Part shown: piece by piece, positions 1 through 64,000 of the stretch
Layout of the letters: each line of letters opens with the position of its first letter
Position numbering within the stretch: position 1 is the first letter of the stretch
Assembly: GCA_000708835.1 (NCBI GenBank)
Contig: DF237403.1
Span: 1 to 64,000 of the forward strand
Reading direction: 5' to 3'
DNA length: 64,000 bases
Origin: Klebsormidium nitens
Lineage: Eukaryota > Plantae > Klebsormidiophyceae
Translations under genes and position numbers: made by a program
The notes under the pieces: generated by a model
Database searches by the model: none
What the model saw: only the letters and a program-made list of their open reading frames with translations
Told to the model about the DNA's origin: nothing

Positions 1-189
1 ATTCGGAATCATCACGTTGGACTACGGTAGTGGAGACAGACGTCAGCCACGAAAAGGAAAGCGCAAACCCTAATTCTCACTTCTCTAAAGGAATGGTGTT
101 ATTTGTATATTTGTAGAGAAGTAGCAAGATGCTGCAAGATGCACATAGTCTTTAGATACATAATACATGTTCGCTTTGCACTTTTCTAC

Positions 190-434
190 CTTCTTAGGGA
201 AGAAGCGCCTGAACGGCTCTGCGAGTGGGATGATTGCTCTGCAGCAGACAGGATCAGAGTGCACAGAATTGTTGCATTGCTCGCCCATCGGTAGTCAGCA
301 TTGTGCCACTGAGCGGCACCCTGCATGGATGAATTGGCCTTCGAGTCCCTCAAACCATCGAACTCAGCATTGCCTTTGAGCATCTTAATGCCAAAACGCT
401 TGTAGCCTGCAGCATTGCTTTGCGAGCACATCAT
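190..434 (-). CDS. Possible first coding exon of a gene running off the left edge (presequence-like, unidentified)
   Basis: ORF from ATG 434 (MMCSQSNAAG...AEFDGLR...SSLRR) with a candidate donor AG|GTAGAA at 189. It lies head-to-head with the GT47 gene, like the other divergent pairs here. No recognisable domain. Confidence 0.3.
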
Positions 435-677
435 AAGTCAGTTGATCAGCGTGCTAATAGACTAGAGCAATCTGACCGAGTGGGTATTTGAGGACCAGTC
501 GTTTGAACAAGGTCGAACACATTAGTATCCGAGCGTCATTCAACTAAAGTAGCGCCCTTGATAGGACCCAAACTAGAGATCTGTGCTTCGTCATTCAGGG
601 GCCGTTAGCATGATGCAAAGTAAGATTGTCACCAAACCAACCAAAAGCATGCGCTGGATTTCTTGACAAGAGACATA

Positions 678-3600
678 ATGCAGTCCTCTGCGTTTCTCAG
701 CAAGGCTGAGAGCAGAAAGGGCGCCACCAGAAGCTCCCGCTTTGGCCTCCTCCTCTTTGCTCTGCTCTGCCTAGCGCTGACGTGGCCCCTCCTCTTTGGA
801 GAGTATCAATTCAAGATTCAGTTCGACGTCTGGCAAACTCCTGAGATCAGGTTCCTAAAGCAGGTCAATGAGCATAAGCAGGCGCAAACCGAAGGGGGAC
901 TGCTTGGCGCCAAGTCAGACATCCCAGGGGGGGTCAAATGGCATGGGAGCGTGCCCCATGGGAGAAAGGATCGGGGGGAGAAGCTGGGGGGTTGCGCAGG
1001 GGGCCTGAATGGGGAGGAATGTAACAGTGATGGAGCGATCAATGGGCGGGCGTTGTCTGAGCGGCCTCAGGGGGCGACAGGTGGCGGCCAGGAAGTGTGC
1101 CAGGTGGACGGTTCTGCTTGCAAGGGAGTGCAAGAGAAGCTGAGAGTGTTTGTGTACGAGCTCCCCGCAAATATGTCAACCGACTTCTACAAGCATCCCA
1201 GCGCCATGGTGAGACTCGAAGCTCAGAGTTGACCTCTTATTTGGTGTCACCACAGGCATGTTTGACTATTCCAGAATAACAACATTCTTCCTTGCCGAGT
1301 TCTTCAAATTACTCGTGAATGGTTGTTTGTTGGCCGCAGTTACATGCTGACAGGCCCTGCCACTTCTTATTTTGAACCTTGCTTTTCCAAGCCTCTGAAT
1401 CTGACACTTTTGAGGCTGTACTCACATTGCTGATAATCAGGAGCATGCCCCTAGTAGACCACCTGAGATTCTCTTGTCTGTCTTCCTTCTAATCTGAGCT
1501 TCTTTGAACCACTGCATCATACTGCAGTGCATTGCAAGATGAGGGCACAACTCAGTCGAACCACGATCATAGACACAAACTCCGCCCCTTGCATTGCAGC
1601 AAGGTTCCAACTCAGCTGAGTGGTGGATCTACCGAGACCTGGTCCGTTTGCGTCCGGACAGCACTTCCCCTGCCGTCCGAGTGTCCGACCCCGCGCAAGC
1701 GGACGTGTTCTTTGTGCCATTCATGGGGTCGCAGGCGTTCCTGTGCGCGGACAGCGCGCAGTACACTCTCGTGGACCATGCGGACGTGTGTGGGGAGCTC
1801 AAGGGGAAGAACCACCAGCTGCAGGTCAGCGGGCTGGTCTCTGGTTCTATTCACCTGTGCTGACAGGTTTTTCGGGAGTAGAATGGACGGCAGATGGCTT
1901 CGTTGTCCGCACGAATCGAAGAGGGCTTTCGAATTTGAGCTTGTACGTACCCGAAGTTTGCACTACGTTGCCACCAAGTCTCTTCGATGCAGCCGGCATA
2001 GCGTTTCTCTTAGAGTCTGTTGTGTCGAGCGACTTGCCGGCAAACTTCGTTCGAAAACTCAGCTTCGGAACCTCGGGGTTGCCAGAGACTCCATTGAAGG
2101 AGTTGCATGATCGCGTCTTCAGGTTTGAAGCGACCTTGAAGAAAATCGACTATTCGAGCTGCTCGACTTGTCAGAATCATAGCGCCAAATTAGAACTAAC
2201 TGCATGGCTTTACAATAACTTGATCCTTGAGTGATAACATAGGGTTCAGCCCATTAGGCCCCTTTGACAGTTGTCACCATCCTTTCCCTTCAATCCGAAG
2301 CGCCTCATTTCGGATCCGTGTTTGATCCGTCCTTCTGCAAGGACAACCATTGCTGCGAGCTCGCTCTACACAAACCTGCAAATCACTGGCATGCGTTCGC
2401 TTCGCTACAGCTCAGGTCTTCAGGAAAGAGTGCATGATTGCTTGGCGGGATTTGCAGCAGCAGTCATAGCATTGCTCCAGTGAGATGGACCACATCTCCC
2501 CTCTTTCAGCAGCAAACTCCCGGAACTTTGGCTTTTGGTTCTACTCTCCTGATCGCTCATTGATATCCTGGTAGACTGCCCAGTCCCCCACCCCCCCCTG
2601 GGAGACGGAATGCATGCGTGGCTATCACAGCAGGAGCCGTGAGGAAGGGCGCATTCTCTTCTTTGTGCCACTTCTCAGTCAGTTCTTCCTTCAGTTCAAC
2701 TCCCCGGCTTCCTCAATTTGCATATATGCTGACAGACGGTGCAATCCTCGCCCCCCTTATAGGAAGAACTGCACACGTGGCTGGCGCAGCAAGAGCCGTG
2801 GCGTCGCTCCGGGGGGGTGGACCACGTGTTCATGCTGGTGCACCCGCTGGCGCTGGACCGCAAGCGCACCGACTTCCGGCAAGCGCTGTTCCTGCTCACC
2901 GACTTTGCGCAGGCCTGGTCCTGGGAGGTGCGTAACAAGTGACGTCAGCACTGTCAGGTTGTTGATTACGAGTCTGATTACGAGTCGTCACGATGGAGGG
3001 CTTTCCGTCGGATCGAAAACCACTTCCGGCAAGGGCTATTCCCGCAAATCGACTTTGCACAGGCCTGGTCAACGATTCAAGACTCTTCGTTGAGCTTTCT
3101 TCTCATTTCTCATCGAAGATATTCAAATAAAACTGTCCCATTAGCCTGGCCTTCGGATGAGCGTGCGCTGAGAGGACTGGATGCTCGGGCGAACCCCATG
3201 TCTCAAAGTGAACGGAGTCCGACCGCTTTTTCTACATCTCGCAGTGCCTCGTCGGGACCAAGTGTCATAGCTGGTGCTTCGTAGCACAAAACCGACACAA
3301 GAAATCGTAACATGACCCAAACTTTTGGAACACTCTGGCTACAAGGACGTTTCTTCCTGCGGTCGACTCAGGCTGCTTTCCTTTGGGCCACGAAAGTTAC
3401 GCTCCGTCGGCGCCACGTTCAATGACTTTTGAAGAGTCCAGAGTAACGTACTTGCACACTGATCCGGCCGAGCATAGTACTTCCTGACATGTCTCCAAAT
3501 CATACTGGATTTTAGAAAGCGACTAACGAGCGCCACGCGTTGCGCTGCCAGGTGTCGCTGACAAAGGATGTGGTGGTGCCGTACATGCACGTGGTGGAGA

Positions 3601-6368
3601 GCCTGCCACGTGGCGTAGCCGCTGACATGGCATCGTCTGCGTACCTGCGAAATCTTACGACGCTGCTCTTCTTCACGGGGAATCTACAGAGGCTGGTGAG
3701 CATGCCCGCCATCTGCTCGCAGCTGTGGGCGAAGGGTGACGACTATGCGCAATGGCACACCGATGTACTTCTGGCCTCTTTCTCGGGCACCTTAAACTCG
3801 CACCCAAGATCCTGCACGGCCAGTCTGCCATTCATTAGGTGCGAACTTTGCGGAATTGGACGACATACTATACTCTCTGCCTGTTTAGGAGCTATCGAAC
3901 ACTCAGTCGAAAACAACATCTTGGGTGCAAGGTTAAGAAGCCCGAGTTTGGAAGCTGGCATAGGAGCCAGTCCGCAAATGCCCAGCAAATATTTTCCAGA
4001 AGCTTTCCAATCATTTAGAAGTTTTCCCCAACACCGATGAGAGACTGGTTGGCCTGCCAAAACAAATCTTGCGAGGAGCGGGGATTGTACGACGACGTCT
4101 CTGACCGCTCTACTGCATCCAAACCGCGGTGCACGAGCGGACTGAAGTTCACTTCGAAACCATGCTGCCAAAAGTTTCGTCTCTCGCTGCTTTGTTGATT
4201 AGTAATGACTGGGTTGGTCATAATCTTAAAAACTACCTCTTTTTAGGACAAGGTTGCCGGCAGACTTTGCCCATCTGTTTGCATTTCGCTTCCGTTCAGG
4301 GAATGGGTGCCGTCCGGAAGCAACTGGCGGACCTCCTCGCGGACGCTCCGGACGTCATCATCCGGTCTGCGAACACCGGGAACGTGGTGACGTCAGACCT
4401 CCTCAGCAGGACCGCAGACGAGATGCGCCGCTCGCGCTTCTGCCTGGTGAGGGTCCGGACGCTTCGGACGCGGATGTTACAGACTGCTTAACAATGGAAA
4501 TGTTTAGGGACTTTCAGGGAATATCTCGTCGTCTTCTCCTTTTAGCTCGGACGCTTTGGGAAGGGATGGCTCAACGCGTACCATATGCGGCGTAGTAAAT
4601 GCGGACGCTTCAGTCCCGGACGCGTTGGTTGCGGACGATCTCGGTCGCAACCGCTTCGGATAGTAACGTCCTTGCTGAAGGGAAGGCACAGCTGCGGCCG
4701 CTCTGCAGCGTTTAAGACGCCGCATCTCACAGACGTTGGACTAATCCGGCGGCAAACCCCAAAAGACTTACTTTCAGCTGGTCATGGGTCACAAGAACCG
4801 GGCAGCTACCAGTCTCCGGATTTTGCATTCTCGAAACAAAGGCCTGTTTGCTCCCCCGTTTCAGCACCCGGCGGGCGACACCCCCTCCTCGTCGCGCATC
4901 TTCGACGCGATCGTGAACCTGTGCATACCGGTAGTCGTCTCGGACGACCTAGAGCTCCCGTTTGAGGACCAGCTGGACTACAGGTGGCGCTTCCTTCCTC
5001 TCCACTTGATCTCGCTCTTCCCAAATCCTCTTCCAGCCCCCTTCCCTACCTCCGACATCCTTGACTTTCTGCATGGCGCGTAGTCCAGTTTCAGTCTGAA
5101 GGATATAGTCAGCATTTGGCCCGAGCGGACCTCCAGTATGTTTGGTTATTGGCCTTGCCAGATTCGTGTTGAAGTTCTGAGCAATCAGCGCCGCATCGCC
5201 CCCGCTTCAACGAGCTCATGACGTGCTACATGATTCATGCGAATCAGGACGACGCGCTGTCCTGAACTGCTTGTTGCATGACGTCACCGACTAGTCATCG
5301 GCTTTGATGACGCACGTGCAGCGAGTTCAGCGTGTTCGTCAAGGAGCGAGACGCAGTTCAACCGGGCGTCCTCCTGCAGCGCCTCCGGACGATATCGGAC
5401 GAAACCGTCCTCCGAATGAGGCAAAAGCTCCTCGAGGTAGGATTCTCACAATATGGAGCCCTCAAATCGAAGATCTTCCCACCGATGCGCGCGCTCAAAC
5501 TCCATTCTGCCCGGTCCAGCCTCGCAATCTCCGTTTGCGTGACCGCGGTGGAGAGGGATTCCGACCGCGTAGTCGACCGCTTGATTCGTCCTTTGTGCGC
5601 GCATCAGAGGTTTGCAGACAATGAATAAGCGCGGATGCTGGGGTTTGCTTCTAAGGTGTCGTTCCCAAATTCGCCCAAAATGTCGTCGGTCGAGTTACGA
5701 TATCTCGCATCGTCCTCTTCTTACAACCTTGGAGGATCCGTCTCGCACGCCCCAAAAGGCGTTCTCCTGCAAGCGCAAAGCTTATGCGTGTTTTGCTCAG
5801 AAAATTCATTTGGAGCGCCAGAAAAACTTGTTTATAAAGCGCTCACTTTCACGTTATGTATTTCCGAGAAATGCTTCTGAATGTTGTCAGCTGCGCGGAC
5901 CACGTCCCGGACTGGCCTGAATGCTCGCGCGGATCACTTTGGGTCGGCGGCAACAGACTCTCCTTCGAAACGCTTTTTAGATGGTCCTACGTACTAAACA
6001 TCATGCTTCTGAACAAAACCTCGCTGCTCCCAATCGCTTCGACCACCTTCGAGCCGATTCCAAACGTTTCCCAATTAGTCCTGTTCCAAGATGGAAAGGC
6101 CCACTGCTTGTATTCGCTTGATATCCATAATCTCTTTCTTTTACTGGCTTTGTGACAGGTGCGTGACTACTTTGAGTACTCGGAACCGTGGTCGCGGCGG
6201 GTGAGCGCCCAGAGCCTCATCTGGCGGGAGGTCGCTGCGCGAGTTCCGTCGATCCGGCTGCGGATGGCGCGGAAACGGCGCGAGGCACCGCAGGAGCAGC
6301 CGGCGACGATGGACAATCTGCGGCCAGAGAGAAACTTCCACCTGAACGGAAACTGGAGCGACTCATGA
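678..6368 (+). CDS. Exostosin-family glycosyltransferase (GT47), type II membrane protein, about 551 aa, 8 exons
   Basis: Exons 678-1208, 1600-1824, 2763-2927, 3552-3695, 4300-4446, 4865-4983, 5322-5436, 6159-6368; all GT-AG and phase-consistent. N-terminal TM segment ([19 protein letters not shown]). GT47 motifs [78 protein letters not shown]. Confidence 0.93.
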
Positions 6369-7374
6369 AGCTGTCGTCACAACGGAAAAGGTAGTGGCGT
6401 AGAATCGGATTGCCGGAAGTCTTGCGGGGAGAAGGGGAGACATCAAAGTGACTATCGGACTTGTTTGCAGCCATTGGATCGCAAAGCCTGTAATCGACGT
6501 CTTAAGCAGGGATGATTGCTGCGAGCGCGCGTTTTTTTAGCAATATAAATAGAGGGCACATCTGCAACAGAATCACGTCTGGATCGTACATGGCTGAGAG
6601 GCTGAAACGGCGCTAGGGCCTGAGCACGCAAGAGACACTTGGAAAATAGTCGTTGTGTAGTCACATGAATCTATCTGCTTCTTACAACAATACATGCGGC
6701 ACAAGTGCAGTGTCAGCTTAGAGATCATGCCGAAAGAAGTGCTTATAGTTTACAAACGGTTCTTCCTAGTTGCGCAGTGAAACATGAAGAGGACAGTCAC
6801 GGAAATACCATAGAAACAGTTAAGTTCCCCGTGAAGAAGTTGTAGAAACGTGCAGCTGGCCCGGCCGGCCGGTCGGGGGCCCGTCGTCCAAGAAATGCAT
6901 GCACGTGGGAAGCTTTTCAACCCTTTGTCTCGCTCGGCATCCTGCTAATGTTTTCTGTACTTGGATCAGCGCTCTCTTCTTCTTTCATGCATTCTGACGT
7001 ATATACTGCATAAATCGTCGGCTGCAACCCAGATCATTGACAACATTCATACACCCAAAAGCTGATGATATTTAGATTTGACTCCAAATTGTATCTGCCA
7101 TTGCGATTCAACGGAGAGTTAATCGCGTTCAAGTATAGCGCCAAATTGAGCAGGGTCGATTGACACTGAGCCCGGTAGGCTATACTCCAGCTGCTCATTC
7201 AAATGCTGTCTTAGCCGATTTTCCGGCCCGCCCCACGTCAACAAGGCCGATAAACATACGCTCACCTGGTCCGATGCGTCGGGGCCGACTTCGATTGAGA
7301 ACTTGGCATGCATGCAAATCCAGGAATCATGCACATGTGCGTACTGTTTTTTCTTATATAAGTGTAATTGTTTG

Positions 7375-8250
7375 ATTAACGCCGTTTCGGAGCCATGATT
7401 GGCTAAGTCGACGATTGTCCTATTATGCTAGCTCGCCTCTCTAAAGAAGTATGCAGAAATTTACCTACCGCATACTTGTCCTGCAAATTAAGGAAAGCTT
7501 TCAAATTTCTATTCTCCCTGTTCGCAAATAGAATGTGAAAGACTTTTCGAATGTCGCTATAGGCCGGACAATCATAGACAAAATGCCTTTCCGACTCTAC
7601 TGCTTCCAACGTGCACACCTTGCAGAGTCTCTCCTCGCGAGCGATCCCTTGCCAACTCCCTGTTTCGATAGCTAGCTTGTGGGCTCCGACTCCGAATTTG
7701 GCTAGAGTGTCGAAGTACTTGGAGACGCCTATTTCATCTATGAAAGACTCAAAGGAGTAGCCTTCCTTGACATCCTCAAAGTACGTGCAAAACTTTCTGC
7801 CGTACCCCTCTCTTAGATCTTGCATATATGCCATCTCAGACCTCTCTTGAAGCCGCCAGGTTTAGAACACCTATACTCTTATCTGCTGAAACGAGTTCAC
7901 AAGCCTTTCCTACAATCCTCGCATATACCACCCGCCTTCGTTTGCTGCCCACATCTCCTTCGACTCCTCGAATGCCAAGCGGGCCAACCGATTTTCTGCA
8001 AGACTTGCCGTCCGGCTGACAAACTTGAAGACCTGCGCCCAACGTCTGATCACCAAGGGGAACCGACCGAATTCTCCCAAGACGGCCTTGGACAGCGACG
8101 ATTTCCGGACTTTCAACAAATCCCTTAAAAACGCGCGATGCACCTTCTCAGGACCGTCCCCATCGCCGTTCCAACCCCACTCCGGACAGTAGCCGGGGCC
8201 CCAGACCTCCGCTCCATACCCGAGAATTGGGCTAACCAAAATATATATAG
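7375..8250 (-). mobile_element. 5'-truncated, inactivated non-LTR retrotransposon (LINE; RTE-X-like C-terminus by inference)
   Basis: ORFs 7910-8239 and 7403-7834 are in the same frame, separated by three stops. They contain the RT thumb motif LVSPILGYGAEVWG, plus KVHRAFLRDLLKV and GEFGRFPL. The C-terminal CCHC region is GAHKLAIETGSW...REERLCKVC...VESERHFVYDCPAY. Boundaries are approximate; no convincing TSD. Confidence 0.85.
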
Positions 8251-11200
8251 GCAGTATTACTGTGGCCTACATAGTTGGCCGGACATATGCGTAATGTTGC
8301 CGCCGTGCATTATGCATGGCATGCATGCAATTGGAAGCTCGCCGGCGCAATGATGAAGTATCCATGAAACAATCCGTCAATAACATAATGATGAGTTGAA
8401 GTGCACATATATGATGGTGCCCATGCAAGCTTGCGAATTTCTACGGTGCAGGCCGCGCCAGCACCTGTATGATCGGAGTGCGAATGAAAATATAGCCTTC
8501 GTCTATCTTGGCGAACGTCAAAGTGTGAATCTCCCACCGCCCGCCCAATCCCATGAGCTAACATCTGCTTGCAGCGACTAGCATCATACTTAGTACCTAG
8601 ATACATCTTTAGAAACTGAATTCCGAACGATGTACGGTGCAGCCAGTAATCTATTCAGGCCCACACGCTTACCATTCTAGATTGGACTTGTTCAGAGAAC
8701 ACCTACAGCATTGAAGCATGTTGATTGATTGGTCAGCCTCGGCTTTACCCGTAGCGCAGCGATGCTCCAATGACATGACTGAGACGGAACGACATCACAT
8801 GTCGTAGGGCAGAATTCCACCTAGCGGATCGTACAAGCTTTTGCCAATAGGAAATGCATAGTCCAGCTGCTTATGACTCCAAGTCACATCGAATCTGCAA
8901 CACTTGCAATCGAGTTGAGCCGGACAGAGCAAACAAAGTTTCAACCCTCAACAGCCATTTCGGAAAGGGGGCAATCATGTCAAAGAAAGGGGACGGTTAT
9001 GTCAGATTTCGAGAGTCGCCACCCTCAAAAGCGGGTGTCATAAGCCCCGTTCGCTCAGGTACCGTGCCGCAGCCCCAAGAGTATTCTCGATGCCCGCGTT
9101 CCATGTTTGGGCCAGACGCACCTGCCGTTCTCTCCCGAATAAAGGTTCGTGTTCCTGTCATCGCATGCAGAAAATCTATCATTGTATCGATCACCCAAAA
9201 CCAAGAGAAGTTCATACCGATTGAGCTCGATGAAAGTGCGTAAGCCTCTAAGACTGGGTACCGTCAGGAGCAAGAACGGATCAGAGCGTGCCATACAGTT
9301 GCATGGACTTTGACTTGCCACATTCGATCACCTGGCTCGACTGTGAACCGCCTCAACTTGAATGTCAATTCATTTCGTATGGTGACAACACGAAAGGGCC
9401 GAAGCTTCAGGTAGCCAGTCAAAGTCAGGGTACCAACATGCATTAAGGTGATTTGACAGGTAGGCTCGTTGCCGCAAAGACTTTAACCACACAGATTAGG
9501 CTAGATTTGGGTCCATAAAATGAAGGAATCCACCGTCTTTAAAAGAAACCTTTACAAATCAGACCTCAACCTCTTGAAACAGGCGTTCCCCAAATACTAA
9601 CCTGAGGTGGGGGAGGCGGGGGCAAGCTGTGGTGTGAGAGCGTCTCCGCTGTTTCCGCTGTCCGCCGCCACAGCTCCCGATGCATGTGGACGTACGCTGC
9701 TGCCCCTGTCACCAGACCGACAAGAAAGCCCGCCGTCCGCTCCTGTGAGTCAGCAAAGTGCGTCAGAAATCCCAGAAGACTGGTGCTGAAGTGGGGAAAT
9801 TTCGGAAAAGAGACCTGTTGTTAGGCAGAAGCAAGCTGGAGCGTGGTCACATGTCCGATAGTGGCAAGAATCTGACGATGAAGATTGGTTTTCTGCCGAA
9901 ATCAGATGTGCGGCTAATCTGTTGCAGGCATGCTTCAGAACAAGATCCCCTTGTGTGATTCTCCAAGTCTGCATCGCAGGTTCAAAAGAGCTTTTCTTGT
10001 TCAGAAGCTCTAATGAAAGCCACTTAGGTAGTAGCTCATTCTGTTCTTTAGTGGTTTCTAGGTACCTGTCCCCACGGCTGGAAGCATTTCTGGAGCCTCC
10101 ACAAAACCAGAAGCCATCAAGCAAGACGCATTTGTAGTGTAGTGTTTGTGACACGGTGAATAAAGTCGATGCAAAGGGTAGTGTTTTCGACGCCCATCAG
10201 CAATCAGCAAGTTGCTGAATATTCCTGAGAAGTAGGTCGGAACACAAATAAAAGGTATGATGATCAGACCATGCTGACCTGCAGCAGTACTGAGACCATT
10301 GCAGTGACGGCTATACTTTTCCCAATGCAGAGTCTTGAATCTTCTCCACCTTGATGTGGGGAGTCGCTTCAGCTTGCAGCACTGCCACTTGCCAAGATCA
10401 CACCACTACTTTCGAATTGCAGAAGATGCCACCCATGCACCTATGCACCGGTGAAACTAAAGAAAGTTCTGTGCAGTTAGTTTCGCTTTACGCTCTAGCC
10501 ACCGGTGGGCCCAGATCCCTTGAGAGATTAGGACAGGCGCATCAACCGGACACAGGATCTATCTGCATGGGCGAGCTACTAAGGGAGTCGGACCAGACTG
10601 CGGGGGAAGACTACGTTGGTTTGCCCACTGCTAGTACCCAGAAACTGTATCTTCTCGTCTCGAACCCTTCTCTCAATATAGGTGGCGCCTTTTGAACCTC
10701 CTCTACTTGCGCTTGCTTCGTTGGGTGCAGCGCGCCTCTCTCAAGTTCAACAGCTGATCAAGCCTCAAGGCTCAAGGCGCTTGAAGTTGCAAAACTTGCC
10801 ACATTGGAGAGGACAATTTGGTGAAAATTCCGTGATCATCTTCAGGTATTTAAAGTATATCATTAATTTTAATCACCGGCCTAGAATTCTAAAGTTGCAA
10901 CTCTCATTTAGAACACGGCTCATAATACATGTATGCGCAGGCCAGCCCTGATATGTTTCTTATCTGCTGATTTGTTTGTCGAGCTTTTACAACGCATATT
11001 CTGTCACAGTCACAGAAGTAAGCTACATGTTCTGATGACAATATGTCCAAAAATTCCTGAAAAGATTAAAATGAGCTCAGAACTTTTGACAGTGGGCAAG
11101 GGGAAAGGGGAAAGCGCGCAAAGCAACTCATGCAGGGCGCTACAACCTGTCCTATAGTACTGCTCTAGACCTTGCATTCTCAGTCCTGTGGCTGTGGGTG

Positions 11201-11519
11201 GTGCACTGCCAAGCGTTGTGCAAGCCAGCTTTCAGAATGAAGATAAAGTTTTCAGAACTGTGAAGCAAATCTTGGACAAAGCTTCTACCCAGGCTCTGGA
11301 GATCCTGCAAATTAGGTCGTATTACCCTCCTGTCTTCTGAGCTGTTTTTACCCAGGTGCAGACGATGAGAGAATTGTCAATACATCCAGTGTGCTGTAGC
11401 TACTAGCCAGTACTGTATGCTGAACAAGGAGGGGCCTATCTGTACTTGACCTAGGCTTTCTCTTTCACTGGATTGCTGAACAGGAGAGATGTGGTTCACA
11501 GCTTAGACAATTTCCAAAG

Positions 11520-14500
11520 ATGAGCACTAGATGTACGGTTGTTTCCAACCGGCCAATCGGTGCAGGCCTCTGCTTGGAAAGGATTTTTGCAAAGAAGACT
11601 GAGCCGCTCTTGCCCAACTCAAGTCCAGCAATCCCGAATGAAAGCCGGAGAGGTGGTAAAAGGTTCCTCCGGCGCCCCTTTGCCGTGTGCGCATGGTGTC
11701 AACTTTCCCCCTCAGTTTCTGGAGACTGTCAAAGCAGGAAGACCACATGCCAAGTTGCAAGCTTGACACCAGCTTTTCAATCTGGACTGCATAAGCTATC
11801 CGTTCACAAGAGCACAAGACGTCCGGCATCAGTGGCTTCCGTTGCTCCCACAGAGGGTAAAGAAAACGTGGATAATGTCAAAGTCGAAGCATACCTGGAG
11901 CGGATAGCTTATCAGGGACCGCCACCTTATATGGTGGAAGGAGAGGAAGGAGAAGCGCTGGAGGCTTTGCGGAGCCTGCATTGGGCTCACCTTCTGGCGG
12001 TACCTTTTGAGAACCTGAGGTAAGTGACTGGTAATTGCAGCATAATCACAGCGGCCGAATGTTGTTACCCTGCTGTTTGTGCTCGCACTTCACGGATGCA
12101 TTGTAGGGTGACTGTGGCCGATACAAAGAACTTTTCAAGACAGGAGTAGGCGGCTATACTTGGATACATGATTGGCAAGGAGCGTTGCAAGCGCGACATG
12201 GCATTTGGTAAAATCAATCCACTGAAAATGACCGCAGGTGGCCCCATCTTCCATGAAGGCTATGCTGAACTCGGCTGTGCCTGCTTAAGTCAACCTTGAA
12301 GAAGTCCTGTATTGAAATGTTGCAATTTGCATGATTTTTCTGATTTTTCACACCTGATCTTTGTTGAATGATCTATCTATAAGCGCTCCGTACGCTTTTG
12401 GACTGGCCCAATTTGAGCTCTGACAGATGCAGGAAAGGTGCTGGAGGGAGAGAACTTTTCAAGTCTTGACTTCAATCGGCCAAGGTCTGCAGTTTGGGTC
12501 TGGTTGAGTGGACGGTCACTAAAAGATGAATTGACTTGCGTGCAGTGTTCACAACGGGGAGACAATCCAGCTAGACTACGATAAGCTGTACGACAAGATA
12601 GTGAGGCGGAGGAGGGGCGGGTTTTGCTATGAGGTAAGACTTGTCTACGTGTTCTTATCCAGAATTGACTAGACAAGTAGGAAAAGAAGATGGAGAAACA
12701 TACGACTTCTGCGAAGCTTGGTTTGTTGGGGTCAGGGCCAGAGAGTCGAGCCATGTTAGGCAGGTTCATTGGACTTCCCTCCTCTCAGAAAAGTGACCAG
12801 TGGCATGCCTGCTGAATCACATATGGGGGCACCCAAGAGGGTGCAGACTTATAATCTGCTGCGCCATCCACTGCTCTTCTCATAGGAGAGACGTGGGATA
12901 GTGAGCTCGGAGGGGATTACAAGGGACGTAATTCTTGCCAATTGGTTGGTTGTTGGTTTTCCTATGAAGGATGGCTGCACTGCATGGTAAAGAGCTCTAG
13001 GACAAACATATGTGTAGGCGGAAGAAGTTTGAGGATATCATGTATGTGAAAATGACAACCACTGCTTTGTCTAAGCGAGACATTCTAAAATACGGACAAT
13101 CTGTTTCGAAGAAGTCGCAGACTGATCAACTCCGTAACCAATCGCTGCTCCTGTGTTGCAGAACAACGGCTGCTTTGCCTGGCTGTTGCGACAACTGGGC
13201 TACCAGGTCTCCCTCATGTCGGCCAGCGTTTTCCAGCAGGGAGCGCAGGGGGGCCGCTTCGGCCCCGAATATGACCATGTAAGAAACTTGGTCTAGATTT
13301 GGGTTTGGGTTCGGATTTGGGTTTGTATGGGGTCCTTGGTTCCGGTTTGAGTTCGGGTTTGGATGGGTCCTGGTTGGGTTCGAGACTGCCTCCTTTCGGA
13401 CACGACCATAAAGCTGGACATCTGCCTACTCTGCAATCTGCAAAGCGTTGGTGTGGCAAATTTATTCTTGCTTGTGAAATCTAAGAGGGAAAAGATATAG
13501 AGTCGGAAGACTTTCAGGGCACTTGAAAGCGAGTCTATGACTGTCCGGTCTTACAGGTGGCACGTCCTAGTTCTTCTTGAGTATCCTAAGGAAACCAAAG
13601 CCATAGAAGAGTGTTTGCAGAAACTGGTGGACTCGTCGTACGAAAGACGAAAGTTCTCTTCCTTTGTTCCGTTATGAAGCTTCGGTTGCCCTCCGTTCTG
13701 GTCTCCTGAGTCCCATATGTTTGAAAATTGAGATTCTTTGTGCTCACTCAGGCTGAGTGCACACCGCATCAACTGAGACAGCCGCGAAATATCAGTTATG
13801 AACGTTTTCAGATTTCTCCGGCCTCTGTTTGAGAACTCAAACGCAGCACTCAACGTTTACGTCGTGGACTACCGGCCCCAGAGCACGTCTTGCGGCGACT
13901 CTGAACCACTAACTTATCAACATGTGTTGCTTGCAGCTCGTCTTGATGGTCCACATTGGGAAGAAACGGTGGCTTGCGGACGTCGGCTTTGGCAGTAGCT
14001 ACCCCGACCTCCTCGACTTCGACACTCGGGACGAACAGGTAAGGTTCATATCTTTTCCAATATCCCCCCCTTCTCTTCTTCTTCTATGCTACTTTGAAGA
14101 TTGCGTCCGTCCACAACTTGCCCATCAAACGTCCACAACTGCTTTCAACCTTCTAAGGCTTTTCATAGACCAGTTCAGTCCGGATGTTGATTGTCAGATT
14201 ACCGCCTTTCCCGTCTAGAAACATCAACATGTTGCTGGTGCTTCTTTAGAAGCCGCCTTTTGTCAATCGACCCTACTGTCAATCCTCCGAGGGCCGCTGA
14301 CGTCTTGCCGATTCAACATATCTCCAAAACGCTGACGTCATGCTACGTCCACCCCCGCAGGTCCAAGTAACGGGCCGGCACCGCGTGCTGCCGGACATTT
14401 TGCTGCGCGGTTCGGGGGTGTACGTGTACTGGCAGTGGATGCCCCCCCCTGGGAGCAGCGTCCAGGCGCCCGGGGAGTGGCAACCGAGGCACCGGTTCTG

Positions 14501-16744
14501 CATACGGCCGAAGCAGCTGGAGGACTTTCGCCAGGTGGGGCATGTTCGGCTCCTTTCTTCCGTTGTTTGCGAACATATTTATCACTCTTGGGACTGATGA
14601 ACTTTCCAGCCCGTCCTTTCTTTGGACAAATGGTGCTGTGCCGGAGCCTAGGCACCGGTTGTGCATACGGCCGAAGCAGCTGGAAGAATTCCGCCAGGTG
14701 GGGGCCTGCCGGTTCTTTGTTTCTTTCTTTTGCTTATGTAGTTTTGGGACTGAGTATTTCCCAGCATACTCCTTTCTTTCTCTGGACAGCTAGTGCTGTG
14801 CAAGGTCTTCGTATCCAATTCTGCATACAGCGGAAGCGACCGGAGGACTTTCGTCAGGTGGGGGCATCTTTGGTTTCGTCGTCGTTTGCTTTGTGTGTCT
14901 GAGGTTTCTTGGACTGGTTTCTCCGCAAGCTGATAGTCTCCTTTTTCGGGACGGTTTATGCTCTGTGAATGGCAGGGCGCCTTTCTTGCCTTTTGGGGCG
15001 TTTCTGGAAGGTAGCTGCTTTTTAGCCAGTGATTCGTCAAAAAAGAAGACGGAGGTATCTCCTTTTTAGGGCCATCAAAATACTGGCTTCAATCTTCGTT
15101 TGGCTGACAAAAGGGTTATTGCAGATTGAGGACGCGTCTTCGTTCTTTGAACGTACCGTTTTGTTTGCGTCAAAAATCCAAGTAGCCACGTACTGATTTG
15201 GGAGCTTCAGAGAAAGAAGCTGTCCGCAAATCCGCTTTCACGGGATTACGCTTTCTCCAGAATCTGCCAATTGGTCGCCGTTCGGAACCACGAGCAAGAC
15301 GGAACAGAAGGAGGAGAATACAGAGAGCTACACGACGCGAATAGAGGACGTTGTCGAACCTCACACTGAGCAACCCATTCCGTTGCGTTCGAGAGATCGA
15401 ACGAAGTGCTCTTACTTCTCGTCAAATTTGCACGGAAGGGCGTTGTCGAGCTCCGCACTGCAATTCTACCTCCGCCGTTTCGGTTATGACGTCGATCGCA
15501 GTGCTTTGGTCCCTTGCCAGATGTGCACGCCCCTCAGACTAGCTCTGAGTCCTTCTGCCGGAAGGGGCCGCATGATGTTGCGAGCACTTCCGCCGTTCCG
15601 GTCGAGAAATTGAATGGAACGTTTCTTTATTGCCACATGTGCATTTTCCACCAGAGTAGCCCCAAGTCCTTCTTTTCGGAGGGCCTCATCGTGGCACGAT
15701 GAGTTCCGCCGTTCCGATCGAGAGATTGAACGGAACGTTTCTTCCTTGTCCAGATGTGCACGTTCCACCAGAGTAGCCCTGAGTCCTTCTTCCGCAAGGG
15801 CCTTCTCGTGTCGCGGTTACGGGGGCCCGAGGAGGGGGGTGGCACGATTACACTGACCGACAGCAAACTCATTGTATATACCGCAGACACGGACGAACGC
15901 ACGGTGAGCTTTCTATCCCCTTGATCTTTCGTTCTTGTGAAAGCATTCCCTTATCAAGAACAACGCACGAAGACGGCAAACTGGTTGTAGATACCGCAGA
16001 CACGGACGAATTGCATGGTGAGCGTCAGATCGCCTGTGATTCTGGGGTCTGGGTTCGGTTTGCAAGGGTTTTCGTACAACGTAGAGGAATGCGCAGTGAC
16101 AGGAAGTGATACATCATATCGCATAGACGGACGAAGGCACGGTGAAATTGTGTATCGCCTGAGCTTCTGGGCGCTAAAGACAAGTAACATTGAGAGCCCC
16201 TGTGGGCTCTGCAAGGCCAAAGGATTGGGCGGTGAAGGTCGTCCAGTGCTTCGAAGGGGGCTCGAACCGTGCAACTATCCAGCATTTGCAAATTGCTTTC
16301 CGTAGGGATGAGCTGTTTGCAAGATTCCAGGTTGGAGTATATCGTAGCAGCTTTGCTTCGTGAGTACGCGCAAGCAATAATATTCCTTTGTCTGAATATG
16401 TTTCAGAGCAACATCCGCAGGCCCTAAGCACAAGGTCCTTGGTTAGAGTTTGTCGTAGGAGACGAATCTAGATATTGGGTCAACATTAGTATTATATTGC
16501 CGTGGATAATCTGGACATCATACCAAGATGGGCTGTTTAAAGCCAGGAAGGTGCCAATTTCATAAAGAACTGTTGGGATGCGGACAGACAGCCGACTCAT
16601 AGCCCTTCATTTTGTGCTTTGCTTTCATAAAAGGAGGGTTCACAATGCATCGACTTGTGTTGCATGCAGGAAGAGTTGATAGACAGCCAGGAGCGCTTCA
16701 ACGACGAGCTGCAAAAACACTTTGGTATTAGCGAACCTGGCTGA
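11520..16744 (+). CDS. NAT: Arylamine N-acetyltransferase family protein with a ~115-aa N-terminal extension, about 401 aa, 7 exons
   Basis: Exons 11520-12019, 12546-12633, 13162-13278, 13937-14038, 14361-14534, 15754-15903, 16670-16744. Motifs EAYLERIAY, HLLAVPFENL, KIVRRRRGGFCYE (catalytic Cys), FGPEYDH (His), WLADVGFG (Asp), FHQSSPESFF, C-terminal LQKHFGI. Confidence 0.92.
13290..13385. repeat. Degenerate hexamer microsatellite (GGGTTT/GGGTTC/GGATTT) in NAT intron 3
   Basis: Read directly: GGGTTT GGGTTC GGATTT GGGTTT ... GAGTTC GGGTTT; about 15 degenerate units. Confidence 0.7.
14485..14930 (+). repeat. Three ~165-bp tandem units, each holding the 3' end of NAT exon 5, its donor and intron sequence
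   Basis: CAG|GTGGGG donors at 14535 (used), 14698 and 14868, each preceded by a TGCATAC.GC.GAAGC..C.GGA.GA.TT.CG.CAG-like sequence. Confidence 0.9.
15440..15810 (+). repeat. Three ~117-bp tandem units spanning the NAT exon 6 acceptor
   Basis: ATGTGCA...AG(T/C)CCTTCT copies begin at 15521, 15637 (acceptor CAG mutated to CAC) and 15754 (used). Confidence 0.9.
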
Positions 16745-17760
16745 CTGGAGAAAATCCGTTCTTCACGAGTTTCGACATCGTACAATAATCTGCGTTTAAA
16801 AGAGATCAGCCCAGCTGGTACCGACCGGATTAGGCCTGCCAATACAGCTCCTAGCGGACCAGCCAATGCACAAGCTTGCAAGATGAGCGTATCAAGCCCT
16901 AGAAGGAGCATCTATGGTGACATTCTTTAGAACTCTAGAATTGCGTTTGCCGTGAGAACTGGACTTGTAATGGGATCCATCTACCGCCGCGGCCGGGGAT
17001 GGTAAGAACCTCAAGAGAACTTTGAGTCTGATCGACGCACCAAGATCACGAACTCGTTCACCTATGGGACGAGATTCCCCGCTGGCACAAGGTCGACCGG
17101 CTTAGTAGATGTTTTAGTTACGTGGCCTTGCTGGATATCTGGTCGTCCGAATAGGCAATCATCGCCTCGGAGTATATTAAGTTGCGCATGTCTTGTTGAA
17201 GTACATGTGCATGCGCAACTTTGACTGCACATATATTTCGCCACGCGCATGAAAAGGCTGCCTGCTTCCGGCCACCTTATTTCATTCGCTCGCGTGCTGC
17301 CTTGCATATATGCGCCACTGGATCTCGCACGAGCTTTAAGATCCGTGCATACATGTATATACCAGAATATAATTGAATCGTGATGTATAATTTCATTCGT
17401 CACACCAGACGGAGTCCTTTGTACATGACTCCCGAGCTGGTACACTATGAGCGGCCGTCGGTTTAGCCAGCCCCATGAGTGACGGGTTATGCAGTGGTCC
17501 GGCCGTGCGCGCCTGCAGACTGGCACGTGCTGGCAAACGGTTGCATGATTGACGTACCTACATTTTACAGTGATCGGACTCGCGCGTATCACACCGTATG
17601 CAGTGTTGTCCGCACCAGAGGTGGTTCCATGTTTAAATCCACAATCGAAAGGCACCTCCAATACATACTTTCAAAGCGACAAACTTGAATGTGCAGCCTT
17701 TGTACATACCTAAACAGACCCAACGATATCAAGACACCAACTAAAAAGGGCAAGTTGAAC

Positions 17761-20700
17761 TTATTTCGTTTTCTTATTCCCTTTGCTGGACGCCACTAGA
17801 GGCACTTCCTCTTTTGCCTCGGCCACCTTGCCTGCGGCTGTCCTTGTTACACTTGTCGCCTCGACGTTGGAATCCTTTGCTACTACAACTTCGCCTTCCG
17901 GCAGTGCCGGCGTAACAGGTGCTCCAACGAGTTCGGCTGGAGGCTGGCCTAGCGCTTCTTCCCCCCCGAACCCGAACTCGTTGACCCGCTTCTTGTCCAC
18001 TGGGTAAATGTACAGCTGGTAGAGGAAGATCAGGAACACCAGGTCTGCAAAAGCACAAGCCACGAACGTCATTGAGAGAAGCATGGTGACACGGATGGTG
18101 CTTGCAGAAGCACCGGCAATGACCTTTCAAATCGTAGCATACTAATAGCCCCACCAGAAGAGACTAACTCTGCGTGCTCTCACAAACAGAAGCGCACGTC
18201 GGCCTCGAAATGAGAAGACGGTAAGTCGGAGACTACCGAACTCAGATTCTAGAATAAGGAAGCCTAGATTCCGAGCCCTTTGAATTGCTGATCCTCTTGC
18301 ATATATATGTATTCAGAATTTCCCGGACTTGTGTTCCAAGATCCAACGCGTAGCGGGCCCCAAGTTTATGAAGCAGGCGTAGTGCACACTCTCGGGCTCG
18401 TGGGACAATCAGAAGTCGCAGCGCCAATTAGCAACGCATCAATGCAAGTTTGACAAGATTCAAATTCAAAGCGGATTCGAGCCCAGGTTGCCAAACGCAA
18501 TACCTTCGATAGAAAGAACGTATGGGTTGCCTTCAAGGGTTTCAAGATAACCTGAAAGTTGAGGGACTGACCGTCACGGAAGACGCTCAGGCGGTGCAGG
18601 AGCGGCATCTTGATGACAAAGGCAAAGAGGTCGTCAATGATGGTGTTCAGGAACTTGTACGTCATTTGCCGCCACGGCAGGTGCGCCACCGACTTGAGCT
18701 TGTAGTTGATGAACAGCTGCGGGGTCATCATGATGAAACCTGCACGCACAGTAGGGCAAATCCGTCATACCTTCTCTTTGCGTGAGGAAAAGTAGGCGCC
18801 ATCTAGCCCCGGCATGGTTCCCACATGCTAAAAAGTGTAAGGCCAGATCTGAGAGAACGGAATAGTACGGTGACCAGGGCAGGCCAGCATGCTCTGTAAA
18901 AGCTTTCCAAACCGACGCTCATCCGTCTTTCTGGCGCGAGCCTGTGTGAATAGCTCCGTGTCCCTGATATCCTGGCAGATAAACTAGTCAAGTATCCAGA
19001 ACAGAAGAACAAACTCAAAAGGTCACACGGTCTTGTCGCCCCAACGCGGGGCTTTGACCAGTAACCCCGCCCCCTTTCAACTGTCAATGAACGTTTGTAT
19101 CAACCGCAAGCAGCGACACATATGAGCTTCCGGCAACATGCAAGCCATAGTGAGTCATTGGTTCTTTACCAAAGGTGCAGACGCAACCAGTGACGACCCA
19201 TGCAAGTCTGGACAATTCATAAATAATCTGTCAGCCGCAAGCGCGACATGTGTTTAACTTTCAACCGGACTTCACACGCGCACAAAACTCACCAAAGGTG
19301 TAGACGCAGCCCGTGAGCGAGGTGACGACCCAGGAGTACCAGCTCTTGTGCGTCTGGTAGAAGAGCGACCAGACGGCGTAGCCGCCCACGAGCGGGAAGA
19401 GCGAGTACGACAGGTAGCGCGTCGCCTGCTCGTCGTATTCTTTGGTCTTATTCCCCTCGTACGACTGCTTGTCCTTAAACACCAGGATCGGGAACGAGCC
19501 CCACCGACCGACCTGCACAGCGGGAATGAGTATGCTTGCTTCTCAGCACAGCTGAATGGAGATTCTGAACGCGAGATTTACCCGGCTCGTTGTTTTGTTC
19601 GGTTTTGTTGTGCTCGTATGACCGGCTTGTCCTTGAACACCAGGATCGGGAAGGAGCCCCACCGACCGACCTGCACCGCCGAACGGGGAATGAAAATCAT
19701 GTACGTGGCTACTTGAGGGGTCTAGGATCCGCCCCTAAGCAGCTCGCCCTGCTGATTGATTTTGTTTTGCCCGTTCGACTTCTTATCCTTGAACACAAGG
19801 ATCGGAAGAGAGCGCCACCAACCGATGTGCACCGCCGAGCGCGGCGTGGGTAATGGCAGGCGGCTTGCAGAGTTTTGCACAAATTAAAGTGCTACCGTCG
19901 AATCACAGCCCAGCTTTCCGAATTGCAGGGTGCGTCCTGGGATCTGAAGATTTTGGCAAGACTGGTCCTGATACCTTGGTCTTCCAACAACCCGCAACAA
20001 AGCCACCACAAACAAGACATCTGGAGCATTCGTGGAATGATATCAAAACCTTGAACGGCAGTGCCGAGATTTGACCGTCCCATCCCAGAGTGATCCTGTG
20101 GTCCACCTAACAGCAAATGTTTGCTTCTGACCTGCTCCGCATTCACCGAGCTCACCCAAGTCGTCCCCTGCGCCTACTGAAGACACTCAGCTTCGAAATC
20201 ACCCCAAAAAAATCAGAGTAGTTTACAGGGTTCTCGCATTGGGGAAGTGACTCACCGAGATGTCCATGGCCTTGCCGATCCCCCGAACAAGCAACTGTGT
20301 ACCACAGAGCGGTTTCAAAAGTATCCGGAATACTAACTAAACTCATTCACAATGTTCGTCAGTGTCTCGGTGACTTTCTGAGTATCTCGGTAAACCTGTC
20401 ACAAACTCACCGAGATGTCCATGGCCTTGCCGATCTTCCAGAACTCGATGACACAGCCGACGGCGGCGCTGATGATGATCATCCAGCTCGTCTCGTTGTC
20501 CAGCAGGTACATCAGCACGATCACTTGGGACACGAAGGAGATGATCACCGTGCGCGCCGACAGGCCCATCATCGACTTGTTGTTGCGCCAAAACTGGATA
20601 TCTGCGGAAACAAGGCAGCCGGGTATATGGTCAGGAACGGGTCACTGGGGGGCGCATACAGCTCAGTTTTGATGGCCGAAATGCCCATCATCGACTTGTT

Positions 20701-23700
20701 GTTGCGTCAAAAGTGGATACCTGCGGAAACAAGGCAGCCGGGTGTGGGGTCAAAAAGTGTCCCTCAGGGGGCGCAGAGCGCGTTTCTGTGGTGGTAAGGA
20801 GTTTGTGAGCAGTTCGATGCTTTGCTTTTGCGGGAAAGGTGGTGGTTGACGAGGATTCGTAAAGGGGCCAGTTTTTTGTAACCAGAAAACAGTGGACCAC
20901 CCGTTTCAGAAGAGCTCGTGCGAGCTGAACTCGGTACGAGCTACCGAGCGGGCCTTCCGTGCCCGGATTGGATAACCTTTCACCCCTCAAATTGGCTGCT
21001 TAGTTCGACTCAAGAAGAGTCTCACCACACACGCATACTTCCGCCAACAAGCAGACCGTCGTGGAAGAGGATGCAAAATCTTCGAGGTAATGGCAATATC
21101 GAGCATGATGATATGGAACACCAAGGCAGGGCAACCCCTTCAAACGCGTCGCGCTGGGCATATGGTACAGTGGCGAGGTGCCCCGCATTTGGCGTATGGT
21201 ATGGTAGCGAGGTGCACCGCATCTGCTGCTCACCAATCTTCAAGGCGAAATAGTTCAGACGACAAACTTGTTGCGGGTCAACTTGATCACGCTGGTCAAA
21301 TCCACCGTTTACGTCGCTTGGGGGGCGTTAGTACATCGCGCTTAGTCCCACAGCAACGGGAGTTTATCCGCTGCAATTGTCCTTACGGACGGCAAGAGAC
21401 CCTGCAAAAAGCGATTGTGCGCTGCTGCTTACCGTTTTTGAAGGCGAGAAAGTCGAACACGGTGTGGAACATGGAGACCACCATGGTCAGGCCCAGCAGC
21501 CACGGGTTGCCCTCGATGAACACTCTCTGCACAGCACAAGCGAGTACACTGATTAGAAACTTCGAAGTCGAATCATGCATTCCTCCACCGCACCCTCGCT
21601 GGGTTTCTGAGGACTGGGCGTTGCTGCCAAATCGAAATAGCAGGTGTTGTCTGGTAGCAAACCTTCAGAAGCTTTGCCAACAAATCTGATCGCTTGGCCG
21701 TTTTACTTGACACAGATGCTAGCCACGTCCGATCCCCCCTGCTGGCCACGGAGAGCTCGTGTTTTTTCCAGCAATCGGTCAGGCGGCCAGGTGCGACAAC
21801 TGGTGGTACTGACTGACGAGAGAACAAATGACAGGCAACCGCTGAATGTCAGTAATGAAAAAGGTGCGGCTGACCTTGATCTCGTCGGCTTCCCCGTCGC
21901 CCATGCTCCCCATGCTGGCCTGCATCTTGAAGCTCTGGTCCATCTGGACGTACACATTCCACCACCAGGCGCTCAGCGGCGCCAGGAACAAGTCCAGCTC
22001 CAAAGTGGTCGTCGTATCGTTGATGGGCTGCAGATAGTCCTTGAGGAGCCAGAAGTCGTTGATGAAGACGGTCGGGAAGAAGTTGCCGCTCTCGGGCTCG
22101 AAGTCGAGGAGGCCTGTCAGGTGCGCGGGAACGCCGCCCTTGGGGTATCTGCACAAAACGGGATTACGGCTTAACCATGTCTGTTTGTCAGCACTAACAG
22201 AAAGGTCTGAGAGAGAGTTGCCGCTCTCGTTCTCGAAGTCGAGAAGGCCCATAAGATGCGCGGGATCGCCGCCCTCAGGGTACCTGCATTTGTGAGGAAG
22301 TGCTTCTTAAGCAAGCTTGGTTAGGGGCAGGTCAGGGGCACTAGCCCATCAAAAATTCGCAACTCTCTTATTAAAAGGTAGGTACTCCAAATATTCTTTG
22401 ATTTTTCTGAGCCATGCTTGGCTGGGAGCAATGACCCCTGCCAGATATAAGGGGCCAATCACTGCCAGGCCTTATACACTTCGAAGCTCATGAACACCTT
22501 TTCCGACATTCTGCAAACAAGCGCTTTTGTCTCCACAAGGCCACTCACGCGTTGTGATCCTCCACGAGGTTAATTGTCACGTTGGGCCGCCAGAACGACA
22601 CCCACGGCCGCGCCGGCTCGTCCGCCGTCCCCTCTGCCTTCTTCTTCGTCGCCTCCGAGCCAGTGTTCCAGACCACGCTGTCCTCTTCTTCCGCCTCGTC
22701 GTCTGATTCCTCCTGCGCCGGTGTTACCTCGGCTGAGGCTGCCTCCTGCTTCGCTTTAGCAGCCTCGTCGCGGTCCAGCTGCGCTAACTCTGCGTCGCTG
22801 TTCATGGACTTGCCGAGCAGGTTCACGCGGCGATCCACCTTGGGCTTGATGCCGTACTTGTTGAGCCCTGCGATTGTCGACGTCTGTCTCAAGCCAAACC
22901 CTTTTCTAGTTCCATCAAGTCGAAGTAGTTCGTACAACTCTAGTCTGATGTGTTTTGAGAATCACTGCAGACTCCTATTGCAGCCATAGAACAGGAGAAG
23001 AAAATGCTCATGAATCTGTACAGGAAGTCTGAAGCATGTAAATCAGAGCTCCAAACAAGGACTGCTGGACCGACATCAAAAGGGCATGATTGAATCCGAA
23101 CACGAACATCAACCCGACAGCTTTGACCACCTCAAGTCAAGTCTGTTGATTGATGCAGGAATACAACCTTGTTCAGAATAGTCTCCTCCATGAATGCACT
23201 TACGGAAGGTTTTGCTGAATGCTGAGCCTCTTTCAAAGCTCGCATCCTCAGGGTTTGGTGAGTAGCCGGATCGAGCGAAGAATGCGTGGCCCCACAGTGA
23301 GCCGTTGTTCATCACAGCCTACACGAAGATAGTAGTTTGTTTCAAAATCAAAAGAAACTCCGTAAGCTCAGAGCCCATTTACCAACTGGAGCCCCAAAAG
23401 GGGTAGCCTCAGAACAGGCCACCAGTGAAGCAACACAAAGCACATCACGCACCAGTAGTCTCTCACTTGTGAGCGCAACCAAAAGCAGGCACTTTGGATT
23501 CCACCAGGCCTTCAAGTGCATGTTCACATCACAGAAGGAGATGTGCTCAGATCCGCCAGCAATTCATAGAGAACGAGTAAAAGATTTGGTGGCTTGCCTC
23601 GCTGGGGTGGTACGTCCAGTGCAGTTGCCTGCTGGCGGCTGTGTCTTGCGTGCTGTATGGCACGTCTTTCTCATGCCAGATCAAACTGCTGGCATCGTTA

Positions 23701-24370
23701 TAATTGTTGAAGAACTCGCTCTCAGTAACGTACAACCAGAAGTCCTGCAGACAAAAAGCTTGATCAGACTGCGGCATCGTTGTAAGTAGAAACGAACTGG
23801 CTCTCAGAAGCATACAACCTGAAGTCCTGCAGATTCAAAGGAGGGACAAATCTTAGGAATTGCACGCTTGTCCATGATTGAGCCCAACATGTGGCAGCAA
23901 TAGGAGTTCGAGAGAGGTAATCTGGACAAAGTCAAATCGTGACATAATATCACAGCGACGTCGGAAAGTTCACGTGATCGATGCAGATCTTGACAGAGAA
24001 ACGATTTACCTTAAATTTTGGACAACTAGAGCTTTCACTAGGCTGACAAGATCTTTCACAATCACATTCAAATTAACAGGAAGCTCTTGACTTTGATCAC
24101 AAATCTGGAAAAAATGCAGCATGACAAGATAGTGACAAGCAATGCCGGTAACAGCAAACGTAAGGAGCGCACCACTTTCTCTCCCTTGCTGAAGAGGTTG
24201 CTTGTGAGCTTTGCAGGATCCGCGGACTTCTTCGGTGCCATGAATTGTTGTGCTACAAAGTAGATGACGATGTACGTCATGATCTTCTGCAACCACCCTC
24301 CGCCTTGCTGCTGCGGCTGTGCAGGGCCTGCCCCTCCGGCCGTAGCTACTTGGGCTTGAGGTGGCGCCAT
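17761..24370 (-). CDS. CLPTM1: Cleft lip and palate transmembrane protein 1 homolog (CLPTM1 family), about 669 aa, 10 exons
   Basis: Exons 24370-24173, 23744-23598, 23318-23204, 22867-22549, 22148-21875, 21526-21433, 20601-20411, 19512-19293, 18739-18572, 18044-17761. Intron 2 is GC-AG. Motifs NNGSLWGHAFFARSG, SFWRPNVTINLV, FINDFWLL, EGNPWLLGLT, FDFLAFKNDIQFW, MTPQLFINYKLKSVAHLPWR, YKFLNTIIDDLFAF, YPVDKKRVNEFG. Confidence 0.96.
19600..19850 (-). repeat. Two upstream echoes of the CLPTM1 exon 8 acceptor and first ~45 coding nt
   Basis: On the - strand, GTGCAG|GTCGGTCGGTGGGGCTC.TTCCCGATCCTGGTGTT.AAGGACAAG occurs at 19512 (used), 19670 and, more diverged with AG changed to AC, near 19826. Confidence 0.88.
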
Positions 24371-24639
24371 GGCGCTCCAATTGCGAGCCGATTGTGTGCT
24401 CAGAACGAAGCGCCCTGATGAAAGTTGTCCAACAACATTCTAGAACCTCGCACCTGCTGCCTCTGCACACAGCCGGTCTGCATATGACTCTGAGGCTTTG
24501 TTTGACTCGGCGCTCTCAGCTCGCGCGCGCTGTTTCTTTTCAGTGTCATTATCCAAGAGGGGGTTCGGTATTTCAGGTTTGCATTTAGGTTTAAAACCTA
24601 GTCGAAAGAAGCCTTTGAAGTCCCGAAGGTTAGCCAAGT

Positions 24640-24655
24640 CGCCCTAAACCTAACC
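24640..24655. promoter_or_regulatory. Telo-box-like motif (CCCTAAACCTAA) in the divergent CLPTM1/LysM promoter
   Basis: CCCTAAA at 24642-24648, between the two start codons (24370 on -, 24879 on +). A short motif, so it could occur by chance. Confidence 0.3.
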
Positions 24656-24878
24656 TCGCCCGCTCACCCCAACTGTTATTGATAGATTGTTTGATGCGCG
24701 GCGCGCGCGAACATCGTGCTAGTCTGCAATGCAGCTCTGCTCAGCTCTGCTGAGTCCTCGTTCAATTTCAAATCAGTCGGGGAGCAAGGGGGAAGCGTCT
24801 GAAGCGTGCCTCGCATTCTGAGTGCACAAACCAGTCTTTGCCTGACGTTTAAGCGTCAAGGTCGTCTTTAAAGGAACA

Positions 24879-26467
24879 ATGGCGAGCGCTGCGGCAGGCC
24901 AGTCACCGGCGGAGAAGAAGGGGGCCAAGGCCGATGCAAACAACAATGAGATGATTGCAAAGGCTGCAGGCGTCGTCATTGCTGCAGGCATAGGCCTGAC
25001 GCTTTTGAAAGCAGGTTAGGAATCTTACCAACAGAGCCTACTGGGAGTGGCGCTCGCTGCCACTTGTGCAGCATTCGCTTGGTGCCACATTCTCTTCCAC
25101 GCAAGGCATGCAGGCAAAGAGCTCCACTTACATTCCGAGTGCATTGCAAGTGCTAATTTCCAAGTTTGATTTTGCTGAACTGATTGGATGCTCTTCGTTC
25201 CCTTTACCATTCCAGGCCGCAAGAAGAAGGTGAACAATGAGGTCGTCATTGACACACCCGACATTGATGACAGCAAGTCACAAGCAGCAGATCTGGCGTC
25301 GGAGGCTGAACACAAGACCAAAGGCTTCTTCGGCAGGGTGGAGAAGAAGGTGAACCATGCTGGCTCCCGGGCGGAAGATGGCGCCAAGCAGGGGCAGAGA
25401 GATGCAAAAGGTGCGCCGGCTTGATTGGTTGCCCCGGGTTCTGTTTGCAACTTCTAGCGCTCTCGACGTCGCAACTTCTACATCTTGAAAGTCCCTGGAG
25501 TAATGAATATCATTCCTGTAGCACTAGTTTAGGCTATATTTCGACTTTGTTACAAATCCAAGACGTTGCTCAATCACTCGGTCAATGTGGGGGCGGCCAC
25601 AGTGTTGCCACGTAATGCACAGAAGCCATTCGCTCATCCAGTGTATGAATCGAATGGGAGCAAACAAAGCGACAGCTAAAAATGTGGGTCTATGCACATT
25701 TCACCTGCTCTCCCTTTTGCCGCAGCCAATGCTGACAAGGCCTCCCACGAGTTGAAGAAGGTGGGGCATGAGGTCAAGGAGTCAGCTGACAATGCTGCGA
25801 AGAAGACCGGTGGATTCTTCAGCAGGAAGTCCCATGAGGCAGCGGATCAAGTCAAGAGTGCTACTCCTACTCTGAAGGTAAAAACTGGCGCATCTATGTC
25901 CCAGCAGATATTTCTGAGATGATCATCGGACAGTTCCCTGCACACTGCTGAGCAAGAGCTCGGTTGTAATGCAATTGTCAGACTGCGCAAAATTAAAAAA
26001 GTATGGTTGGCAATTCACTGAAGTCTGTGAACAATCTGCCTGCATTGATTGTTTGCTCTCGATGGTATTTCATTGCCCCTTTGCTTTCACAGGCCAAAGG
26101 CACCAAGGCCAGATTGTACCCGCCCAACTTCTTATGCATTCTCCTTTCTGTGCTTTTAGACGCACACCATCAGGCAAGGCGACACCCTCTGGGGGCTCAG
26201 CAGGGCGTATGGGGTAAGGAAATAAATATCATCAGTAGCATAGTTATGCGGCCTTGTCAACTATATGAAGCTGCTAGACTTTCTTGCTTTGCAAGTTGTT
26301 GAAGCTCTGCAGTATCATTGCAAAGAAGCCATGAGGGAAGATGACTATCTTTATTGACCTTTACCATCATTCTGCAGGTTGCTGTGGAGGACATCAAGAA
26401 GGACAATTTCCTCGCGTCAAGCAACCTGGTTCCAGGTCAGACTCTGTCTATCCGAGTGAGGAAATAG
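24879..26467 (+). CDS. LysM-domain protein with an N-terminal membrane anchor and LEA-like repeats, about 208 aa, 5 exons
   Basis: Exons 24879-25014, 25216-25410, 25726-25877, 26160-26213, 26378-26467. The last two exons give THTIRQGDTLWGLSRAYG|VAVEDIKKDNFLASSNLVPGQTLSI, a canonical LysM motif. Hydrophobic segment AAGVVIAAGIGLTLL is followed by GRKKK. Confidence 0.88.
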
Positions 26468-27412
26468 AGAGCTGCCAACTTTACTTTTTAGTTGCTCCCT
26501 CTGGAAATCTTAGAAAACCACGTAGCTTTGTCTGGTAGTACATGGAAGAATATTCTTGCAACTGCAGAGGCAATGAGGGAGGCTACCAATTAGCAAAGAG
26601 CAGGCAATTCAGAGCACTTAGCATGTGAACCTCTTAAGAAGTGAGCTACTGACTAAAAAGATCGTGCCTCATTGTGTGAGGCGTGACTAGTATTGGCAAT
26701 CTTACGCGCGTTTCGAGAGTGATTGGATGCAGAGTCAGTTTTGCAAGGGCCAACTAAATAGGTGCCGGAGCAGAATTTGCAAGCAACATTGGCAACGGCA
26801 CTAAAGTGAGGTTCCAAGCAACATCGTGGGGCCTTGCGCTGGCAGTTTTTTGCCACCTTGAAGGCGTCCACTTGCAAGTGGGTGTCACACGTTGAGTCAT
26901 GGTACTAGACTCGATCACGAAAATTTGTCATACTGCAAATTTTAGTCTGATTCATGCATAGGGGAACGTGGTGACGGAAGTATGCACATGCATGCACAAT
27001 GGTTCATGCGCACCCATAGACTGTGTAGATAGCGTTTTGAAACCGCTTGCCGCCCCATGACGGCCCGCTATACGTAGAAAGAAATAAATAGATACCCGGG
27101 CGCGCACATTTGACGAGCTATGAATAACATATACGTCAATGCCGTGTCTAACGTACCACACGCCGATCCTAATGTGTATGCCAATATCCTTTAAACATAG
27201 TGTCGGATATGACCACGAAACGCGTCCATGTGCTATAGTTAGTCTGGCCTTTATGCATATGATTGCATGTTATTGGCAACCCGGCATGAACTGCATGCGT
27301 GAATACGGGGTCTTGGCAGTATGCAGTTTGACAGTCTAGCACTGAGCGAATGGGTTAGCTGCGGAGTTAACTGCGTGTACCATTGAATCTGACAACGGCC
27401 AGACCTACTCGA

Positions 27413-30311
27413 TCAATCACTTGACTCTATGAAGCTGCACACAATCTGCTGCAAATCTTCCCTATGTCTTGAGTATCGGTGATCAGCCCCCTCGACAAGA
27501 ACGAGCGCATGGTTTGCGATGACCTTATCAAAGGACCTGCCATCGTCTACGGGTATGGTTTCGTCCGCAGTTCCGTGCACGGTCAACACACGAACGTTTT
27601 TCTGAATCGTTCGAGCTGCTTTTTCTATGCTGATGCACAGTCGTTCTTCTAGACTCTTCTTGGTTACCCGGTAATTTACGGCACCTGCAACAAAGAGGAC
27701 GGGTTGTGCTCGAGGTCGAACTGGAGCTTGTATTCATTGGCGATGGGCTCTGCACGAGCTATAGATTGCTCAGCACAGACATGACGAGCAAGTGAGTCTC
27801 CTACTCGATCGAGTATCTTCCGAAATCTCGTGAGACTCGCCAACGGACAGGTCTGCAGTAAGGCCGTGATTGGGGCACAGATCATAGCGCCCTTTTGCTA
27901 GAGAGGTGCGCATTTCATTCGCAAGCCATACTCTATTTAAGAGGCAATCACCCCACCTCTCATCCTAAACTGTGTTCGAGGGTCAAAGCAGACATGTCAT
28001 TGGAAAGAGGATCCGCTTTGTGGTCTTGCGTGCTTCCACCATTTGGACCGCTACGTCCATATAACATTGAATCCATCGACTCAACAAGTGGTGCCAGGCA
28101 GCATCGGATACCGATAACATGCAGAGATGTTTGTGATTCGCCTCCTATACTACGTGGAAGACACAAAGCCTTTTGACTGATCGCGCCTGATTGAAACAAC
28201 GAGGGGGTTGCCGCAAAACCTGGCAAAGAAAGCCACCGGAAAGGGATGCTGATGGAAGGAAAAACTCACCCTGTGAATCCTTGACGTCCCAATAACCATG
28301 TTCCGCAATTGCTGCCAGGCCCTCTTTCCCGAACCGTTCTTCCACTCCTCGAGACAGGTCGAACCTTCCGGAAACATTCACGACAATTGGGACGTCCCCG
28401 TACTTGGCAGCATATAGAATGACGACGTCACCGCCTGAATAAGACAGTCATGCAGTAAGACTTTGCGAGTTGGACCATGTACAGACTTTGCGAGTTTTGT
28501 ACCATGTACAGTCACACACACAGTCGAACTAGGACAGGTTAGTTGTCGCGAGAGTCTTGAATTTAGCTCAAGGTTGACACGTACTGCTGTACTGTACCCA
28601 AGTAATTGCTTGTGGAAGGCATCTTGTGAAGTGTGACTGTGCTTCATTCTAGAACGAAAACGAACTGGGGTAGGGACCTTGAGAAAGTAAAAGGAGGAAA
28701 CGGAAAGGACGGCATCTTGACCTTGAATCTAGTCTGTGCAATCCTTTGTTTTTCCTTTGCATTCGACTTTTACAAACCAGAATCTGTCGCTCACTTTCAA
28801 CAGGCCAGTCCAGAAGGAACTGACGTATATCATTTGCAGTGCTGTTTCTTTGTAATTCGTTGTGGGCAAAACACAGGGAAACGGCAGTTTTCTTGATCTT
28901 TTCCTGATGCTTGTTGCAACTCGTGCAATTTTTACGTCTGAATCACCTTTGCTGTGGCCAAGGACGGCTTTGACAGACCGCTTCTTGACCCCACGTACGA
29001 ATCCAACAACTGAGCGTAGATCTTCCACCTCCTTCCAGTAATTCCCAAACTCAAACTCGCCTCCACTTTCCCCGTTGCCACTGCAGTCAACACACCAGTT
29101 GGCTCTTAGTAACGTTCTCTACAGCACACTACTAAACAATACTATAAGCAGAAGGAAAGAGCAGGACATCTTCAGAGCCAAGCACATGTCACCGACAATG
29201 ACAGAAATTCCATCTGACATTGTCATCAGGAAGGATGGTTCTTCAAAGTGTTTCAGCTTCACTTTGAATAGACTACGCGGTCTGCGCGGTAGGAAAGGTG
29301 CTGAGGATATAGCAGAAGGAGCAGGTTGAACATCATCATGGAGTAGAGTCCTTTGTGGACAAAGACTCTAGGGTGCTTTCTCCTGACTCTTTCAGGCTTG
29401 GATATGATGCCTTTGGATGCTTATTTAAGCTGCATAAGGCTGTCAAAGCAAATCTTAAAGTTCATCCCGCAGTCACAGATTCTCCTCACCTGAAGTCAAA
29501 GCGGAGGACCCCGAACCCCGCTTCCACGAGTCCAGGTACAATTGTCTGAAGGGTACTGCTTCGCTTAGAGGAGAGGAAGCCGTGGCAGAGAATGACCACA
29601 TCTCCATCTGGGGGCCCTTCCAGCACTCCAGCCAGCTTCTCATCTTCCTTGTTTGCAATCTCGATCACCTCTGCATTCGTGCAAGCCAGATCGATCATCC
29701 TCAGGATAAATCTGTTCTCAAACTCAAGCTGAGAGCATCACCACAGCTTGCATGGAATCAGTTACATATCAGCAATTCTGGATCATCCAAGATGACAGGA
29801 GGGAAGCTGAAAACTTGCAATGGGATTGGGGGCCCCTCCCTTGCACTTCCTGTTTGGGACGACCGAACTCACCCCAGCTGATATTCAACTTCCTGTGGTT
29901 CTACGATCAGAGACGGTGCATCTGCAGCTGGTGCTCAATCCACAAGACTATCCTTCAGCATTCAGGTCTTTGGTGAGTCAAAGCGCCTCCAGTCTGCTGA
30001 CCTTGATTAATAGATGATGATTCCATTCCTGCAGATGCCTTTGACTGCAGTCCCTTCACATCAGTACTCTGTGACCTCCGCTTCCGCAGCTCAGCTTGCA
30101 AACCAACAAGAGATCGTCTCGGAACGTGACACCCGCGGACTCCCTTCGTTGAACAAAGCTCTCTCCAAAGTAAACAGATCTTGCCACTTCTTCCGCATAC
30201 AATCTGAGCTCTACTAGATTGACCATTTGAAGGAACACAAGCTACATTTTGCAAGAGAGTGAAGCTGAGTGCTGAAGTACAAGCTGCGCTGCTCGCGTGA
30301 ATCATGCTCAT
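27413..30311 (-). CDS. Alpha/beta hydrolase (serine esterase family) with N-terminal presequence, about 353 aa, 5 exons
   Basis: Exons 30311-30002, 29670-29490, 29080-28947, 28434-28270, 27684-27413. Motifs VVILCHGF, LRFDFSGNGESGG, GHSKGG (nucleophile elbow), VLTVHGTADETIP (Asp), VEGADH (His). Exon 1 is Ser/Arg-rich and poor in acidic residues; its assignment is less certain. Confidence 0.92.
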
Positions 30312-30887
30312 CCAGCACTTCCTAGAACAGGACTAGGTAAGCAATTTGGAGCTGGCAAAGAGGACCTGCCTGTCGATTTGAGTGCCTGTCATGCAATCTG
30401 CTAGCTTGCATCTGCTGCCAGCTGTGTTCTGTGCACGACTTTTTTGATCTCGAATAAATTTGAAATTTGGAGAATAAAGACTCGACGGTCCTTTGGCACG
30501 GGCTGCCGGTTCTCAGTGAGATGGGCGAGAAACACCCGAGGATATTGACCGCCTCGAGAGACGTTTCTTGATTGCACGGGAGCACTTCTGGGAGAATTTT
30601 GCAGCTCAACGACCGAGGAGACTCGAGAGTGTGGAGAAAGCTGACAAGCTGACAGTGAGAGTCAGATGCAAGGAGCAAGGTGCAAATTACTAGTAGTCAA
30701 ATTGTTTTCCTGAGCGAAGAAGAGCACTGAGCAGCTTGTGAACAGCTTTCATTGTCAAGAGATCTCCGCAAGCCTGAGCATATTTGGCTATCAGCAGGTG
30801 CGCCAGCTTGAAGTCCTTCGAGCTGAGCCCATTGAGCCCCGTTTTGCTGGGCCCTTGCTTGGCAGATTAGGAAGGCGCTTTTGAGGA

Positions 30888-33800
30888 ATGGTTTCATTGG
30901 GCAGCTTCAAGCAGCAGAGCAATGCATTTCAGCACTTGCCACTGACTGGTGTTGCTGGCTCCTGTGTCAGAACGCTGCCAATTGTGAAGGTGCCCCCTTG
31001 TCAAAGAACACGTTATGAAAGCATCAGGCAGCAGTGTGTTATGCTCAATGCGAGAACCAGGTCCAAATTTGCTGGAACAGGGGGTGCATTGCAGAACCAT
31101 CACAAGCAATGCCTCATGGAGCAAATCTCTGCACTGACGGCCCATGTGCCGACCAGTCCAAAAAGCCATGCACCTCTCAATACTAGCATCAGCACTCTGG
31201 TTGGCATCAACCCATTCACATGCCAAAGTTTCAGCAGGCGAGCTAGCGATAGATCTGCGAGGCCATCAAAACTCCTGCTTGGTAGATGCTGTGATCCAAG
31301 AACCCAGCGAGGAAGCAATCTTCGCTGCATGATGGATGAACCCAAAACCCAGCCCAACGAAGAGCCCACGCCTTCTTTGGTCGCCCGCTTCTTCAGATTG
31401 TTTTCCAGGAAACAGCAGGCAGGCTCTCCATCTCAAGAAAGCAGCCTTAAAAGTGTGAGCACGGAAGGCCAATTTCAGAAGGATTGCTATCCATGTGTAT
31501 GATTTGATTATCCAAAAAACAAATCAAAGTTTCTGTGTTGAGTGGATGTGTTTTCCCGCAGGAGAGACCAGAGCTGCTTGCGAGAAGGCACTGAGCTTGA
31601 TCCTAACACATACTATTGAGAGAGTGGTCCTCTTTTGCTTGTTGTATCACTCTTTTAATGTTTGGCCAGTTTCTCTTTTTCTTGTGTATCACGGCACACA
31701 AGCTACACCAACTGCTTTGAAGGTGGACAGGACGCCAGTCCTTGCCGAATGATATGGCTTCAGAAAAACGTCTTCTTTTCAGGAAACTATTGCATTGGGG
31801 ATGATACAAACACTACGATTGTATGCAGGAGCTTCGTGCTGGCCCTTTTGAGATCCACCTCCGAGACGTCAGCAGAGTGTATGGGAAGCGAGCTGTCGTG
31901 GATGGGGTCAACCTGAACGTGAAGCAGGGCGAAGTGGTGAGAGTTTCCTTTCTATTCCAGTAGATATGAAGGTCTGAGGGACTTGAAAGCTGGACTCTCT
32001 TCACAACCTTCATGATCACACTTGGAAGGTTTTCCGCTACGTTGCTGCTGATAGCTGATAGAGCCACGCCAGAAGATAAGACCTAGGACGGACTGAGGAG
32101 CCGTTGCCAGACTGCAAAAAGAAGGCCAAGCGACCTTTTCTCAATCGGGATCCCTCTGCCTTTGTTCTCTGCTATCACGCAGAGAACACTGGGGCCTGTG
32201 CTTGGTCCATTTTGGTCGATGTAGCCTTCTCCGTCTGGACCCAAAGTCCATCCGGATCGCGGATCCAGGTTCAAAGATTGGCTCTACAGGGTACTCCGAA
32301 CACTTGGAAAGAGACTCGGACAGTTTTTGGAAGGCCCAATTCCGAACGGTACTCATATGGTCTGCTGACAACTCTCAACAATCCTCCGAGCAACTCAAGA
32401 CGATTTTCAGACGTCCTTTTCGAAGCAATTTGGTCGATATGACGGCGTCTCAGGACTATATCGATAATGCGGATACCCGTTCAGCAGAGCCTGTCTTCTG
32501 CCTTTTTTCAGGTCGGGCTGCTAGGTCCGAACGGCGCGGGCAAGAGCACCACGTTCAACATCACGGTGGGGCGGGAGCGCCCGTCTCAAGGCTGCGTGCT
32601 GCTGAATGGGCGGGACATCACCGCTCTGCCGCTGGCCGCACGAGCCAGGCTCGGAGTCGGCTACCTGACACAGGTCCGTAATCTTGCCAGAGACCGTGAC
32701 CGTGGTCGAATCGCCGTCGAATCGCTTTGCGTGATAAAGCATGGAGGGAGTAATTTTCGGAGGAAGTGACTTCGTTCATCTACAACGTACAACTTTGCTC
32801 AAGAAAGTGTTATCGAATCTGTTCGAAGTGTCTCACACAAGACCGCAGAGGTTGTCTCTACAGGGGCCACATGGAGCCCCATGTGACGTTGTTTGATGTC
32901 GACTTCTCGAAGCTTTCATCGCGCCCCTTGAAAGTGGCCGCTGATCGCAGGCTGGGAGTGCTCTTCATGATTGATCTCGAGTTTTCGATTTCTCGAGGCC
33001 TGTCGCGAAGTCCTCTGTACGAAGAATAGCGTGTCGGCAACTCGCTTTGAGAAAACCAATTAAGAACGAGCGAAATCTTTCAGTATAGGAAAACAATCAT
33101 CGGGAGATATCTCGACCCCCCGAATCGTTCATAAAGCTAAGGGCTTGGGCTGTGTGGTTCAGCTCGTTGGCTTCTTTCATGCATGTTTCTTGTTGTTGTG
33201 CTTTTGAAGGCTCAGGCTTTCCGTTATCAGTCATGACTCATCCACCGTTGGCAGATGCTTTCCGCGCACTTTTAGCCGTTGGCATTCTAGCAGACGAGGA
33301 TTCTGACTCTTGACAAGGCCCGCCCTACTTATGGGCAACTTTGTTGCCTCTCTGGAAACCTTCACGTTCTGCAATGAGGGCGCTTTTCACGGCCAACGAT
33401 CCGTTATCACCCATTGCACTCCGGACCTTCCTTTTTAATCATCGCCGTTTGTCTTGCCTCTTTTTACTTTTCCATCCTCTTTGCGTGAGCCCAGTACGTC
33501 CACTCCTAGAAGCAAATTCATTACATCTTCCCTGTCGATCTTTACCAATTGTCAAATTTTCGTAGTTCTTCCATTTCCCCACATCACCTTGCCGGCCCGC
33601 TATGTGCTCTTCCGCTCTCGTGCCAGGCCCCTCCTTACTCAAAATCAACACTCCTTTTGCAGGAGCCCAGCGTGTTTCGGGGCCTCGTTTCGTCCCTGCT
33701 TGTCCAATTCATATACCAGCTTACACTGAATTCCGCCAATTAATCATTTCGTCTCTTCCCTCCCCCGGCGCCCATCGAAGTCAAAGGCTCCATGAGGCTC

Positions 33801-35835
33801 CTCGTCAGCCAAAAACGTCTATAGTTTCGCAGGAGCCCAGCGTGTTCCGGGGCCTCTCAGTGCGCGACAACCTGCTGCTCATCCTCCAAGAGACGGGCGT
33901 CCCCCGAGCGGAACACGCGGGGCGGACCGAGGAGCTCCTAGCGGAATTCCGGCTGACGCACGTGCAGCACACGAAGGGGGCGGCTCTGTCGGGAGGAGAA
34001 AGACGGAGAACGGTAAGTCGACGTTCGTTCTCTTTCTTTGGTGTTTTCTGTTCCTGAAGCAGAAGGTTGGACTGATTGATCTGAAACTGTCCAACTAGAT
34101 GAACCAGTCCCTTCTGACGTAAAATGCGAAACGCCTCCAGGTTTTGTCCAGGATTCCCTTGTGGAGGGTGTCGCTTCAAACTTGCTGGATCGAGCTTAGC
34201 TTCTTGCGTTCTTTTGCAGGAGCTCGCGCGAGCGCTCGCGTCGAACTGCTCCGGAGGCCCGCCGAGGATTCTGCTAGTGGACGAGCCTTTCGCAGGGGTG
34301 AGCGACGGAACCGCTGCCAAAGTCAGGCGCTTATGGGCAAGGCCCTTAATCTGGTCAACCTTATAGCCTTATAATCAAAACTCGTCATGTAAGGTTTCGT
34401 GATAGTCGTCTCAACGACGTTAGCGAGTTCCATAACATTCGAGTTTTCAACGTTAAGGAAAACACCCATGGTCCAATGGCAGCGGACGCTCCGAAAAAGC
34501 CAACACGCATCAGAGGTCTCGTCACCATTCGCTCTCGCGTCAGCCAACGTCTTGAAACGTCTTTAACCCTTTTCTGATCAACAAAAGCATACGCCCTTCC
34601 GAGTTCTTCTTGGGGTCTCTAAGGAATTGGATCGGTGCTTACTTCTGAAAAGTGAGTGTGATTAGATTGAGTGGGCGAGGGAGACGGAGCTGACGTTGTC
34701 CGGCGCTCTCTTTTGTGCTCAGGTGCACCTAAGGACCGACCAAAGGCAGGAATGACCCGTGCAGTAGTGCAGAAAGGGAAACCGTAGTGCAAGGGGAACC
34801 CTCATTTTGAGTGTTGATTTGTGACTCGTGAAGAAGCTCGTCCGTTGATAAATTCTTAATATCATTGACGGCTGATACTGCGTTTTGTGCAGTCTGAAGC
34901 GCGCGCTTGCGCGGGGCCAGCAAGATTTACTCAGATTCTGAATCACGACTTCTCATAATTGGACACGTGATATCAAGCCTTTGGAAATTTTCTCGCATAG
35001 AAACCAGCTTGTCCTTTCTGCCTGCCAAGCAGTTACCACACGCTTTCGTCACTGAAAGAGCACTGCCACATGTGCACTCAGACCCAGGGCCACATGTGCT
35101 TTGACGAATCACCTACGGCAAAGCCGTTGTACGTCCACGTAGCCGTTTGCGGGAAGGACGTTGAAGGTCAATTGGAAACGTTTTCTCATGTATGCGACCT
35201 GTGCTCTCAGCCCCATTTCCGCCGTTCCGCCATTCCGCAGGTGGACCCGATCGGCGTGGCGGAAATCCAGGCCCTGCTGCGGAAGCTATGCGACGAGCTG
35301 CACATGGGCATCCTCATCACCGACCACAACGTGAGCTCTTTGTTGATACGTCATCCCGGCTGTTGATGACGCCAGCAAGTCCTGACAGGAGTCCAAGAAT
35401 GCTTTGCCTTGGCACCAAGCTGTGCCGCCGAAGTGGGCCGCTGACTTCCAATTCGCGTCTACGACGCGTCTCACCCCACCTCGTTCAATCTGACATCCTC
35501 CTCTTCCTCTTTAACTGAAGAGGTTTGAAAACGTTCAACCGAGACTCAGGTCTTCTTCGAGGGCGAAGTCGTTGGCTCAAAACTGACTTGAGTTGCTCGA
35601 AGAAGGAGGTGATTTCAAACCTGCTTTCTTGCCCGACCAGGTAACGGAGACGCTCAAGATCTGCGATCGTGCGTACATGGTGTTTCAGGGGCAGGTAATG
35701 GCGCAGGGGTCGCCGGAGGAGCTGGTCCGGAATCCCTTCGTCCGGCAATACTACCTTGGGGAAGGGTACAAGCGTCCGGAATCGCAAATGAGTGACGAGA
35801 GCTTCATTGGTTTGAAACAGCCGCCCACATCATAA
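30888..35835 (+). CDS. lptB: LptB-type ABC ATPase (LPS-export family) with a ~195-aa N-terminal extension, about 459 aa, 7 exons
   Basis: Exons 30888-31454 (less certain), 31829-31936, 32512-32673, 33833-34012, 34220-34297, 35241-35330, 35641-35835. Walker [14 protein letters not shown]-loop [15 protein letters not shown], signature LSGGERRR, Walker B/D-loop [13 protein letters not shown], switch [10 protein letters not shown]-terminal VRQYYLG. This motif set is characteristic of LptB. Confidence 0.9.
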
Positions 35836-36898
35836 CTTGAAGCTACTGAAGAAGGATGACGTAGAGCACGCTTGCTTTCTTCTGTCCGTGAAGCGTCACG
35901 ATTTGGAACGAAGCGGCGGAGATTGCTCATATTTCCACTAGTGCGATCGTAGTCAGAATTGCAGACATGCAGAAGGACGCGAGCCTGCCGACGCGCATGA
36001 GCCATCGCTACATGAGCCAGGCTCGTGTCGTGTTTGCTCCACCAGCTGTGCCGCGGATTGTGGAAGGACCGGCCTCACTATGACACGAGTGACCTCGGCC
36101 GTCTCTCTTCTTATGCGATCGCTCTATTCCGCATATGCCAAGAATACAATTTCAGCTTTGTTGTATCGATCAAGTACGAAACATGTTCAATGAGCACGAG
36201 TATGTCGTTCTGACGACGATCTTAAAACGCACATGGCCGAATCAAGCGTTTCGACTCTTGAAATCAAAACATGTCCACATGTACTTGGAGCAACCGCTTT
36301 ATCAGTGACCGCGCATACTAGAATCAATGAGTCTCCGGCTTTCAAAGACCTAGCCAGCCGCACAATAGTCAATGACCAGGGTATCCTCGGCGGTACGTGT
36401 CCTTAGCTGGCATGCCACATGATGCATGTGCCATGCCAGACGGCAGGCCTATATGCATATTCCATTGATACAGGGGCAAGCGACATATGTACCGTCGCAT
36501 CACGCATGCATCAAGAATCGATTTATGAACATGTGCTGCTAGGCGGCTGGACCTTATACACATGCACATGGCGCTATCAAAATATACGGACAGCAATTGG
36601 CCCTGGTCAATACTGGATTGAACAAAAGCAATTAAAATCAAAGAGCTAGTAGCTCTGGGCGGCCGCGGGCCCACGCAGCAACCTAAATTCGCATGCATGC
36701 ACAAGATATCTTTGACATGGCGCGACAGCTGGTGGATGAACTCGACTGAGCACCTTTGATATAGTACTGGCTCTCAGGATCGCTTTCGACAGAAAGTTAG
36801 CAATAATAGCATAAAGTCAGGATATTGGAGTGAGACTCCCCCATGGCTTGTACAGGCCTTCGCGGAGGTGATGACCAAGCACACCAAATCCATGAATA

Positions 36899-38625
36899 TT
36901 AAGGTATTCTGGTTGCCGGTTTTGATGTTTGCTCGTCTACTTTATTGATAGCCTCTAAGACGACCTCTAAGGGGGCTTTTGCAAAGAGTGTTGCCGGATA
37001 CACGGAGCTGCCCCATTTCGGATGCAAAATAACTTTACAGCAACCGGCGTTCTGACATGTATAATGTAGTAGAGTGGAAAGAGCATCCACTTCACTGTAC
37101 ACGGTGTTTGTGTCCTTGTGGATCATCTGCAAACCGAAAACAAGATTCGATTGAATTTTTCTGGTACCTACATCAAGATGTCAGGTGCAGACAGGAAGCA
37201 CAAGTACGGACGACTAACCCTCTCGAGATGCACCAACCATTTAGCGCAGTGGGATTAGGTACAAAAGAGGGGTGCTTTGAGATGCAATGAACAAACGAAA
37301 AGCTTGTCGAACTGACATGTAACGTCATATCGGTTTGTTCTTCGACAAAATAACTCACTGGTAATCCAGATGCTGGATCTAGGTAGTCCGCCCAATGCCC
37401 TTGACTAATCAGCAACTCGCAGACTTGCTTGGCGAAGTCAACAAACTGAAGAGGCCCCAAAGAAAAGGTTAGTGAAGCGAGCTCGTCGGAGGCCGTTGCA
37501 GTTACTCAAGAAGGACGAGCCAGGAAACTGAAGTTTGTGTTCTTTTTGTGCTTTGATTTCTGGGTCGGGGTCGGGTGGGGATTCGCTTGTGGGTTTTGCG
37601 ATGCAATTTGCGAGTTGAGATAGGGGGCCTGACATTGAGCAAAGCTGACAGGCAAAATTGCTTAAATGCACCAAAATGATACTTCAAAAAGAGAGGATTC
37701 AAAGGACGTGCTCACAATCTCGAGGAGCCGGTCTTTCTCTTCCTCGATGACCTCCCCTGTCCTGACAAGATCCACCTCTGAGTTTTGACACGTGGGGATG
37801 ATCAGGAGGTCCATTACTCGCACCCCAGGGAAGATCGCTTCCAGATCGCTCTTGTACTGCCGGGGGCAGGCTGCGAAAGCAGCAAACAGGTCTCTTAGTA
37901 TGTTTCCACAGAAGCGACATATACGGGGGTGGGGGGCGGGCTGTAGAACTGGCAGACAGGTTTCTCATTCTGTTGCAGTATAGACAACTTGCAGGGAAGG
38001 AGGGAAGAGTACGGTTACGCAAATTTGCAAAACGTATGCAGTCAAACTAGTGTAGACCACTCCTGACAACAAAGCATCTGCCACTATCTGTGTGATTGTT
38101 GGAGAATGGATCCCAGCTTTTGCAACAGCGCCCCCAGTCAACTCTGTCAATCTTACACAATGAAACCCCCAGTTCTATGGCTGTCACTGGTCACAGGTAT
38201 ATGTTGCTTACGCCAACTTTTTACACAGACAATCACCGTCAGAGACAACATCTATGCTTAGACTAGACGACCGACTGATGCTGGTCTCTGCATCTGCACT
38301 GAAGGCCTTATAACAACAAAGAGGGGCACTGGACTGGACCAATGCCTGGCGCCACGTTCTAGTCAGCAAAACTTATGAACCACCTTCATAAGCGTTGGTG
38401 GCATCAGCCACTCTCAAATCAGGAGTGATCACTAGGACTTTGATCTGGCTCCACGACCACTTCAAGAGGTGGAGAAACCTCTGCAAGTAAAACAGTGCGT
38501 CACAGGAATCAAACGGGATTAGAAGGTGCAGTCAACAGTGGAGACTCACTGTGAACCGAATACTCCATCCCTTTGGAGGTTGTCATCACTGGCGTTAAAG
38601 CATAGCGCCCAACTTCCGCGACCAT
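36899..38625 (-). CDS. MMADHC: MMADHC/CblD-like cobalamin-trafficking protein, at least 4 exons, 5' end uncertain
   Basis: Exons 38625(or further upstream)-38550, 37870-37716, 37445-37359, 37126-36899. Motifs MEYSVHTCPRQY, IPTCQ, EEEKDRLLE, GHWADYLDPASGLP, AGCCKVILHPKWGSSVYPATLFAKAP. Confidence 0.85.
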
Positions 38626-39828
38626 GGTCCCAGATGGTAGCAGATCTTGCTGCAGCCCCTTCAAGGCAGGTGACCAGTAGAAAAGGCTCAAGAGCCGTTC
38701 ACAGGCAAGCCAAGAATGCTGGCACTAACCAACTCATTGACATCAAGATAGAGTCGCCATGGCTCGACGCATCAGCGCTCCGCTTCCTGACATCACCTGT
38801 GGTAGCAAAATCTACGGACATTCATGATTTGGGAAGCTGTACCAAGTGCAGCTCTTTCTTTCTCTGGGCGTTTGAAAATGGTGTACGGCGTCACTTCCGT
38901 TTCGGACAATGTAACTCCGATTTGTTCAATATTGCGGACGCTTCCTGCATACAGCACATTCCAGCTGGCGCCTAGAGGAAGTCCAATGAAGGAAGTCTGG
39001 CATTTGTAAATTGTTAGAAAAAATTATACAGAGAGAGCCGGCGGCCTGTAAAATCTGAGATTAAAAATTATTTTTGGATGTGGATCGTCCGATCTCAGTG
39101 ACGTCAGCTTGCAGGAGCGCTCCTTCGTAGATTCGCCTGTCCTTGCCGATTTATTGAAAACGTTGAATTTGAAAGCCTGGGTACTGTTGAACCAGTTGGA
39201 TTTGTGACTGTACATGAGAAACTCTGAACCGCAAGGCTTGGACACGGCGCGTGAATATACGTATGTATTTTTGTGTACCCATCTGGTCCATCAATCAGTC
39301 GCCAGAATACTAGGGCAAAATGGGCAGATCTGGGACAAAACTTCGATTAAGAATTGCCCCACTTTTACGGTGCTAATGATTGGCACCCTGTACACCCAGC
39401 CCTCGTGTACAAACCGTACCTTGTACATCCCTGAGAGCAGACTTCAGGTTGTGGATGAAACCTCTACCGGAATTCTCGCACGCCTAACGCACGACCAAGG
39501 TTTCACGATTTTTTCACGTTCCCTAGTTTGTTTCAGCTAGTTTGTTATGATAGAGGTAGCATATGGTGGATGACATTAATTTTTGAAGAAAGACGTTCTT
39601 AGTGCAAAAGGGAGGAAGGACACTCGATTGACGGGATTGACGTGAACGTTTAGCAGAGGTGCATTAATAAGGTGCAATCGAGGAGGGACTCTTTGTTTTC
39701 GCGGAAGTAACACGTCTTCTTAGCCCCAACATCTCTCTAGAAGCTGCTCGTGTTGGCACAGGTTTGAGATCAAAGGGGACTTGGAGGGTGTTCTTCAGCA
39801 GAAGCTGTGTTCCTCTAGTTGCTCCACT

Positions 39829-41344
39829 ATGGCGGGTCCGCTTCACGATCTGAAAGCAGTGATTGGTACATTCTCCACAGAGTATGGCAAAACTCCGTTG
39901 CGGCTCAAGGTGAGTGGCCTCTAATCTTCCAATGGAGGTGGGCCAAATGGTGCCACTAGTCGGTGTTCAATTAGGGGATCACGCTGGATGGAAATATCAT
40001 TGCTGCTCCTTGAGTTAGCCCTGGAAGTTTCAAGGCAAACCTCTTGAGCCCCAACTTTCCAATGCTCTTGTCGTTGACGTCACAGCATCAAGAGCTCAGC
40101 CGGCAGAGAAAGAAGCACTACTTTTATCTGCTGCGGTTGCACTAAAGAATACTTCTTCATGTCTTTGGGTCTAGAAGTTCTACTAGAAGACTGCTCCTCA
40201 AGCACGACCACTGCCGTGTGATGGTCGCCACCATTTCAAGGATTAGCTGCTTTTTGACCAGTCGGATTAATTTGTCACTTGGTCGCTACATTGATGTTCT
40301 CCATCAACCGAGGGGAGTTCTACCACCTTGGGATCGAAACTTGCTCACACGCCTTTTCCAGTCACCTGTTAACTTGCCAAGATCTCATCTAGCTCAATCA
40401 CAAAATGTTAGTCGTATAGATGGCACTTCCAACCCAGCACTATCATGCCTGGCCCTTTGTGTTGCGTCATGAAGCTCTGGCCGTGAATAACTCTGCATCA
40501 TTAATCTTGGATGGATTGAGCGACTCATGGCTGAGGCCTTGGAAAGCACTTGCTTGTACTGATGAGACGCTTTGGTTTTGCAGCTCATTGACCTTTATAT
40601 CTTGTATGCCCTGTCGACAGCCCTTATTCAGGTGAGAGTAAAGTACAAGAGAATTCGCTCCAGGTGGATGATCCCCACTGTCTCACGTCGCATTGTGTTG
40701 AAGTTTTTGCACATTCAGACTACTGCGATTTCTTCTAGCGTCAGAATGTCCCGTAGTTTAAACCGAATGCAACTATTGAATCTGTGCAGGGAGTAAGCAT
40801 TCTGAGTTGCTTTTGTAATAGTGAGCGAGTCCATGGACCGATTGATGGTGTAGGTTACATTCTGAAGACAGGTGGCATGTCTTTGCAGTTTGTCTACCTT
40901 GGTCTCGTGGGCTCTTTCCCCTTCAACTCCTTCCTGGCCGGGTTCCTGTCCAGCATCGGGACTGCAGTTTTGGCAGGTAGGTTTTTCCAACGGCTTGCCT
41001 GGAAATCTTCCCAAAGAAAGAAAGGCAGATTCGACAAGACTGGCTTTTAAGATATCGTGACGCGTTTTCTACAATCTGGCTGCCTCCGAAATTGTATTCG
41101 CGGTATGCGCTTTTCTTCAGCTTGACATTGCTTGTTTGACCACGTATTTAACTCCGTTCTGATGGACCTCTCGATGCGCATTGAGGATACACAAGCTGGT
41201 CAAACCTGTTTTGCAGTTTGCTTGAGGATGCAAGTCAACAAGGACAACAAGGAGTTCAAGGATGTGCCCCCGGAAAGAGCTTTTGCAGATTGGGTTGTGG
41301 CGAACATCGTCCTACATCTTGTCGTTGTGAACTACATAGGGTAG
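39829..41344 (+). CDS. DAD1: Oligosaccharyltransferase subunit DAD1/OST2, 114 aa, 4 exons
   Basis: Exons 39829-39909, 40584-40631, 40889-40976, 41217-41344. Translation includes [59 protein letters not shown] and [10 protein letters not shown]. Confidence 0.97.
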
Positions 41345-42344
41345 ACTTAACCCCACTTTTAAATGAAACGGCTGCGCTCCCGGATAACAAGGAGTCACCG
41401 TCAAGTTCCGCCTAGTCAGAGCTCGATTGGTCGAGCTTGTTGCTTTCAAGGATCTGTGATGGATCTCGAATGCATCAAATTCCTTCTGGAATTGACAGAA
41501 TACATCGTCTGCCTTGAGTTTGTCCAAGGCCATCAGCGCCTTGAATAGTAGCGGGAGTTCTCAGTGATTTAACTCCTGGTTGACATGATCATCCAACCTT
41601 CAATCGATAGACGTCTCGTTTCAAGAACACTTACGAGTGCGCCTGCTATATGCTCGGACTGCCTGCATGTTGTATATAGACACTAAAGGCCCGAAGGGCC
41701 CGACCATGTGCGAGTCTCTTTTCAATACGCCGTTATTAGTCACAGTGTCCATGGGTTGATGATGGAGCGTTTACTAACATCCTTGTCAAACGGGCACAGG
41801 ATTTGTACACACCGGTCTACGTGCATCTTCGGGACGACGGGTCGAGCGAGCACTGAACCTCCATGAGGCAAAAAGGGCACCTTTTCAAACTTGCTTTGGT
41901 GCAATTCAGCCATCAATGACATTGAAGTATACTGCTCTCAACTTCTGTTCTCGTTGAAGCATGGAGCGGCCCTGGCAATCTGATGCAATCTGGCATGGCG
42001 ACCATTCAACCATTGAGGGTTAAACGCGGAAATTCTTGCATAATCGTGGCCACCCTTCATGCATGTGCAGTACTGAAGAGCATGACATCCCTGTGCCTCT
42101 CCAATCCCATGGTGACTCGACCGGAAGACTGCCACAGCTGGCAAGCGCTCGCGGTTATAGAAAATGTGAAAGCGCGGCCGCGGTGAGCCCGCCGCGCGCA
42201 GGCTCAGCTGTAGTTGACGGCGGCCGCCCGGGCCTATAATTTTCGAAGTAGCAGAAAGATGTAGGCATGGGCCGTGATGGCGGTGCCAGCAAGACTGTAC
42301 AAAGTAGAGGTTTGCTAAACGCCCGTGCCTGAGGAGAAGAAAGC

Positions 42345-45300
42345 ATGGCGTCTGCTTCCACAGCGGCGGCGGCAGGTGCTCGTTGCACGTGCTTTGAGCC
42401 GCCGCTGTCTCAACGACATCAGCAAAAGTTCGCGGCCAGCTCGCAGCCTTTCTTATATGCAGACAAGAGTCAATTGAGGAGCATTACTAGACAATTGCAT
42501 CAAAATGTCGCAGGCAATACTCCCCTTTCCTCCATTCTCTGGCGGGGCGGTCGGGGCCCGAAACGAAGGCCCCGAATGCATGGGAATCCTCGGACACCGG
42601 TTCAAGTCAGCGCTTCCCGCTCAGGGCGTACTAGCACCACTCAAGAAGAAAGCGATGATGAGGAGAAGCCTCCGCTATGGGGCATTGTGCTCAAGGGCTT
42701 CTTGGGGACGCAGAACAAGGTGGGGGAGAAGGTCATGGCGTCGCTGCTCAAAACGACGCAGGCGCCCATCGGGATCTACGTTTCGGAACCGGTCACGGCT
42801 CTGCACCGGTTGGATCCAAGGGTGAAGCAGGTGAGGCTGGGGGCCGTTTTGCAACTCAAAAATCTTTCGTGTGGCGCTGTGAAAAGTACATTGATTGGCA
42901 GGTGCACAAACTCATGGAAGCGAACGGGTTTCCCCCTTAAAAAAGGCGCCAAGGTCATCAGATAACACATAAGGGTGGTGGTGCACCCATTGACAGCCTC
43001 TTTCAGTCCTTTGACTCTCTTTCGAGGGAAAACTGACATGGTTCTTACGGATCTTTAGTACTAGAAAAGGAATAAACATACCGCCGGACAGTTTTTGGAA
43101 TCAACAGGATCAATCGGGGACAGTGGTTGAGCGCCGGCCGGCTTAGTTATATCCGATTGGTTCAAAGCTCTGCTCTAGGCCCATGCAGTGCGTGCTGGTT
43201 GCTTCTCGTCCACCCGTTGCGGAAGAAGCTAGAGCTTCATGTAAGAGCTATCCAGTGGGTCTATTCCTGACAAAGTTGACACAAGCTGATATGATCAGCT
43301 CTTGCACCCTTGGAAGGGGGCATGCGTTGATATGGGGCGCGTTGCGACCTTTGAATGAGTCCAAGGTCCCGTGCATGAAACTCTTTGCTGGTAAACATGG
43401 AAGCTTTCTCTGCAAAGTTTGGAATCGAGCACCACCGTAATCTTGTCAAAGGCTTTGCACAGAATGGGATTGGCGCACCAATCAACCAAAACAAGCGCTG
43501 GCCAAATTAGTGGCAATTGTGGCAAGTGCCCACTTTCTTTCCTACCTACTTAGCGGACAATTTCCATTATCCATAAGTCCTTGACATGGCTTCTTATCTG
43601 CGCACGTGCCTGTGTCTCATACTTCTTCTTAATTGACCCTCTCTTGTACACTTTTGCCCTCTTTCAAATGTAACATCCACCACAATTCACCTTAAGCCCC
43701 CGTATGGCTGTTCGCTCTGGTAAGCTGAACCAAGTTTCGGCCCACTTAAACCAGTCCTCCTGAAACCTTCTTAACGTCCTCAACCCCGCTGACCCCTCTT
43801 TAGTCCGGCTAAATCTTTTCAACCGTAATCCTGCTCACCCCTTTTCTAAATCCTACGCACCCCTCCTCCATCCTGCTCACCACGTCTTAACCCTTCTCAC
43901 CCCACCTTAACCCCCTGCAGGTGTGGCTCTTCGTCCTGATGCTTTGACTTTAGGTCCCCCCATTTGACCTTTACTTCTAGACCCTCCCTAACCTCCTTAA
44001 CTCCCCTCAAAACCTGCAGGTGTCGCTATTTGCCCTGGTGATGCAATCTACGGTTCCCCCATCCCGACCGATCCTCCTCACCTCCTCATATGTGCTGACC
44101 CCTCCTTTAACCCCCTGCAGGTGTGGCTGTTCGCCCTGATGTTCCTAACCAAGGAATTCCCATTGTGACCCCAACAAATCCCCTAAACTCCGTAAGTCTC
44201 CTTAACCTCGGCAGGTGTGGCTGATCACACTGCTGTTCTCAACTAAGGTCTTACCTTGTTCTGACCCCTGACCTCCCCCTAACCGCCTCCAATCTCCTTA
44301 ACCCTGCAGGTGTGGCTGTTCGCCCTGATCTTCCCAAACCTAAGCTTTACCCATTCTGACCCCTGCCTAACCTCTCCCTAACCTCCGTAGATTCCTTAAC
44401 ATCGGCAGGTGTGGCTGATCACCCTTCTGTTCTCAAACTAAGGTCTTGCCCTTTTCTGACCCATAACCTCTCCCGAATCTCCTTAACCCTCCTTAACAGG
44501 TGTGGCTATTCGCGCTCATGCTCCTCCCCGCCCGCTCCACCCTCGCTGTCCGCATCGGCCTCGTCTCCGGCGTGCTCCTCCTCTCCATGCTCTGCCTTCC
44601 CCGCCGCCTCTGGAAAGCACAGCTCGGCCCCCTAGTCTTCCTCTGTTCATTTGTCTTCGTAATGACGGCGTTTACCGCGGACGGGGTGGCGTTGCTAGCT
44701 CAGCCCAAGTCTCTGCCACCCCCCCAGATCGGGCTGCCGGAGATTCCCCCCGCGACGGGGGGGTACCGTTATGTGCTGTTCAGCTGGTGGGTGTTCCGGG
44801 TGACGAGGAAGGGGCTGCTACTTGCGAGTAGTACGGCGAGTTTGGCTTTCATGGTGAGCGGAACTGTTCGTTTTCGCAGCCATTTCATCGGTTCATTCTT
44901 CCGCTGTTGCGGAATGGTTCGCTGCTTTTCCATGGAATGCCCTTTCGAGAAAGGGGCTGCTGCTGGCGAGTAGTACGGCGAGTTTGGCTTTCATGGTGAG
45001 CGGAGTTCTTTCTTCCAGCAACTTTATCGGTTCATTCTTCTGCTCTTGCGAAATGGTTTGTTGCTTTTCCTGGAAGGCCGTTTTGTGAAAGGGGCTGCTG
45101 CTGGCGAATAGTACGGCCAGCCTCGCGTCTATGGTGAGAGTCAACTCGAGAAAGAAGCTACGATGTTGTTCAGGTGACTGCATTGGGACAGGTAAGGGTG
45201 GTTGAGAGATTGGGTCGGCAGGGTTCGAAGTCTGTACTTCTTTGGCTTGTATTGTACTTCGTGTTCATCGACAAGCTTAGTAAAATCTCTCTTGAGTTTC

Positions 45301-48300
45301 ATTTTGAGGAGGGGCTGGTCCTTTTTACGCTTCATCTGGGCTCTCGGTTAGTCTTGCTGGAACGGTTTGTTGTATTCCTATCACATGCCGTTAGCTGGTG
45401 TTACTGGGAAAGAAGAAAAGGAGAACGAGAGTTAATCAGCATTATGTCAGCACTATGGACGTTTCAGCTAGATGTAAGCATGGCGCGCTTAGAAGGTGGC
45501 AACAACCACCTCTCACAAAAGTAATTGAATTGTCGCCGCCAAGTTCCGGAGTCAACAGTATGTGCTTGACAGGGCGAGACTCGTTGTAAGATGCCGAGAC
45601 CGAATTATTGATGTGTGCACTCGTCAATCAACTGACATGGGACTCTGACCCACCTTGCACTGTGCCCTCACAAAAGTCTCACGTTGTGTTGCTGTCGAGA
45701 CCAAGGTTCGAGGCAAGTCAATCAAAAATTTCGGGCCTGTTTTGCATGTGCCCTTACAAATCAGGAGAGAGGCATCATTCGTCAGCCTCCTTTCGAGAGC
45801 AGCACGTTGGCTGCGCCTTCGGGTTTGGATGTTCGGATTGTCAAAAAGCCGAGCTTCTCTACGGAGAGCCCATTACCCTTTCCACTCTCGAGTTGCAGAT
45901 TGGAGTGGAGGGTCGCCCCTTCGGACTGCTGCCTTGTAAGTAAGTGGGCGCTGTCCTCGGCTACAGCAGAATTGGAGGAAAATCGTCTTCTCCCTCTACA
46001 AACACCCAAGACCACGTCTTTTGGAATGTGTTAAAGACCATAACCTTGCACCTGAAAGTAGTGAACCCAAGCGATAGATTAAGCTGCCGCTCTATCGATG
46101 CTCTACAGGTGATGCAGAGCGCCAACCTGTGCCTCACGACCACCACCCCCGAGGAGCTTGTCGCGTCGCTGCGCTGGTTCCTGCAGCCGCTGCGCCTGCT
46201 GCGCGTCAACGTCGCAGAGATCGCGCTCACGCTGCTGCTCTCGCTGCGCTTCACGGGGCTCGTCTTCGATGAGGTAATTTTCTGCATGGTGATGTTTGAG
46301 TGCTGAAATTGGCTGTTGACAGCTTTAAGTTCACGTTGACACTGAGGGATTTTAAAGATGCTGGCGTGCTTACGCTGCTGCTCTCGCTGCGCTTCACGGG
46401 GCTCGTCTTCGATGAGGTGAGGCCGTGATCCGGGTTGAAATCAAGGAAGATAATGATCAGCCGGTTAACAAGGTAAAAGCACTAAGGCGGGTAGGACTAG
46501 TTTGGTAGTTGGGGTGGGTATGGGTACGGAGCAGGTAAGTTTTTTGTGTTAGGGGTTTTTGTGTTTGTTGGAGCTTATTATCTTGGCTTGTTACTATCTT
46601 TCTGGAGTTTCATGTGATTGGACTGGACGAGTGAACGGCCAAGCAATTGCTTTTGATGAATTTGACGGTTTGGCTAAGGTGAGGAGGCACTTTTTGGTTG
46701 TCGAACCGGTGGATTTTGACAATCAAAGGCTCAAGATTGTGCTTGAGCCTCAAAAGGTGAGCATCTGAGAACGATGTTGCGTTTCGCTGATCTACTTGCT
46801 GCAATTGACGGGACTGGTTGTCGATGAGGCGGCATAAATTTTGTGCGCCCTATTTCGGACGATTTTTTGAATCCGGAATGGCACACCCCAAACTTGGTTA
46901 ACCCAGTCTGCGGCTACTCGTGCGCGTCGGTTTTCGATGTCGCGGTAAAAGCACCATCAGGAAACGAGCCGCGTGCGACATGTGTTACACAAGCGCGTGT
47001 GCGGCCAGAGATTCGTTCACATAGTTCAATGGGCAATTTCGGGTTTGCCGTCCAGACTTGTAACTTCCGACATAGGGCGCACCAGTCTTAGCGCATCTGG
47101 AGTGTCCAATTCAGAACGTAGGAAATCGAACGGCCTTTGCCGCTGCTTCTGCTGTGTCAAGGGGGCTCGGCTATGACGCACCTCGAATTGGAACGTCGAA
47201 ATTTGCTTTTTACCTTCCAACGGTTGAAATTCCTTTCCCTTGCGGGGCTCTTTTGTCATGACTTGAAATTAGAACCTGAGCCGTCTGAGAAGTGGGCTTG
47301 GACGATCGAACGGCTCAAGCTCGTTTTTATGGGGCGGTAATCGAGGCCCTTTTTGCCCCTCGATGCGGCCCCGCTTGTGGACCTTGTGTGCAGAAAGATC
47401 ACAAGCTTCCAAGGGGGAACCTACATTCAAGATTGGGCCATCAACGGTGCACCTTTCGTACAACTCTTAGACCAAGCGGTTCCCCACGTCTGATGAAACC
47501 CACGTGCTCCATCGACGGTGCAGGTCCGCAACCTGGCGCTCGGCGTCGTGGCTCGGGGGGTGGACTGGAAGAAGCTCGGCTTTGTCGGCACAACGGACAG
47601 TGAGTCGCCGGAAACCGGAAGCAGACTAACAGAACGGAAGTGTGATGCTCGCATAGTCATCGCTTGTACCGTGTCGTCGAACCACCAACATGCGTGCCTC
47701 TTTCATTTAAGGAAATGCTAAGCAGACCTTGCCTGTTTCGAAGGGCTCTACTTCTGGAAGCAAACGTCACTTGGTGCAGCGGCTGTGGCCTTTCTCCGAT
47801 ATCAAAAGAGACTGTCCGGCAGTAGCAGCGTCCGTCAACAGTATCGAACTTTCCATTTCTCGCCGTGACTGTTGGCGAAGACTTCAAAATGAACGCCGGA
47901 AGGGACTTTAATTATCACGCGGGATCGATCAAAGCCCAGAAAGCGCATAGAGCGGCCCGTTCCGCTGGTTATTCCTATCATTCTCGCCGTCAATCGCGCG
48001 AACTGTGCTCTCCGCAGTGATGGCCGGGCTAGCGGGGCGGCTCTTTCAGAACCTTTTTGCGCAGGCGGATCAGATTGCACAGGTGGGTGTCGGATTCCGC
48101 CTCTGTCGCTTGCCGTGTGATGCTTTCCCCTCGTTACCCCACTTTACTGGCGACATTCGGGACGCCGGTTCGTCGAGTTGCTTGCTTGAACGGAGGGGAC
48201 ATGCTGCTGGATTGCTCTAGTACCAACCATGCGGTGCGCATTGCCTTCTTGTTCCAATCGAGCACCTTTGACTGCTTTCAATTGTCATTCTTCGAAATAT

Positions 48301-48570
48301 TCGACTTTGTCTCGATGCCGAGAGCACCTCGTCTGCTGCATGTATCAGATACTTTTCATCCATGAATTTGACTGTCTCTCTGAGAAAGCCAAAACTTTTG
48401 ATGTGCAGGCTATGGTGGCCCGTGGCTTCCGGGGGCGGCCCGAGGACCACCAGATCTATTTGATGACGCGGCTGCGGCTAGGGCTGCTCGATATCTTCGC
48501 GATGTTTCTCCTATGCTTCGTGCTGTTCATAACGTGGAAGCAGAGACGCCCGCTCGTAATTCGACTCTAG
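42345..48570 (+). CDS. ecfT: ECF transporter transmembrane T component (CbiQ/EcfT; plant ABCI12-like) with plastid-type presequence, about 435 aa, 6 exons
   Basis: Exons 42345-42830, 44500-44853, 46109-46273, 47524-47599, 48018-48082, 48409-48570. Motifs LHRLDPRVKQVWL, LCLTTTTPEEL, LLLSLRF, VRNLALGVVARG, AQAMVARGF. Confidence 0.93.
43690..44530 (+). repeat. Tandem array (~95-100 bp unit) of the EcfT exon 2 acceptor cassette: 7 clear and 2 degenerate units
   Basis: CAG|GTGT(G/C)GCT with the AG ending at 43920, 44019, 44120, 44214, 44309, 44408 and 44499 (used). Degenerate units lie near 43702 and 43803. Confidence 0.95.
44810..45140 (+). repeat. Three ~140-bp units spanning the EcfT exon 2 donor
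   Basis: AAGGGGCTGCT.CT.GCGA.TAGTACGGC...ATG|GTGAG with GT at 44854 (used), 44996 and 45134. Confidence 0.92.
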
Positions 48571-50239
48571 CATATCAAATAGGAGAACGGCTCGTCCTGC
48601 ACAATGGACCCTTAAAAAAGATGAAGAATACAACTCTTGTCAAAACGGACCTCGGCCGCTTCGGCTGCTTTGGCATGTCCAACTGGGAAGGGACATGCGT
48701 GCATGTGATGCTATGGTACCTTCCATGCATGACGCAGGCTGGTATAAACTAATCTGATGGCTTGCAATTGTCTCTTAGTATGACGCCGCTTTGCTCAAGG
48801 CATGGGGCGGGGTCACTAACTTGCCACAATCATTGACTTGAGTTATAAGCACCGAATTCTTCGACGTTCCGACAAAAGCTGAACCTATCGGGCCCAAACT
48901 TATACGGAATTTGTATAGGATCATGGGGCAGCTGCCATGCCATGCACCTAGGCTCATGCGCGCGTGTGCGGCGGTGGTACATGCACTATACTCATCGTCT
49001 CGTTAAGTATGTACACATAGTGACCTTGCACGCGTTTTGTTCATATAACGAGAACCGAAAAAGACGGATCGCCTGTAGAGAGCTGCAGCGCGCAGTGCTT
49101 TACATGCATGAGTTTTTCCTCAATATTTACCCAGATGCACTTGCCGCTTATCGATCTTAGTATAGAAATTAACTCATGATCTTTTAGCACTAATTGTATA
49201 TATAGGCAATCCATTGTGTAACAACAAGGGATATAGTCTACTTTGTCTCTCGAGTCGTATGTGTTCAACATGCAATATGGTGGAATCGAAACCAACGTAC
49301 CTAATCAGGTTGTGTCGAATTTTCTGCAACTTTCGACTCGGTCAATCTCGGACGGTCGCGTTGTTCACGTGGCCAATGGGCATCCGGGATGCTGCACTGG
49401 AAGTCGCTTGAATCCAAGCTTATGTCAATGGTATACAACAATCAGCAATCCTTTCATACTTGGTTCTAAAAGATCATACGTAGGCACAGGGCCACGTCCA
49501 GCACACGATTTTGCAATACACACAACGGTTGACGCACTGAGATCGACTCTCGTAATCTGATTTGACTGCTCAACTTCTTACAGACGTACACTATCGTACT
49601 TGAGAACTAGGCCGGTAAAGGGTGGGCCCCCGCAAAAGGAAAGCGACTTGACTCCCAGACATTTACTTGACTGACATCCCACCTTTCACCAGCCGTTATT
49701 CTTGACTGCAGCTTGCAAACACGCCATGTTTCCACTCGACGTGGCACAGTTTTAGTCTTATTTATACTACATCCCATCCAGCCCTCCCCTTCGATCCTGC
49801 GAACCGCATCCTATTTCCCCGCGCGTGCTGAAAGCTATACACATAAGGCTTCTTCGGCCCCCCCGAACCACCGCCGCTCCACTGCTTGGCCGGCAGTCAA
49901 AGTTCGCTCCACTGGGCGGGTTGTCAGAGGCTACACTAAGGAAACCCCTGCATTATCCGCTCTCCTGGCCGCCTTCAACCCTTTCCATCTTATCTCACCC
50001 TCTCGCATTACCCCTCCCGCTTCTGCTGACTCTGAACATCACGCTTTTGGCCTCTTCCGGACGCCATAGCCTGACTACGACTCCCGACTTCCAGTCAAAA
50101 GCCCTACTGTGCAAATCGTTCCATATTGGAACCCTTCTTTGGGTTCCGACCCGTCCCAAAACCCTTCCCAACAAGTCTGGACTCCCCTTGGCTTCCAGCA
50201 TGTATCATTGACTTCTGTACACAAGCGCCCTCGCAACTA

Positions 50240-50712
50240 ACCAACTTTTCCAGCGCCGCTTGACCACGACCACTGGGTAACCCCCTCGTGATACCTCCTC
50301 CTTCCATTCCTCCTCTTCCACAGAATACCCACGAGTTCCCCGAGCATTCTCCGCGCACTCTCCACGCCCCACTCCCCCCGCCCTTAAAGTACAGATTACA
50401 TCTCCCGTAGCAACTTGACGACGACCACCCGAGCACATTCCCGGCCACAAAAACACCACTCCGCCTCACTCCCCCCCACCTCAGGTGCACTTCTTCTCCC
50501 GGGGCAGCTTGACGACAACCCCCTGTGCAAAAAAACCACCCCGTCTCACAAACACCCCCCCCCCCCCGGCGGGTGCACTGTACTTCTCCCGGGGCAGCTT
50601 TACAACGACCAACCGAACAAATTCCCGGCCAAGAAACCTCACACAACTCCCCCCCTCAAACCTGCCCCCTAAGGTGCATCTACTTCTCCCGGGGCAGCTT
50701 GACGACGACCAC
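50240..50712 (-). repeat. Tandem echoes (~90-100 bp spacing, ~150 bp for the last) of the last USP codons, decaying into the 3' UTR
   Basis: On the + strand, TACTTCTCCCGGGGCAGCTTGACGACGACC at 50681 (coding), with copies at 50581, 50491, ~50399 and ~50246 that diverge progressively. Confidence 0.9.
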
Positions 50713-53292
50713 GGGGCAGTCCGTCTCTTCGACCACGTGCGCGCTCACGCTGCCTGAGAAGAGCCGCTGGAACTTCCCGAGCCCCCGGTGCCCGATCACA
50801 ATCAGGTCCGTACCGTTCTGCTCGGCGGCGGTCACAATCTTCTCCTTAGCGTTGCCGAAGTAGACCTGAACAGAACGAACACCGATATCTTCAGCCTAGT
50901 CTTGTTGTTCTTGTATATGTTTGCGTTGCTTTCAGTCTGGCCGGGTTGTGACGTCGTTTAGGAAGCTGGAACCGATTGCTCTGATGTTGACGCACACTTA
51001 ATGGTGTTCGACTCATTGTAAAGCTCTGTACAGCAGTGGCCAAGTTTTGCGTTGCCCCTGTCATCATCTACTCATGTTGAGGTGAAACGTACTACTTGAG
51101 AGCCGATCTTAGTCGTAATCGCTTCTCAACAACTAGACCAGAATGGCAACGTAGAGTCTCACTCAAGTCCTCAGGCTGGCATATGCGGTGAACAGCTTCG
51201 CAAGCTATTACTATACAAACAAGCCAGCAAAGGTGCGGAGAGTGACCTGTGCGAAGATTGTCAGCTTCAGGTCCTTCGAAAGCTGCTCGAGCTCCGCGAG
51301 GAGCTCGGGGGTGAAGCCCTTCAGCCCGAAGCTCTGCAGAAAGGCAATCAAATCTGGTTAGGTTAGACCAAACGGTTCACCATGTGCGCCTTAACCCAGT
51401 AATCTGATAGATAAAGATTCGCAAGAGGTGCATCGTAGTCCAAAGCTCTGGAGAATGCAGTGAGTTTCACTCAAGTTCAATCGAGGCGGTTTTCCACGTG
51501 CTGACCAATGACGTGGCTGAGGACTTGTCGAAATGAGGAGTCGAGGGTGAAGCGCTTTAGCCCAAATGAGGGCTCAAGGTTACTTCAAACTAGCTTACAA
51601 CAGGTTTTTAGTGGTCAAGCAGTGCCAGCGTGCAAAAGGAGGGCGGCTAAATCTGAGGTTCTGTAAACAGGCCAGATAACAAGTCAAGATGAGCAAGATG
51701 AAATCACTAATCAAGATGGCCAGAAGCTCGAGATTGAGACAAGCTGGCGCAGAGGGAGGGGCAGGGATGCGCATCTACGGTGGTTTGTGATTGGTCTCGG
51801 GTTCTTCCACAGAGTCTGGGCGGAAGAAGAGGAGAGGAGAGAAGCAAAAAGCTACTGCAAGGAGCACAAATAAGTGTAGCACTGCAGCAAAATACTTTGG
51901 GCTGGACTCTTAGAGGCTTAAAAGTACTGGAGGCAACTTTCGTGAGGCTCGTTACGGGGTCAATCAGGCGCTGTGCAGAATATGTGGCAACAGGCAGTAA
52001 TCCAAGGACGCAGTCTGAACCCCTAGCGGTTATAACGATGATGGGGCCTTCACATTAGGTGTACGTTGCTGAGGTTCCAGTATATCAACATCAAAACCTT
52101 CTTCAAAGCAATCTCTCTGAAAACAAGTCGGGCCAACAACTCAAATCAGTAATCACCTTCATGGACTTGTTGTGACCTCATTGGATTTTGAACAGGTAAA
52201 TGCCCAGACTTAAATATTCCTTCGCTCAGAGCCTATCAAGAGCAACCCTTGTCCTTCTCAAAAAACAGTTTGGCATTGCAATGCTGATATATCCTGAGAG
52301 ATGCTGGATTAACACAGCATTACACGTTTGGTCTCGATCCAGCTTGTGTTTCAGTGTTGGTGTCGTAAAATGGTGAAGCAGAGATTACTGTGCTTCACGA
52401 TTCACAAGTCCCATGAGCATTACAGAAAAGACTCTGCCCTAGTTTTGGCAATTATCAGAAGGATCGATGAAGTCTTTCATATTTGTGTTTATGCAGAGCC
52501 CGCGCAGCCTCACCGCAAGCGAGCCAAACTCCATGAGCGGGATGAAAGGTGTGCCCCCCTTCTCCCACATGAGCGCCTTTGCGCTGTAGTCGCCCGTCTC
52601 TTCCTCCTTGGGCCCCACATAGAGAATGAGCACGTTGTCACCAAATCGCACCACGTTCTCAATGCCCCACTTGACAGCGTACCAGCTCTCTGGCCCGCCG
52701 TCCATGGCAATCATGATCTGCTCAACAAGTTGATGGGGATCAGATATAGGATGTGAATTGTAGCCATTGGTCTTGGGACACAACATAATTTTGTTCCAAG
52801 GGCCTGGATAAGGTGTGTAGGTTTAGGTCTTTCCATTTGAGTGTTTCAAGTCAACATTTATTGAAGGCAATCGCTGCAAGTTTGTCTAAATATGAAGTGG
52901 TTGTGCAGCCCAAACAAGAAAGCACAAAGAAGGCAGAAAGACAAGATGAAAGAAGAAAATCTAGATGAAAAGCTTGAATGCTCTGGTTTGGTGTTTGGGC
53001 ACTTCCGAGGATTGTCATTGGAATATAATGTTGCATATCAGAGAACAGTTCACAAAGGAGAGCAGGCATACCGCAGCATTGCATATATGGTAGGAAAAGA
53101 TGCTGACCAAACAATGAAGAACCACAACATTCGATCTTGAAAAATCTGCAATTGATGCGGGCCTTCTCACAGTCTCTCGCATTGGGAAGCACCAATCATA
53201 TTAAGAAGCACTGCATGCAACTCTGCAGATCAATTGGTTGGCATTCATTGTCTTACCTTCCGTGCATGCAGGTCTGCGTGAGCTCCAGCCAT
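50680..53292 (-). CDS. Universal stress protein A-like (USP) protein, about 170 aa, 4 coding exons
   Basis: Exons 53292-53257, 52717-52514, 51333-51247, 50865-50680. Motifs RKIMIAMDGGPES..AVKWG, VYFGNAKEKIV, DLIVIGHRGLG, FSGSVSAHVVEETDCPVVVVK. Confidence 0.93.
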
Positions 53293-54001
53293 CCTGAGCT
53301 CAACGTCTGCAGAGTGCGGAAATGAGCCCAGGTATGAGCAAGGTGACTTCGAGAAAGCTTGATTACTGTGACAAAGTGGATTTTTCGTGGGCGCCCACAG
53401 CTCGTTTTTTCCCTTCCAAGTCTGTCAATTCTGACATTGACAGAATCAACAATGAATTATGAAGGCAACTGTTGTACGCGTGGGCGGCCGCGGCGCCCGG
53501 TTGCAGGGACCATCTCCTAGCATCGCTGGGGTTTGGCAGGGCTTCGCTTTGACAGCCGGATCTTTTAGACCGGGGGTATCGGGACGACCAACCTGCCAAA
53601 GTAAGCTGATGAGGCCGGCCGCGGGACAAGAGGCATGTTCAATCGTAGGGCTCAAATCTGTCCTTAGGCCTCAGACGGTTTGTATTGAAGATTCTCTTTG
53701 GAAGGTCTTCCTGCGCCGCTGCGGCAGACAGGTGTCAGCCACTGTCAGGGACTTCCTGCGCTTTTGCACTGGCGCAGGCTGGCATCTCACACACCACTGG
53801 CGCCTTCCGCCTTTCTCTGGTTCTTAGTTCTACTTCCTGGAATGGCTGCACGGCCGCATTGTCCTCGGTCTGCCAAGCAGGCGGCGAGGATGGCAGCCTT
53901 CAAGGAGGGGGCAATCAGAGCGTTCAGTTGACTTTTCGCTTGACGCGGCAGGGGAGTGAGCGAGGGCAGTGTTAGATCAAAAGGTTCTGGCCGAGATCGA
54001 G

Positions 54002-57000
54002 ATGGCACTGACGAAGAGTGTCTGCGGGAGCCGAGGGATTGAAAGTCTCTGCACGGCAAGATTAGAGAGTCAGGCTAGACGAGTCACCCTTTGCTGCCTG
54101 CCTTTCCAGGTGAGTTCACGGAACCGCCCGTTCTCTAAAGGGCACCCTACATTTGGAATCAATGGCACTGGATTCACCTTTGTGACGTCCTTTGAAACTT
54201 CGTTGTTTGGATTTGCAAGGGTTTTCTTCTGCTAAAAGTCCCCCTTGTCCAGATTCGTGGATACTGGTAGCTGGATGTAGACGTATTCGTCCCATTAAAT
54301 TCCTTGCTGTGCTAAATCTTTACGGATTCAAGCATGGATTGCTGCCTGGGTGTATAGAGTAACTTGCTAAGCCAAGAGCGTTGATCTTCTACTTCCATAT
54401 GAGTCATTCAGACACAAGATGGTCTCTCTCACGACCGCTTCTCACATGCTAAGGAGCCTGAGGATGGGACTTCCTCCGGAAGTTTGGAACATTGAAACGC
54501 TTTATTAAGCTCGTGCTTCCTTCGCAACACTCTTAATTGTCAAGGTTTCCTTATAAGTTGCCAACCTGAATTTTGTTTCTTCAGGCAATCCCAAAACCCC
54601 AAGGCCGCCCTCCAGGCCCCCGGCACTCTTCTCGTAGCTCTTCTTCATACAACCGTCAGCATTCACAACCACAGCAGCTCCCCAAGTCAACATCCTTTAT
54701 TAGAAACGTCAAAGTCTGTGCAAGCAGCAAGGGCGGAAGCAATGGCCATGTTGACAGCGCAAACGCAGAGCAAAAGGATCAGGGAGAAGGCGGCGAGTCC
54801 ACAAATGGGGAGGGCAATGGCAGGGGGCCAATCTATGTGGAAGATGGAGACAGGCCGCCCCCGGGACTGGCAGCTGCAGCGAGACAGCAGTCAGAGCCTC
54901 AAATAGAGCCTGACGGAGGTGTGCCGCTCCCCTTCAAATCAGAACTACAGTGAAGTTTATATGCTTGCCTTGTCTTGATGGCAAGGATCGTTCGGACAGT
55001 GGTTCAACTCTTTCTAGTTCTTCACCGCAGTTGCATGGGAGTGAGGCAAAAGGATCTGTACTCACAGCAGCATCGGATAGTGTTTTTCAATCTGTTTATG
55101 GACCATGTGGCTTGTGAGATAGTGCCAAAGTCGTTAAGATGCTCCATGCTGTGGCAGGCAGCGGAGAGTGTGAAGACTACGACTTCAGCCTCACACAGTC
55201 GGTTGATTGTTGCGCCAATGAAGAAGCTGTAGAAGAGTCAATCACGATTCTGTGGCTGGGTGCAGCTTGATTAGTTTCTGCTCCTGACATGCCAACCGAG
55301 CTTCTTGCTGGTACTCATGTTGTGTGTATGCACAAGTTTTCAGTACGGTGATATACCTGTGAGCTAGACGCTTTTGAGCCGTACCGTACGTGAGCTAGCA
55401 GACAAGCTGAGAGTTCCTGAGCCTGTGCTTTGATTGCAGATCACAAAATGCTGGCGGCTGTTGACATGGGGACGAACTCGTTCCACATGGTCATAGTGCG
55501 GGCCGATGCAAAAGGTCGCTTCCAGATTGTCGATGTGGTGAGCTTTAAGAACCTAGCTCTTTAGTAGCCTGGTAGTCCCAAGTATATACGGAGGTGTTGA
55601 GAGCATCTGTCCGAGGATGGTCTATGTGTGCTGCATACTGAAAGTTTTCACAGACCTTGACCGTGGGAACACATGTTTGTTCGTTTATGAGCACCAACAG
55701 CGTGGTTAGAGATGCTGATACTGCTCTGCTGAGGTTTCTGTGTCTTAGCTTCAATGGTGTGACACGACATGCTCTGCAGATTCCGGTCTAACATCTCACA
55801 GGAGAGAGAGCGTGGGGGCATGGATCTATGTCACTGAACCCCATCTCAAAGATTCGCCTGTAGGTTGACCTACATTTCGGGCCAACATGTGGCCCCCGTC
55901 AACTTGACCACATGAGTAGATCAGCCATATGTTCAACCGGAGGTTCTTTTGTGGTCTGACATGATCTCATGTCGTTGCATCTGCGTCTCAGGAGAAGGAT
56001 GATGTCAGGCTGGGGAAGGGCAGCATGGGGTTCAGCATCATTCACCCTGACGCCGAGGAGCGCGCGATCGCAGCCATGAGGCGATTCCAGAAGATTGCTA
56101 AAACCAGGAACGCTTCGATGAGAGTGGTCGCAACATGTGAGCGCGCCTCTCAAAGGTTCAGGTCAATGGATTTCTAACGGAATCCAGTGCCAGATTACAG
56201 CAGGTTTCGGTTTTCAAGGGGTGCAGAGACCTGCTGTGCCTTTAATCGTTCCTCTGCTTAAGTGATCCGGTCGATGAGAGTGGTTGCTGCATACAAGTCC
56301 TTTCACGAGTACAGGGAACGGGATCGGCTTGTTTGTATCACTCAAAACTAGATATCAGAAATCGGCTTATCGACTTTGTATTGGAGAAAAGAAGGAGCTC
56401 TCGAAGTTGACGCAGTTCAGCCATTGTTCCCAAGTTCATGGTTGTCTCTAATAGAAACTGCACGACCGCCTTGTTTCGGGAGCAGCCAGCCCAAAGAGGC
56501 CTTGTGGTTGTCACAACACTGCCTGGTAGTGATCTTCGTACTTCTGTTTGCAGCTGCGGTCCGGGAGGCAAAGAACCGAAGGACATACATCCGGCGAGTC
56601 AAGGAGGAGACAGGAATCGATGTCGAGGTAAGCCCTTTCAAGAAGCTTGCAAAGCGCCATGCTCGAATTACTGATGCGCAGACCGGTTTCTGTAAGGCTT
56701 TTGCTTTGGGGCTAGACTTGAAAAGAAGGCATGGCTCACCCCGGGTTTTTGGGTGCCAGCACATCCAAACCTCGTTCTTCCCGGGAGGCCGCGATCTGCC
56801 TGCCTTTGAAATCCTGTATGCTACTCTATCTAGATCGGTCAATTGATCTAGATCAGTCGATTATGGAAGCGTCCGCGAAAAGAGGTGAAGCAGCCCGCGT
56901 GAAAGAGATGACCACCAAGCGCCGGCTCTCCTATGCTAGGGCGTTCACATCACGGTTTGCAGGCTGACCGTTCCCCCAAAACGCTACCTTCCCCGATCGA

Positions 57001-60000
57001 TAATCTCCAACCCCTCGAGAATCTCAATCCTGCTGCTCTTCTCTTCTGTCCAGATCCTGTCGGGCAAAGAGGAGGCTTGCCTGATCTATCTGGGAGTTCT
57101 GCAAGCCCTCCCCGTCTTCGAAAAAACCGTCCTGACCGTCGATATCGGAGGAGGCTCTACCGAATTCGTCGTGGGCCGGCAAGGGGAGCCGCTTTATGCC
57201 ACGTCGCTGAAGCTCGGGCATGTGCGGTTGACGGAGCAATTCCTAGGGAGTGGGAATGAGCCCCTGCAGAGGTCGCAGGTGGGGGTGTGAACACTTTGCG
57301 AACGGCGCTTCGAAGATTCGCTGCTTCTCTGCTGACTTTCAAGACGTTATATGCAATGAGTTGCCGCATCTTCCGGTCGAACGTTTCATTGCAAAGGGTG
57401 GACAAGGGATGAAGCGCTCTTAGCAGTTCCTATTGCCAAAGACGGTGGTATCGTTTCGGGCTTGTCGTGAAAATTTCCTCCGAGAACATTGAACGACAGG
57501 GCAACCCAGGAAGATCCTGTGAGCTACTGCTTTTCTGCACATGTTGAAATGTCTGCAAGTCGTCGTTCAGATTCCCAGTCCCTGCGCCGGTACGCCTGTT
57601 TTGCGCCACGAGTGTATACTGAGCGATCCAGGCTACCAGTTTTTTTGGGGATGCTGTCGAGAGGGTCAAAACGTTTGCTTTACTTTTTGAAAAGCGCCTT
57701 TGGCAAAGGCGTCCGTTGCCATATCCTTCTGATCGCACCTGAGAATCCGAAGGACCTCAGGACATCGCGTAAACTCAATCTTTCTCACGGTCTCTTTGCC
57801 CCATACTGACCATCTTTACGCTCTTGGAAATAAGCTAAGTTACGCACAAGTGTTCCATTGCAGATTGACGACCTCCGGCGCCACGTGCGGATAATGCTCG
57901 CGGACTCAGGCGTCCTTGACGCAGTCAGCAACCGGCACTTTGATGTCGCGATCGGGAGTTCTGGGACGATTGAAACGATTGCGGAAATGATTCATGCCAA
58001 CGTGGAACCAGAGGGCGTGGAGGGTACGGAGGTGGACAAGAAGGTGGCCGATAAGAAGGGGCGGCAGTTCAAGGAGGAGGAGTTCACCAAGGAGCAGCTG
58101 CAGGGTGACGGTCTTTGCTTTTGCTTTTGTACCTACTCTGCCTGAGACTCTCTTTTCGTTTTTGTTCCTTGTCCGGAAAGGGTGATGAATTGTGACTTAG
58201 TTCTTGCACCTCTTCTAATATGGACTTTTCCTTTTCTTTTCCGTCTTTCTTTTGAGTGTCCAGAAGTTTGAGTACCAACGAGCAGCTTGCAAAATGGGGA
58301 CTTTTTGTTTGCTCGTTTTTCCGCTCTTGTGTGTCTTTCTTATCGCTCTTAATGAGTTGACGTTTTCGTTTGGTCACCAGCTTTCGTTGGAATTGACTCC
58401 TCTCCTGCACGCTTGACTGGCAGTCCTTTCTTCTTGCCGCTTGTTTCCTTGAAGCGTGTCACCGTTTTGTTAGATTTCCAATTTGTAGTGCCGACCGGCT
58501 ATACTTTTTATCTTTCTTAATCCGCTGAAAGCCACGTGATTGTTTTGATCGCAGCCGTGGTGAAGAAGATCCTGAAGGCCAAGACGAACGACCAGCACCT
58601 TTCTTCTTTTGCTGAAAGCCATGTGACTCCTTCTGTTCCCAGCCGTGGTGAAGAAAATTCTGAAGGCCAAGACGAACGACCAGCCCCTTTCTTTCTATGC
58701 TGAAACCCATCTGATGACTTTGATCGCAGCCGTGGTGAAGAAGATTCTGAAGGCCAAGACGAACGACCAGCGCGCCAAGATCCCGGGGCTGCAGAAGCAG
58801 AGGGCTGACGTCATCGTGGGGGGAGCGATCCTGCTCGAGGAGATCTTTGAGGCCATGAACATCGACAAAATGAAAGTGAGGACGGGTCATGATTGGCCGA
58901 CTCGTAAAGCTCAAATTCTATACAAGTCGTTTGATGGCTCTGCTGTTCTTCAGACTGAACGTTCAACAATCGCCTTTCCTCTTCCAATATTTCCAAGGCT
59001 CGTATGCGGCGAAATATTTTTAAGGATGTCGAGGTGTGCGTGGAAGATTGCCAAGTGGAATCTAAGCGTTGGTTCTCCTTTTCATCGGCGCTCAGATTCA
59101 CGGCGATTGTTCTCAAACCTCTCGCCTCTTTAGAGGTACTCCCGTCCTGTTAGAACCTTCTCAGCGAGACCGTGAGCAACTCTGATCTTGGTCTGTGCTA
59201 ACGTCAGGTAGCACATGTTCTGATGTCATTCCCTTCCTGACAGGTGTCGCCGTACGCCCTTCGGGAGGGCGTCATCGTTGACGCGCTGTCGCAGACCAAC
59301 GAGAAACGCAACCAACCGCTGGATTCTTTGACCACAGTCCGTGCTGACGTCAGGACATTTAGTTACTGACGTCACTTCTCTCATGACAGGTGTCGCCGTA
59401 CGCCCTTCGGGAGGGCGTCATCGTCGACACGCTGTCGCAGACCATTGAGAACTTCAACCAGACGCCCGACATCCGGCGCGCTTCGATCCTCAATCTGGCC
59501 GCGCGGTTCAACACCGACCGCAGAATGGATTCCGCCATCCACTCCGCGGACCTCGCAAAGGCAAGCGCCTCCGAACCCGTTACTCGTCTCCAACGTCATG
59601 AATCTGCTTTGCTCGGATCGTTACAGTCTGCGGAAAGGTCTGCCAGTTCCTAGAAAGTCTGGTGTTTTCAAGTACGTCCGTCAATGAAATCTAGACGGGA
59701 GTAGTTTGACACTAACCTTGGGAGGTTGCTCGGAAGATGCTTTAGAAGTGTGTCGAAAAGGTCTCCAGACTTCCGCTGGAATATCAGTGTTCGCCTTTAT
59801 TCGCTCTTCGTGCATCAGGTTTAATGAAACTTGCAGGCGTGCGGTAGGGGCACCCTGCCACAATGAAGCCCTGGTGTAAACTGGAGCAGAGCACTGACAG
59901 AGTACCGCTCCTTTCGACCATATGCTGGTGAAGCAATCTGATGACCTGGTTGGTGCCCTTTCCGTGCAGCAAATTCTGTGGGGCATGCAGACGTGCCGCA

Positions 60001-62634
60001 CGGGCAGCCAGGACTGCTGCACGGAGCTGGCGCTGTCGCTGGACGACAACGACTGCTTCCTCATGGAGGCCGCCACCATGCTGCACTACGTCGGCATGTT
60101 CGTCTCGCACACCGGCTACCACAAACACTCCTACTACTTAATCAAGGTATGGCCCCCTCGTCTGACGGCCCACAATTTTCTTTCTTTTTGGCCCCGTTTT
60201 ATTCTTGTAACTTTTTTGGAGTTCTTACACCAGGGTTCGCTTCCGGTGAGGGGAATTTGAACGCACCTGGCACTGCGAGGAATGTTCGCTCGCACCCCGG
60301 CTACCAAAAACACCCCTACTATCTTAGCAAGGTACGATCGGACTAGGCCTAGAGTGGGGTGGTATGTTCAATCTGCTTTTCTCTCGTAAGTGAAGGGTTT
60401 CTGAATGCACTTGACAGTGCGGGTAACGTTCGTTTTGCACACTGGCTACCACAAACGTTCGTACTACCTCATCAAGGTACGCCCATGCTCGTCCAACGGG
60501 CCTCAAGAAGATTGGTTTGCCCAGTCGGGCTTTGCGCTGGGCGGCTTCTGAATGTTTGAGCGTCAAAGACAACGAGAGGGTTGTATCGGGTCCGGAACTT
60601 AAGGCATACGCTCACTTCGGCGGCTTGGCATCTGCTGGTCAGTTGCTCGTTTGACGGGCTTTCATCCTTCGGCTTTGAGACGAGGGTCACGAGCGAACGC
60701 TTTTCTTCTGCATGTGGTCGATAGTAGCCGTCGGTTGCCACCCTTTCGTGGCGGGTTTCCCTAGACAGGATCATCGATTTAGCGGTATCCTCTCAAGTTC
60801 GAAAGCAACGCTAACAATCAGGGCTGAGATCACTGTCCCAATACAAGCGCTCTGGCTTGGAGTTGCAAGTCGCTGACCGATTTCTATTTCTGTTGCACAC
60901 AGAACAACGAGCACTTGCTGGGCTTCAGTCCGATGGAGATCGAGGTGATTGCGCTGCTGACGCGGTACCACCGCAAAAAGGTGCCCTCCAGCAAGCACGA
61001 GGCCTTCGCAGAGCTACCGCCGGAGGTACGATCAGCGAGAAACTCTCCCGTATTCGTCTTTCCGTTTTCGTCCTGAATGTGGTTGTCTGCCGTTCATGTG
61101 CTTCCCTTTCTGCCCTTAAGAAGTGGCTCCGCCAGGATATTGATGGATCCCGCCAGGATATGACCGCTCCAGGCCATCTCGCCATTTCTGGACCTACCCT
61201 GTATTCCTCCCCTTGCAAAAGCGGCCCAACGTAACCATAACAGAGGTCGTATTCGAATGCAATCCAGAGTTTCCGTCGACGCAGCAACAAGACGCACAGA
61301 TTTTAAGGTCTGTGCAAACGCAAAAAGTGAGTCATTGGGAACAAGCGAGACTGGATAAATTGAGTAGCGTCCCTAATCTTTATAGCCGCCTGCCTGTCTG
61401 CAGATCCAGACCAAGTTTAAGGCCATGTGTGCGATCATGCGCGTGGCGGTCGCCCTAGACCGGTGCGACTCGTCGACGGTGGAGCGGGTGACGGTGCTGC
61501 AAGACCTGCAGTCTTGCGTGCTGGTGAGACCACTGACTTCGCACTGTGTTTTCAGGTCTTTTCGCATGTCCTCAATCTCCTTCCATCCCGTAAGGCTCTC
61601 ATGTACCCTCAGTTGGATCAAGTTTCTCTCAAAATCGTTCTTGATTGTCCCTATTCTTATTGTGGTTGTCTCATCCGCTGAAAGAGGATAGGGTTCAGCA
61701 CCACCTTCGTTCTTCATCACATGCGTCCTAAGTGCTTTTTCTTGCTGCAAGACAAGAACGGATTGATCAGCAGCAATTTCTCACTCGCTTGAATTCACCG
61801 TCGAGCACACTCACTACCGCCCTTCCAACAAAATGTGTCTTCTTTCAAATTGGCCCCCAGTATTCGCCTGTGAACCAGATCCTTTTTTCGTTAAGCCGTT
61901 TACTGTCCTTCTTATGAGGAAGGGGGCCGGCCCCTTTTCAAAGATACAGGGATTGTCATCCATCCAATAGCAGCTTTTCGTGCAACACGTTTCCTTTCCT
62001 TTTCCGGAGCCAGCTCAAGGCACCACTTTTAAGACTCTCTTGCGGACAGCACTATGACGAACTTTTATCCCACTAGGACATGTCTTTGCGTGTTCTAAAG
62101 GCGGACATTGGCGCAATTTTTCTGCAGGCCGTGACGCCGAAGGTGGACCCGGACACTGGTAAGGCCAAGGACGTGTCCCTCGAGGTCTGGGCTGCGACGG
62201 CCGAGCTAGAGTTCTTCAACAAGGTGGGTTATAGTCCGCCAGCGCCTGGAACTCAGCTCCTTATTTCGGGCACCCACTTTCTCGACTAAGAGGCGAGTCC
62301 GACCTGCGCATCCATCGACGGGAGTTTCCTGGTTGACGGGCGCTTGGGCTCTCGGTTCGCCGACTGATGGCCACTTTCGTGCAACGATGTAAAGACCGTA
62401 TAAGGAAGAAGGCGGGGGGCTTGGGGTGTCTGGCGCCCCCCCGTTTCTGTGTAAGGAAAAAAGGTCGGTAGACTCGTACCCGGCAGCAGGTCCGCTGGAA
62501 TATGGTACTAAAGTTGCATGTGAAAGCTGCTTGTCTTTTTGCAGGTGTTCAAAAAGACGGCATCGATTGTTATTGCTGACATGCACGATGCAGACCAGCT
62601 CGACATCGAAGTTTCGAAGAGCCTCAGCTCCTGA
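54002..62634 (+). CDS. ppx: Ppx/GppA-family exopolyphosphatase / pppGpp phosphatase (long form) with plastid-type presequence, about 715 aa, 14 exons
   Basis: Exons 54002-54109, 54585-54918, 55440-55537, 55992-56136, 56554-56627, 57054-57278, 57864-58104, 58730-58875, 59390-59560 (GC donor), 59970-60146, 60903-61025, 61404-61523, 62128-62223, 62545-62634. Motifs AAVDMGTNSFH, VVATSAVREAKN, ILSGKEEA, VDIGGGSTE, SLKLGHVRL, IGSSGT, RADVIVGG, ALREGVI, LHYVG, GYHKHSYYLIKN, YHRKK. The first two exons are less certain. Confidence 0.93.
58505..58775 (+). repeat. Three ~88-bp units spanning the Ppx exon 8 acceptor
   Basis: CAG|CCGTGGTGAAGAA.AT.CTGAAGGCCAAGACGAACGACCAGC with the AG ending at 58554, 58642 and 58729 (used). 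Confidence 0.95.
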
Positions 62635-63368
62635 GCCACGGCTCTATTTCACGACTCTATGTTTGCGTTTCAACCCGAAGCAGAGGGGGAAGAGAGAGAG
62701 TGTGCGAGTCATCTGTAGATAGCCGGAAGGGCGAAAATAGTCGCAAGGTGTGAATCTGGTAAGATGGTCGAGACAGGCCCAAAGAATTGATTGGTGAGCA
62801 GCATTTGGTAAGGTAGAGATGGCTAGGATCCGGTAAGGCTACTGCGCAGCTAGCTAAGGAGTCAGAGTCGAAGCATGTTACCTGCGCCTATTGGGCTGCC
62901 GTCGCTCGATGTGTTTGCGATTTGAGTTGAACTAGATTGTCGACATTTCTAGTATTATTCTAGTGCATACTCAGCCGAGCTCAACACATTCCTCACGGCC
63001 TTTATGCAAACAAAATGGAAGGAAACCGTTCTTACGGACAGATCTGATCATCTTAGTGCTTCTATCTACACAATTACAAATCGTCGTCCATGGTGGCTGA
63101 CATGATCCTTCACGCAATTGAGCATGACCTTCAAATTGGAGTGCCAGCCATGCTCGCCGGTTTGATTTGTATAACGCGGAAGACTGAGGTTGACTTGAAC
63201 TTGACAAAATACCTAACCATAAATATCTTACATAGCGCAAGTCAACCAATCAACCTAGCTCAGTCTTTCTCATATATGAAGCAGCACGATCGCGAATTGA
63301 TCCTGAATCACACATGAGTCTCGATCATCGTGGGCCAGCTAGCCTGGTGTACGTCATGTAGAAGGAGT

Positions 63369-63411
63369 CACGTTGGCGCCAACGTGTGCCAGGCGGCGCC
63401 GCCTGGCACAC
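63369..63411. repeat. Two overlapping perfect palindromes (18 bp and 28 bp), both centred on GGCGCC
   Basis: CACGTTGGCGCCAACGTG (63369-63386) and GTGTGCCAGGCGGCGCCGCCTGGCACAC (63384-63411), checked by hand. Confidence 0.9.
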
Positions 63412-63735
63412 ACGACAGCTCTAGCACAAGCTGAACTGCCAATATGTGCACTAGCTACAAGGCATGGCCGCGGGCCATTTGCTGCGCGCGGCGAACACTA
63501 TAGTACCAGCTTCGGATGCATATCAGCATGCGCAAGACGTACGGTCCCCTGGGATCTGTCGGACCCTGCCAGCTGACCGAACTTTGAACAGATAGAGGCG
63601 GCTCACGTGCACTGAGCTCGACCAATCGAAGTGGTGGAGCTATGAATCAGACCTAGGACCATAATAGATTATGGTAGTCGAAGCTATGGGCTGAGCATTT
63701 AAGGTGGCAATCACCCACTAATCTGACGACATCAG

Positions 63736-64000
63736 TCAGCCAAACATCGTCCGTTGCATTTCCTGCAGCATTTCCTCGTCAAACGTGTCCCTCTTCCAGG
63801 CCTCCAGCATATCCGCATAATACGGCACCAGCTGCTCCCTCAAAATCTCCTCGTTTTCAAACAACTTAGGTAACGGCTCCATTACATACACTTCCTCCCG
63901 CGCCTTCGGCCCGTGCTTCCCAACCACCTCTAGTTCCATCGCTTTCCCTGCCTGCGCCGCTTCTTCCAGTACCCGAATCCTTGACCATGCCTCCTCTATC
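63736..64000 (-). CDS. 3' terminal coding segment of an unidentified gene entering from the right edge
   Basis: The frame is open from the window edge: IEEAWSRIRVLEEAAQAGKAMELEVVGKHGPKAREEVYVMEPLPKLFENEEILREQLVPYYADMLEAWKRDTFDEEMLQEMQRTMFG*. Composition is protein-like (helical, Glu-rich); it converges on ppx. Confidence 0.65.
   Translation of the reverse strand, partial: IEEAWSRIRVLEEAAQAGKAMELEVVGKHGPKAREEVYVMEPLPKLFENEEILREQLVPYYADMLEAWKRDTFDEEMLQEMQRTMFG

Follow-up and report, generated by a model that had tools for sequence, protein, structure and literature searches.

The gene at positions 30,888 to 35,835 (forward strand) of contig DF237403.1 of the alga Klebsormidium nitens is almost certainly the nuclear orthologue of cyanobacterial lptB, and this confidence covers both its identity and its cyanobacterial origin. 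In Gram-negative bacteria, LptB drives the machinery by which the outer membrane is built, and chloroplasts descend from such bacteria. The explanation preferred here is that the gene derives from the lptB of the plastid ancestor, that its product would carry a transit peptide and be imported into the plastid, and that it would power an LptB2FG-like extractor there. As a whole, this explanation is given a probability of roughly 0.55. The window that was analysed comprises positions 1 to 64,000 of the contig, and all coordinates refer to it.

The gene consists of seven exons separated by six introns, which are all of the GT...AG type and in phase 0, and it encodes a product of 459 aa. Its parts are the following:

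30888..31454, + strand: exon 1, N-terminal extension of 189 codons, followed by the donor GTGAGC at 31455
30888, 31041, 31116 and 31329, + strand: candidate starts in exon 1 (M1, M52, M77 and M148, respectively, the last being the start of the public model)
31829..31936, + strand: exon 2, first beta-strands of the ABC domain, with the adenine-stacking Tyr in SRVYGKR (TIGR04406 positions 3-29; alignment with E. coli LptB)
32512..32673, + strand: exon 3, Walker A (GPNGAGKST) to the Gln of the Q-loop (TIGR04406, 67.6 bits, positions 30-83)
33625..33686, + strand: 62-nt direct copy, lying within intron 3, of the junction between that intron and exon 4; it comprises a decoy acceptor and 24 nt of exon sequence
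33833..34012, + strand: exon 4, the helical subdomain, which contains the groove residues (EPSVFR) and the LSGGERRR signature (TIGR04406, 54.7 bits, positions 84-143)
34220..34297, + strand: exon 5, an insertion followed by Walker B (LLVDEPFAG)
35241..35330, + strand: exon 6, D-loop (VDP) and switch His (TDHN) (TIGR04406 match)
35641..35835, + strand: exon 7, C-terminal LptB domain (VRQYYLG), 20-aa tail and stop codon (TIGR04406, 47.6 bits, positions 195-238)

Exon 1 has no Pfam or NCBIfam match. For each of the ABC exons the best NCBIfam match is TIGR04406 (LptB), the profile positions being colinear (3-29, 30-83, 84-143, 166-194 and 195-238), and every PDB match of exon 4 alone is an LptB. 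The motifs that the original prediction had regarded as intact are all found, three of them running across exon junctions: QEPSVFR is divided after its Gln between exons 3 and 4, DEPFAGVDPI after DEPFAG between exons 5 and 6, and TDHNV after TDHN between exons 6 and 7. The fourth, YYLG, lies within exon 7. GC3 in the ABC exons amounts to 0.775, which is counted as a sign of selection. A public GenBank protein of K. nitens (P0167; 312 aa) has the same introns as the 459-aa model and starts at Met148. It is 100% identical to residues 148-459, the junction between exons 1 and 2 included, so an independent gene model uses the same splice sites. The neighbouring genes on DF237403.1 (CLPTM1, LysM, DAD and MMADHC) are eukaryotic.

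The family assignment was made with the public protein (residues 148-459) as query against NCBIfam TIGR04406, the LptB equivalog, which has a curated cutoff of 240 bits. The protein scores 301.6 bits, and the next non-LptB family 164.6. In a PDB sequence search, the top 15 matches are all LptB or LptB-like ATPases. The same holds for the top 23 PDB matches (TM-score 0.86-0.96, rmsd 1.3-2.5 Å) in a fold search with an AF2 model of the residues 148-459 form (pLDDT 86), in which the C-terminal 20-aa tail has a low pLDDT. The profile score above the cutoff, the LptB fold and the eukaryotic neighbours thus agree with the prediction of a nuclear, intron-containing LptB. The ATPase motifs are intact, i.e., the Walker A Lys, the Q-loop Gln, the signature, the Walker B Glu, the D-loop and the switch His. 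Among 56 aligned sequences, F137, Q132 and S185-G187 do not vary and K89, E214 and H247 hardly vary; the groove residues F137 and R138, equivalent to F90 and R91 of E. coli, are invariant or nearly so. These E. coli residues mediate the binding of LptB to the LptF and LptG coupling helices. By its motifs, all key ones being kept, the protein looks like a catalytically competent ABC ATPase. It is 46-49% identical to the E. coli and Vibrio LptB of the LptB2FG(C) complex (PDB 4P31, 6MJP, 6MHU; TM-score 0.92-0.96, rmsd 1.3-2.3 Å), and the counterparts of E. coli Y13, K42, Q85, F90, R91, E163 and H195 are conserved (numbering as in the LptB literature). The E. coli and Vibrio proteins differ in being without the cyanobacterial insertion described below, and their LPS extraction has been shown experimentally, whereas the function of the algal protein is predicted.

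The cyanobacterial origin was examined in a careful maximum-likelihood (ML) tree that comprised the streptophyte proteins and 63 bacterial LptB sequences, the latter covering more than 12 phyla. In this tree, for which the cyanobacteria were sampled as closest matches only, with the early-branching Gloeobacter and Gloeomargarita not knowingly included, streptophyte LptB is monophyletic (100/99) with Mesostigma branching first, cyanobacterial LptB is its sister group, and both together are split from all other bacteria (100/99). Identity to cyanobacteria is 60-64%, vs 45-56% to other phyla. With LptB of Nodularia sp. NIES-3585 (P0267) and Chamaesiphon (P0175), this identity extends over the whole ABC domain and the motifs are the same. 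The C-terminal VRQYYLG is shared, as is a 4-residue insertion located after the ARALA helix and ahead of Walker B, the streptophyte version of which is 2 aa longer. The features that had suggested a cyanobacterial type and endosymbiotic transfer, ERRRTELARALA..GP, (E)TGVPR and VRQYYLG, are indeed cyanobacterial, and the phylogeny against bacterial LptB, with its grouping at 100/99, supports both suggestions. Compared to its cyanobacterial counterparts, the algal gene lies in the nucleus and is interrupted by six introns, and its product has, besides the longer insertion, 41-189 additional aa at the N-terminus and a tail of 20 aa at the C-terminus. The lptB gene of Nodularia lies in an operon, flanked by an LptA-like gene on one side and an LptF_LptG permease gene on the other, whereas the K. 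nitens locus is without such neighbours. An exon-4-only pattern scan of GTDB, seeded with exact peptides, returned Geobacter, Acidobacteria and similar soil bacteria, with no cyanobacteria among the matches listed. It is dismissed as counter-evidence because of this seeding; full-length comparisons and trees put cyanobacteria at the top.

Orthologues occur in Mesostigma (Mv22498), in the Zygnematophyceae (Spirogloea, Mesotaenium, Netrium and Closterium) and in mosses (Sphagnum and Ceratodon, KAG0590094), so that the guess of the original prediction about charophytes and mosses was right. They are 61-72% identical to the K. nitens protein, form one well-supported clade with it and have an NCSGGPP-type insertion and partly common intron positions. 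Two positions are shared with Closterium (the introns before exon 3 and after exon 4) and one with Ceratodon (the intron before exon 4), which points to long nuclear residence. The N-terminal extensions, by contrast, show no sequence relationship to one another, with lengths of 12-99 aa in the models. Among the matches listed, the only eukaryotic homologues of at least 319 aa are those of Spirogloea, Netrium and Closterium, the rest being long bacterial forms. The 336-aa N-terminus of Spirogloea was rejected as a presequence, since it corresponds to a D123 domain that has been fused on in the gene model; all three Spirogloea models have this fusion. Physcomitrium, liverworts, hornworts and vascular plants apparently do not have the gene, as judged from the matches listed, and any function is thus dispensable. 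Altogether, the sequence comparisons give good support to an endosymbiotic transfer of the gene from the plastid ancestor, which took place before the diversification of the streptophytes. Since then the gene has been passed on vertically, gaining spliceosomal introns.

The question of targeting depends on the N-terminal extension. Upstream of Met148, 147 codons are free of stops (P about 0.0012). Residues 1-145 contain 4 D/E where the local base composition would give 10 (P=0.024), whereas the S+T and R+K counts equal those expected of a random ORF at that composition. Of the leader composition as originally described, acid depletion stands, and the richness in Ser, Thr and Arg was rejected as a sign of a transit peptide. 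GC3 of the upstream ORF is 0.51, i.e., without codon-position GC bias, as for non-coding DNA, but leader peptides of K. nitens are alike in this respect. Such periodicity is uninformative as a coding test for leaders, as illustrated by the neighbouring CbiQ gene, with 0.53 in the leader vs 0.786 in the mature part. The latter gene is built in the same way, its acid-poor leader of low GC3 preceding an acidic patch, and its public model, too, is clipped at an internal Met. Its Arabidopsis counterpart, ABCI12, is presumably a chloroplast protein. An exact look-up of the 204-aa exon-1 ORF gave no record, and hence no independent call of the long leader.

From Met148, the N-terminus of the public model is acidic and does not resemble a transit peptide. 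The orthologues of Mesostigma, Netrium and Closterium do have transit-peptide-like N-termini, with an MA... start, an S/T/A/R-rich composition and few acidic residues. Those of mosses are short and less plastid-like, the one of Sphagnum being amphipathic and basic; a Sphagnum transcript contig contains the extension and the ABC domain within one mRNA. For K. nitens, the long form, with a presequence of approximately 190 aa, is plausible but unproven. A transit peptide is probably present, longer than the public model allows and starting at M1, M52 or M77, and these sequence features make organelle targeting of the protein fairly likely.

According to the preferred explanation, the protein would be imported into the plastid via this transit peptide and, as a dimer, would drive an LptB2FG-like extractor of the inner envelope. 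The extractor would push a glycolipid, either lipid A-like or another envelope lipid, toward the outer envelope. Lipid A-like molecules have been reported in plants; to our knowledge, LPS itself is not known from plastids. The outer-envelope receivers would be LptD-family barrels (TGD4, LPTD1), which are known in plants. Barrels of this family are located in the chloroplast outer envelope (PMC3565376; bioRxiv 10.64898/2026.07.15.738633). Taken separately, the presence of an LptFG-type lipid extractor in the plastid envelope is a tentative proposal. More doubtful is the wider idea that streptophyte algae and some mosses run a cyanobacterium-derived, LptB2FG-type inner-envelope extractor feeding outer LptD barrels, a relic pathway comparable to plastid peptidoglycan that would have been lost repeatedly, vascular plants included.

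The alternative that survives best, although it is considered unlikely, is that LptF/G have been lost and that LptB now serves a different membrane partner or acts as a soluble ATPase, outside any Lpt-like pathway. No genes for LptF/G, LptC, LptA or LptD were found within 10 kb of lptB in K. nitens, Ceratodon or Closterium, and this counts in favour of an orphan or re-partnered ATPase. The patchy retention of LptB across streptophytes among the matches listed, the public K. nitens model without a convincing targeting peptide, the streptophyte-specific lengthening of the insertion by 2 residues, the long branches and the D123 fusion in three out of three Spirogloea models point in the same direction. 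Nevertheless, F137 and R138, which form the groove for the LptF/G coupling helices, have stayed invariant or nearly so and the protein still scores as an LptB equivalog. Moreover, ABC ATPases without a cognate permease would be expected only rarely to last for hundreds of millions of years.

Secondly, the protein could be mitochondrial rather than plastidial and serve a lipid A-like pathway. The Lpx enzymes are reportedly mitochondrial in Arabidopsis, and the Sphagnum N-terminus (MLKFAAERLQCFETLKLQRVVHVRKLMV) resembles an amphipathic basic helix. This location is nonetheless improbable given the cyanobacterial ancestry of LptB, the chloroplast transit-peptide-like leaders of Mesostigma, Netrium and Closterium, and the resemblance of the K. 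nitens leader to the one of CbiQ, whose ABCI12 counterpart is presumably a chloroplast protein. Lastly, bacterial contamination, recent horizontal transfer or a decaying pseudogene, to which the bacterial nature of the closest non-eukaryotic relatives and the soil bacteria of the exon-4-only scan could be taken to point, is refuted by six spliceosomal introns, some at Closterium or Ceratodon positions, by the eukaryotic flanking genes, by a monophyletic streptophyte clade whose branching order resembles the species tree, by the intact frame and motifs with strong exon GC3 bias, and by the exact-peptide seeding behind the soil-bacteria matches listed, full-length comparison ranking cyanobacteria first.

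For a plastid-located LptB, a known system offers a parallel. TGD3 (ABCI13), a component of TGD1,2,3, is a lipid ABC ATPase of bacterial, MlaF-like type in the chloroplast inner envelope, coupled to the LptD-like barrel TGD4. It is a nuclear-encoded soluble nucleotide-binding domain (NBD) that drives the movement of lipids between the envelope membranes, and algal LptB may, by analogy, work alike. The ABC family of TGD3 is a different one: for the algal protein, MlaF models lie far below LptB, with 17.9 bits for exon 7 alone and no place among the top 25 families for the whole protein.

The identification as such is not new, as both GenBank and UniProt carry the LptB name by automatic annotation. 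The public K. nitens protein is called "lipopolysaccharide export system ATP-binding protein" in GenBank, and the Sphagnum orthologues are named LptB in UniProt/UniRef. Calling the gene a candidate for an undescribed system was thus an overstatement. Searches of the literature turned up no paper on LptB in eukaryotes. The genome paper of Klebsormidium and an ABC inventory of Mesostigma do not mention LptB, and a literature match for "LptG" was a typo for LTPG20. The biology of algal LptB therefore appears to be undescribed in the searchable literature.

Chloroplasts are thought to keep only an LptD-like barrel (TGD4/LPTD1) alongside a motor of another kind, the Mla-type TGD1,2,3. The presence of a conserved LptB, apparently a functional one, in mosses and early-diverging streptophytes suggests that, in some lineages, part of the original Lpt engine outlived endosymbiosis by a billion years. 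The gene is directly testable in transformable carriers, e.g., Closterium and Ceratodon. If the permease partners are retained as well, LptB would define an undescribed route of plastid envelope lipid traffic in these organisms and would provide a candidate transporter for the lipid A-like molecules of plants.

The lptB gene of Klebsormidium nitens, at 30888-35835 on the forward strand of the window, consists of seven exons that together encode a conceptual LptB product of 459 aa. The exons of the spliced model are:

30888-31454, forward strand, lptB exon 1
31829-31936, forward strand, lptB exon 2
32512-32673, forward strand, lptB exon 3
33833-34012, forward strand, lptB exon 4
34220-34297, forward strand, lptB exon 5
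35241-35330, forward strand, lptB exon 6
35641-35835, forward strand, lptB exon 7

All six introns (207-1159 nt) are GT...AG introns in phase 0, with a pyrimidine-rich tract before the AG. The LptB motifs quoted in the original prediction were all found intact, and several of them, i.e., Q/EPSVFR, DEPFAG/VDPI and TDHN/V, are complete only after splicing at the slash. Residues 148-459 of this model match a public K. nitens protein of 312 aa, P0167, at 100% identity; P0167 starts at Met148 (31329). Since this independent public model uses the same six introns, it supports the predicted joining of exon 1 to the ABC exons. P0167 maps to scaffold DF237403.1 of assembly GCA_000708835.1, where contig and window coordinates coincide, and the neighbours of lptB there encode CLPTM1, a LysM protein, an alpha/beta hydrolase, MMADHC, DAD and a CbiQ-type permease. 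These neighbours, together with the scaffold of P0167, identify the window as nuclear DNA of a streptophyte alga, and with the six spliceosomal introns they confirm a nuclear, intron-containing gene.

Intron 3 contains a 62-nt direct copy (33625-33686) of positions 33795-33856, which is 77% identical overall and matches at 28/29 of the last 29 nt. Its template spans the end of intron 3 and the first 24 nt of exon 4, 170 nt downstream of the copy. The copy creates a decoy 3' splice site (ttttgcag/GAGCCCAGCGTGTT...), use of which would lead to a stop after about 26 codons. Partial exon copies that recall this one occur near lptB in Closterium sp. Yama58-4 (locus L085), where 19 codons from the start of the Walker A exon are repeated about 150 nt upstream of that exon (11279-11335) and 10 codons of the last exon are repeated past the stop (12569-12598).

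Elsewhere in the window, exon-sized ORFs match Ppx/GppA phosphatase (58645-59133, forward strand, 32 bits) and CLPTM1 (21779-22937, reverse strand, 78 and 24 bits), and both belong to ordinary neighbours. A 143-aa ORF at 7403-7834 on the reverse strand (…ERLCKVCTLEAVESERHFVYDCPAYSDIR…) has no Pfam match, and resembles the Cys-rich C-terminus of ORF2 from a non-LTR retrotransposon. No tRNA genes or Rfam families were found in the window.

The spliced 459-aa sequence was used for local BLAST and trees, and single exons or P0167 stood in for it in the remote comparisons. Each ABC exon alone has the LptB equivalog TIGR04406 as its best NCBIfam match, at colinear profile positions, and all PDB matches of the exon-4 peptide are LptB or LptB-like chains. 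The whole P0167 protein reaches 301.6 bits with TIGR04406, for which the curated cutoff is 240, and no unrelated ABC family exceeds 164.6 bits; the cutoff is also passed by the orthologues from Ceratodon, Sphagnum, Closterium and Mesostigma. By sequence, ATPases of the LptB or LptB-like kind take the best 15 places among its PDB matches, with identities of about 48%. An AlphaFold2 model built from a 56-sequence alignment (mean pLDDT 86) has LptB or LptB-like chains as its first 23 fold matches (TM-score on target 0.86-0.96, rmsd 1.3-2.5 Å), and the predicted LptB identity is thus borne out by both profile score and fold. Alignment to E. coli LptB shows that the adenine-stacking Tyr, Walker A Lys, Q-loop Gln, groove Phe-Arg (F90/R91 in E. 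coli LptB), Walker B Glu and switch His are all kept, and these residues are invariant or nearly so across the 56 sequences. Judged from sequence and fold, the K. nitens protein is a conserved, intact LptB-type ATPase that carries an extension at its N-terminus. The identification itself is not new, as the gene is already in GenBank, named as a lipopolysaccharide export system ATP-binding protein, and Sphagnum orthologues are named LptB in UniRef. A literature search found no paper discussing eukaryotic LptB; neither the K. nitens genome paper nor a Mesostigma ABC survey mentions it.

When exon 4 was compared with 1.8 billion representative proteins, the matches and subsequent cluster look-ups led to moss and streptophyte-algal proteins, and a Ceratodon query then led to P0167. 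With the full-length Ceratodon LptB, the best bacterial matches are all cyanobacterial, and the K. nitens protein is 60-64% identical to cyanobacterial LptB versus 45-56% to that of other phyla. Two ML trees, one quick with 126 sequences and one careful with 72 (LG+C20+F+G4 PMSF), give the same picture. All nine streptophyte sequences fall into a single clade (ultrafast bootstrap 100, SH-aLRT 99) with Mesostigma as first branch (97/88), and streptophytes and cyanobacteria, the latter sampled as best matches only and with early-branching lineages not knowingly included, are split from all other bacteria (100/99). Cyanobacteria have an insertion of 4 residues after the ARALA helix and ahead of Walker B, and streptophytes have it too, extended by 2 residues; this common insertion further supports the cyanobacterial affinity. 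The features that had been likened to cyanobacterial LptB (ERRRTELARALA..GP, TGVPR and VRQYYLG) prove to be cyanobacterial in the same alignment, and the cyanobacterial type assigned to the gene is upheld by tree, identity and indel. K. nitens has introns in common with Closterium (before VGLLGPNG and after GGERRR[T/A]) and with Ceratodon (after GYLTQ). Tree, indel, partly common intron positions and identities together establish one ancient transfer to the nucleus followed by vertical descent, which confirms the proposed endosymbiotic gene transfer.

LptB is carried by the algae Mesostigma viride and K. nitens, by the Zygnematophyceae Spirogloea (three copies), Mesotaenium, Netrium digitus and several Closterium strains, and by the mosses Ceratodon purpureus and several Sphagnum species. 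Among the top matches of Ceratodon LptB there were none from Physcomitrium, Marchantia or other liverworts, Anthoceros or other hornworts, Selaginella or other lycophytes, ferns, seed plants or chlorophytes. This absence from a ranked match list, as distinct from a genome search, suggests patchy retention and repeated loss. All three Spirogloea muscicola models (P0002, P0317 and P0318) have a D123 domain (PF07065) fused to LptB; the fusion is either genuine or an effect of adjacent genes being merged in the same way at three homeologous loci.

The presequence is the weakest part of the finding, and a long leader is plausible. From the ATG at 30888, directly preceded by TGA, the frame is open for 147 codons to Met148 (P about 0.0012 for local composition), and residues 1-145 contain 4 acidic residues where 10 are expected (P=0.024). 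The public start, Met148, coincides exactly with the onset of an acidic patch, which would be unusual at the N-terminus of any targeted protein. Chloroplast-transit-like leaders are present in orthologues with complete-looking N-termini, i.e., those of Mesostigma (MALASTILLLTPRHLS...), Netrium (transcriptome) and Closterium. Against a long leader count its GC3 of 0.51 (0.775 in the ABC exons), i.e., no codon-position bias, its S/T and R/K contents, which equal random-ORF expectation, and its size, as 147-190 aa is long for a transit peptide. The leader has no family match, and the exon-1 ORF product has no exact copy on record. Translation could start instead at M52 (31041) or M77 (31116), leaving 96 or 71 aa before the acidic patch. 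Of the long presequence originally predicted, the open, acid-poor frame stands, and the Ser/Thr/Arg content is no more than random. In a moss, an extension of about 50 aa joined to the ABC domain is real, since one transcript-like Sphagnum contig (L084; Logan SRR12193049, 1508 nt) carries both in an uninterrupted 299-aa LptB ORF, and the frame has a stop 23 codons before the ATG.

A neighbouring gene offers a comparison:

42345-45835, forward strand, CbiQ/EcfT-type permease gene (PF02361 in the public model)

Its public start (42576) is Met78 of an ORF with an in-frame ATG at 42345. The leader of about 100 aa is transit-peptide-like (MASASTAAAAG...) and acid-poor, followed by an acidic patch and the mature part; GC3 rises from 0.53 over the first 100 codons to 0.786 beyond them. 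This is the layout of lptB, including a public model clipped at an internal Met, and having the same architecture next door counts in favour of the long lptB leader. Clipping of low-GC3 presequences may be systematic in public K. nitens models. The Arabidopsis counterpart of this neighbour is the chloroplast protein ABCI12. Overall, the K. nitens LptB is probably organelle-targeted.

A plastid Lpt-like system is a hypothesis in which LptB would be imported into the plastid, form a dimer on an LptF/G-like permease of the inner envelope and power the extraction of a glycolipid toward the outer envelope. It is reasonable because Nodularia lptB is flanked by an LptA-like gene and an LptF_LptG permease gene, and because plants keep the LptD-family barrels TGD4 and LPTD1/At2g44640 in the outer envelope (PMC3565376; bioRxiv 10.64898/2026.07.15.738633). 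In K. nitens, Ceratodon and Closterium the genes within 10 kb of lptB include no LptF/G permease, though linkage would not be expected anyway. Alternatively, LptB may be an orphan or re-partnered ATPase, or it could be mitochondrial and tied to the plant Lpx pathway. A pseudogene is excluded, and contamination or recent horizontal transfer is ruled out by tree, indel and partly common intron positions. With its role predicted from sequence, the K. nitens LptB offers a clean lead, open to testing, on how the plastid envelope evolved.
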